The translations under genes were made by a program, and so were the position numbers. A DNA stretch of 54,522 nt, counting the filler, from Dirinaria sp. TL-2023a (taxonomy: Eukaryota): the NCBI GenBank assembly GCA_051941275.1. It is 3 parts of 3 records of this genome, joined end to end, with 100 filler letters (N's around TTAATTAATTAA, not from the genome) between each part and the next. Parts side by side here need not be neighbours in the genome. Positions count along the whole stretch, not along the records: positions 1 to 18,152 come from JAVEBF010000398.1; 2 more parts are not named here. One strand, given 5' to 3'. Below are positions 1 to 54,522 of this stretch, piece after piece. The notes beneath the pieces were generated by a model, which was given only the letters and a program-made list of their open reading frames with translations, ran no database searches and was not told the origin of the DNA. Position 1 is the first letter of the stretch. Every line of letters begins with the position of its first letter.

Positions 1-450
1 AATGGACTTATGGCACAAGCAGACCTTCTTTCCAGCGCATGATATAACATTTTGGGGTACTGCACTCTTAAAGATCGCATAACGATTGCCTAGAAAGTCT
101 ACAGTCTGCTGCCATCCAATCAGTTATCAGGCGAGTGGTGAGTGCTGATTCAGTGCTCTGTCACGTAACCGAGGTCTCTATTCGTGCTTATCAAGTGCTT
201 ACGCGAAACATCGTCACATAAATTCTGCACCGTGTACCTGTTACTCGAGTCAGTAGGTATCCCAGTCATCGAGCGCTTTGTCACATGGAATTGCTCAGCA
301 GCCTGCCAAGGCAACCGCTGGAAGCCGCGCTAGCCGCTCTTTGATGGCCCCGCCAAAGACCTCCCCGCCAGAAAGGCTTCATCACGAGGAAAATTCCCTA
401 AGATACCCATGAAAAACCCCCTACATCGTATTCTTTGACATCACCTAGCC

Positions 451-1670
451 ATGAACACCGTTCGCTCAACCCTCTCCACACTGCGCGACCGCTGGGCACC
501 CGTAACCCATACCTCCACCTTCCGTAGCACTGGCCAGATAACTCCGGAAGAGTTTGTCCTTGCCGGAGACTACCTCGTCTACAAGTTCCCTACCTGGTCG
601 TGGAGCGATGCCGCCACTCCTGCCAAACGTGTCTCTTACCTCCCTCCCGAAAAGCAGTTCTTAGTCACGCGGGGCGTTCCCTGCCAGAGACGCCTAGATG
701 AGAATTTCGCCGGCGATGCAGGGCAAGATGAGGCGATGGTGCAAGACGGATTCGTGAGCGGTGCGGAAGGAGCAGGTGGGGAGGACGATGGATGGCTGCG
801 GACGGGAGGGTTGGCAGCGAGTCAAGAAGCGAGGGTGAGGGATGTAAGGACTGTGGATGAGAGCGGGGAGTTGGGAGAGAGGGACGAAGAAGAGGAGGAG
901 ATTCCCGATATGGAAGACGAGGAAGATGACGAAGAAGCCATAATCAGGGATCCGAAGGCTAAGGGGACGACTGCGTATGTTCCTGGATGTTGGCAACGGG
1001 TATCATGAGCTGACTGGGGTGAATCGCAGGCCGCTGAGAACGTATACGCTCTACATCACATATACCCCCTACTACCGGACTCCACGGTTATACCTCTCGG
1101 GCTACTTATCACAATCGGAACCTCTGCCACCTCACCTCATGATGGAGGATATCGTAGGTGACTACGCCGATAAGACTGTCACCCTAGAAGATTTCCCATT
1201 CTACAATACAGGTGTCAAGATGGCTTCGATACATCCGTGCAGGCATGCTTCTGTTATGAAGACCCTCCTCGACCGAGCAGATGCCGCCCTGAGCATACGC
1301 TTGCAAAAGATCAAGAAGGGCGGAAGCGGTGTAGCGGAGGGTGTTGACGGCAACGGCAACAGCGGCAAGATCGAGAGTGGCATGGAGGGTTTGGTGGATG
1401 AGCTGAGCCGAGCACAGATTGTGGAAAGGAGAGGTCAGGCAGCCGGCGTGGCTGCTGCTGGTGGCGCGGGAGGAGATGAGTGGGAAGTTCTACAGAACGA
1501 AGGTGGGACAGAGGAGGATGAGGTTGCTATTCGAGTGGACCAGTATCTGGTTGTGTTTCTGAAGGTTTGTTGAGTCAAGGAATCCGTGATTGCACCGTCA
1601 CTAACAGACGATGCAGTTCATGGCGAGTGTCACACCGGGTATCGAGCATGATTTTACCATGGGTGTCTAG
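451..1670 (+). CDS. ATG3: Autophagy E2-like conjugating enzyme Atg3 (exons 451-974, 1030-1564, 1617-1670)
   Basis: N-terminal [25 protein letters not shown], catalytic HPC motif (ASIHPCRHA), and C-terminal [37 protein letters not shown] and GTTTGT..CTAAC..CAG introns restore the frame. Confidence 0.97.
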
Positions 1671-2374
1671 CGATTACAGTGGTAAGTCGCTCTCCAAGAG
1701 TTAGAGGGTTATCGAGGGAGTCCTTGCTTGCATGGCGCCGGTGGCTGCTTAGAAAGGTTGGAAAGGAATCTCTTCTGGTCTGTTGCAGGCACTGCTACAA
1801 ATGCATTATGTCTAGGCTCTATTCTCTCCAGGCCGTGATCCATTCAGACCCCTCGAAGTATACCTCTTCTATTGGAAGTCTTCACGACAGCTATTGAGTG
1901 ATCCATCGAGATCTGGGCTGGATGCTTTGGTAGGTATCCGCCTTACAGTTTGTAAAGCGCCAAGCTTTCGCAAGAGCATGATTAATCATATACAGAAAGA
2001 GTTTTTCGCTTCCTGTTGATATCTCATTTTCGTTTCCTCCTTCCCATACCCTGATCTTTTCCAGATCTTTCCCAGGAGTCTTCCAAGCCAACCAGCATCT
2101 ATTCCTAGGAAACCATTTTTACGATAACACGAATCAACGATGTGACGCTGGCCCGATCAGCCAATGATTGCTCATCGTTAAAGCGTGAAACCGCCAAAGC
2201 GTGAAGCCTCCAAAGTACAATGTCTCTATGGTAGGATACAAAGCAGAGACCTTGACGCCTTCGAAAAAGCTTGTTTGCTGGTTTGAAAAAGTCAGTCGAT
2301 TTGCTCATACTGACTCATTGATTGCATGCTATGCTACACGCAATATGACTGCTGTGCCAAAGCTAAAGAACTAT

Positions 2375-3295
2375 CTACTTCACCAGCTTAATCCTTTTAA
2401 CGTCGTGTATCGGTTCAACTAAGTTTCGACGCTTCGATTTCCACCACCACTGCTCCAGAATCTGCTGCTCTTCAGGATCGTCTCCGATGCCGCGGACTTC
2501 GCACTTGATTTTCCGAGTGGGCAGATGTAGATAGTTTTGAAATAGATCCTTCAACGTAAATAGACGGCAACATCCACTGCCGCAATGCAGCTCTTTCACG
2601 TCTACTACGATCGATTCCACGTTCACGCAATACTCAAAATATCTCATCATCTCCCGTCACTCCAAATATATGTACTGAACTGCAGTTCGATGCACACGAG
2701 CCGTATGTAGTGGATTCACGATGCATGCAGGCTCTTCTCTGAGGCATTTAAAGAATGGTCGCTGTCGATAATTGCCGAGGTCGAATTTCATGACGACACG
2801 CTTTATCCAGGAACCCTGAACCCTCCAGAACTTATGAAGGCAGAGGCTCCTCGCGTATTGATCACCAGATTCGTAAGAATTGTTGTCGCTATCGGTAGAG
2901 TATAGACGACTACCGAGTCCTAGAGGGCCACAGTCCATTTGAGCAGTGATGTGGAAAAGATTTCTGCCGAAAAGTAAGGATCGCGCCTCATCCCGGATCT
3001 GCTTGTTGATGCATAGAATGGCTAATTGTAGATTGACAGAATATGCATTGGCAGATGCTCCTTGTTCGCGAAATATAGAAACCTTTCTGTGCGGAACGAT
3101 AGGCTTGTGACTACACAAACAGAGTTCGTAGATGATATCACGGATTTCTCTAGGGATCCCAAGGAATGTCGGCTCGGAACTTGCTGAAGATGTGAGTATC
3201 TTAGATCCTGTCTCTTTTTGAATCATTGAAGAGTTGACCGATAGATGATCTTGAGACAATGCCATCTGTAGGACATAATCAGCATCTATCATCAT
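2375..3295 (-). pseudogene. F-box-like/2EXR-type N-terminal motif protein with one in-frame TGA (2657-2659); pseudogene or readthrough candidate
   Basis: ORFs 2657-3295 and 2375-2650 are in the same frame, separated by TGA-CGG-GAG. Motifs FLGIPREIRDIIYELCL, AILCINKQIRDEA and ELHCGSGCCR are shared with the paralog at 3867-4790. Confidence 0.7.
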
Positions 3296-3920
3296 TGAAA
3301 ATCAAGAGATAAGTACAATGACGATGTTTGTCAGCTTTGAATCGCACTTCTTTAGGTCAGACAGAGCTGAAGATCAGCACAGCTTGAAGTATAGACATGT
3401 GTTCTGTTTTCATGTGTTCAGAAGCCGATCTAAAAGATGGCCTTGGTATGTCGGGGCAGTGATGTTCAATCTGCTCTGAAGGTCACTTCACTTTACTCTT
3501 CCCGAATCAAATCTCGCTTAGCAAATTGATTATGGAGCTGTTGATCACATGCCACAAAATGTCAGACTAAGGTAAATGCATCACTTGAGCTTGGAATCTT
3601 CTAATTCATGTCTTTTCATTCTTTTAGCATCTCGCATTATGCTTCGGAACTGCAAGTGATTGAGATGTAAAAATCTAACACTGTCCTCCTTTTCAATGCT
3701 CAGACTGACTGAGTTGTGAATAAGATCTTCAGCTTCGAGGTTGATGTGAATATACAGTACGAGACCCCTATTCTTGACTGATTGCCTCAGAGAGGGCTGC
3801 TTGTGAGTATTCCAAACCATCTGAAACTAAGATAAGAAGCCTAATGAACTTCTACGTTCTAGCGCTGTGTGGCCCAAGAACATACATATTCCTAAGACAC
3901 AAAAAGGAAAAGAGGCCACC

Positions 3921-4790
3921 ATGTCTTTGTTGAATATTAACCGAGCTCAAAACCCGAGTCGTTCAAACTTACTTGCCATACCTTTGGAGATCCGTAAAGA
4001 AATTTATGAACTCTGTCTATGTGTCGACGGCGATCTTGTCCCTTACCCAGAGCCTTTCGAAACCGAGTATGAAACAGATTGCAAGGGCCAGAAACCTACT
4101 GTCGCCCTTCTTGCTGTCAGTCGCCAGATCCGTGTTGAAACGCTGCTGATATTGTTCGCCAAGAATAGCTGGCGGATCACTTTCGCACCGGCAAGACTGA
4201 GCATCCCTGATATCGTCGATCAGGTCTATCCCAATACGCGGAGAACGTTCTGGGGCTGGTTTGGCCACTTGATGCGCCACATAGTCTGCCGCTACTCATA
4301 TCGCAATGTCGATGCAAAGGTGTCCACCCGAGATAGGAAAAAGATTTTCAGTACAGTGAGGGGCGAACTCGATGAGGATCAAACAAGTGTTATGCACCAG
4401 ATGGACTACGAGAACATGCAAATCGGATGGATATCGATGGGCCTTTCAGTTGCCAAATTGCCCAACCTCAAGACGCTAGCACTCCATATTGACGAACTGT
4501 TCTGTCCTGAAGGGTGCTGCCGCATAGGCCCTGTTACCTCCTTCTTCCCGTACTACATGCTTCCTCTCGATGCCAAGGTCGAAATATACGGGATTCGACC
4601 AGGTGCCCAAAGTCGCTATGAGGCCAAGCGCATTCGGGAAGCCATATTGAATAGGCTGCGGACATGGGAAAAGAACGCAGCCGAGGTGAATTACAAAATC
4701 CATGTACCGTCTGAGGGTGAAGGAACTAAGGCCTACTCTCTGGATGAAGTGGCTGAGTTTGCAGAGACAGAGGAGGCTCAGGAGACCTAG
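3921..4790 (+). CDS. Hypothetical protein with F-box-like N-terminal motif (LLAIPLEIRKEIYELCL) and CxxGCCR motif
   Basis: Intronless ORF; first ATG at 3921 in a good context (GCCACCATG). Clear paralog of the divergent gene at 2375-3295. Confidence 0.75.
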   Translation: MSLLNINRAQNPSRSNLLAIPLEIRKEIYELCLCVDGDLVPYPEPFETEYETDCKGQKPTVALLAVSRQIRVETLLILFAKNSWRITFAPARLSIPDIVDQVYPNTRRTFWGWFGHLMRHIVCRYSYRNVDAKVSTRDRKKIFSTVRGELDEDQTSVMHQMDYENMQIGWISMGLSVAKLPNLKTLALHIDELFCPEGCCRIGPVTSFFPYYMLPLDAKVEIYGIRPGAQSRYEAKRIREAILNRLRTWEKNAAEVNYKIHVPSEGEGTKAYSLDEVAEFAETEEAQET

Positions 4791-4857
4791 GTGCAGGCCC
4801 CCCCTACTTCTGCATTTGGCGTGTGCATGTATTCAATGTAGCCGCTCCTCTCAAAAT

Positions 4858-4931
4858 AACGTTTTCACGAAGTGGCAATGGACTGATCCGTCATGATAGT
4901 GCCACTGTCAAATCGACAAATCGTTAAATGT
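4858..4931 (+). repeat. ~70-nt structured element, copy A (copy B at 11414-11486)
   Basis: 51/67 identical positions to copy B by hand alignment. Stems AGTGGCA/TGCCACT and TGTC/GACA. Confidence 0.7.
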
Positions 4932-5503
4932 TGAGAGACGTCAGAAATAGATGACTCTTGCTATTTGAATTCTGAAGCATCGAATTGAGAAGAAAGACAT
5001 TGATGACCGACAGTAAGTATCTCAAGATAGTGATCCATGCGACATATAGAGGAGGGTAGAGTTTCGAGATGTCAAGATTTCGCAACACACATGCACACGC
5101 TAAATCCCTGGAGATCGTAGTCAGTGAAGGAAATGAATAACGTTACGGAGGTTCTTGAGACAACTTAGTATTGCAGCAAAGAGAAGCAAACACTCCGCTC
5201 TGTCGAGAAGTATCACATCTGCTTCGCATTCCTTTCATGATGTATTCCTACTCAGTCTATCCCTATCTCATACATGCGTGCTACGTCGATTGCTCAAGGA
5301 CCCATTAGCTTCAAAGGTAGATATGATGTCAGGCCAAAATATTCGCTTACTCCACAAGGTACAGGTCTGGAATCAGAACGAGATTGCATGTCTGAGTCCG
5401 CGCTATGTTAAAATCCATTTTCTGTACGAAGTATGAAGTCAGAATCAGTTGACTTTCTTATCCGAGGCCTCGCTAAACCAAGCGGGCTGCGATGGCGTCC
5501 GGG

Positions 5504-5549
5504 TTTCCAATTCCGACATGACAAACTCGAAACCCTAATATGGTTAGCG
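5504..5549 (+). repeat. Bipartite dispersed motif, diverged copy 1
   Basis: TTCCAA-N18-GAAACCCTAATATGGTTAGCG resembles TTCAAA-N18-AGAAACCCCGATCTGGTTAGCGC at ~17934. Confidence 0.55.
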
Positions 5550-5806
5550 GGAACGAGTCAAAACTCACGTGCTCATGAATCGCTGTCGTGTTCGATGCAG
5601 TTTTTATTGGAGCTTCAATTCCATCCCAAGCAAGGATAGATGATCACTGTGTCGAACCAGCATTTCAGTTTCTCATGTTCTTATACCTGTTCTTGTTCTC
5701 GTAATTTTGTACCGATAGAGCATCCCAAAGCCGTTTGTTCGTCAATCTCAGCGCTAAAGATATCGCAAAAGCCTATTCAAGCGCTCAAACACCTGGCGAA
5801 TAATGT

Positions 5807-7368
5807 TCAGAACATTGCTTGTCCTTCTTTACTCGATGTAAGAACCGTCTCTAATCTTTCTAGTGCCTCATCGAAAAGCACATCCTCCACAGCAAAGCTG
5901 ATACGAACCCAACCTTTTTCGACCATGTGATATGTTCGGCCTGGCGCAACTGCAACACCAGCATGACGCAGCCTCTCCACCATTGCGTACTCTTCGTCCC
6001 AAGATATCGCATGGGGCGCAACTCTTACCAACACAGACACACCAGCATTGCATGGCACATAGCTGATGCCGCAACGATTCAGCATCGTTGTCAGCATAGA
6101 ATACTTTCGTCCCAGTCGCTCTGAACTCGAACGTATGAGACTTGATACAGTGGGAAGAGAGAGAAGTTCGACTGCAAACACCGACGAAAGGGTTGAGACG
6201 TTCATATGGGCGCCAAGCGCAAGTCCATTGCGGAGATCATCATTTTGCTGAGTGACTGTGCAACCCTAAGGAATCGAGTCAATGCCAGCTCTAAAAAAGG
6301 GCTTCACCGACTTACAATCTTGATTCCGCTACAGCCGAGAGCTTTGCTCATACTCCATACAACGTGTATCCTCCATGGATCACAACCAAGAGCTGCGGGA
6401 TCGATAGCCAAAGCTGAAACGAAATCGCAACCGTTGGGCCGATCAGCGCTTTTGAAGGATGTCAAAGCGAAGACCTCATCCGAGATCAAGTGAATGTTTC
6501 GCCTCTGACAGAATTCTAGATAGGCTTCAAGAACTGACTTCGAGTAGCAGGTCCCCAAAGGATTATGTGGGTTTGAGATAATCAAGGCTTTGATTGAACA
6601 CGTAGCCTCGTTCCATGCCTTTTCCAATGCACATAACATCGCATCGGTCATGGATTCGGCAAGATCCGGAACTGTGATGGGCATTGGCGTTACGCTTGCG
6701 CGCAGTCTTAGGAAAACGTCGTAGCCATCTGTACTGACGCTTTCTTAGCCAATGTACGACGAAGATTGGTCAGCTCAGCTAATTCCCTCGGTGGCATGCT
6801 GAGCGTACAGCATCCATATCATCTCGAATTGGAAGAATTCCTTGAAACACGAAAAACATGTGGACTGAGATCACGAGAGTCTATCATCTCGCACAACAAG
6901 AGAAATGGTCGCGTACTCCAGTAAGGCGCTGGTATCAGAACCCCATCGCCAGGATCGCAGATGTTGTAAAGCAATGCGTCAAGAGCAAATGCCGCACCCG
7001 GTGCCACAGCAATTTGGCTAGGATGGACTAATAGACGAGGGTTAAAATTTTCGTTGAGCAGAGTGGCGAGTCGTTCCAATAGCTCTGTATTACCCCAGAA
7101 GCCCTTCGGCCAGTCGAAGTGCTAATAGATTGGCTGAGCTTCAGAGCTTCGAGTTTTGAGAGTTACGAACATGTCTTTGAAGTTTTCGGCTAATTGCGAG
7201 CTTGCATTCATCCAACACCTCGTCGCGAATAAGCCAGTTTTCTGCCATGGACATATCTATACAATCATTCTGATCTGGTGTACCCTCGCTGTCTTGTAAC
7301 AGTTTTTTCGGTACTCGGGACATAATCTGAGTAATATTCAACCGTCCTCGCTCTGAGAAAGAACCCAT
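5807..7368 (-). CDS. PLP-dependent fold-type I enzyme (aminotransferase class I/II, ACC-synthase-like), ~424 aa; exons 7368-7171, 7121-6917, 6728-6316, 6265-5807
   Basis: Motifs DMSMAENWL, DGVLIPAPYW, ISNPHNPLG, HLISDEVF, WSMSK (PLP lysine) and GWVRISFA. Three GT-AG introns join the ORF fragments in frame. Confidence 0.9.
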
Positions 7369-8504
7369 TGCGTTTGGCCTCGGTCTCAACCTTCAATACA
7401 TAAGATCAGAGGAAGCGAAAGTTCCGCTGCGGATATCATTCGTTTAAACAGCAAGCAATGGTGCCAACCGTGGCTGCAATACTAAATCAGCCAGGCTGAA
7501 GGCAAGCAGCAGTAAGACGAAGAGAAACTATATATTCAAAGCGAGCCTCCATCAGTGATGGATTCAGCCTTTGTTCTCCCAACGATGAGTGAGGCGCTAA
7601 TGATCGGCGATAGAAACATTTAAACTTCTCGAGGACTTAGCCGGGAGCAAGAGCAAATCAAGCACTTCAACCTTTTCATTGTATTGAGCCATCGGACTTC
7701 ACCGTTATCATGGTCTTGTATTGACTTGCGCAAAGGCTTTATCGCTCCTTGGTACCTAGAAGAAGACGCCTTATGCACCTCCCTGGCAAGCTGAACAAAT
7801 TCCATAGCTGATGATGGTAGAAGATGGTTTGTTCAAATATGAAACCCAAAGTTGGCTTCGCTCCAGCCTAGAATATCGGGGACCCCGCTTCATGGTTGGC
7901 TTAAGCAATCGGGATGATCCTTCGGGTGAACAAAATCGGGAGCTGATTGCCTTGTTCGGGTGCCAAGCTCGCCAGCTGTACACCTAGTTGCGTGGTTCGT
8001 ACGTTATGCAGTCGCTTCATTTGCACCTCTTCAGCTTTTCCTTATTTTGGTCCATCTCGCGATCGCTGTGCTTTCTCTTTGCTTCATCCGAGCAAACTTT
8101 TGGTGCTGTCCAATGCTCTTAACTCAATGAGATTAGTCACTGTAGTAAAGCCAACCTGGAGTATGTGTTTTACTCTGCCGATCCCTATCTCAATCGATAT
8201 CTAGTTCTACGGTTATCGCAATGGCTGACTTTGGTCTAAATGGCAATCTACGAATCGGCTTTTCCCGAAAAAATTCCGTCTTTACTTTTATCGATTCCGG
8301 GTGGTCTCTCTGATTAGTTGGAACAGTGGTGTCAAAGTTCTTAAATGGGGTGTCCATCCGGTGAATTCTATATAAAATACGATATGTCGAGCTCATCCGA
8401 CACATCAGCGAGCGTAAGTTTAATGCCGCACGTTCTGCTTTCATCCCACAGCAACTTCCTTCCGCAAAAGAGAAGCACTGAGAATCTATCGTGCCATCAA
8501 CATT

Positions 8505-10780
8505 ATGCAAGCAATTCCTGAACCTCCTCATGACTGCGGTCGACGGCTCATTCCAAACCTCATCGATGATATTGCCTCCTGTGACCCTCAAAGAACATTT
8601 CTTTCGGTACCAAAATCAATGAATTTGAAGGATGGGTTCGAGGATATCAGCTACGCCAGATTTGCGAAGGCAGTCAATCATTGTTCATGGTGGATCAAAG
8701 AGCAGTTGAGCGATGAAAGCCATTCACAGACGGTAGCCTACCAAGGCCCGCTTGACATACGGTATTTCATGATTCTCCTAGCCGCTTCCAAGACAGGCCA
8801 TGTGGTACTCATCTCCGTTTCCTTTCGTGAGGATTTTCCTGTGTTAATGCTTTCCAGGCATTCTTGAGTTCCCATCGTAACAGTCTTGAAGCGCATTTGA
8901 AGCTCTTGGAACAGACACAATGTCGTATCATGTTTGTCGCGAAGCAAGCCCCTGCGATGACGAGCAGAATCCTCGAGGAGAGGGACATGGTCGAAATAGC
9001 CATGCCTGACTTTGAATACTTTGACAACAACGACGAAGTCAACGTTTACCCATGGCAAGGAACATTCGACGAGGTCAAAGACAAAGCTTTTGTAATATTG
9101 CATACTTCCGGGTCAACAGGGATTCCAAAACCAGTGTACGTCACTCATGGAGTCTTCGCGAGCAATGATGCTCACCAATTAATTCCCTCTCTTGGAGGAA
9201 GGCCCACCTTTGGAGATCTTGTCAGAGGCAAACGCTATCTGGTCGCACTACCGGCATTCCATTCAGCTAATCTCACATTCACCTTGGGCTTTAACGTTTT
9301 CTTTGGTGTCACATGTGTTCTTCCACCGCCCATACCGATGACTGCTGATGTTCTGGATCAAGTGCATACGTTTGGTCAGGTCGATGGTTCCCTTTTTCCA
9401 CCTTCGTTATTAGTCGAAATCTCTAATAATCCAGATTATCTGGCTAACATGCTAAAACGGTTGCAATTTGTCGCTTACGTCGGAGGTGCACTTCCCAAGC
9501 ATATCGGAGATCAGATCTCGTCAAAAGTACGATTAATCACGCTGTTCGGGTCGACTGAAACGAAACTCTACCCCCTTGAGATTTCAGATAATTCTGCGGA
9601 CTGGGAATACATCTCTATCAGCAAATTTCTGGGCAACGAGTTTCGCCCATGCAAGAATAATCTGTCCGAAAATGTCATAGTCCGCAATGCCGATCTTTGT
9701 CTCTTCCAGGGTGTGTTCTCCGCATTCCCTGCCCTCCAAGAGTATCCTACAAAGGACCTCTGGGAGCAGCATCCTGAAAAGAAAGACTACTGGGCTTTTC
9801 GAGCGAGAACAGATGATATCATCTCATTTAATAACTCCGAGAAGCTCAACCCTATCACTATGGAGAGAAGCATTGCAAGCAACCCCCTTGTGAAGTCTGC
9901 GGTGATCGGCGGTCACGGCGAGTTTCAAGCCTTCCTTCTGGTCGAGCCATGTAAACCGGCGCGGGATGAGAAAGCACGTGAAAGGTTCGTCAATGAGATA
10001 TGGCCAACTGTGCGAGAGGCGAATCGTGACTGCCCCGCGCATGGGCGGATCATGAAAGACTTCATCATAGTTGCTGATCCAGAGAAGCCGCTTCCAAGGG
10101 CGGGAAAGGAAAGCGTCCTGCGCTTTGCCGCCCTTGACCTGTACGCCATCGAGGTTCAGTCACTGTACAGCACAAGAAGAGAGGAGCAGCAAGTGGAATC
10201 TATCGGCAGTGATGTTGGCTCCGGCATAGTGGGGAAGATCAGCTTGACATCGGAACCAACAGGAGCTCATGATGGGGAATCTGATCAAGAAAAGGAGCTG
10301 GTTGATATGCAAGTAGCAGAGCTTGATGCTCGTATCGAAGAAGCCTTGCATCATATGCTGCCGAACTTACTTGGCCAGTATCTCGGACCGGCCATGGTCC
10401 AGATATTGAACAAAGCATCGCCAGACTCGATGTGCAGCAGCCACTCGCAAAAATCTTTCTACGCCACTACCTGCGGCTCAAGAACTCACACCACCAACAG
10501 CTCAAAGCGCAAAATGGGAGGCGCGCCTCAGCTACAGAGACAAGATTTACGCCGAGGAATCTATGCCGCGATGGATGAATGTACTTATCTGCACAACGTG
10601 ACGGACCAGGCAAATCTCTTCGAATGCGGACTTGATTCGCTCCAAGTCACGGCGTTGGTGCGCGAGATTAACGCTTTTCTGCGCACGTATCGACCGGTCG
10701 TCGGTACTGTGACTAAGAAGGTTGTGTACGACAATCCAAGCATTGAGAGATTAGTGGAGGTCATAGATCAATACTCTTGA
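8505..10780 (+). CDS. NRPS-like adenylation-thiolation (A-T) protein of the fungal carboxylic-acid-reductase-like family, with no C-terminal reductase domain, ~740 aa; exons 8505-8804, 8858-10780
   Basis: A-domain motifs ILHTSGSTGIPKPV, LFGSTE, TKDL, RTDDII, EKLNP and PRAGK. Carrier motif LFECGLDSL. The stop follows the T domain directly. Confidence 0.9.
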
Positions 10781-11164
10781 GAGGACGAGCTTTATGTACA
10801 GAGGATTTGGAGTCATGCAGAAATGAAGTCTGTACGCATCTGAGCCAGCAACAAGCAAGTCGACCTTTCAAATTTCATGGCACGGCAAGAATGCCATCCA
10901 TAGACCCAAGAGCTATTCCAGCCTTAGTCTTCGTGCTGCTCGGTTGATGCGATCTTCGACCGAGGCAAAGATTGGTGGAAATCATCTTGTAAGGTTCTAA
11001 TTGTTCACTCGCCCATAGATCCTCTGATACTCCTGGTAATACGTCTGTCAATTTGAGATTTCATTGTTTGCGAAATAGAACGCCCTGACCATTTAGAATA
11101 TTGTAACGAAGACTTTCGCATTTCGAAGAGTTCAGTTTTAAGAAATCAGATTTGGAACTCGGTC

Positions 11165-11295
11165 CGCGCGATTGCCCTCAAGGCACTCTATGGGTTGTGC
11201 TTCATAAGTACCACGGTATGTAGTCGTGCTTCGTACTGTACTTTATGCTTCAAAATCCAACACCAAACGCTGAGAAACACCTATTAGGCTAGTGC
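11165..11295 (+). repeat. Bipartite dispersed motif, copy 2, with ~80-nt upstream extension shared with 17835-17980
   Basis: Colinear blocks GCGCGATTG, GGG(T/C)TGTGCTT, GTATG, GTCGTGCTTCG, TGCTTCAAA and AGAAAC..GG(C/T)TAG(T/C)GC in both copies. Confidence 0.7.
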
Positions 11296-11413
11296 AGTCT
11301 GACCACCGCCTCTCACACACCACGCTCCCCCTACTCGTAGTACCACCTATCAATGCCTCAAGATTAAAGATTAGCCACTCCTCTGCTCTGGTAGAGTCCA
11401 AGCCTCAAGCAGA

Positions 11414-11486
11414 AACGTTTCCACGAAGTGACGATGGGCGAATTAACCATGAACGCGCCACTGTCAAGTAGACAAACCGTCAATGT
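11414..11486 (+). repeat. ~70-nt structured element, copy B
   Basis: Direct repeat of 4858-4931. The upstream block TAGCCRCTCCTCT is also shared (4839-4851 and 11372-11384). Confidence 0.7.
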
Positions 11487-11808
11487 GAAAAGCCAGAGCA
11501 TGACAAATTTTGGTGCTGTCTAAGCGGCTAGTTTAGCGCGTTAACTATATACCTCTGTATTTCTGTGCACCCAAGAACCCTTCGGCGCGTCCACTTCCTA
11601 ACACGGCATCTTCGTCCATCCACATCGCAAGATTCCAACACTGTGATTGGCTTTATCTTCCTACTTTTAAAGCAACCCTCCCAAGACCTCAAACAAATCA
11701 TATCCACGGTCGCTTACGACCATCAATAGCAGCCCAACGAGCGACATAGAAGCCGAAAAGACTGTGATCAAAGAAGGCGGAAGCGCGTCCCAATTCCAAC
11801 CGGCAAAT

Positions 11809-12915
11809 ATGCAGAGGGAAACAGATGAAGAAATGTCCAAAGTGAGTTCACTTCGAAAGCAGCTGAATGATTTGACAGTGGAGAACTTCAAGAAAGCGGC
11901 CGCTATCGCGCAGCTGCAGCGAGAGCTGAACAGCGAAAGGACTAAGACTAGCGCGCTTCAGTCGCAAGTCAACCATTTGACAGCCAAGGTCGCTCAAGGT
12001 CAACAGGAATTGGATAATGAGAAGTGGACAGCCTCGAACCAGGCGAACCAGATCCAAAACCTGGCTAGTACAGTACACTTCCAGCTCAAAAATGACCTGC
12101 TCTCCAGCGATGTGGGGCCAGAGATGGTCGACGAAGCAGTCAGCTTGGTCATCAAGTCGCAAAGTTCGATACCCACTGCGATAACCAATGCCAACGTACC
12201 AGAATTCACGTTCACCCGAGAACGTACCGGCCTTGATTGGACCGCGTACACTTTCTGGCTTGCGTCGCACAACAGCGATGCAGCCGAAATCCTGGAGGAG
12301 GCCCATAACATTTTCAACAGCCAGACGACTCCTCTCGAGCGGGCCACTCAATCGCCGTGGGTTGACAATGCGCTGCTTCGGCTCTCGAACCGATTCCTTG
12401 ACGCAGTGACGACCGACAACACGAAGTTGGCGGTGCTGATGGTGCAGGCAATAGCGTACCTTGGCGGTTTGATATCCCCCCCTTCACTGCAAACGCTAAC
12501 ACAGGCGATAAACCAGTACAATGAGCGAATGGAGGATGGTTTCATTCTCAGGTCAATACAATCTTTGATTGTATCAGTCGACTCATGGTTATCGACCCTG
12601 GATGCTGGACGGGGGACACACGTGCTCGATCACACTAACAGCGCTCTAGCAGAAAATATGCGTCTCGTTGCGGAAAAAGCGGGGCTTATGATGTTAATTC
12701 AGACTACAGAAGCTGGCGTGGTCGTGCACGTCTTCGACAAGGAGGATATCGAGGCCATCTATGCGACCAGACGAGCCGTGGCAACATTTAAAATGAAGCC
12801 TTCCACCTTCATACCCGAGCAGTTCATGTCTTTTCTGTTGTCGGCAAGCGTGGCGATGGAAGAAGGTGGCGTGTGGGATTTGCTTTGGCCTTTGGTGCGT
12901 GCGATAAGTTCTTGA
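11809..12915 (+). CDS. Intronless orphan protein with N-terminal coiled coil (~368 aa from ATG 11809)
   Basis: Long open frame (11764-12915) with heptad-like stretch LRKQLNDL..LQRELNSE..LQSQVNHL. TATATA at 11546. No family recognised. Confidence 0.65.
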   Translation: MQRETDEEMSKVSSLRKQLNDLTVENFKKAAAIAQLQRELNSERTKTSALQSQVNHLTAKVAQGQQELDNEKWTASNQANQIQNLASTVHFQLKNDLLSSDVGPEMVDEAVSLVIKSQSSIPTAITNANVPEFTFTRERTGLDWTAYTFWLASHNSDAAEILEEAHNIFNSQTTPLERATQSPWVDNALLRLSNRFLDAVTTDNTKLAVLMVQAIAYLGGLISPPSLQTLTQAINQYNERMEDGFILRSIQSLIVSVDSWLSTLDAGRGTHVLDHTNSALAENMRLVAEKAGLMMLIQTTEAGVVVHVFDKEDIEAIYATRRAVATFKMKPSTFIPEQFMSFLLSASVAMEEGGVWDLLWPLVRAISS

Positions 12916-13022
12916 GACGCCTATTGTCTTGCTATGCTACTGCACCTGGCAAGCGTGTTTTTTATGGTTTCGAGACAAGCTCGTCCTTGGGATATCCTCA
13001 TTGACGGTATATGAAGTTTTTG

Positions 13023-13135
13023 CTCGCCCGGATGTTACTTTCCCAGGCTACACATGTTGTATTTCCTCGCCAGGATGCTACTTTCCCAGGCTACACATAT
13101 TGTATTTCCTCGCCCGGATGTTACTTTCCCAGGCT
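13023..13135 (+). repeat. 43-bp tandem repeat, 2.6 copies
   Basis: Unit CTCGCCCGGATGTTACTTTCCCAGGCTACACATGTTGTATTTC starts at 13023, 13066 and 13109. Confidence 0.95.
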
Positions 13136-13578
13136 GTAGATAGATCCATTTGTCTGTAAGGTAGCATGTTGGAATCTCCCATGTGTAGAATAGCTCACAA
13201 CGAGACGGCAATACAAAATCTATTCTCGTCTATTCAGCTGCTAATACATAGTGGAATTTGTAGCTTGACGTATAGAAGAAGTTATCGTAGTGATGCCCCC
13301 AAGTCTTCTCTTGGAATAGCGACAGGGAAGTGGAGTTCATGCTCTTTCACTTGGGCTTTCTATCACAACTCTGGCTTCCCATTGGAGTAAGCACCCCTAA
13401 GTGCTGATATATTTGATACATATCTTACGCAGTAGACCATCAGTAGATGGGTTTGTATAGTAGAGGATAATCGAGGACACCCGCCCAAATTTGAATCCAA
13501 GATCGATAAATCAGTTAAGTACACATCTGCTCATTGCTGCTGTTCGCCCCTGTTTGCTCCAGATCTTGCTTCGGGTGG

Positions 13579-13631
13579 TTTTGCTTCAAAAACCGACAAG
13601 AAGCGGTAGAAAACCTCGATTGGGTTAGCGC
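13579..13631 (+). repeat. Bipartite dispersed motif, copy 3
   Basis: TTTTGCTTCAAA-N17-AGAAAACCTCGATTGGGTTAGCGC. Confidence 0.75.
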
Positions 13632-15456
13632 TGTTAGGCAATGCAATAATTCCGATACAAACCCGATCCGACCTACATCTTCTCAACGACGCAGGAAATA
13701 CGCATAGAGCACGCGCATAATAATTCATTTATTTTATAGGCACCTAGGAGCATTGGCCTCCCAAGTATCACGCGGAGAGCACTCAATTGAAGCTAATCGT
13801 CACAATTCCCATTCCCACGCATTGGAGCAAGATGGGAGCAGTATTGCGAACCGACTTGAATCCTTAGCAGAGAAACTTCTAATACCTTGGCCTGGCAAGA
13901 GAACTCTAGAAATGGGCCTCTTATCCTAATGCCCGGGCAATAGCTGTACAGTAAATGAATGACAGATAAAGCGGAGGTGTACACTTCTTCAGCGATCGTG
14001 TAAAGTCGAGGCACAAGCGGTTTGGCTTCTACATCATCTCAGTCCTATGCTCTCTTAAGATTCAGGCTTGCCAGGATCGGTACAGACCTCTCCCATTATG
14101 ACCTTCTCGTAGGTCCTCTCCAAGTCAAAGACTAAGATATTCTTCGATGGCTGAGCGGCGTCATGATTACGGACCCGAGCAATTCTAATGTACTAAGCTT
14201 TAGATTTTTCGTGATGACGTACATAAAAGCTCTTCGCCTGTAGCTGGTATTTCTCTTTATTCACTAAGACACAGTTCAGGTTGACGGAGCGAAAGATCTA
14301 TGGCCACCCACAATATGTTCGGGCTGTTCATGGCCCCAAGCTCCTGGATCCACAAGTCATTTGTAACATAAGCCTGGTGGTGTCCAGCCATTAATAGTGT
14401 GTCTTAGGTCGATGCGGCAAATGTAGCAGTTGACAGCCTGGATTGAAGTCCCTTGTCAAATACCCTCATTTCTTCTAGGTGGCTATAACTAGGAGTATCA
14501 ACGGGATGTTATCGGTCCAGTGCACAAGAAAACCAAAACAGGGATGGTTGACAAGGACAATGAACGAGTCCATGCTCTAATAGTCTGGCCGAGCAAGAGT
14601 TCCCATGCTTCTTGTGTTTGGGGCAAATGCAGCACAGTGTGCCTCAAGTCTGCACTGTGGGCTTACTAGAGACAAATAAGTAAGATGTCTTGTCTGACTC
14701 CGCATTTTACTCATCGTGTGGTATCACATAGCCGATTGAGCGCCAGATATCAGCCTTGCCCCCCTCCACGTATATCCTCAGCCGACAATAATGGGTGACT
14801 TAGGCTCAGAATAGGCTAAGAACCTTCGAATACTTCACGCTACGGCTGGATGGGGTAGACCGTATAGCGTTGATAATGCCACCCTGGCATGATCAGAAGC
14901 ACGAACAGTGGCGTAGGAAAACCCTCCATAAGCTCAGGTAGTGATCCATTCCGTCTCGGAACCGGGTACCCAAGGTGATGTTCATTCGAGAGGCGACAGA
15001 TGCTGATTGAATTAGTCCGACGACAGTGACCAGCTCGTTAATATTCAAGAGAGCCAGGGCAAGCATTGCAAAGCTGACTGGGGAAGCACGTGACTGCTCG
15101 CTTCAGTTTTGGCATCTGCTTTGGCCGTAAAATACCTCTAGTGCAGGAAATGACTCGTTCTTCAGGAGCACGAAGTCCTGTGAATCTATCTCTCCTGTTT
15201 GAAATAATCATACTAGCGCGTTGCTAAGCGATGTACAAGTGAGGGCGCGTCCTCAAGTGAGGTATATCAACCCTCTCTAAGATCACCTTCTTCTCTTCCA
15301 CCTGCACCCTCCTGTCATCGAAGCATCGAGCAAATTACACTGCACTGACTCATTACACTGCACTGCGTACTACGCCAAAAGCAATCGACTTTGATAACAT
15401 CATTACCACCACCTCTTTAACCACCACCACCCTAGACCCAAAGCACGGATTATACA

Positions 15457-16470
15457 ATGTCATACAACGGTGAGAACGACGCGGCCCAACAGCCTCAACC
15501 CCAGCCCTCCAACGATCATCAGCAGCCGCCGTCCTCTGAGGCTCAACCACGCGCCCAATCCTCGGCCTCCGAATCTGTGCCCACGCCCTCCACCTTTCAA
15601 ACAGCAGAGGCACAGATGGCCACCGGTGTGCAGCCGGCGCACTCGACTGCTTCGATTGCCTCTGCCGTGGCAGCAAACCCCCTTTCCCCACCTCCCACGG
15701 GTGCTGCGCCTTGGCCACAATATCATGTCGATCCGCCGGGCACTTTCAGTGGCTTTCGTGCCCGTGCCCCAAGGAATCGCGGTCGCGGTCGCGGTCGCGG
15801 TTCGCATAATTGGGGTGCCAATGACCGTCATGGTCAGGATTGGCGTGGTACTCCCTCTGTCCAGTCTCCACCATCCACGCCGGCACCATTCCTTCACCAA
15901 TATGGCCAACAGCCATACAGTTCTTTCCTCCCGGCGCTTCAATATGCGCAGTACGGCCAGCCATCGCCGTACGCTGCTGCACCTCCTCCCCCACCAGCTT
16001 CAATCGCCCCTCAAGCGCAGCCGACTCCTGCCCAAGGTCAGCTGCCACGTACTTCTGAGCACCATCGCCAGTTTCAAGGGTCTCAGCGTCGCGACAAGTC
16101 AAAGGGGGTCGAGAAGAAGACTAAGGGGTTTGCAGGAAATCCTGCAGGCACGAAAAAGCTCAAGCGAAACCTCAGAGCAGGCGCGCATAACGCAAAGAAG
16201 GAAGCTGAGCTCAAGCGACTGAAGGAGGGTGAAGAAACCAAGAAGCAGCAAGAGGAAGCTGCAGCAGCCAAGAAGGTGAAGGAAGAAAATATCACCCCAC
16301 CTAGACAACCATATGCGGCACCAACAGACGATCTTCAGAAAAGACTGGATGCCGTGGAGAAAGAGTCGAATGCGCCGAAGAAACAGTGGCAAGAGTCAGC
16401 GGCCAATAAGGAGAGAGATGAGCATGAGGGAGAAAGCAAAGAGGAGGAAAAGGAAGGCAGGGCGGAATGA
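15457..16470 (+). CDS. Intronless orphan low-complexity protein (P/Q-rich, RGRGRGRG motif, Y/Q-rich segment, K/E-rich C-terminus), 337 aa
   Basis: Long ATG-initiated ORF (ACAATG context) with a pyrimidine-rich leader and TATAT at ~15263. No family recognised. Confidence 0.65.
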   Translation: MSYNGENDAAQQPQPQPSNDHQQPPSSEAQPRAQSSASESVPTPSTFQTAEAQMATGVQPAHSTASIASAVAANPLSPPPTGAAPWPQYHVDPPGTFSGFRARAPRNRGRGRGRGSHNWGANDRHGQDWRGTPSVQSPPSTPAPFLHQYGQQPYSSFLPALQYAQYGQPSPYAAAPPPPPASIAPQAQPTPAQGQLPRTSEHHRQFQGSQRRDKSKGVEKKTKGFAGNPAGTKKLKRNLRAGAHNAKKEAELKRLKEGEETKKQQEEAAAAKKVKEENITPPRQPYAAPTDDLQKRLDAVEKESNAPKKQWQESAANKERDEHEGESKEEEKEGRAE

Positions 16471-16504
16471 AGAGGAAGCAGTCGCTAATGCTACGAGGGT
16501 CGTA

Positions 16505-16728
16505 CAGGATGAAGGTGACATCCTTAAAGAAAACACCAGGATGAGGTAGCGTCCTCAAGAGACTAACCAGGAAGAAGGTGGCGATATTAAAAAACCACGA
16601 GCACAAGCTAACTTTCTCAAGGAACTAATCAGGATGATGGTGACATCCTTAAGAAAACACCAGCATAACTCAACCTCTCCCCAAACTAATCAGGATGATG
16701 GTGACATCCTTAAGAAAACATCAGCATA
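16505..16728 (+). repeat. ~62-bp degenerate tandem repeat, 4 copies
   Basis: Core CAGGATGA(A/T)GGTGACATCCTTAAGAAAACA at 16505, 16568 (diverged), 16630 and 16691. Periods are 63, 62 and 61. Confidence 0.9.
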
Positions 16729-16784
16729 AAGTGGCAACACTGTTAGTCGTTGCGTTTCATAGAGGCTGTCACGAATCCATGGAT

Positions 16785-16961
16785 TGAGCGGGCAGTTGCT
16801 GCCTTGTTCATTATCCACTGAGCAGGTTGTTGCAACCATTGTTCATTACTTGATCTTCTGAGCGGGCAGTTTCTGCCTTGTTCATTGCTTGATCTCTGAG
16901 CGGGCAGTTTCTGCTTTGTTCATTACTTTATCCTCTGAGCACGTTGTTGCAATGCTGTTCA
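16785..16961 (+). repeat. Array of five ~34-40-nt hairpin units (TGAGC..GTTCA)
   Basis: Units start at 16785, 16819, 16859, 16897 and 16936. Each has an outer TGAGC/GTTCA stem and an inner 5-bp stem around a TTG/TTT loop. Confidence 0.9.
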
Positions 16962-17237
16962 GTGGTAGAATGTCTGGAAAAGGAAAAGCTACGGTAGATT
17001 CTGGACAAAGTCAAGACTTCGGTCTTTGACTACCAAATTTTAGAAAAAAAAAAATTCAAGAACTCTCAAAGTTCGACCGTGTGTGTCTTCGGCCTTACAC
17101 TGCCGCTGGAGATGCACCCCCTTTTTTTTTCATCTACGGTCCAGCTTGACTGGGTCTTGGAAGAAGAAAGCTCGGGATCTAATCGTATTCTGATTCTTGG
17201 TAAGTGTGCTAGAGTCGGCAGATACTTAAGATGTGCT

Positions 17238-17636
17238 TCTCAGAGTTCGAGCTAACCGAATCGAGGTTTCCTCGTATCTCCATCGTCTAACCTTGAAGAC
17301 TCGTTCGATCACCACAGAGAGGATTGATTAGAGATTTGAAGTATGTGCTCTGTTAGGGATAAGAAATGGATCCCATCAACATCCACAATGATCCACTTCA
17401 TCATAGAGGCTGAGGGTCGATCGATACGTGTTTGGCCGCAATGTCTGTCTCTCAGAGTTCGCGCTAACCGAATCGAGGTTTTCTCACATCCCCGTCGTCT
17501 AACTTTGAAGACTCGTTCGATCACCACAAAGAGGATCGATTGGATATTTGAATTATGTGATCTGTCAGGGATAAGAAATGGATCCCATCAACATCCACAT
17601 AAATCCACTTTAACATAGGGGCTGGGGTCTATCGAA
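17238..17636. repeat. 212-bp-period tandem duplication; each copy holds the bipartite motif in reverse orientation (copies 4 and 5)
   Basis: TCTCAGAGTTCG..GCTAACCGAATCGAGGTTT..TTGAAGACTCGTTCGATCACCACA..GGGATAAGAAATGGATCCCATCAACATCCACA at 17238 and 17450. Confidence 0.92.
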
Positions 17637-17834
17637 GAGATATGAGTACGGTGTTTGTACTTCATCTCGGATTAACTAGGGCCCGTAGACCGGATGTTGT
17701 GACGCTAAGGAAAATGTCACACAGCACGGGAGACAACAAGAGATACAGAATTTCTTTTCCTCAATATCGTTATCTTTGTTGCCTGCACAGGTACTTTTAT
17801 CACAAATGCTGTTTTATGCATGTAACAACGATCT

Positions 17835-17980
17835 GCGCGATTGTTCTAGAGACACTGGGTGGGGCTGTGCTTTGTCGACCGTATGTGTGGGTCGTGCTTC
17901 GATTTCTGCTTTAGATTTTGCTTCCAGTTTTGCTTCAAATTCGAACACGCAAGGCTTAGAAACCCCGATCTGGTTAGCGC
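17835..17980 (+). repeat. Bipartite dispersed motif, copy 6, with upstream extension
   Basis: TTTTGCTTCAAA-N18-AGAAACCCCGATCTGGTTAGCGC. Upstream blocks match 11165-11245. Confidence 0.75.
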
Positions 17981-18152
17981 AATATGTCCAAGTCTCGTCC
18001 GGTCTATGGGAAATGGTAAACCTCTCAAAATTCGCGAAGTAGGGACTGAATTTATATATTTCGTTGTATATTCTCCCTCAAAATTTGTGGGAGCTCCAAG
18101 GTGTAGCAATAAGTAACCATCTACTACTAGGAAGTCCAAAATCGTCCGCTTC

Positions 18153-18252
18153 NNNNNNNNNNNNNNNNNNNNNNNNNNNNNNNNNNNNNNNNNNNNTTAA
18201 TTAATTAANNNNNNNNNNNNNNNNNNNNNNNNNNNNNNNNNNNNNNNNNNNN
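18153..18252. other. Artificial contig-joining gap (44 N + TTAATTAATTAA + 44 N)
   Basis: Exactly 100 nt with a central six-frame-stop linker. Identical to the gap at 36388. Confidence 0.98.
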
Positions 18253-18973
18253 TTATATACGTCTCGATACTGTCTGTGTCTTGACGTCAGGTCTCCATTA
18301 ACAAGATGTAGACCTACCTCGACAAGAATGATATAAAATTAAAAATCGTTACTTAGAGTATCAACGTCTAGAGTTTTTTATTAAAATTTTACTGTTACTT
18401 TTTGCGTATTATTAATCATTAAATCGTTTATTTCTTGAACAGTTGCATATCATTACACGGTTTTTACCTAGTGCAGATTTCTTTCACGGTACGGAGGTAG
18501 TTTCTTCGCTATATATTCTATCATTTCTATGGTAAAGGTAGCTCTAACCTCTCGGACCGACTCTAATTTTCGGACAAGGGTTTTCGACAGCCAAGACCAC
18601 CGTAGCACGTGATCTTAATCTTCCCCCCTCATTCTTGGCCTGCGTCCAATAATCTTCAGGAAAGTGAATAGGTACCTAGTTCACGAGAAAGATGATGAGA
18701 TCCACAATACAATTCATGAGCAAATTCGGGACCACTGAGCTCGAGACGGAAATCCACGTAAAACGGTACCTTACATGTAGTTATCGTACCTACCTTAGGC
18801 GGGCTAAGCTGTCAGGAAAGCAATATGTGTAAATTTCGGCGTAGACCTGTAATGTTTCCTCAATCTGATCCTTACCTACCTGAATTACCAACCCATAAGA
18901 CATTTGCATTGCTGCTATCCGTGGGTTGCGCCTTTCCTCCGTCTCCCGATCGCGACAGCAATATACTTGTGGG

Positions 18974-20126
18974 ATGTCTAAGACGGTCTTGATAGGCTCT
19001 ACAGGCCAATTTGACGAGCTGCTTAGCAAATCTAAGGTTGTTGTCACAGACTGTACGTTTCCTTCGCCTTTGGAGACGGTGTCGCTTTCCGTCGCACTCA
19101 AGCAAGATTGGCTAATCTAAAGCTATTACGCAGTCTACGCCGACTGGTGTGCACCATGCAAGGCCATCGGCCCACACTACGAGCAATTATCCGCTCAGTT
19201 GTCCCGCTCCCAGAAGGTCACATTTGCTAAGGTCAATACCGATCACCAGCAAGAAATTGCTCAAAGATATGGCGTCACAGCGTAAGTCACGGATGCAAGT
19301 TATAGACCAGGCCAGCAACTTTTATAGCTAATCTGCGTGTGGCAGTCTCCCTACATTCATGATCTTTAAAAACAACCAGACAGTCTCCACTATCCGAGGA
19401 CCAGATGCAACGCAGCTGTCGGACGCTATCAAAAAGATTGCCGCAGAGGCAGACTCCGACGGAGCAGGAGGTTTCGGCGAGGCAAGCGGCAACGGGTCGA
19501 GGTGGTTAGGGGCGGATCTGCCGCGAGGCTACACTGATGTCACCGAGGAAGTGGACGTCCAGGGCTTGGACCTGCTGAACGCAAACAGTGAACTTGGTGG
19601 GGCCAGAACGTTCTTCCAAGAAAGTAGACCTTCGGTATTGAACGGGAAGAGCAAGGCAAGTACGAAAGAGGGCGTCAAAGACTGGGTCGAGAGTGATACG
19701 GATGAACAACTTATGCTTTTCATCCCATTCCGTGCAACTTTGAAAATACACAGCCTTCAAATCACTTCTAAGCCCCAAATCCCAAGCGAAGTGGACACGG
19801 AGGCAGCAGATATTCCTATGCGGCCACGAACGATCCAGGTCTACACAAATCGGGCGCATGTACTAGGCTTCGAAGAGGCTGAGGACGTTCCAGCTACACA
19901 GTCGATTACTTTACGCCCATCAGATTGGAGCGCGGAAACGGCGACTAGTAGGATTGATTTGCGATTTGTTAAATTTCAAAACGTCACCTCGCTGGTGCTT
20001 TTTGTTGTTGACGGGGATGGGCAGAGCGATAAGGTTCGGATTGATCGCATCAGAATAATTGGTGAGATAGGAGAGAAGCGAGAGCTCGGGAAGCTTGAAA
20101 AGATCGGAGATCAAGCTGGCGAGTGA
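18974..20126 (+). CDS. Thioredoxin + PITH domain protein (TXNL1/Txl1-like), ~335 aa; exons 18974-19052, 19134-19281, 19346-20126
   Basis: Spliced sequence reads VVTDFYADWCAPCK..ALPTFMIFK. PITH motifs VESDTDEQLMLFIPF and LRFVKFQNVTSLVLFV. Confidence 0.93.
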
Positions 20127-22139
20127 TGTAAAATAAGCGGTTTATTCTGCGAGGATCCTGGCCACGCGGCTCTGGCATTATTAGCTGGTTCGATTTGAAA
20201 ATGTGAAAAAAGAGCATGAAATGCACCGAGGCCGCTCATGCCCCACAAACTCGACAACTCTGGATTGCAGCGGTAGAAGGCGACCCAGAGAACGATTCGA
20301 GCCACCTGGTCTGCGATACGGGATACGTAAAAAAGACTATCATTCCACTGTAGGATAATCTGATCTGGACTGACGGGCTCAATTGATTGTTCGGCTCCGG
20401 CTCTTCGGCTTCCGCAAATAGTGAACGGCACACAATGGCCAGGCAATTATGGAAACCACAAGATAGATCCGACGTGCAATTCATCGATCTGTGGCACGAC
20501 TGACGCTTGGATCCACCATAGAACGAGATGTCCAGGCAACACGGGTATGAGTCGTGCCGCCGCACAAGGAAGGGAAAAGAAGGAAGAAGCGGAAGAGCGA
20601 ACGGAAGTATTGTCGGCCACAGTAACAGTCTAAATGTAAGGTAAAGTATTTTTTGTAAGATATATCATTATTACCACACTTTCGTTCTTCATTCGCCTGG
20701 CTGGCTTCGCATTTCCTCACCCTGATGGCTGGATGGCTAATGATGAACGATGCTCTGGCATCACTATTCATAGGAAGAGTGTGATTGCTCCAGGAGCATG
20801 ATCGTACCAAGACACTTTCTGAAGCCTCCCATTGACCTCATCCTTTCCGACTCCCTTAAGTTTATAATTCTAATTTACGGCAATGATTATTCACTTATTG
20901 AGTAGCCATTCCATCTTCTGATATCGCTAATGGATGACTTCACGGCAAGTCGTATATTTTGGGGAAACACTACTTACGTTTCGTAATATGTCACGAAGCC
21001 TCTATGGAGAAAACTAAATTTTCTGAAACGGACGTTCAGTAGCCGAGTCTTCAGACCAATGTGTGCCTCAACTAAAACACGGTATGCTTTGAAAGTCGTT
21101 GATGAGGACACCGGGGCTATATCCGATCAAGTTGTCTCAGAGCGCTTCAACAAAAATTGAAGACACAAGGTAGTCTTAGGAAGAGCGTATACGCCCCATT
21201 ACAGACGGAGAAAACGACCTATCTTTCTAGTGTCCAGTGTGGTGCGCTTTCCCCAACATGGCTGTCAAATCTTGCGGCCAAGAAATAGTCCTGTTTCTCC
21301 AACTCCAAAAAAGGACTATTACCGCAACTTATTTCATAACACGGCTTGTTTATGGACTGTATCAGCACTGGTGGTCTACGACCGTCATTCTCGTTAAAGC
21401 ATTCTTCCGGATGAAAATTGTAAGCTGCGCGCCATAGCCGCTCCCAGAAAGCGATGGATGTGGATTCCGGTCCAGCCCTTTAGTTTGAATATCCAAGTCT
21501 TTCTCTATTTTCACCCGGCATCGGCATTTTGCAAGACGATTGACAACGTGCTACGTACAATGCAAGACAGCAACAAGCCGCGCAATCTGTGTTGCAGTTA
21601 AGCGCATCAACGTGTGAAGCCCGACACGGAGTACACGAAGCCCGGTTCGAAGTGAAGCCTGCTACTGATGCGTTGGTTGCGAATGACTACGATTGTTGGT
21701 GTCCATAGGACGTCAAGTCCATAGACGATATGGGGCAAGCTAAGTTTATGGAGAAACTTGGTGGTTCAAGCACCAGGCATACGTCTTGAACTCTATGAAG
21801 GCCATGGCTCCATTGCGAAATTCATGTTCGCCCGAGGATTCAAAGACCCCTACTAATATGAACTGTAACATGGAAAAAATGAGAATACGGCGATTTGTTT
21901 CAGCTCGAGCTTGGTTCTCTTGAAGCTATAAATTGAGTAATATGGCTATTGCACAACGAAGTAAATAGAAAATGGGCTGTATTGTCATTGTCCGGTATGC
22001 GCCGGGCCCCATAGAGAGAAACAGTCATATCAGCTGAATTGTCTCAACAACTCTTAGGCCAGGTTCGCCGCTCACAGCGGTAACCCCAGTCTTCTAAAAC
22101 ACGCCAAACGCCTGCCTTCAGCTATCGCCAAAACTTTCC

Positions 22140-23855
22140 CTAGAAGCTTTGTGCAGAGACATTGGCCGGCTATGGTGATTATTAGCACATGAAAAGCTAG
22201 ACACGACAGATGAATCTTACAGGACTGTTGAGTATACTATTTCGCTTGTTGCGGCCTTTCTTGATATGGCTTTTAAGTGCGCTCGAGTCTAAGGGCTTCA
22301 ATAGCTCAAAGCTGCATAGGAGCTCCCCTGACACGGACATCACTGCACCCCAATTGTCAAATTCCCCACAATACTACCCATCGTTAGCGAACCTTCAGTC
22401 CTTTTCCAGTACCGAAAAGCTTACATTTGGAGCTGAGAAAACTGTAACCAGTATGCGGTCATTGAAGAACTCGTACCCGTCTTCTACAACCATGTGTGCT
22501 CTGCACACAAGATCAAAGTCGTGCCTCTGCAAGAATTCCATGATAACCTTCTTGCCGAAACAATAGCTGACTCCTCTCTCGTTAGCTTCCCAATCTGTCT
22601 CCATATCTGCGGGGTCACTCCAAAGAAGGTCATTCAGCAAGCCATAGTCAGGAACGTCTGTCGGTCGTGCAATCTGCCGTATGTCATCCATGTGTTTCAG
22701 ACTTGGCGAGAGCCCTCCATGAACACAGAAGATTTTTCCTGCAACAATAGAAGCGATCGGCAAGCAATTAAAGGTGTCCACAAAAGTCTTCCATATCTTG
22801 ATATTGCATCTTCGCTTACATTCATCATAAAATCCATATACCCTTGTCACATTGGCGCACTCATGGTTACCCCTGAGGAGGAAGAAATTCTCCGGGAACT
22901 TCAGCTTGTAACAGAACAGTAATAGGATAGTCTCTAGGCTTTGCTTTCCTCTATCCACATAGTCACCAAGGAAGAGGAAGTTCGCATTTGGTGGAAATCC
23001 ACACATCTCGAACATTCTGATTAGGTCAGTGTATTGACCGTGCACATCGCCAACTATTTTGACCGGAGCCGAAAGCTCGAGTAGGGCAGGCTGGGATAGA
23101 AGGACCTCACGAACAGCAGTGCATATTGCCGTTATTTCGGCGTTTTTCAAGCACACCGCCTTTGTAATCTTCGTCGAGTACCCTGCATCAAGTAGTCGGG
23201 TGATCATGTCGTCCAATTCTGTCGAGCCTAACTTCTCAATCTCCATTCCTGGGGAACTTGCACGCTCCTCCTCTCTCGCTTTTCGCGCCTTTTTGCTTTC
23301 AGGAGCTCGCGGATTGATCATATTGTCTCTTTTGATTAGAATTGATTCTTTGGGCTGTTCATTATGTGATGGATGTAATGCGCCTTTGGGGGGGGCATCA
23401 GAAACGTGGTCAACTTCTCCCTGCTGTTGTGCCTTACTCACCGCACTGTGGCCTTGACCAACAGACGGCGATAGAGTGGGAGACGGAGGCGCAGCCGGCG
23501 ACCCTGTACGTGCAGGGGTAGGGATATCTGCCTCATCTACGATAGATGGAGGGACCTTTTGGGACGCAGCTTTGCCTTTCGAGTCATTCGCCTTTTCGCC
23601 TGCATCAGTCCGCTCCTCAGCCGCATTGCTACCCTCTACTTGTGAGAAGGACGATCGGGGACTGTCTGACTTTGATGTTCCAGGGATCTTGGACCGGATA
23701 GAGCCTCTGAACGAGCGCGACGATTCCTTTGTGTCGGACTTGCTAAACGAAGGGTAGGCTTGCAGCTTGTCCCCTAATGACCGATCTAAAGAAGTTGAAG
23801 AGGCATTTCTTGAGGACCTTGAGCCTTCGCGATCCTTCGATGGCTGCTGGCCCAT
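22140..23855 (-). CDS. PPZ1: Ser/Thr protein phosphatase Z, ~537 aa; exons 23855-22425, 22373-22221, 22169-22140
   Basis: PPP motifs GDVHG, GDYVDRG, RGNHE and SAPNYCGEFDN. Long Ser-rich N-terminus starting MGQQPS (myristoylation-type). Confidence 0.95.
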
Positions 23856-25187
23856 GCTATACCCCTACACTGGCGCCGAGAGCAAGGAGAGATAGAGATC
23901 GCCGCCGCGCGGACACACAGGGTTCCTTGAAGCTAGGAAAATCGTTTATCAGGAATGTTTCCAGAGCTGAAAGCGCGGGAGGACAGGATGTGAATGTAGC
24001 TAGCGATGATCGATCAGACGCTATGGTATATGAAGACTAAGAGACAATCGGGAGAAGTGTTAGGGAGGATCGAAGAGGATGAACAGGTAGCACAACAACC
24101 GACTGTCAACTAAAGACCATGAGCTTGCTCTGCAAGTCTGTTCAGGCTTTAGCACGTCCACAGAAGCAGTTCGAGTGTAAAGATCGTGGCCCGAGTCCCC
24201 AGGCGAGATCGTGTCCAGTAAAAAGCCAGCCAGGATCGACGACGTATACTGGTGGCTTGTCGCAAGCCAGTATATGTCTTCACGCTTACAAGTTTTGGAA
24301 ATTTTCCCCAGGGGTTAGGGCCAAAGTTGCAGCCAGTCGTACTGACTCTACGCACTTGATTCCAGTTTGCTTCTCCAGATAACGTGTCGCCAACAGAAGA
24401 TCGATTGTGTTCGGGATGCGATAGCAAGGAGCAGGATAAGCCGCTCGAATACTAAGTACGGAGCGATAGCAACCGATGTTGGCGTGAAGAAACCTGCCTG
24501 TGCTGCCTTGGAGAGCAAGCAAGAGAGAATCGGTTACCAAGAAAGGTACAGCTGGAGGTGAGTATTTTTGCGTATGGGACCCGGGATTGCTGGTATCTAG
24601 GTAGTATGTCGTGAACCGAGAGGGCGGAAGACGGAGTTGCGCTGATGGACGGGGAGCAATACCTAAGACATACCAAGGCAAGGTACCTACAGAGTAGTGT
24701 TTAGTACCGTTCCTTATATGGTATCTCAGGTACTTTTAAGGTATGTACTGTAGGTAAGGTATGGAGGTAGTAGGATCTGGGCACTTCGAGGCTAGACCGC
24801 GTTTGATAGCTGGCTTATTTAAGCTTTCTGCTGAAGAATCCAAGTGGAAGCCAATCAGCGAAATACCATAAGGCTCTGACGCTGCGATCTCTCATCTATG
24901 GCATTTCACACACGCAAATAAGAGGTAGTGGCTAGAGTAAGTTGACATTCTATTTTGAGAGTAAGCTATCAAAGGTCCCATAGAAGTAAGAGCTCAGTAA
25001 ATGTGATTATCTTCCATTAATTACGTATATCCAGGATGCCCCCCAGTGAAGAGTCAAAACAAAGACAGCTCCAGCCGCTTCACACCATCGGCTCCCCATA
25101 GCGGCGGACATCTTTGGTGACCGATGAGTCTGACCGCTTTGTTTACAATTAGGTAAGTTTTTGATTACATAGGCCATCCTATATCAA

Positions 25188-25539
25188 TCACGATTCCTCG
25201 GCTTCAATCTTCGTGATGTGGTTTCCCGGAACCACGATTAGCCCGAGAAAACGGCTCGTCATGTCGACTTTCAGTGTCCTCAGTGGCAACGTAGTCGATT
25301 TCGGAGACGCTTGTTGAAGAACACTGTGCATGGGATACCGATATTCGTATGCCTGTGAGAGGATAATGTTACAATCCTGTGCTTCTTAAGCTTTCAGAAG
25401 TAACTGGCCTTTCAATTACGGAGCTTACGCTGTCAGTACATTTGAAGTCACCGATAAACATGCGAGTGTCCGTTGTATGAAGACGTAGTTGCTTCCCCAA
25501 AAGTGATCCTAGGTATTCCACTGCTCTCTCGTTGTCCAT
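25188..25539 (-). CDS. LSM-domain protein, NatC auxiliary subunit Mak31/Naa38-like, 99 aa; exons 25539-25429, 25376-25188
   Basis: Sm1 motif LRLHTTDTRMFIGDFKCTD..DCNIILS and Sm2 motif RFLGLIVVPGNHITKIE. Confidence 0.85.
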
Positions 25540-26086
25540 TCTCCTGGAATTCGTTGATCCGGGCTTGTAATAATGAGCATCAAGCCCCTGCTTCATTATT
25601 ACTTGCTACGGCAAGACGGGAGCATGATTACTTAATCGATACTCCCACGTGACTTAGTTACTCCCGCGCCCCGAATCCAGGTACCAACTGGTGCAGAACT
25701 GATGGATCACCTTACTACCGTACCTAGGTAAGTATTCTACCTAGGGTACAAAGGTATGGCCTCAAGTAGGTAAAGAGCCAACGCCGGCATGGGCTCAACC
25801 TGACATTCTGATTCAAGTCAATATTCTCGATGGATGGCTGGTATGGCCGTCTTACCGAATTTTGAACCGCACCGTAGGCTCAGTAATGCCAAAAGGGGGA
25901 TGTTGCCAGCTTCTGCTCCTAAAAGAAAAATTATACGTGCCTGATGGCGTGGTACAAATACTTTTGATGCTCAAGTCCATTGTTGATTACTTCACGCCAA
26001 TTCAGTCTTACCTCGAACCTCTATCTTTCCTTCACTTTGCTCAAGCTTTCACTATGTAAGCTCTAAATGAATCATTTTCCAATCTA

Positions 26087-27815
26087 ATGACTGTAGTTCC
26101 TACGGCTCCGTCGAGCCCCAGCATAGAAATTGGTGACGAATCAGGAAGCTCGAGATGGCCATGTGATTACAGCGCGGTGACAAGATGTCGCACACACAAC
26201 TGGACGGCGGAGAATAAGATTCCCCTATGTGTCCTAAAAAAATTCTACGATGTTGTGTGGACAGCGACCACAGCCATCTCTGATGCTATTTTTAAGGAAC
26301 AATGGACATATAGCAAAGACTTGAGTGGAGAGGTTCTCACGAGCATGTTATATCAACTACAAAGAGATGCGTATAATAGCTCAGGACAGTGGACTTCTCT
26401 TCGACGAGCTCTCGAAGAGCAAGCCTACAAATTTTGTCTGGAAATGATTAAGAAGTCGTTAAATCGCGAAATAATTTCGTCGGACGTACAGGGAATAAGG
26501 GTTCGACGAGTTTGATTTCTTCAAAAGTTCCGAGCATGAGGTTGCATCTATCGAAGAAATAGATTGACAAGAAATATCCGGATTATTGAGTCCTCCGTCC
26601 TCAGCGCGAAAGCAACCTGCAATATCAAAGTCAGTACCCAGATCAGCTTTCAAAGCCTACAGCTCCCAGAGCATGGGTATGAATTCGGACTATTTTCGCG
26701 CGGGACTATTTGTGGCGTAGAAAGTAATACAAATGCAGCCGCCATTACAAAGTTTAGAATATAGAGGCCGTGCAACACGACACACTAGCCGTCTTCAGAC
26801 CGGTGTAATTCCTTTCATTAGTGTATCTGTCAACTTGGTTCGTTGTATACATCACGCCTGCGAAAAGTATACTTGTCTTTGTGACCACAGTCATCAATCG
26901 AGAAGAAGTAGATGCTGATATTAGCAATTTGATCAATCTGACAACTTCCAGCATTGCCTTAATCGATTTGCATCAAGTATTAGAGTCTACGAAAGCTGGT
27001 AAGCTGTCAAGAGTCGAATGGGTGGATGAACTTATGCTTGATACTGGACATGTCTTTCAAGGAAAAGATTAGAGATTCTCTTGCTTTGCATAACAACCAT
27101 AAACTCCGAGTGACAGCTCGAAGCCTTCTCGGATTATACGCTAGTTCTGCTTCGTGCTTCAGGAGAGCTGCTCATCTGGGGTGAAATCGAAAAGGATGCT
27201 GTCATAATGAGTTGATCCCTTCGGGAGATTTTGGTAAAATGTTTCCTGGACGGCTCCTTTATATCCGCTCAAACAAATTTGAGTCTCGAAGCCTGTATGG
27301 TAACTCGATGTTGACTGACCTAGCCCTCGATGCCCACAATTGAAGGCTATCAAGATCCTTGGAGCTTGAATCTTTTCTCAGCAAGTTCAATCGGAGCTAT
27401 ACGAGAAAAATGCAACCTTTGTCATTCTTAATGGGCAAGGCTTTTAGGTCGTTGGCGCGGGTGAGAAGGGTTATCTCCTCTCACGCAATTCATCTTCTCT
27501 CGACTGGTGAGATACTATCTTCAGTTGTGCCTTCAAGATATACTTCAACATATGCTGAAGCTGCTTTGAAAGCTGTTGCTGACATTACGGATCCTCAGTC
27601 CTTCGATACTCCGTGCGATGCGCTGGAAGACTTCATTTGCCATGTTGTTAGAGATTGGCGCTTCGGACACTGGACCTCATTGTCTCACAACCACATCTTC
27701 ATGGACGGAGTTCAGCGTGGCTATAAGCTTGATGCCCCACGTCATGGTTGAGCCTCTGGACAGGTTCTGGAAGAGCCTTCAAGATTTCGTAGGGTTCAAC
27801 GAGCGTGACAGGTGA
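26087..27815 (+). pseudogene. Probable degraded gene of unknown family (successive + strand ORF fragments in shifting frames)
   Basis: Protein-like fragments at 26087-26515, 26564-26764, 26821-27072, 27359-27751 and 27576-27815. I could not join them with clear introns. Confidence 0.4.
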
Positions 27816-28278
27816 TCATCTCTTCTGCACCGCCTAAGGCCAATCATTGGGGAATTGTTCGTTGGCCAGTATGATCTCAACACCTGTACTGAGTTCTCAA
27901 GGCTTCCCCCAACTCATTAAAAGCTGGGGAGCGACACGACATTATTCCGCGCAGCAAAAACTTAGTTATGATTGCCCTGAGCGTAAGGATATTGTCCTGT
28001 GCCAGCATGGTAGGTGATTACAAGTAAGGGGACAATGGCGTCGAGACCTACAACGAATCGTACCATCCCTGTCTTAAGCCCCAATTGTATTATCTCTGCT
28101 GCTTGGCAAAAAATACCTTACAGTATTTGAAATCACTTTTGCATGCTAGGGAAATTGACAGAAAAGCTGCAGCAACCCCTATCATTGGCTTTAAAAAGCT
28201 GCTACAATGTGCTGGACCACGCCCGATGCATATTGTTCCACAAGTAGAAAACAATCAATTTCCGCATTGCGACCTGGC

Positions 28279-28900
28279 CTAAAACCGAGAAAATGCCTTG
28301 ACTGCCTTGCCAGTGCGGGGAAGGACACGCAGAACATTGAAGCGGACCTAGATTGTCGATGATTAGGCTCAAAATTCTCTCACATACCTAATATTGAAGC
28401 GCATGGCACATACCGTCTTGCTTAATGGCCGACATTGACCGACCGTGACTTGATCCCCTTCCTCCACTCGAAAAGCGGGCGAGACGTGTGCTGCTAGATT
28501 CTTATGTCTCTTCTCGTATCTTGAGTACTTGGGGATGAAATGAAGGTATTCGCGACGAATGACGAGGGTTCGGTGCATTTTAGTAGAGACGACAGTTCCA
28601 GTGAGAATTCGGCCACGGATCGAGACCTCGCCAGTAAAAGGACACTTCTTATCTGCAATCCAGAATTAGCCATACAGGTAAAGATTATTGGGTCCTGCAG
28701 GAGAAAGAGCGCTACATGCCGATATATGTGCCCTCAATGGCAGTCTTTGGCGTCCTAAAGCCAAGCCCAACGTCTTTGAACCATCGACGTCCGCCCTTCC
28801 CTGCTCTCGTGCTCTTGGCTCTCTTCGCTTTCGAGTTCACAAAGATATGCGGCTGCTTCTGGAAAGCCCGCTCGGATTGTACTGTCAACTCGGTTGCCAT
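28279..28900 (-). CDS. RPS11: 40S ribosomal protein S11 (uS17), 162 aa; exons 28900-28720, 28652-28414, 28347-28279
   Basis: [38 protein letters not shown] and [15 protein letters not shown]. The first intron is GC-AG. Confidence 0.97.
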
Positions 28901-29133
28901 TTTCGTGGTAAGTCGCAGCCGCTGTTACTAATTAATCATATGGAAGACTTCAAGTGTGGGAGGACGGAACTTAGCCTTTCTCGCTTAATTCAAAGTTGGC
29001 TAGCCATTTCTGGACTAGGGAAATTCTCAATCACGTGCCTTGGTGTTTATCAAGCATCGCGCTAGTGGGAAAACCAAAACAAACACCAAGCACTGACTTC
29101 TGCGGCGGTTTGATAGACTACATAATCAACGTC

Positions 29134-32100
29134 ATGGACGATGTACAGAGCACTCGAGGAGCTTATGCCCGCCATCGAGCGCGTAAGTCAATCGCGCACA
29201 TACCGATGTCTGACACAAGTGGCGACCAAGAAAACCTAGCTGCTCATAGCGCTGGGACCATTGGATTAACGGCACAAGGCAGAGCCAGCATCAGTAGAGT
29301 TCGCAGCAAGAGTATGGGACCCGGAGAATTGGAATCGCTGCGAGACGGTTCAGGCAATGGGCAGAAGGTAACTCAGAGACACCGTTGTCAGCATAGAAAG
29401 CTGAGCATCTGATCATAAACAGTCTCCGGCTATACATCAATATAAGTCGATTTTGAAACCGCTAAACCCAGTGTCTCCCCCGAAGGCGGTCCCATCACAA
29501 AAGCTCAATCGGAATCAATCACCCAGAGGAACCAAACAGACGGTAAGCCACGATGGGTCAAGGGCCGGATTCTTAATCAATACTTCTGCGCCGACGGAGA
29601 GCGATAGTAATCGTCTGCCGAGTCCTCGGAAAACTTCAGCTGTACCCGTTGCAGCAACATTCAATCACACCGAGAAACAAGATCATTCACGTGTGGCTGT
29701 ACGTACTGAGGAGGAACAACAAGCGGCTGCGAAGGAGCGTGAGCGACAGGAGATAGCAGCCCGTAGAGATGCACGTCGAAAATCACTCGGTAAGTAGAAT
29801 GAAGAAGTGTTTATTTGCCTTATGGCAGGCCTGGTCAGGCGTCAAGATGTTCTGTCTTTAGTACAGTCTGAGATCCCTAATACAACCGCTGACGATGCAT
29901 AGCAAATCGGAGAGTCTCCTTCGCCCCTGAAGCTACTCTTCACACCTGGGATGTGGTAGAGATGCCAGAGGACTCAACTACGTCATCGGCGTCTACAAAT
30001 GCCACTCGAAGGGCATCCAGTTTATCAACTGCCGCGGCTTCCCCATACCCGCAGCCTGGCTTCCCCGTCTTAAGTTCGGATGCGGCCGAGGACCCTCCAA
30101 CACCAGTCATGCAAGAAGAACAGGTTCAAGTCAATGCTTCTCCGGCCCATCAACGCAATCTGCATCAAACGAAGCGCCGTCGGATTTCTGGCATTCCTCC
30201 CATGAATTTCAACAATCCAGATGATTTTTCTTCTAGCCCCTACAGTGGAGATTCTGCCAACAGCGACGAGGCTGGCGGTACGTTTATGGCTGATCAAGAG
30301 TTAGCTAGCTCGTCAGACTCCGATGATAAAGACCTCGTCGAAGATGAGACTATTACAGGTGTTGATAGCGAAGATGTAACGAGTAGGTCGAATGGCAGCT
30401 TTAGTACAGGATCGAGCGGAAGGCTTGAGGAAGCCCTTCGACAGGCAGCACGACAGGCAGGGACACAGGGTATTGAGTTTGATGAGAATGGTGATGTTAC
30501 CATGGAGATGGCCGATGATGAAGTCACTACTGCGTTCAGACCTGAGGTCGGCGACGATACCAAAGTATTTGAAGTTGACGGCAAACACAAAGAACCTCAA
30601 AGGCCACAGAACATAGATCAATTCTTGCTAGCGTCTCCAGCGACAATCAACGCTAGCGCTACAGGTGAAAGTGAACAGACCATGGAATTCACACGAGCCA
30701 TCGGCAAAATTCTACAACCTGATCGCATAGTCTCGGAATCTTCAGACCCAACTTCGTATAAGGGTCGTACTACGGATCGACACAGGAGCAATATCACGCG
30801 CCGTAGATCTTCAAGTTCAAGCTCCGATCATGGTGGCGGAGTCATGGACCCAGCGGTGGGAGGTACTGGCCCCATTGAGAAGCCATTCAAAGTGCCGCAG
30901 TTTGTTGGACCCCCACTTAATGACGAGGAAGAGCTGACAATGGACATTACTACTGCGATAGGCGGCATTCTGAGCAATGATCATCCAAACCGTCTTCGCA
31001 CAAGCGATTTGTCAATGTGCGATGACGAAGAAATGGACGTGACGGTTGCGGTTGGTGCAATACTGCCTAACATTACAGAATCTACGGAGCCTGCTGCAGA
31101 TGAAACTATGGGTATGGACATTACCGTGGCCACTGGCGCGATCTTACCGAAGCAACTCAGTGCTACAAACCAAGGTCGGATTACGAAATGTCTGCAAAAA
31201 GACTCGAACAATAGCCGGCCCTCGGAACCATCAAAATACGATAAAAACAGCAAGCAGGCCCCTTCAAGAACCGACGTCTCTGAGCCGCGAGTGCCTGAGC
31301 TTGTTAGAACCACTGCATCAGAAACTGGTAGTCCAAGCCTTGTTATTACCGAAGGTAGAAACAGCAAAAAAAAGAATACTGTTCCAAGACAGTCTATGAC
31401 CCCTAAGACGACGCCCAGGCGATCCACACCGCTGAAGAAACCTGCAACTCCATCCAAACAATCAACGCTAAAGGCTGTTAAGCCGACGACACCGGGTAAA
31501 ACTCCACCTCCTAAAAATGTATCGCTGCGGACAGGATCACCGAAGAAGCTTTTTACAACTCAGATTGAGAAAGCTGCTGCAAACTCGGTTACCGAGACCT
31601 CCGGTTCTGATAAAAGTCAGACAGTCGACGTCATCGCTGATCCGAATACCATAGACAAAACTCACGTAAGAAGACTTTCGGGGTTAGGTGTGGATAGGAC
31701 TGGCATGGGATCGCCCCGGGTCTCAGCGTTGCTCGATGCGCGTGGCTCTATTGGTGACGATGCTGAGCCATTCGTCGCCGGTAAGCGTTTAAAAGCAGAT
31801 ATTCGCTTTGCAGATCCTCAGATCGTTCAAGAAGATGCTGAGCAAGAACTCTCGGAGGAGGTAGGGCGCCAAAGTGGACGTAGGATTCTTCAGAAAGAAG
31901 TCGATGAACAGGATCTGGAAGTGGAGAAAGATGCTACGTCAGACCTTAAGGGAAAGATAGAAAGTCTAACACCACAGAAAAAGAAGAAAAGTAAGCTTAG
32001 CGGCCGCAAAAGTCTCCATGTTGGGACTGCGAAAGGAGTTCTCGGTAAACGTCCTGCAGAGCTTGACGAAGTTGAAGATGAAGACGAGAGCACACCAAAA

Positions 32101-34057
32101 CGTCTGAGAGGTATGGGAGGTAGTCCAGTCAAGGAAATCAAGCTGCCAGCTCCACCTTTGAATGTCGCCACCAACGGCCGCATTACACGTTCCACGAGGG
32201 TCAGTTTGGGTGAGATCGGAGCCAACGCGCGTCCAAGTACGCCATCACAGAGCGCTTCGCCTGCCAAGAGTAATCGTATTACCACGCCGAGGGATCAGTC
32301 TCGTTATAAGAACGTCAAGGCAGGTGCTAGTTTGTCCCCAGTCAAAATCTCGATGACTGGCACCAATGGCCACATCGAGCCAATTGCTGAGCCTTCGGCC
32401 GGGGAAGACCGCATTCGTCTACAAGACTTCTTGAACCTCACGAGTATCCGCTTTATGGATCTGACCACGACGAAGAGACGACACACACTTGCGCCGAATT
32501 GCTCGTTCGAGAGCAGTGCACAAAATGATAGACTCAACGAAACAAATGGTTCAGTAGAAGACGCCGACTCTGGGCTCGAAGTCTGTATAGTTGCTGGTAC
32601 ATGTACACTTCCTTTGCTCGACCTTTACCAACATGTAAGAAAATTGACCCTGTGCAAAATATACAACTACTGACATTAACCATAGTCTTGTCGAGAACTC
32701 AAGAAATATATCACAGAAGGTCGAGGTATTGTACGAGAAATCGAAGAAGAAACCTTTGACGAGAACCCCCCACTGTTCTACGAATATATCTCAGCATTGC
32801 CCGAGGTCAAGTGTGTCATGGATAACCAATTTAAGAACGTTAAGACCCACGCAAGGCTACTGAGTAAAGCCATGTGGTACGAATGGCGTATGAAGTTGCT
32901 GGACGGTCTGAAAGAAGGTCTCGTGAAAACAGGCGAAGGAATAGAAGAAGACGCCGTAGTGTTGGCTCAACAAGAGCAACTAATTCGTGCTGTGCTACCA
33001 AACTTGGTAACAGAGAGTGACGAGCTTGAAGCAGAAGCACGAGATCTGCAAGCACGCGCCAATGATTTAGCAGACTGTGACCAAGAGGAGCTCGGAGACG
33101 CCAGAAGTAACCTGGTTGCTGTAGAGGAGGAGGCTATCGCCAAGCGTAAGATGGCTGAAGATCTGCAAAGTCAGCTAGCACGAAGAGAAAAAGAGTTAGA
33201 CAAAGTCAGCGAGAGACGGCACGAGTGTATCTTACGGATCCAGGAAGCCGAGAAAATGAAGAAAGACAGTCAGGGTTGGAACCCGTCCCAAGTCAACTCA
33301 TTACAAGGTACGTCCGCTCTCTCTCTTGGCTTTGTGTACCTTAAAGCTAACCATCTTGACAGTTGGGGTTACTGCGTTGGAGCGAGAGCACGGATGGACG
33401 ATCGTCTCAGCCACTGACACATTCTTGATAATGGCCTACAAGGGCACTTTGCAGCTTCATTTTATGCCTCAATCGTTCCAACACAGACACGGCAACCGGA
33501 GAGCTGCACCTCCGCATGCTAACTCACCCATCAGCCTTACTTACATTGCCGATGCACATGAGCATCATTCTCACCCTTTGACTACGGAGAAACGTTTCTT
33601 TCTGCAGATTATGCGTGCTCAGCTCCAGTTCGTTGAACAGAGCAAAGTTCCAATACATCGGGTCTTGGAGTTTGTGAGCAATAGCTGGGAGGAAGCGTGC
33701 CACATCGCCAACGAATCTCGTCTTCTAGGAGTACAGTATCTCACAACATCTATGATTCTGTCCGACGAAACTATGGCCATAAGGTCTGCGGTGCTCCTCA
33801 GAGCAATCAAGACTAAAATCGATGTCCAATTTGAGATCACTTGCCGCTGTGGGGATGGCGTGGAAGGGATCGAAGTTATCGTAAAGCCGAGTGCCCTAGT
33901 GGTATACGGTGAGGAGCTAAATATGAAGAAAATGGGTGATTATTTGAAGCAGAGAATGGGTCACGGGGATCATGGTAAAGACAGGGACGGAGTTCGTTGG
34001 GTGAATGCAATCAATGGGTTGAAGGAGCACTTTGCCACCAGGAGAAAGAAGTCTTGA
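29134..34057 (+). CDS. SPC105: Kinetochore scaffold Spc105/Spc7/KNL1; exons 29134-29367, 29423-29789, 29903-32634, 32686-33307, 33363-34057
   Basis: PP1-docking SILK and RRVSF motifs, MELT-like repeats (MEFT, MDIT, MDVT, MDIT), and C-terminal LQDFLNLTSIRF, SCRELKKYI and WYEWRMKLL followed by a coiled coil. Confidence 0.93.
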
Positions 34058-34726
34058 AGCTGGATTTCCTAGGCCTTTGGCCCAAGGTTTGAAAGGTATG
34101 CATGGAAGCTCAGGTACCTTACCTTATCGTTGAAGCTCGCTCCTGCAACAACCTTACATGTAAGATTACCGTACCTCACCCTAAGTAGAGTACTGACTTC
34201 CGGTAAGGTATCTCCAGTTATCAAATCCAGTAGGGCCGAACAGGTTGGGTATATCAAATTGCCCAACACGGCATTTTCCGAATGCTCGCTTGCCAAACTC
34301 ACCACATAACAGGTAGATGCAAGTCAACTCACTTGCACGACTGGAAATAAATATTAATGATGCGTGAGCTCTGCGCAATCTATCCTCCAATGAGGTCATG
34401 AACAGGGAGGCAAGAAGCAGTTCTAACGCTCTCATGATTGCAAACTAGGTTGGACAGCTCGAGCATTGGCTGTCCGTTGTGGTAAAATCAAAGGGTTTTC
34501 ATGCTGGCTCGTCAGTGGAGAGAAGCGATTTTGGTGTGCCCATGTTGATGAGTCTGTGCTTGTGGAACTCCATCGAAGAACAGCGTCGATATGTCGTAAC
34601 ACAGCTGTGGGCGTGAATAATCCCTATGCTTTCCATGCCCGGCACCCACGCTCTTCGGCCCTAAATCATCCACACGATCTCGGAGTACAGAACGTTCCCG
34701 AGCTTCAACTGTATCTTCCAAGGACA

Positions 34727-36214
34727 CTAGCTGCCTACCCTCCAGAATTTCCAGCCTTCTCTTTTTTCGTGGGAGCCAACTCCAACAAGCCTTTCCACCC
34801 CTTGTCTGCCTCTTGCCTCAAGGAACTTTTGCTGGTCTATCTCCTCTCCGCCCTCTTCGTCCGTGCCATTATGTAGTACCGCTGGCCACAAGACGCCAAC
34901 GCCATCCCCTCCCAAAGTTGTCTCAAACCGCTCGAATTCTTCCTCGTCCAGCTGATCTTGGAGGGCGTTAAGTGCGTCAGGTGCTACGTTTGGTTTTAGC
35001 AGTACAATGGCACTGCCACCGCCTCCGGCGCCGGTGAGCTTGGACCAGCCGATGCCAGCTGAGTCTACAAGCTCGCGGATACGCTCAAGACGAGGATGCG
35101 AAACACCCAGCGCGACGAGGAGGCCATGATTAACATTCATAAGATCTCCGAGTGTTTGTGAAGTGCTTGTGTCGTTAGGATCGAATCCGGGCGCGCTGAC
35201 AATGGCTTGCGCGGACTCAGTCACCCGATCGATGGCGTTCAGAATGTACTCTGTTATTTCCGGATAAGTCCTTTTAAGTGCGCCGACCTTTGCGACTTCA
35301 GTCGCCGTGGATCGCGCTTGTTTCGTGTTCACCAGGAGTAAGGGGACTTCAGGGAAATTGTGCAGTGCTTTCGCCTTGGGGGGTTTAGAGTAGTCGTGAC
35401 GCTTGAAGTGGACGGCTCTGCCATTCGTCGCAACGGTATTGTCTACTCCACTTGGATTTCGATGAATGCACAGTTCGCTTACGAAAGCCCAGCGATTGAT
35501 CCTTTCTATCTGGAGTTCTGCTTCTCCTGGTGGCTGGTCGGGGTGAGGGCCTGCAAGAGCACGCATCTGGAGCAGCAAAGCCGAGCTTAGACAGACGCTG
35601 ATGCTAGCACTGCTTCCTAATCCTGCTCCAATCGGAATGGTAGAACGAAGTGTGTAGACGCAGCCGGGGAAAGATTGCGATCCTAGAGAAAGTAGAAGGT
35701 AGAGGAAGGAAAAGGCTGCATTGTGATGTATCTTCGCCTGTTCGCCAGACATATTGAGGGAGAAGGAAAGGTGCGGCTGAAGGGCTTGGGTGAGATCGGG
35801 ATCCAATTCGGTCACAAGATCATAGTACATTTTTTTCTTTGAGGGCTGGGAGAAGATTGCCCAGGGTAGCGTGTCTAATTCCCAAGTATGACTGAAAGAG
35901 ATGTCAGGGAACCTGAGGGATACTGATCGCTGTGATTTTGAAAGAGTAGTAACATGAAGGTAGGATCTGAGAGAGACTGCAGCAGCCATTGCCGCTTTTC
36001 CATGGACCACTGCATGTTCTCCATAAACAATCACCTTCCCTGGGGCGGACGTCATGAAGGCTGGCATCAATGGTGAGCCGGAAATTCCAGGATTCAATTT
36101 CTTCCCAGCTCCATCGGCGGTAGTTGGGATATGGAAGGCGAGGGAATTACTGCTGCTCCGACGTGAAGTGTTAGGCCTCCTTTCAACCACATTTGATGTT
36201 CGCTGGTCTGACAT
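34727..36214 (-). CDS. ERG12: Mevalonate kinase, 495 aa, single exon
   Basis: SAPGKVIVYGEHAVVHG, GHMP motif PIGAGLGSSA, NPSGVDN and KLTGAGGGG. Confidence 0.97.
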   Translation of the reverse strand: MSDQRTSNVVERRPNTSRRSSSNSLAFHIPTTADGAGKKLNPGISGSPLMPAFMTSAPGKVIVYGEHAVVHGKAAMAAAVSLRSYLHVTTLSKSQRSVSLRFPDISFSHTWELDTLPWAIFSQPSKKKMYYDLVTELDPDLTQALQPHLSFSLNMSGEQAKIHHNAAFSFLYLLLSLGSQSFPGCVYTLRSTIPIGAGLGSSASISVCLSSALLLQMRALAGPHPDQPPGEAELQIERINRWAFVSELCIHRNPSGVDNTVATNGRAVHFKRHDYSKPPKAKALHNFPEVPLLLVNTKQARSTATEVAKVGALKRTYPEITEYILNAIDRVTESAQAIVSAPGFDPNDTSTSQTLGDLMNVNHGLLVALGVSHPRLERIRELVDSAGIGWSKLTGAGGGGSAIVLLKPNVAPDALNALQDQLDEEEFERFETTLGGDGVGVLWPAVLHNGTDEEGGEEIDQQKFLEARGRQGVERLVGVGSHEKREGWKFWRVGS

Positions 36215-36387
36215 CTTTTGGCTTCCTTCTCTGAAAGTTCACAGTTAGGCGGCAGGCGGCTCTGTTCAGTCTCTGAGTGGGCCCCCAATGGAAGTTTCAG
36301 ATGAGGGAAGTATACATGGTTCAATCTTAGGATTTTGCTCTATCTTTTGTACAATACATTACATTCTTATTCAGCACTAGGTACTGC

Positions 36388-36487
36388 NNNNNNNNNNNNN
36401 NNNNNNNNNNNNNNNNNNNNNNNNNNNNNNNTTAATTAATTAANNNNNNNNNNNNNNNNNNNNNNNNNNNNNNNNNNNNNNNNNNNN
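36388..36487. other. Artificial contig-joining gap (44 N + TTAATTAATTAA + 44 N)
   Basis: Same structure as 18153-18252. Confidence 0.98.
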
Positions 36488-36518
36488 AGGGTAGGTTTAA
36501 GAAGCGAAAAGAACTTAC

Positions 36519-36814
36519 GTGCCCGAGCGGAATAGGAAAACCATGCTTTTATTCAATCAAGATCGTATTAGCTTGCCGGTCTTTGGTTTTTTTAAAATTG
36601 CTCGTGAAATTGTGGATTCCCTGGATGGCTCTTACACAAGGGCATGAGGAGCCCGGATCTTGGCTCCATAGACAGCGCCATTGCGGGCGGCTTTGAGGAT
36701 CGCGAGGTATTCTGCGTAATTCGGATTCAGGATCAGACTATGTACAGACTCCTGGAGAATGATCAGCGCTGTAGGAGCTATATCGTAAGGACGACTTACC
36801 TTTACGGCATCCAT
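36519..36814 (-). CDS. PXMP4: Peroxisomal membrane protein 4 (PXMP4, Tim17 family), 5' part only; exons 36814-36800, 36751-36636, 36545-36519; cut by the gap
   Basis: Spliced sequence reads LAILKAARNGAVYGAKIRAPHALVMVFLFRSG. The next GTAAGT intron runs into the N gap. Confidence 0.85.
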
Positions 36815-37553
36815 CTTGAAAGTGGGTGGGAAGGTTGCCGCGCTGGCGGCGCTGGAGAATGGAGGATACGAGTGATGATTGATGCCACTGGTAACATGGC
36901 AGAAGGGTCTGTAGACCAGAGAGCAAAACTCTTTTCACAAAAATAAGGACATCGACGTAATAATGAGCGTGTTTGCGAGAGATTGAACCGAGGATTGCGG
37001 AAACACGTGAAGACCCAGATGCAGATGGGCCTCGGCACACTGTTGAAGGCATTCTGCTAATTCCGCTCCTCCGCAACCGCAGATCAGAACTGTCCAGTCA
37101 CTGAAACCCTGGAGAAGCCCTGGATTGGAAGATGCCGGTCCTGTCAGGCACACCGCGCAAGACTTCCTAGGACCCGCCATTGCTTTTAAAACTTGTCACC
37201 TGTTTATTAGATATCCAAGTATGGTACCTGCAGGCTCGGCTGACCATGTTACGGTACTTCAACTTAAGCTTACGGAATGGCCCGGGATTACCTTACCCTA
37301 CAGCGCTCGTTGACTCAGGCAAGGGACATTCAGATACAGCCGGTGGACAGTGTTTCAACCTTGAAATATATGTATATTTGCTATCGCTAAGCCAATATCT
37401 CAGCAAAGAATGTCGTCATTCGTGTCCAACTCAAATCGCCCATTACATACTACAGGAGCAGCATCTTACGCAGCAGCCTGGACTCCTCCATCCCACCCAC
37501 TGCGCCCGAGAAGTTGAGAGGCTGATGCAAAAGCCGGAAGACTATGAGATCCT

Positions 37554-40240
37554 CTATTCTTCATCGACCTGCATGAGGTCACTCACGCCCATTTGCTGAG
37601 CAAATTCGGTTCCGCGTCCGGACCAAGCAGACGGAACGGCTGATGGCGAAAGATCCTGGAACATGTGTTCATTACCACCATTGCCAAGACCCGGGGTTGG
37701 CTGGCAGTTTTCGTAAAGGGTGAAGTCGTTCGACGGCTTCGCAACATCCCCAACAAAATCCTCAAAGCCCTCGTCGACGGGACAGTCATTCTGGGAATAC
37801 GGGGAGTAGAACATCACATTCCCCTGGGCGCCTGGTGACAACGACGGCAGCTCGTCCATGGCTGGTTTCTCGACAGAGATGGATGGGTTGCGGCTAAAAG
37901 GGTCTATGGATTGCGTGTCGATTGATGCTGCCGGCGTGACCAGCTGGATGTTGTAAGACGTAAAATCTGTGTTCAGATTGCTCCAATCATAATTGTCCGT
38001 GAAGAGCGAGTTATCTTCTACCGATGGCACTGAGGTATCGAAGGAAGGGCCAGTGGGCGCGTTACTCATTGATCCTTCATCCCATGACAACTGATGGGAT
38101 TCCGGTGTGTATGGAGATGGATTTGCTGTCATGGCGCTGTTGTGCGGGTCATTCCAATTGATGTTGGGGTTGAAAGGGCCGAAAGTGTCCTCCAGGCTCA
38201 TGAAAGGTGTCTCGACAGTTGAGAATGGAGCAGATTCATCTGAGGCAGCTACAGAGCCACTTACTGAGTGACTCATGCTGCCTGGGCTCGTGTAGGATGC
38301 GTGACTGAACACGGGGCTTGCAGCATCAAAAACGTTGGAGCCGGGTGTCGTCATCTGCGCTTTTGAAGTGGCCTTCGTATGCTGTGGCTTCTTGCCGGCC
38401 TTGCCATTGTTTTTTGATCGGACGTAAGCCCATCCGTGAGCTTTCTCCATGTGTTGCTTGCAATTGCTCTCACGCTTGCTCTCATACGGGCAAGGGCGGA
38501 AATGGCATTTGAACATGGAAGGCGCAGCGGAATGTTTATCGTTCACATGACGATCTCGCTCTTTCTCCGTTGGCCAGCCATACTCGTGGTACTTACAGCC
38601 GGTCTCACTACACTTCCATGGTCGGGAGTGCGTCTTCTCGTGCTTCCTGTGGCCTAGTATTAGAGACAGAGTGGGATAAAGTGAGGTATAAACGTACGTC
38701 AAGTCACAAGGTCGCTTAAAGACCTTCTCGCAATCCCTACAGTGGTGGATGTCTTTCGGCGGTGGAGCTCCCTTTCTGCGGCGACCCATAGACCGCAGAA
38801 GATCGTCATCAAATTCCTCACTCGCCGATCTCTTGAAATCCTTCGGGGAAACTTTTTCACTGCTTTCCGTCTTGACATCAATTCCAGTGCGCAAACTAAT
38901 CGCTTGCCCATTCCTCGTTCGCACTAGCTCAACTGGTCGACCGTTGCGACTGAGACCGCCATGAAGGCCGAGTCGCTCGTTACTACAGCATGTCAGCTGA
39001 ATGAACTGTTACTCTCGGGTGGAGGGGTCCTGTACGCCATGGCCTCGTCGTCAGCGGTACCCCGTCCTGCAGCCATTCTTTCTCTCGCCGCAGTAATCAT
39101 TGCTGCATACTGTCTGACCTGCTCAGTGAGATCGAGGAAGTATCCATTAGTATAAGGCCTATCGGTGGGTCGACGTTGATCCGATTCATTGAGGTATTCG
39201 ACAGTGGTGTGAATACACTGGATCGAGGTCTCGCAGAAGTTGAGGAACGCCGATTTAGATATAGACCATTTCTTTACGCCAAACCCATGAGCCAAACGCC
39301 TTTCCCAAATGCGACGAGAATGACTCACCGGTGCTAGCCAGAGCAGGACCTTTTCGAGGTCCCGCAAACAAGTAATTTCTTTGCGGCCTACCCGATAAGG
39401 AATACCCTGAACGAGTGGGTGGAAATCTTTCAAGGAACTCTCGCGAACGATAGGCGAGATAATGTACTTCTGAATTTGCCGGCACGCATACTCACTCAAT
39501 GCATGCTGTGTTCCAATGGAGGAACTGCCGTTGATACCGGAACGGACTTCGCTCACGGCGGCAGATGGGCTATGCCCTTCATCTAGATTCATGTTAGATA
39601 CTGATCGGGGCGCGTGGCAAAGTGCCATGATTTGGTGGTATGGCACCTGGCAGTGCAGCCAGGCCCTTGCTAAGTCGCCAAAAAGTAGAAAACACAGCTT
39701 CGTACCTGCATCTTGTTTCATCTCGTCAGAATCGGTCACGCTGGACCCAATACCGCTGTCGGAACGGTGATGTTTGTGGGCGACTCGAATTTTGCGTTCA
39801 GGTAAAACAACGTGATCATGCGACGACTCAATATCCATGTCATCCGACTCAACACAGTGAGCGTCAAGCATGAAACGAGGAACAGGGAGATCGTCAGCCT
39901 TTAATGTATCCTGGCTGTCAGTCGAAAAGCCCTCCAAACCAGAGAGACTTCGATCAACTGCGCCAAGGAGATTGGCAATACGGCGCTCGCCAGCTTCGAC
40001 GGCATTTTCCAACGTCTTAGGGCATGTTGGAGACCTGCGTGGCAGCAGCGGTATGCTCACGATCGGGTCCTCGTCCTGAGCCGGAGGCGTAGTAGGGGAG
40101 TGAAAGGTTGAGCTTTTGGTTAAAGCGCGATTCTCAGCGGATGCATAGTCCTCTGAAGGGTTTTGTGTACGCAAAGGTTGACGGAACGTGGGATGCTCGT
40201 CCTTCAAGTAGCGCCGGCGGGGATGTAGTGGGGAAGACAT
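37554..40240 (-). CDS. C2H2 zinc-finger transcription factor SltA/ACE1-like; probable introns 39705-39583, 39328-39272, 39035-38983 (donor uncertain), 38697-38647
   Basis: SDSGIGSS, EITCLRDLEK, DRPYTNGYFLDL, LHGGLSRNGRPVELVR, and three fingers CRDCEKVFKRPCDLTKHEKTH / CSETGC..HVNDKH / CHFRPC..HMEKAH. Confidence 0.9.
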
Positions 40241-43200
40241 TCTCCAACCAAACAGTCAGGCGGCTGAACTTGTTTTGTCTTAGGAGTCGTATGACTCGGC
40301 TGCGAGCATTAGTAGTGCCAGGTACGCATATGGCTATGACTCACATTGGCCCAAGGGCTGATTCGACGAATAGCAGTCTCCTCAAGTTATCAATTCAGAA
40401 AAACGGTCAAGATGTAGTCAATTCTCCAATGAACTTGTTTCCTTGTTAATCTTGCAGCCTGCTCCTGTAAACAGCTTTGATGAACAGGGACGATAGCTTT
40501 GGATCCAAATGGAGACAGGTTGAGGTCTAATAGTCGATATAGAACTCTCCTGCTTAGGAACCTGTTTCAACAGATCGTGAGAGGTGATTGTTGGTGCACA
40601 GAGGCGGTGCTCAGTGGAGGGGAAGAATTGAGCAAGGCTGTGCTAGGGACGAAAGGGCAAAAAGATTGCTGTTAGCAGAGAGCGCTGTGGCGAGTTCAAG
40701 TCACAAATACATAGTGAAAGCAGCTGAAATCAATTGATGGGTTGTGAGGGCGGCGTCGTCGAGGTCCTCATATGGTGCAGGATTACGACCGAGTATGGCA
40801 AGCAGTGGAAGAAAGAAGGTCTGGTGGTGATGATGAGAGGGGGGATGATGCTGATTATCAACAGGACACGCTAAGCTCGAAGTTGCGCTGCTGCCTGATG
40901 CTCTCCCCGAAAACCGCCAATCAGCGCGAGTTCGGAATGCTTAATCAGCCGCGCTTCGAAATCTGCCCCAGCGGTACATTTGGACCTCGTTTTCGGCTTA
41001 GCCTTCTCTACCATGGTTCCCTTCGGGTGGCCAGTTGTATGGGGTCTGAGTCTGGCGATCAAATGACCACTTTAGAAACATAGGGTGCACAGCAGACTCC
41101 CAATTTCATGTATCTTACTTATTCTAATTATTATTATTTTAATTGTTATCGCTGGTCACGAGGGGGGCAAATGTGAACATCCTTGATATTTGGGGATTGG
41201 ATGTCTGAACGAGTTGTTCGGGCAGTTCGCATCCCACGGTAAGGAGAAAGTGTTTCTCACGCTTCCGTGGATCGAGGATACGCTTGGCGCTCTTGGCATT
41301 TACGACTCTGTGGAGTCATGTACACGTCAGTCGATACGAGTCTCTAGGACATGAGATGATGATCTTGATAAATGGCTCGAACAGCACAGGACTCACTAAA
41401 TCAACACCCGCTGAAGCCCATCATAACATGGACTTAATTAACACGTCTCGTTTGCCCCTTGAGTAGGGCCAGGGGAGCGAAATCCAGGTTTTGCATCCTT
41501 CGGTAGAATTGAACCGACCGATCTCGATTTAGCAGTTAGCACCCAGACAAAATCCGTACCGAGCAGCGAATTTTCCTAGGGCTGCGTTATTCGTAAGAAG
41601 TCCATTGGTGGCGCACCCACACCTCCCCGGGCCGCTATCATCCCACTGCAACTCCTGTCGTACCTGTCACCCAGAGCATCATCTGAACGGCTATCGATGC
41701 GATGTGCTAATGCAGTCAATTCGAACCGTTGTATGTATTGGCTGATCGGCATGCATAGGGATGAGAGTGATGTGTGCGCCATGCAGCCAACTGGGTGTTG
41801 TGACTCACCGCCCTGCCACTGCGAGTCCTGTAGATGGGATAGCCGGTCCTGTAGGATTTCACGCAGGCGTTGCTGGTTATCCATCCACGTCCCACGAGCA
41901 GTACCTCGGTAAAGGTTGACTCGATCTGCGTCAGAGTGAACCATGATCGTTCAGTCTGTCGTCGACCATCTTATGTCCGCCAGCCAACCATGAAATAGTC
42001 TAAATTTTAACTTGCCGAGTCCTGCTCTTACGTGTTCTCAATCTCGACAACATAAGTACAATCTCTTCAAGTCTCTATGTAAATTGATCTATCAGAGTTT
42101 CCGATTGTCCCATGCGACAACCACAAACATGGTCAATCAAAAAACCCCCTAATCAACTGCTTGAAGTATCCCTTCATAGCCTTCCTTTCGTCTCGTGATT
42201 GGTCACCGCCTCTGCGCTTTCAATCACCAACTGCTCATCTCCTGTGCCAAACAATTCATTATTCCGAGTTATCTTCGATCAGAGATCCACAGAACTAAAC
42301 ACTTCTAACGACGTGTCAGTAAGCGCTGGAGCCGTGTCGTTCGAAGTGATGTACCAAAATCTTCTTACAGATGTTTCGACAGTTTGAAGGTCCACAGAAA
42401 GTTGAGGTTTCATGGGCGACGGTCTAATATAAGCACTATATGAGCAAGAAGCATGTATTGCACATCTTATGATGTAGGAATCTAAGATTGAAGCACCGAG
42501 AAACAGCTGTTGTTATATCATGAAGTCATGGAAGCTCAAGTTGTAGTGGCATTGGTCTCCTTTTCTGAATGCTTGACATCGCAGTCGTTAACAGACAAAT
42601 GACCTGCGCCACAGTTCGAAAGCCTGGTTCGCTGCGCTTGGATATCAAGTCTAGTTAACAAAGACAAGAATATTGTATGCTTTGCTTGTAAAGCTTGTAA
42701 AGAGGAAAGGTATCTCCAAATGCAACAGACAATAAGTGAACAGACACTGTATCACAAAATGGTAGAGCCTCCAAGTACCCGTTTTTGCCAGAGCCTAGAA
42801 TGGCACAAAATCGAAGAAACAATCTGTTAACTCCCTCCAACTCTGCAAGAATGATCTTGATTCGTGGCAGCATCCATTGGGTAGACATCACTGCCGTGAT
42901 CACTAAGAGAGAGCAATACTACACACTAAATGACAATGAACAAATGCTTTTATTCCTCAAAAAAAGATACACATGGTAGATCGAGGTGATCCTTACGGGG
43001 CAGCCGGCCTCAGAAGATCTGTACAAGACTCCGCTTACCGAGACAACGACGGTTTCAGTTTGTAACCATGCATGTCCAATCCGGAATCAGACTGGATAAC
43101 GAACAACTTGCCAGGAGAAAGTCTTCGGGTGTTGGGTTGTCCTAAGCTGCATATCTCAAAGCATGGTCTTTCCTGACATCTACTCCCAGCTCTTCCAAGG

Positions 43201-43690
43201 AGTAAAGGCTCATGCCATGCATCGATACAGGAGATGGTCCTATGCGCGTATTCATCATTTGTTGTTCAGATTCCGTTGCATCTTCTCAAGCATAAAGGCC
43301 TCTCAGTATGTTGATTAGGAACAGGCAAGCCAAGTTGAGTATCTTGACTAAATCACTTCAGAGTGAAAGTCCCAATGCTCTGTTTGCCATAGACTAAGTA
43401 ATTCTACTGCAATACCGATAGAGTCTACCTTACCTTAAGGTATGGAGTATGTACAAAGGAGCGTGGGGAGGGATCGAATCCCAGATCGGCAGGTACGGCG
43501 GAAAATAATGCCGAGAAGCCGATGATTTTGTGACGCTTGTGACGCTTGCGAGAGTGACTTGCATTCTGGAAAAGTCAAGCAACACGTGAATCTATGTATC
43601 AAACAAGTAACGCTTACTTTTGCTATCCATTCTGTAGCAAGAATAGATGCAGTCAGCTCTTGAAGATTCGCGTGCCCGTACGAGCGCATC

Positions 43691-46084
43691 ATGAGCAATC
43701 AATTCAATTTTCCTCCACCACCACCGCCCCCTCCACAAACCTTCTCAAATTACCCAACGAATATAGATCGACCTCCAGGAGGTTTCGCTGACAGAGGTCC
43801 TCGTGGAAGCTCTGGTTTTCGTGGAAGAGGACGCGGTAACAGCCGTGGAAGTTCAAGAGGAGGATACGGTGGGAAGCCGAGTCATGCTTCTAGCTACGGT
43901 GGCCACCCACAAGGTGATGCTAGTCAAGCCGACCAGCGTTACGGGCACATAAATGGCTATGGTGCAGACGCGTACCAAGTGCCCAACTATGCTCCAGTTC
44001 AGCATGCTCAATATCCGATGAGCGCATACAATGCGTACCAACCACAGTACTCGCAACCGCATCCACCTCAGCAAAATCCAATACCTCCCTATGCTCCTTA
44101 CCCTGCCTACACCCCAAACGCTTATACCCCAAACGGGCACGCAGACTCGCCTCATCTCCATGGACGACCACAACAAGCTTTTGGCTATGCTCCGCATGAG
44201 CATAGCAGACAGTCCACCATGCAGCACCATCCGAACCAGCCCATGATGATGGGTCCACCCATCCATATTGGTCCTGATGGTCGGCCAACCGGCCAAACAA
44301 GTCCACCACATTCATTTGCCGGTCCAGCAGAAGTCAATAGATTACCTCTGGGAAACAATACACGTTCTACCCGGCACGACTCGCCTAATCCCTTTCCGGG
44401 TCGTGGAAGGAAACGCAATCGCACAGAAGCTTTTCGCAAAACACATGACGATCAACAGAAGTCAAAAGTGGCCCCTGCGGTACCCAGCTTTGGTAGTGCG
44501 CTCCCTGTGGACCTCCCAGTGAAGCCCCCTGTGCCCGAACCCAAGAAGAAAAGAAAGAAGAAACGGCGCTATAATCAGCTAGGTCTGACTCCGAAAACTG
44601 AAGAGCATGAGTCAAGCGATGAAGAGGATGATCAAGATGAGGAAGCGAAGCTAGCAGCTGCAGCTGGTGGGGAACCACAGCAGTAAGTAACCCAAGTTTT
44701 CCAATACTGAGGAATGCCTTCTTACTCATAAATACAGACTTCAATTCACATATCGAGGCAGAACATCAACGCTTCAATCGCCTTCTGAAATTGCTGCCTG
44801 GATTGCTGAACGTAAGAAAAAGTTTCCCACCAAAGCTCGTGCTGCAGAAGCCGCGGAGCGCAAGCGAAAGCATGATGAAGAGCGTCAAGCTGCAAGGCAG
44901 GCTGCAATAGAGTTACAAGCGAAGCGTAGAGCAGAGGCACGCATTAAGCACGAGGAAGAAAAGGCAGCCAAGGAGCGACAACGAGGAGACAAAGAGAAAT
45001 CTCCTGGTGAGGGTGCAGCTGATGGCGCCAGTGGTGATGCGAAGGCTTTAAGGGCGAAGGCTAGAGTCGAAAAACTTCGACGACGTTTAGAGAAGGAGGA
45101 GAGGCGCGTCGCCAAGGCTCTGAAGTCCAAGCCTGAAACTAAGGCGCAGGCGGAGACGTCAGGTCCCCCGGTTGAGCAAACAGAGTCTGGGCCTTTCCAG
45201 GAAACAGGCCACAGCGCGACTTCAGACGTTGTGGACTCAGCCACATCTATGGCCCTCGATTCGCAAATTTCGAACTCGATGCAAGATGTAGTGAAATCTA
45301 GTGACGGGACAGCAACCCAGACAGGCCCGCAAGAGCATGATGCCTCTATTGACGCTTCAACAGTCACAGACAAAGCATCGGCAGATGCAATTAGTATAGC
45401 AAATCCGTTGACACCCACGTCTCAATATTCGGTCCCTGACCAAGAACGTGTGCCGGTTGCTTTGGAAGGTTCTACTGAAGAACTTCCAGACACGGTCTCT
45501 GCTGAGCCTGTTGCAAACATGCAAAATCATAATTCCCCATCGAAGCTCGAAGGAAACCACGAGGAATCAGACTTGTCCATGTCTACAACCTCATCGGACA
45601 TTTCCTCTTCTTCAGAAGACGATGATACGTCCTCAGAAGGTACATCGTCCTCGTCAGACGATGCTCCCAAAGTCGCTACCTCGAAACGCACTGCTCCAGA
45701 CAAAGTACCGCCAGCCAAACGCGAGAAAGCCAAATCCAGCGACATCTGCCGCAGTTTCCTCAAATGTGGGCGTTGCCCAAGACGGGACCGATGCAGATAT
45801 CGGCATGAGCGGCCTGAGAAGGGCACAAAGCTGAAAACAGCTAGGTCGTCCAAAGGTGAGTTGATCAAGAAAGAGCGGAAGAGCCTTTACCAACGAGTAT
45901 GTTCTTTAGCTTGGGCCAAACACGTTCATGGATTCTCATGCTGACAATTTGAAAGCTCGTCGAACAGGAGCAACAGGAGGAAGACGAGCAGATTCTAGAT
46001 ACAATCATTGAGCTCGGGAACCGTGGGCTGTTAGCAGAGCCCGCCCAGCAGGAGTCAAATGACGCCGCCGCCGAACCAAAGTGA
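43691..46084 (+). CDS. NUFIP1/Rsa1-like box C/D snoRNP assembly protein with CCCH zinc finger; exons 43691-44682, 44738-45896, 45956-46084
   Basis: NQLGLTP, EIAAWIAERKKKFPT (NUFIP1 motif), CRSFLKCGRCPRRDRCRYRH and SLYQRLVEQE. Confidence 0.85.
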
Positions 46085-47594
46085 AACCCCCTTGGCGAGC
46101 ATTACTTAAGACGGAGTATCTTTTCGCGCTATCGATGGCCAGCCAAGCTGGTGGGATTTATCATACCTATTGAATGCATGCTAGAGACCTGCAATGAAGC
46201 CAAAAGGGGGGAGGGGGCAGCGGCTTTGACTTACACATGTACAAGAAAACGAATCACTTGGCAATGATGAGCTTTAGGCAACAACCATCTTCAAATAGAG
46301 AGAGAGAGATTCACCTACCTACAAGTAGTAAGTTACCTATACACGGAATACAAAGTAGCTTCCGAAAGCCATACGCCAATTGAGTCCACACAAGCATGGT
46401 AGGTACCTTAGTCTCTAGGCTCTCGCAACCCTAGATACATTAAGAACCTAACTAGTAACTACCTTACCACGCGGGCTTTAGAGCTTAGGTACCTAAAGGG
46501 GACCCTTTCCTTATCCATATATTAGGTAAAGTAGAATTTCTCCTTGCGCGTTTCATATTACTTTATCGATGGATGTACTGAGCCAGTGCTTCTTAAATAC
46601 TCGGTTCCATTCTGCATGTATCTCTCTCTCTCGGAAGATTCATGATTTTTGGAGAAAGATCTTAAGTCCATCACACTCACTCTTAAACCGCGCGAGACAA
46701 GAGTCTATGCCTGTATGCATGTGTGGGGGGGGTAAGGAGGTTGGGCAAAAAATGGGTTTGAATAAGTTATATCATTTTCACTAAAGTACTGCAAGGCGTG
46801 GTTGCATCATATCAAACGTATCTAAATCAGTATGTTCCTTTTTGTTACTATTTATGTGTTTCATAATCTTTGGCATGCTGGTCCTCGAGATTCGACTATT
46901 TGATGTCAAAATTATCAAAGACCGGACAGAATTGGTGCATGACTGGATTCGTTCTTCTTATCATAGCTGCGTTCCAGATCCTATTTTCTGGGTACGAACA
47001 TCCTAGACAGCAGAAGGTACCTCTTCGTGCTCTTGATAGCCAACCTGGGATTGACTATACCTACCTATTAATGCATCTTAGGGTCCTGCAATGAAGTCAG
47101 GGGAACTTTTATCTACGAGAACGATGATTTGGCAATGAGCTTGGCAATCATTTGCAAACAGTAGAGAATCACCTACGATATCATACATCAAGCACAATTT
47201 GCTCCAAAGTTTCGCACCATTCATCAGGTAGGGATGTCCATGTTGAAGATTGGATCGCATCTTGTCTGGACTCCGCTTCTAACATCAACCTCGCCTTGTA
47301 CGGTACGTGTATTGTAAAATTATGTACTTTAAAATCACAGGCAGCCACATCTTATCTGATCTGATCTGGTTCGGCAGTTGCGACGGGAAGACGGGACGAG
47401 ACACTGCTTAATAATGGCGTCATATTCTGAGGTCGAGAGCAAGGCAATTAATTGGTCAGCAAAGATGAAGAATCTTCCATACTGTAAGCACTGCACGTGT
47501 ATAAGTCGTAACTGTCCTCCAGTCTCTCATCCTCCTTGAAAATCACTTGCCTTGTCTCTCCCAGAGCCTTACGACAGTCGCTCTTTTCCCCGTT

Positions 47595-48976
47595 ATGACT
47601 TTCGTCAATGGCCTGACTAAAAGCTCCATTGAGACTCCTCCAAGAGCTCCATCGCCAGTCCATAATTTCGGAACCCTGGCCGTTCACGCAGGCAGTCCTC
47701 ATGACCCTGTGACTGGAGCTGTCATCGAACCTGTGAGCTCTTTTGCAACCCCAGAAACAGAGTTTTACTGATATCCACGTAGATCTCCCTATCAACAACT
47801 TTTGCGCAAAGTGCTGTGGGCAAACCGATTGGCTCTTATGAATACACTAGAAGTTCGAATCCTAACCGGTAGGAATACACAGTTTGGTCGATGACCGCTT
47901 GCTCACTGATGCTCAGAGAGAATTTTGAGAAAGCAATCGCATCCCTTGAACACGCCCGTTTCGCTCTCGCGTTCTCTTCAGGCTCAGCGACGACCGCCAC
48001 AATCTTGCAATCACTCGCTTCTGGCAGCCATGTCGTCTCGGTATCAGATGTCTACGGTGGCACACATCGCTACTTCACAAAGGTAGCTGCCGCGCACGGC
48101 GTTGAAGTCACCTTCTCCCCCAACATCGAGGTATCGGTGGCGAAGTTGATACGACCCAACGAGACGAAGCTCATATGGATCGAATCGCCTTCCAATCCCA
48201 CGCTCTCACTGGTCGATATTCGCAACGTGGCTACCGTAGCGCATCAGCACGGCATAATGGTGGTCGTGGATAACACCTTCCTTAGCCCCTACATCCAAAA
48301 TCCATTAGACCACGGCGCCGACATTGTTGTCCACAGTGTGACAAAGTACATCAACGGCCATTCGGACGTTCTGATGGGTGCCGCCGCTTTTAATTCTCCT
48401 GAACTCAATGAACGCCTTACATTTCTCCAGAATGCTATTGGTGCTGTTCCCTCACCGTTCGACTGCTGGCTCGCTCACCGCGGACTCAAGACCCTCCACC
48501 TTCGGGCAAAAGCCGCATCGGATAATGCTACTATAATTGCCCGTACGCTGACAGCCTCACCTCACGTTATCGCCGTCAACTACCCCGGTCTCCCTTCTCA
48601 CCCACAGCATCATATCGCATTGAAGCAACATCGCGCAGGCCTCGGTGGAGGCATGCTCTCCTTTCGCATCAAAGGCGGCATGGCAGCTGCGGAGCGATTC
48701 TGCCAGAACACGCAAATCTTCACGTTAGCAGAGAGCTTGGGAGGAGTGGAATCATTAGTCGAGGTCCCGGGCAGCATGACTCATGCAGGTATACCGAAAG
48801 CCGAGCGAGAAGCAGCCGGCGTATTTGAAGATTTGGTGCGGATCAGCTGTGGGATAGAAGATGCGGACGATCTACGAAAAGACATCTTGCGAGGTTTGGA
48901 GCGAGCGGTTGTCCATGGAAAGGTCAATGGGTTCACAGAGAACGATATGAATATTGACAGGGCACCACAGCAATGA
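47595..48976 (+). CDS. CYS3: Cystathionine gamma-lyase; exons 47595-47732, 47783-47868, 47917-48976
   Basis: FGTLAVHAG, YEYTRSSNPNR, WIESPSNP, VVDNTF, HSVTKYINGHSD (PLP lysine) and FTLAESLGGVESL. Confidence 0.95.
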
Positions 48977-49916
48977 TTTTCTCACATTTAGGGCGAGTTA
49001 GATTTCAAGATCGCGGAACCGGTATTAGAAATGGTGCATAAGTGGGAGCTTTTTAATGGATTCTACGATGGATGATAGATAAAGCGGGTTCAGGACGTCT
49101 TGGACCGGTCTGTAAGAACCCGATCTGTTCAAGGGGTAGAATTGGTGATCTTATTTGAACCTAGAAAACTACTCATAGTACTGTTCGAGTACTTTCCCTT
49201 ATTCCGTGGCTTCTACTCCTACTACACTATTCCGTTGTGTCGTACTACCTGCGGTAATTGTTGTCACGGACCTCCTGTGATTTGCGGAAGTTGCAACCGC
49301 TAAAAGCGCTTAATATTAAATAGACCCCTCGACCCCGCCCCCGGAGCCCTGACCGTTGGTGCCGTAGGCGACATTACTGGATATGGCTAGCTTATCTCTT
49401 GCGTACCAGTAGTGTACCTGCGGCTACCTTTCTGCTTCACCATTCGACAAACTAGAATCGGCCGCGATGCCTTGAATTCGCTTGGTGACCCGTCGACATG
49501 GCAATCCTTTGGCTGGCAGTGCCTGATACGTTGGATCGTGATCATTATTGCCCCGATGGATGGAGACTCGATATACTGGACATTAGCACCAGGTGCTATG
49601 TCCTCCTTCCTCATCATCCAAGGCCTTAAAATGCACCCATACATGCACGCGCTTGAAGCAGAAGATCTGGTCTAAAAAGACCTCGGTCTGACGATTCTCC
49701 CCTCGGGCGCTTAAGTTTCATTGATAAGGCGGACCGCAGGCCTCAAGCAATAATGTGCGGCCGGCCACCTGCCTGGCGCCCATGAACGAGGACTGAGCAT
49801 GCAGCAACATCAATCTCGTTGTCGTCATCTTTCTGGTTCTTTTGTCTTTTTTTTCTCATATGGCTCTTTTTCCTACCGTGGTTTGACTGGATGCCTAGTC
49901 CAGGATTGAGTGCACA

Positions 49917-51599
49917 ATGTACTTCCTCGCTCCTGTTCCCACCATGCAGACTTTTAGCTTTCGTATTGTTTGTTTGATATCTTTCCTCGCTACATATTGC
50001 GCGGCTGACCCACGAGCCCCTGATACCTTCGGCTGCAGTTCGCTTTTAGGTATGGGGCTCAAAAGACCGGCATGTGAGACGGCCTTGTCCAATCTGCCTC
50101 GGGGCACTCTGCTTAGTATCTTCACAACTCGCCAGGGCGCCCCAACAAATAATTGGAATCATGTCCCTAAGCGCTACGTCGACTTGGTTGACAATCCGAA
50201 ATGTTCCATCACCGTGGACCTTGATGGCCATTCCCTGCACGATGTTTTCGTGCTGGTTCCCTGGGACAAGATTAGAGCAATAGCTGAAGATGTCATAGGC
50301 TTCTGTGTAAAAGATTTATCATGGGGTGGCTGGGAGACGTACGGCCTGAACGCATCCTTTGAGGCTTTGATGCCTCCTAGCCCTTACGACAGCCTTTCGC
50401 CGGCTGCACCCACTGGCCCTGCTGTTGCATACAATCCTGATGGCTCCGGTGGCATTGCCATTCCCGAAAGGACCGGTTTTAGTAAGTCTTACAGCAGTGC
50501 TTCTATCTTTACATCTATGGTTGCAGTAAACACTGTCTCTCGGGTCAATGATATCCAGAGATTGCAGTATTATCATCCCACATGTATCCTTTTCTCGCCT
50601 AAATACTCATGAGGATGATATTAGATGTCCCCATGTACATGGTCGTGACGGTTTCTGGACCTCACACGAGAATGCGCCGAGAGCAAACGGATCTCTTGAT
50701 TGGTCTGTCTATGGAGGAGCAGTTGGTATTTTGGCCCCAAGCTTGGTAATAGGGGCTAATCCTGTTCGTATAGTCTCAAAAAGAGAATAGGAGAGGTAGC
50801 AACCATGAACCGGAAAGATGAGATTGCCAGAACCGCTACTGCCTTCACTGAAACATTTGTCGAAGATCTCTACGGAGACGACCATCCTCGCTGGTGGGAG
50901 TTTAGCATGGAACCACTTAAACCTGAATTCGAGTACAAATGTAACGCCTCTTTCGGAAGCCCAAGTACCTCCAATTGTGAGGCGGTATTATACGAGTTCT
51001 TCGAGTCAGGGACTGTTGTGCTAGACCCCATGTCAGGTCCATTAATCAAAACTTCGGGAAACTGTGCCATTGGTGTGAAGACAACATCGAAGTTAACTAC
51101 GACTTGGGAAATGCTTCGAACGGTTGCGCAACATCTTCTGGCCACTTGCGTTGCAGATCCATTGTCCGGAATAAGGGGCGGTCTCGCTACCAGTCAGCCA
51201 TCTATTCGGCGAAAACGGCGAGCTGGCCTAAATGCTTGGCCGTCTTCACTGACCATGGCGGCTTACTTCCAAGATCAATTCGACGGTGCTGCATCGGACA
51301 CATGCGCATGGAGCGTGGTGTTGTCACAGATTTCATCACACAAAGGTGATGTACGGCAATGTCCCGCGCCGACAGGGCCATGGCGACCACCTGAGCGAGA
51401 GCTCGAAGCAAATGGCACTGAATCCCATGAGTGGCAAGCGGGCAACATCACGATCATTCAGCACGGTAACTGGACGGAAATTGCAGAGGACAATCTAACG
51501 AACACCATCACGGATGCGAATCTGACTTCCGACCTTGCTGATCTTCCTATCTTATCACCGTTTCCAAGCGCCGAGTCTGCCAGCACCCCGAGCGCTTAG
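49917..51599 (+). CDS. Secreted Cys-containing protein of unknown family; intron from 50482 to ~50624 and a possible second intron at ~50722-50773 (uncertain)
   Basis: Signal-peptide-like FRIVCLISFLATYCAA. Two similar Cys-spaced modules (C..ACETAL..CSITV..W..IA..C and C..NCEAVL..CAIGV..W..VA..C). Confidence 0.65.
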
Positions 51600-53206
51600 A
51601 ACTCGGTCCAAGCGAATGTGTTTATCGTATGGTGACGTTGGTTTCTTGCGTGTACATACAAGCGTCACCAGGACAGTCTTGATTCTAGTCTGATAGTGGG
51701 TGACCTTAGCGATCTAGTACATATGCAAGTCTGCGGTGTTTTAGGACTTCATTGGACAGCTCATATTATTGCTAAGGAGAGGCTTTGGAGGGTCGCCTGT
51801 ATCCAAGTCCGAGGCCGAGTTCACTGGTTGCTAGGAAGACTGAAGATGAATGAGTTGTGCTTTCATGCGAGGAGACTTATGAGAAGCGGACAGCGAATTC
51901 ACATGATTACGGGTCGCAAGGATGCACCGCAAGGGAGCGATCAAAGTCAATATGATATCTAAATCATGCCAACAACGGGCCAATGACTTCCTGGATTCTG
52001 AAACTTTTTCTCGTCGAGTATTCTGACGACCAGTCAACGTTTGCGCCCTCGGCAGACCGGGCATTTATTCCAGGCTCAGAGAGTATCTATGCAGATTCTC
52101 AGACGTGCCGAACTATGAAAAAATGAGGACTTTCAATCTACTCCTATTGAAGATAAGTTCATATCCTTTGGCAGTTCTTGGCATTTGACGAGTGGTGGTT
52201 GATGACTTTGACAATTGCATCATTTAACCAGGTCTTTATCATACCCCCGACATCCAATTCATTCGCAATTGTGCAGAGAGACCTCAGGAGACATATCCTT
52301 GTAACACAATGTTGCTCAGCATCAAATCAAGTATTACAATCACCTTCGCATTCGAGGTTAAAGCACATTGAGACAAAAATCTATCGTACCTACCTTACAT
52401 TTCATTTCCACGGCGTGTCACCTACAATAACCAAACAGAGTATTAGGGTATTAGGATATATTTTACCGCAGCTTCTGCTTCTACCGCTTCCACGACGATA
52501 CTGGCTTTGCAGTCAAAATAGAATTAGCCTGCATAAGCATACCTTACTGGTAAGTGACAGCTGAGTGCTGCTTTGGTAGCACTACTGCAGCTCCACGACC
52601 ATGCCAGGTTTACGGCTAAACAGCGACGTGCTAAGCGAGAGACCCACTTCGGAGTGGTTGGAGGAATCTGGCACCCTCGTCTGTGGCTTTGCTGTAGCTG
52701 TCACGATAACGTAGAGTGGTGATTCCGATGTTATCGGTGAGCACATTGTTATTTCAGATCGCGAGTCAATATTTGGTTGTCTTGCTCGGAAGGGCTTTAT
52801 TCCTACTTTCTTAGCCGCATAACCCGTATGCTTTTCCGCTGCAACCCATCCAACCCAATTTTCTCCTTGGCGGGTAAGACATGTGGATGCCGTGGAAGAG
52901 GATATTTGGCTCGCGCGTTTGGGTGGCTTGAAAGCAGGAAGCCCGATAGCCGCCATCCTTCAGATCACGCATGTGCACAACATACACCGCGATTCTCTTT
53001 ATAGTATATTCAGGCGAATTACGCAGCTGAAAGGTTTCCCTATATATGAACGTTGAGCCAATACTCCAATGGTGCCTGATGATCTCTGCACTAGACCACT
53101 TCTCAGGCCATGATATATTGGTTACTACTTACAATTGTTCTCTGCCTACAAGAAATTGCATTCACGATCGCAGCGCCTGCTGAGATTCGCCTCCGGCAAC
53201 ATCCTC

Positions 53207-53910
53207 ATGGCGGTGGAGCCCCTCCTTCTAGCCCTTCACTTGCGGCATCGTGGGTTCTGCGCTACTAGTCGTCGGGCAAGAAGCAATACTCAGAGTCTGT
53301 CACAGGTTGAAAGCTAAAGAAGTCTCCCATGTATCGAGTCCTCTATACCCTCACGGCATTCAGAGCCATGGTCGCAACGCTAGTCGCACCTCCAGTCACC
53401 CTAATACATTTCCTACTAGGTATTAGGCTCTTCAGCAATCGGTACAGCAGCTAGTCCATTAACAGCATTCCCAGCCATGCAGTAACAGTCTCCAACAATG
53501 GTACGAACGATGTCCTCTGCCCTGTCCAGGGCACCCGCACTCTCCTGCATATCCAGCTTTACGCGAGAATGCACACGCACAACATGAATGCCACGATCAG
53601 CGCGGCGAGGCAACACATCGATCAGACTTGGAAAGCCCATGGCCACGATGGCTGGCTCCCTGCTCCGCTAGATCCGTTCAAGTACAGTATCGATCTCGGG
53701 GTCACCGTATTCGCCAGCAGTTCTGAAAACCAACATTTGACGTGGGGCATTCTTGACAGTGCGTTGAAAGGATTGGAGGATTGCTTGATTCAGAACTCAT
53801 GGTATCAGAACGTTATATTCAGGATATTTGACAGTGATTGGGGCCAGGTTGGGGATGGCAGCGTAGTCGAAGCTGTAGCGGCGATGATTCCAGATTTGCA
53901 AAGTGAGTGA
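53207..53910 (+). CDS. Small secreted-type protein of a lineage-expanded family; 5' part appears frameshifted
   Basis: C-terminal HLTWGILDSALKGLEDCL..FRIFDSDWGQVGDGSV. The frame extends upstream across a probable intron at ~53420-53465. Confidence 0.5.
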
Positions 53911-54187
53911 GTGAGTGAGTGGAATGCAAGAAACGCCTACACGGTGCAGATGAGCCTTCATACCTCTCAATCCTACATACTTAATGCAAATGCACAATAA
54001 TCGTATGAGAATTTGGGCAGGACACGGACACACTTAACCCCATCCAGCGATGACGTTTTCTTCCTGTCTCCTTCCTTTTTGCGGGGAAGCACGCGAGCAA
54101 CTTCAAAACCTCCCAAACCGACCCCAACTCATCTTTCTCTTCATTCCTTAGATCCAACCCATCAATTGCAACCCACGAGCCTCCAAA

Positions 54188-54406
54188 ATGCATCTCCTCA
54201 CACCAATAACCCTCCTAACCCTATCCGCGACTCTTTCCGTCGCAGCCCCCTTCTGGGGCGTGTTCGAGCAAACGCCGCTCATCAACTCTCTCCTCACCAA
54301 AAATCCCCAGAGCAGCAGCATTAAAAAAACGTACCGCCTCCCCTTCCTCTCTAATTCCCTCGCCAACCCCAAACGTAAAAAAATGAAAAAACAAAAAAGA
54401 AACTAA
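54188..54406 (+). CDS. 5' end of a probable secreted protein, running into low-complexity sequence at the window end
   Basis: Signal peptide MHLLTPITLLTLSATLSVAA with AAAATG context. The downstream sequence is A/C-run rich. Confidence 0.4.
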   Translation: MHLLTPITLLTLSATLSVAAPFWGVFEQTPLINSLLTKNPQSSSIKKTYRLPFLSNSLANPKRKKMKKQKRN

Positions 54407-54522
54407 AACCCCAATTCTACTCTAGCCCCCTCAAAGAATCCATAATCCCGGACGGTACTTGCCCCCTCCCCCCCTTATTTCAAAAAAAAAAACCAATAAC
54501 AACCACCAGTCCTCCCACAAAC

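Follow-up and report, generated by a model that had tools for sequence, protein, structure and literature searches.

A putative RNA stem-loop array with preserved base pairing in the 3' flank of an orphan reading frame of a lichen fungus

Does a short tandem repeat that follows an orphan reading frame in a fungal genome give rise to a structured RNA, or is it a piece of DNA that multiplied without function? This question is raised by five hairpin-like units at positions 16785-16961 of a 54,522-nt stretch of DNA from Dirinaria sp. TL-2023a, which was analysed as a whole and is referred to here as the window. The window consists of three contigs of ~18.1 kb each that are joined by N-TTAATTAATTAA-N linkers (18153-18252 and 36388-36487); features lying across a linker from each other are not genome neighbours. 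The array sits on the first contig, 1.2 kb before the contig end, and the thioredoxin/PITH gene at 19359 is no neighbour of it, because this gene lies on a different contig. The genes found in the window are ascomycete in kind (a Spc7/MELT kinetochore protein, a Lys2-like reductase, a PP1-type phosphatase and DUF7730). For the Spc7-like protein, an identical match was found in a lichen fungus assembled from metagenome data (Dirinaria sp.), the next relative being 75% identical and others 55% at most.

The array contains five tandem units on the + strand with a period of ~38 nt and the type order A-B-A-A-B. Tandem Repeats Finder reported a period of 38, 4.1 copies, 79% matches and a score of 173 over 16785-16940. 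The units share one hairpin design of 26-27 nt, with an invariant lower stem (UGAGC/GUUCA, including a G·U pair), a 1-2 nt bulge on the 3' side (U, AU or C), a variable upper stem of 5 bp and a triloop that is closed by G-C and reads UUG in three units and UUU in two. Unit 1 (16785-16810) is of type A and reads TGAGCG / GGCAG / TTG / CTGCC / T-TGTTCA. Two further type A units are unit 3 (16859-16884; TGAGCG / GGCAG / TTT / CTGCC / T-TGTTCA) and unit 4 (16897-16922; TGAGCG / GGCAG / TTT / CTGCT / T-TGTTCA); in the latter, the lowest pair of the upper stem has changed from G-C to G·U. Unit 2 (16819-16845) is of type B and reads TGAGCA / GGTTG / TTG / CAACC / AT-TGTTCA, with the 2-nt bulge AU. 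Unit 5 (16936-16961; TGAGCA / CGTTG / TTG / CAATG / C-TGTTCA) is a type B derivative that differs from unit 2 by one G-C to C-G swap and one change from G-C to G·U. These letters agree exactly with the unit sequences given in an earlier, sequence-only reading of the locus.

The spacers between the units (8-13 nt, pyrimidine-rich) diverge, while the lower stem is invariant in 5/5 units. A search for the pattern TGAGC-N14-17-GTTCA revealed six matches in the window compared with 0.77 expected, a number reached by none of 100 shuffles, and five of them are the array. The remaining match, at 24120 (-5.8 kcal/mol, z -0.55), can be put down to chance, as 58 of 200 shuffles folded as well or better. 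Units 2 and 5 belong to a common type and are spaced by 117 nt. Self-BLAST aligned unit 1 and the start of unit 2 with unit 4 and the start of unit 5 at 84% over 56 nt, from which it appears that the array grew by duplication of a three-unit block. Like minisatellites, the array is made of head-to-tail copies of a 10-100 nt unit, and its five cores were found by the pattern as well as by a covariance model.

Individual comparison of the stems showed how their sequences had changed. In the five-unit alignment, all 55 pair cells hold standard pairs and none is broken. Of the 11 pairs, six are constant, another two show a change in one partner only (G·U/A-U and G-C/G·U), and in the other three both partners have been replaced, in a total of five cells (C-G to U-A, A-U to U-A and G-C to C-G). 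Two pairs are changed on both sides in unit 2 relative to type A; pair 20-32 is GU in unit 4 and CG in unit 5, and pair 21-31 is GU in unit 5. Variation in 8 of the 22 stem columns shows that the stems have had time to change. Of 500 shuffles, only 3 scored as high as the array in pairing or covariation, and slid registers paired 29-71% of the cells. The proposal that the inner stem changes in sequence with its pairing retained is supported by these counts.

The alignment implies nine stem substitutions. Types A and B are separated by five of them; a further three occurred in the lineage of unit 5 and a single one in that of unit 4. When nine substitutions were placed randomly, all pairs were kept in 6, 40 and 270 of 400,000 trials for transition/transversion weights of 1, 2 and 4, respectively; independent neutral point substitution is therefore rejected. 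The G-C to C-G swap of unit 5 keeps the pair within the unit, whereas a duplex of units 2 and 5 would acquire G·G and C·C (by reading). The pairing preserved is therefore that of local hairpins and not a long-range one. The covariation sample comprises five paralogous units of one genome, and as few as two events may underlie the three double changes, those of units 2 and 5 being inherited in common. With this sample of paralogues, the kept pairing suggests a structured RNA element without amounting to proof.

Folding of the individual units as + strand RNA yielded one 11-bp hairpin each, with -12.3, -9.0, -12.3, -9.5 and -8.0 kcal/mol for units 1-5 and a z-score of -3.50 for unit 3. The reverse-complement RNAs folded with -6.5, -4.7, -6.5, -3.2 and -2.8 kcal/mol, and only their inner stem formed. 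The fixed G·U is the fourth pair of the lower stem, and it is this invariant pair, together with three additional G·U states, that confines the full 11-bp hairpin to + strand RNA. The sequence-only reading had described RNA-like hairpins whose G-U pairs work on the + strand only, and both points held in these folds (-8 to -12.3 kcal/mol on the + strand compared with -2.8 to -6.5 kcal/mol on the - strand). All four separate G·U states are on the + strand, where no A·C is seen (read from the alignment). The chance of this bias is 1 in 16 if both strands were equally likely, and it is suggestive only.

With DNA parameters the units reached -2.0 to -4.3 kcal/mol on either strand, with no strand difference and mostly with the inner stem alone. 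Considering these weak DNA hairpins, the invariant lower stem makes sense as RNA only. Folding of the whole array as RNA gave z -4.05 on the + strand (0/200 shuffles as good) compared with z -1.07 on the - strand (28/200). The value of -4.05 is mostly owed to inter-unit pairing: at its energy minimum (-75.1 kcal/mol) the whole array forms a nested structure between different units, and the five local hairpins together reach -51.1 kcal/mol. In 100-nt sliding windows across the array, the + strand z-scores were just -0.8 to -1.5.

The reading frame upstream of the array, ORF2 (15457-16470, + strand), encodes 337 aa with a P/Q-rich N-terminal part, an RG repeat (RGRGRGRG) and a K/E-rich tail. The distance from its stop codon (16468-16470) to the array is 314 nt, close to the ~315 nt given before. 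The in-frame codon score of ORF2 was 0.16 per codon compared with 0.17-0.28 for six conserved genes and one further ORF; its other frames scored -0.13 and -0.27. Two features make ORF2 look like a real + strand gene, namely a codon score on a par with conserved genes and the presence of TATA-like and CT-rich tracts further upstream (by reading). A search for relatives in protein libraries with 5.8 billion clusters or 1.84 billion representatives detected ORF2 itself as the sole match (1/1) in both; no Pfam family was assigned and no usable Atlas match was obtained. ORF2 is thus an orphan with an RG repeat, as had been stated. An upstream neighbour, the ORF at 11809-12915, likewise has no relative in the protein collection, and a 43-nt tandem repeat (13019-13135; 2.7 copies, 91% matches) lies downstream of it.

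Among the sequencing runs searched, no RNA run contained the locus, and one public DNA run matched a 0.10 share of the sampled sequence words. This DNA run contained a single 224-nt contig over 15699-15934 of ORF2, which does not cover the array. This contig is identical to the window over its 224 nt except for a 12-nt deletion in a TCGCGG hexamer repeat at 15777-15801. The hexamer repeat encodes the RG stretch, and the RG repeat of ORF2 accordingly displays length polymorphism. Past the ORF2 stop, the glutamate-rich tail runs on in the +1 frame for 26 codons; the stop may therefore not mark the true end of ORF2, or this end may have moved in recent times.

Three different tandem arrays (62 nt x4, 38 nt x5 and 212 nt x2) and MITE-like fragments occupy the 1.2 kb that follow ORF2, and this flank is a duplication-prone and possibly neutral stretch. 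Between the ORF2 stop and the hairpin array lies a 61-63 nt tandem repeat in four copies (16505-16735, + strand; self-BLAST 76% over 164 nt), three of which contain AGGAUG-N7-CAUCCU. Each of the copies resembles a decayed coding end (TNQDDGDILKKTPA-stop) with shifting frames. Four A-rich motifs of the TTAAGAAAAC type are located within these repeats upstream of the array. We take such motifs to resemble yeast poly(A) positioning elements, and ORF2 mRNAs may therefore end before the array.

Downstream of the array, a tract of 11 A residues was counted by script at 17044-17054 (+ strand), one residue shorter than the A12 reported before. Between the array and this tract lies a hairpin with a C(UUCG)G loop (17009-17031, + strand); the surrounding 16995-17045 folded with -10.8 kcal/mol and z -1.48, and the - strand was about equal. 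A 13-bp stem containing G·U pairs follows the A tract at 17081-17117 and forms on the + strand only. The segment 17056-17140 folded on the + strand with -24.1 kcal/mol and z -2.50 (2/200 shuffles as good) compared with z -0.09 on the - strand, and a sliding window at 17050-17149 gave z -3.16 compared with -0.34. Both the C(UUCG)G hairpin and the 13-bp stem are placed between the array and a T9 run. Further on, GTAAGT (17201) and, behind it, GCTAAC (17250) look like the start and the branch point of a fungal intron (by reading), and a 212-nt tandem duplication (two copies, 17238-17635, 88% identity) starts with an inverted MITE-like motif. A dispersed element of ~75 nt occurs in three copies on the first contig (11243-11305, 13555-13631 and 17907-17990), all intergenic and on the + strand, with a mean column identity of 70% in the three-copy alignment. 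Its 19-nt end motif had four matches compared with 0.02 expected, in both orientations, and is inverted at 17251 and 17463; the element looks like remnants of a small MITE-like transposon. A retrocopy of ORF2, array and A tract between target-site duplications was considered as well and discarded, as the best direct repeat measured 7 nt and was matched or beaten in 674 of 2000 shuffles.

We tentatively read the array as a putative + strand RNA stem-loop array in or after the 3' UTR of ORF2, which we consider possible rather than probable. This reading is favoured because the lower stem with its wobble and bulge is invariant, the upper stem keeps pairing only, the triloop is U-rich and the structure is stable only as + strand RNA; the + strand-only structure just downstream (17081-17117) was also counted in its favour.

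The strongest competitor, somewhat unlikely in our view, is a neutral palindromic minisatellite, i.e. an imperfect inverted repeat that expanded by slippage and whose arms were kept complementary by intrastrand DNA template switching, with no RNA function. Hairpin-forming units favour replication slippage, and complementary changes can arise in DNA quasi-palindromes through template switching, with no need for a function as RNA. The locus evidently duplicates readily, given the three adjacent tandem arrays of unrelated sequence in 1.2 kb, and the adjacent type B double changes (CA to UU with UG to AA) fit a single tract copied from arm to arm. Template switching, however, pushes the arms to perfect Watson-Crick complementarity. 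Against this expectation, the array has retained its bulge, the invariant G·U and the new G·U pairs of units 4 and 5, all on the + strand. The DNA hairpins of -2.0 to -4.3 kcal/mol are moreover marginal and represent a poor substrate for templated repair of the outer stem, and the lower stem stayed invariant in all five units while the spacers diverged. Consistent with a young neutral repeat are the modest sliding-window z-scores, the failure to find relatives or further copies in 54 kb, and the adjoining 62-nt repeat, which has a short inverted repeat that shows no covariation.

Distinctly less probable is an origin from transposon DNA, the units being, for example, tandemly reiterated Helitron-like 3' ends or repeats from the subterminal part of a DNA transposon, within a gene flank strewn with transposons. 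The 3' end of a Helitron consists of a hairpin 10-12 nt before a CTRR terminus, which is followed by a host T. CTGA or CTGG is found 11-12 nt after the hairpin in four of the five units (7 nt in unit 1), but the base after CTGR is G or A and not the T expected at a Helitron junction. The flank does contain the ~75 nt dispersed element in three copies on the contig, with its end motif at four matches compared with 0.02 expected, and the contig breaks 1.2 kb beyond the array; the MITE-like inverted motifs, however, lie at 17251-17978, a region that does not include the array. A Rep/helicase or transposase domain was present in 0/17 ORFs of at least 200 aa, the covariance model detected no further copy in 54 kb on the three contigs, and the DNA hairpins are weak.

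Searches for relatives of the array were carried out in the window and in public sequence collections. A covariance model of the five units, run over the 54-kb window with filters off, detected the five units only, with 41-48 bits (46.8 bits for unit 1); the next match had 10.9 bits and an E-value of 1.9. In metagenomes, a two-unit pattern matched eight loci, about the chance number by our own estimate, all of them isolated matches in mostly coding-like, unrelated sequence that contained no arrays. The same pattern matched four loci in prokaryote genome contigs, and a looser pattern matched 23 loci in viral contigs, again revealing no array. Among these 27 prokaryote and viral loci, 25 hold at most one unit-like match, and the other two, which are the same sequence, hold two and are not arrays. 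A full-text literature search found no description of tandem hairpin repeats in fungal UTRs.

Comparison with Rfam 15 over the whole window yielded 0 matches at the gathering score. At E-values of up to 10 over 16300-19400, four weak matches were obtained, none of which overlaps 16785-16961. A tRNA scan of the DNA found 0 genes. For C/D box snoRNAs, only the archaeal sR52 and sR55 families were detected, below threshold (18.4 and 15.5 bits compared with gathering scores of 50 and 35; E 1.1 and 2.8) and upstream at 16438-16564. C/D box snoRNAs are RNAs of 70-100 nt in which a terminal stem joins the C and D boxes; the array units, with 38 nt and with these weak matches lying upstream of them, were rejected as members. 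Several known hairpin types were rejected on their loops: the Smaug/Vts1 recognition element has the hairpin loop CNGG(N) and substrates of the RNase III Rnt1 have an AGNN tetraloop, neither of which corresponds to the UUG/UUU triloops of the array. The iron-responsive element is characterised by a CAGUGN loop and a 5' C bulge, so that both the loop and the bulge position differ from the array, where the bulge is on the 3' side. Roquin constitutive decay elements carry a pyrimidine-purine-pyrimidine triloop on a UUC/GAA upper stem and are unlike the UUG/UUU triloops on GGCAG/CUGCC or GGUUG/CAACC stems. Inspection by eye for Zn2Cys6-type CGG-N-CCG, GATA, PUF-like UGUA and Nab3-like UCUUG motifs identified none that fits all units. 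The array belongs to no known RNA family, and tandem stem-loops after a gene are of a familiar kind.

Two minor explanations were also considered. An array of protein-binding sites at the DNA level, for instance an upstream activating or insulator element with a dimeric factor on the imperfect palindrome TGAGC...GTTCA, appears highly improbable to us. It would account for five regularly spaced copies of an invariant half-site pair, and GTAAGT at 17201 with GCTAAC at 17250 hints at another + strand transcription unit. Such sites nevertheless predict a conserved sequence, whereas here the 16 nt that separate the half-sites co-vary in a self-complementary manner; no convincing gene was seen downstream, the remainder of the contig offering only ORFs of 90-91 aa inside repeats, and the units do not contain CGG-N-CCG or another known fungal palindromic site (by reading). 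A milRNA-like or snoRNA-like small-RNA precursor, which the sequence-only reading had offered as an option, is the least credible of all: the array does consist of hairpins, CUGA (D-box-like) precedes four of the five units (by reading) and the weak C/D-box Rfam matches lie upstream at 16438-16564, but 11-bp stems in 26-27 nt are too short for Dicer-type precursors, Rfam gave no match within 16785-16961 at E-values of up to 10, and to our knowledge any C/D or H/ACA snoRNA is longer than the 38-nt units.

Several known systems resemble the array in part. In metazoa, 3' UTR stem-loop arrays are represented by the five iron-responsive elements of the transferrin-receptor mRNA and by multiple Roquin-bound triloop stem-loops. 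As in these, several small hairpins of the same design with small loops stand in a row downstream of a coding region, and the recognition surface is conserved in sequence whereas the remaining stem is conserved in shape only. The loop and bulge signatures differ, however, with no CAGUGN and C bulge and no triloop on a UUC/GAA stem. Moreover, the array, a putative RNA element, is a recent tandem repeat with near-identical spacers and not a set of dispersed elements found across species. The roX RNA of Drosophila is a long non-coding RNA with conserved roX-box sequences and a known function; its tandem stem-loops were reportedly described by Ilik et al. in 2013. Repeated stem-loops are common to both, and the multivalent protein platform on one RNA that is a feature of roX is proposed for the array, which has no sequence or taxonomic relation to it.

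At the DNA level, the array resembles palindromic minisatellites and products of quasi-palindrome mutagenesis in that the tandem unit holds an inverted repeat whose two arms can both be changed by a DNA mechanism, but its new one-strand G·U pairs and conserved bulge are not expected from quasi-palindrome correction. With the Helitron 3' terminal hairpin it shares a short hairpin followed by CTGA/CTGG at 11-12 nt in 4/5 units; in contrast to Helitrons there is no T after the terminus, no RepHel gene, 5' end or further copies were found in the window, and the DNA hairpin is weak. Bacterial REP/BIME arrays are likewise small imperfect palindromes after genes with co-varying stems; these are prokaryotic, dispersed in many copies across the genome and unrelated to the array in sequence.

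If the array is indeed an RNA stem-loop array, the following course of events can be proposed. A single 38-nt module would have been multiplied in tandem, recently and in this lineage only. The array would be transcribed on the + strand, either as part of the ORF2 3' UTR or through read-through or independent transcription of the flank, and the RNA would fold co-transcriptionally into five small stem-loops. The upper stem would need helicity only, while the lower stem UGAGC/GUUCA, the wobble and the bulge would stay fixed since an RNA-binding factor, which we infer, reads them. The five copies suggest a multivalent docking platform, which may set the stability, translation or location of the RNA. 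That this factor is the ORF2 protein, as the sequence-only reading had put forward, is speculation based on adjacency and the RG motif. Still further reaching, and very unlikely in our estimation, is an RNA platform newly evolved in this lineage, which would lie in the 3' UTR of an orphan gene and be bound multivalently by the RG-rich disordered protein of this gene or by a partner; gene and element would then be an autoregulatory or condensate-forming pair that arose together in one lichen-fungus lineage, with repeat number tuning the response.

Taken together, the observation is real and better than chance, and its reading as RNA, drawn from one genome, is reasonable but unproven. Should the array be a neutral minisatellite, it would be a reason for caution, because paralogous repeat units can mimic RNA covariation via DNA template switching, and 'covariation' in the repeats of a single genome would then be no sign of selection. 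We know of almost no RNA biology in lichen fungi. If transcribed and functional, the array would be a very young cis-regulatory RNA in mid-evolution, a hairpin module that was multiplied by tandem duplication beside an orphan gene and whose copies already differ by compensatory changes. The origin of structured UTR elements and of de novo genes, which can seldom be observed, would then be open to view.
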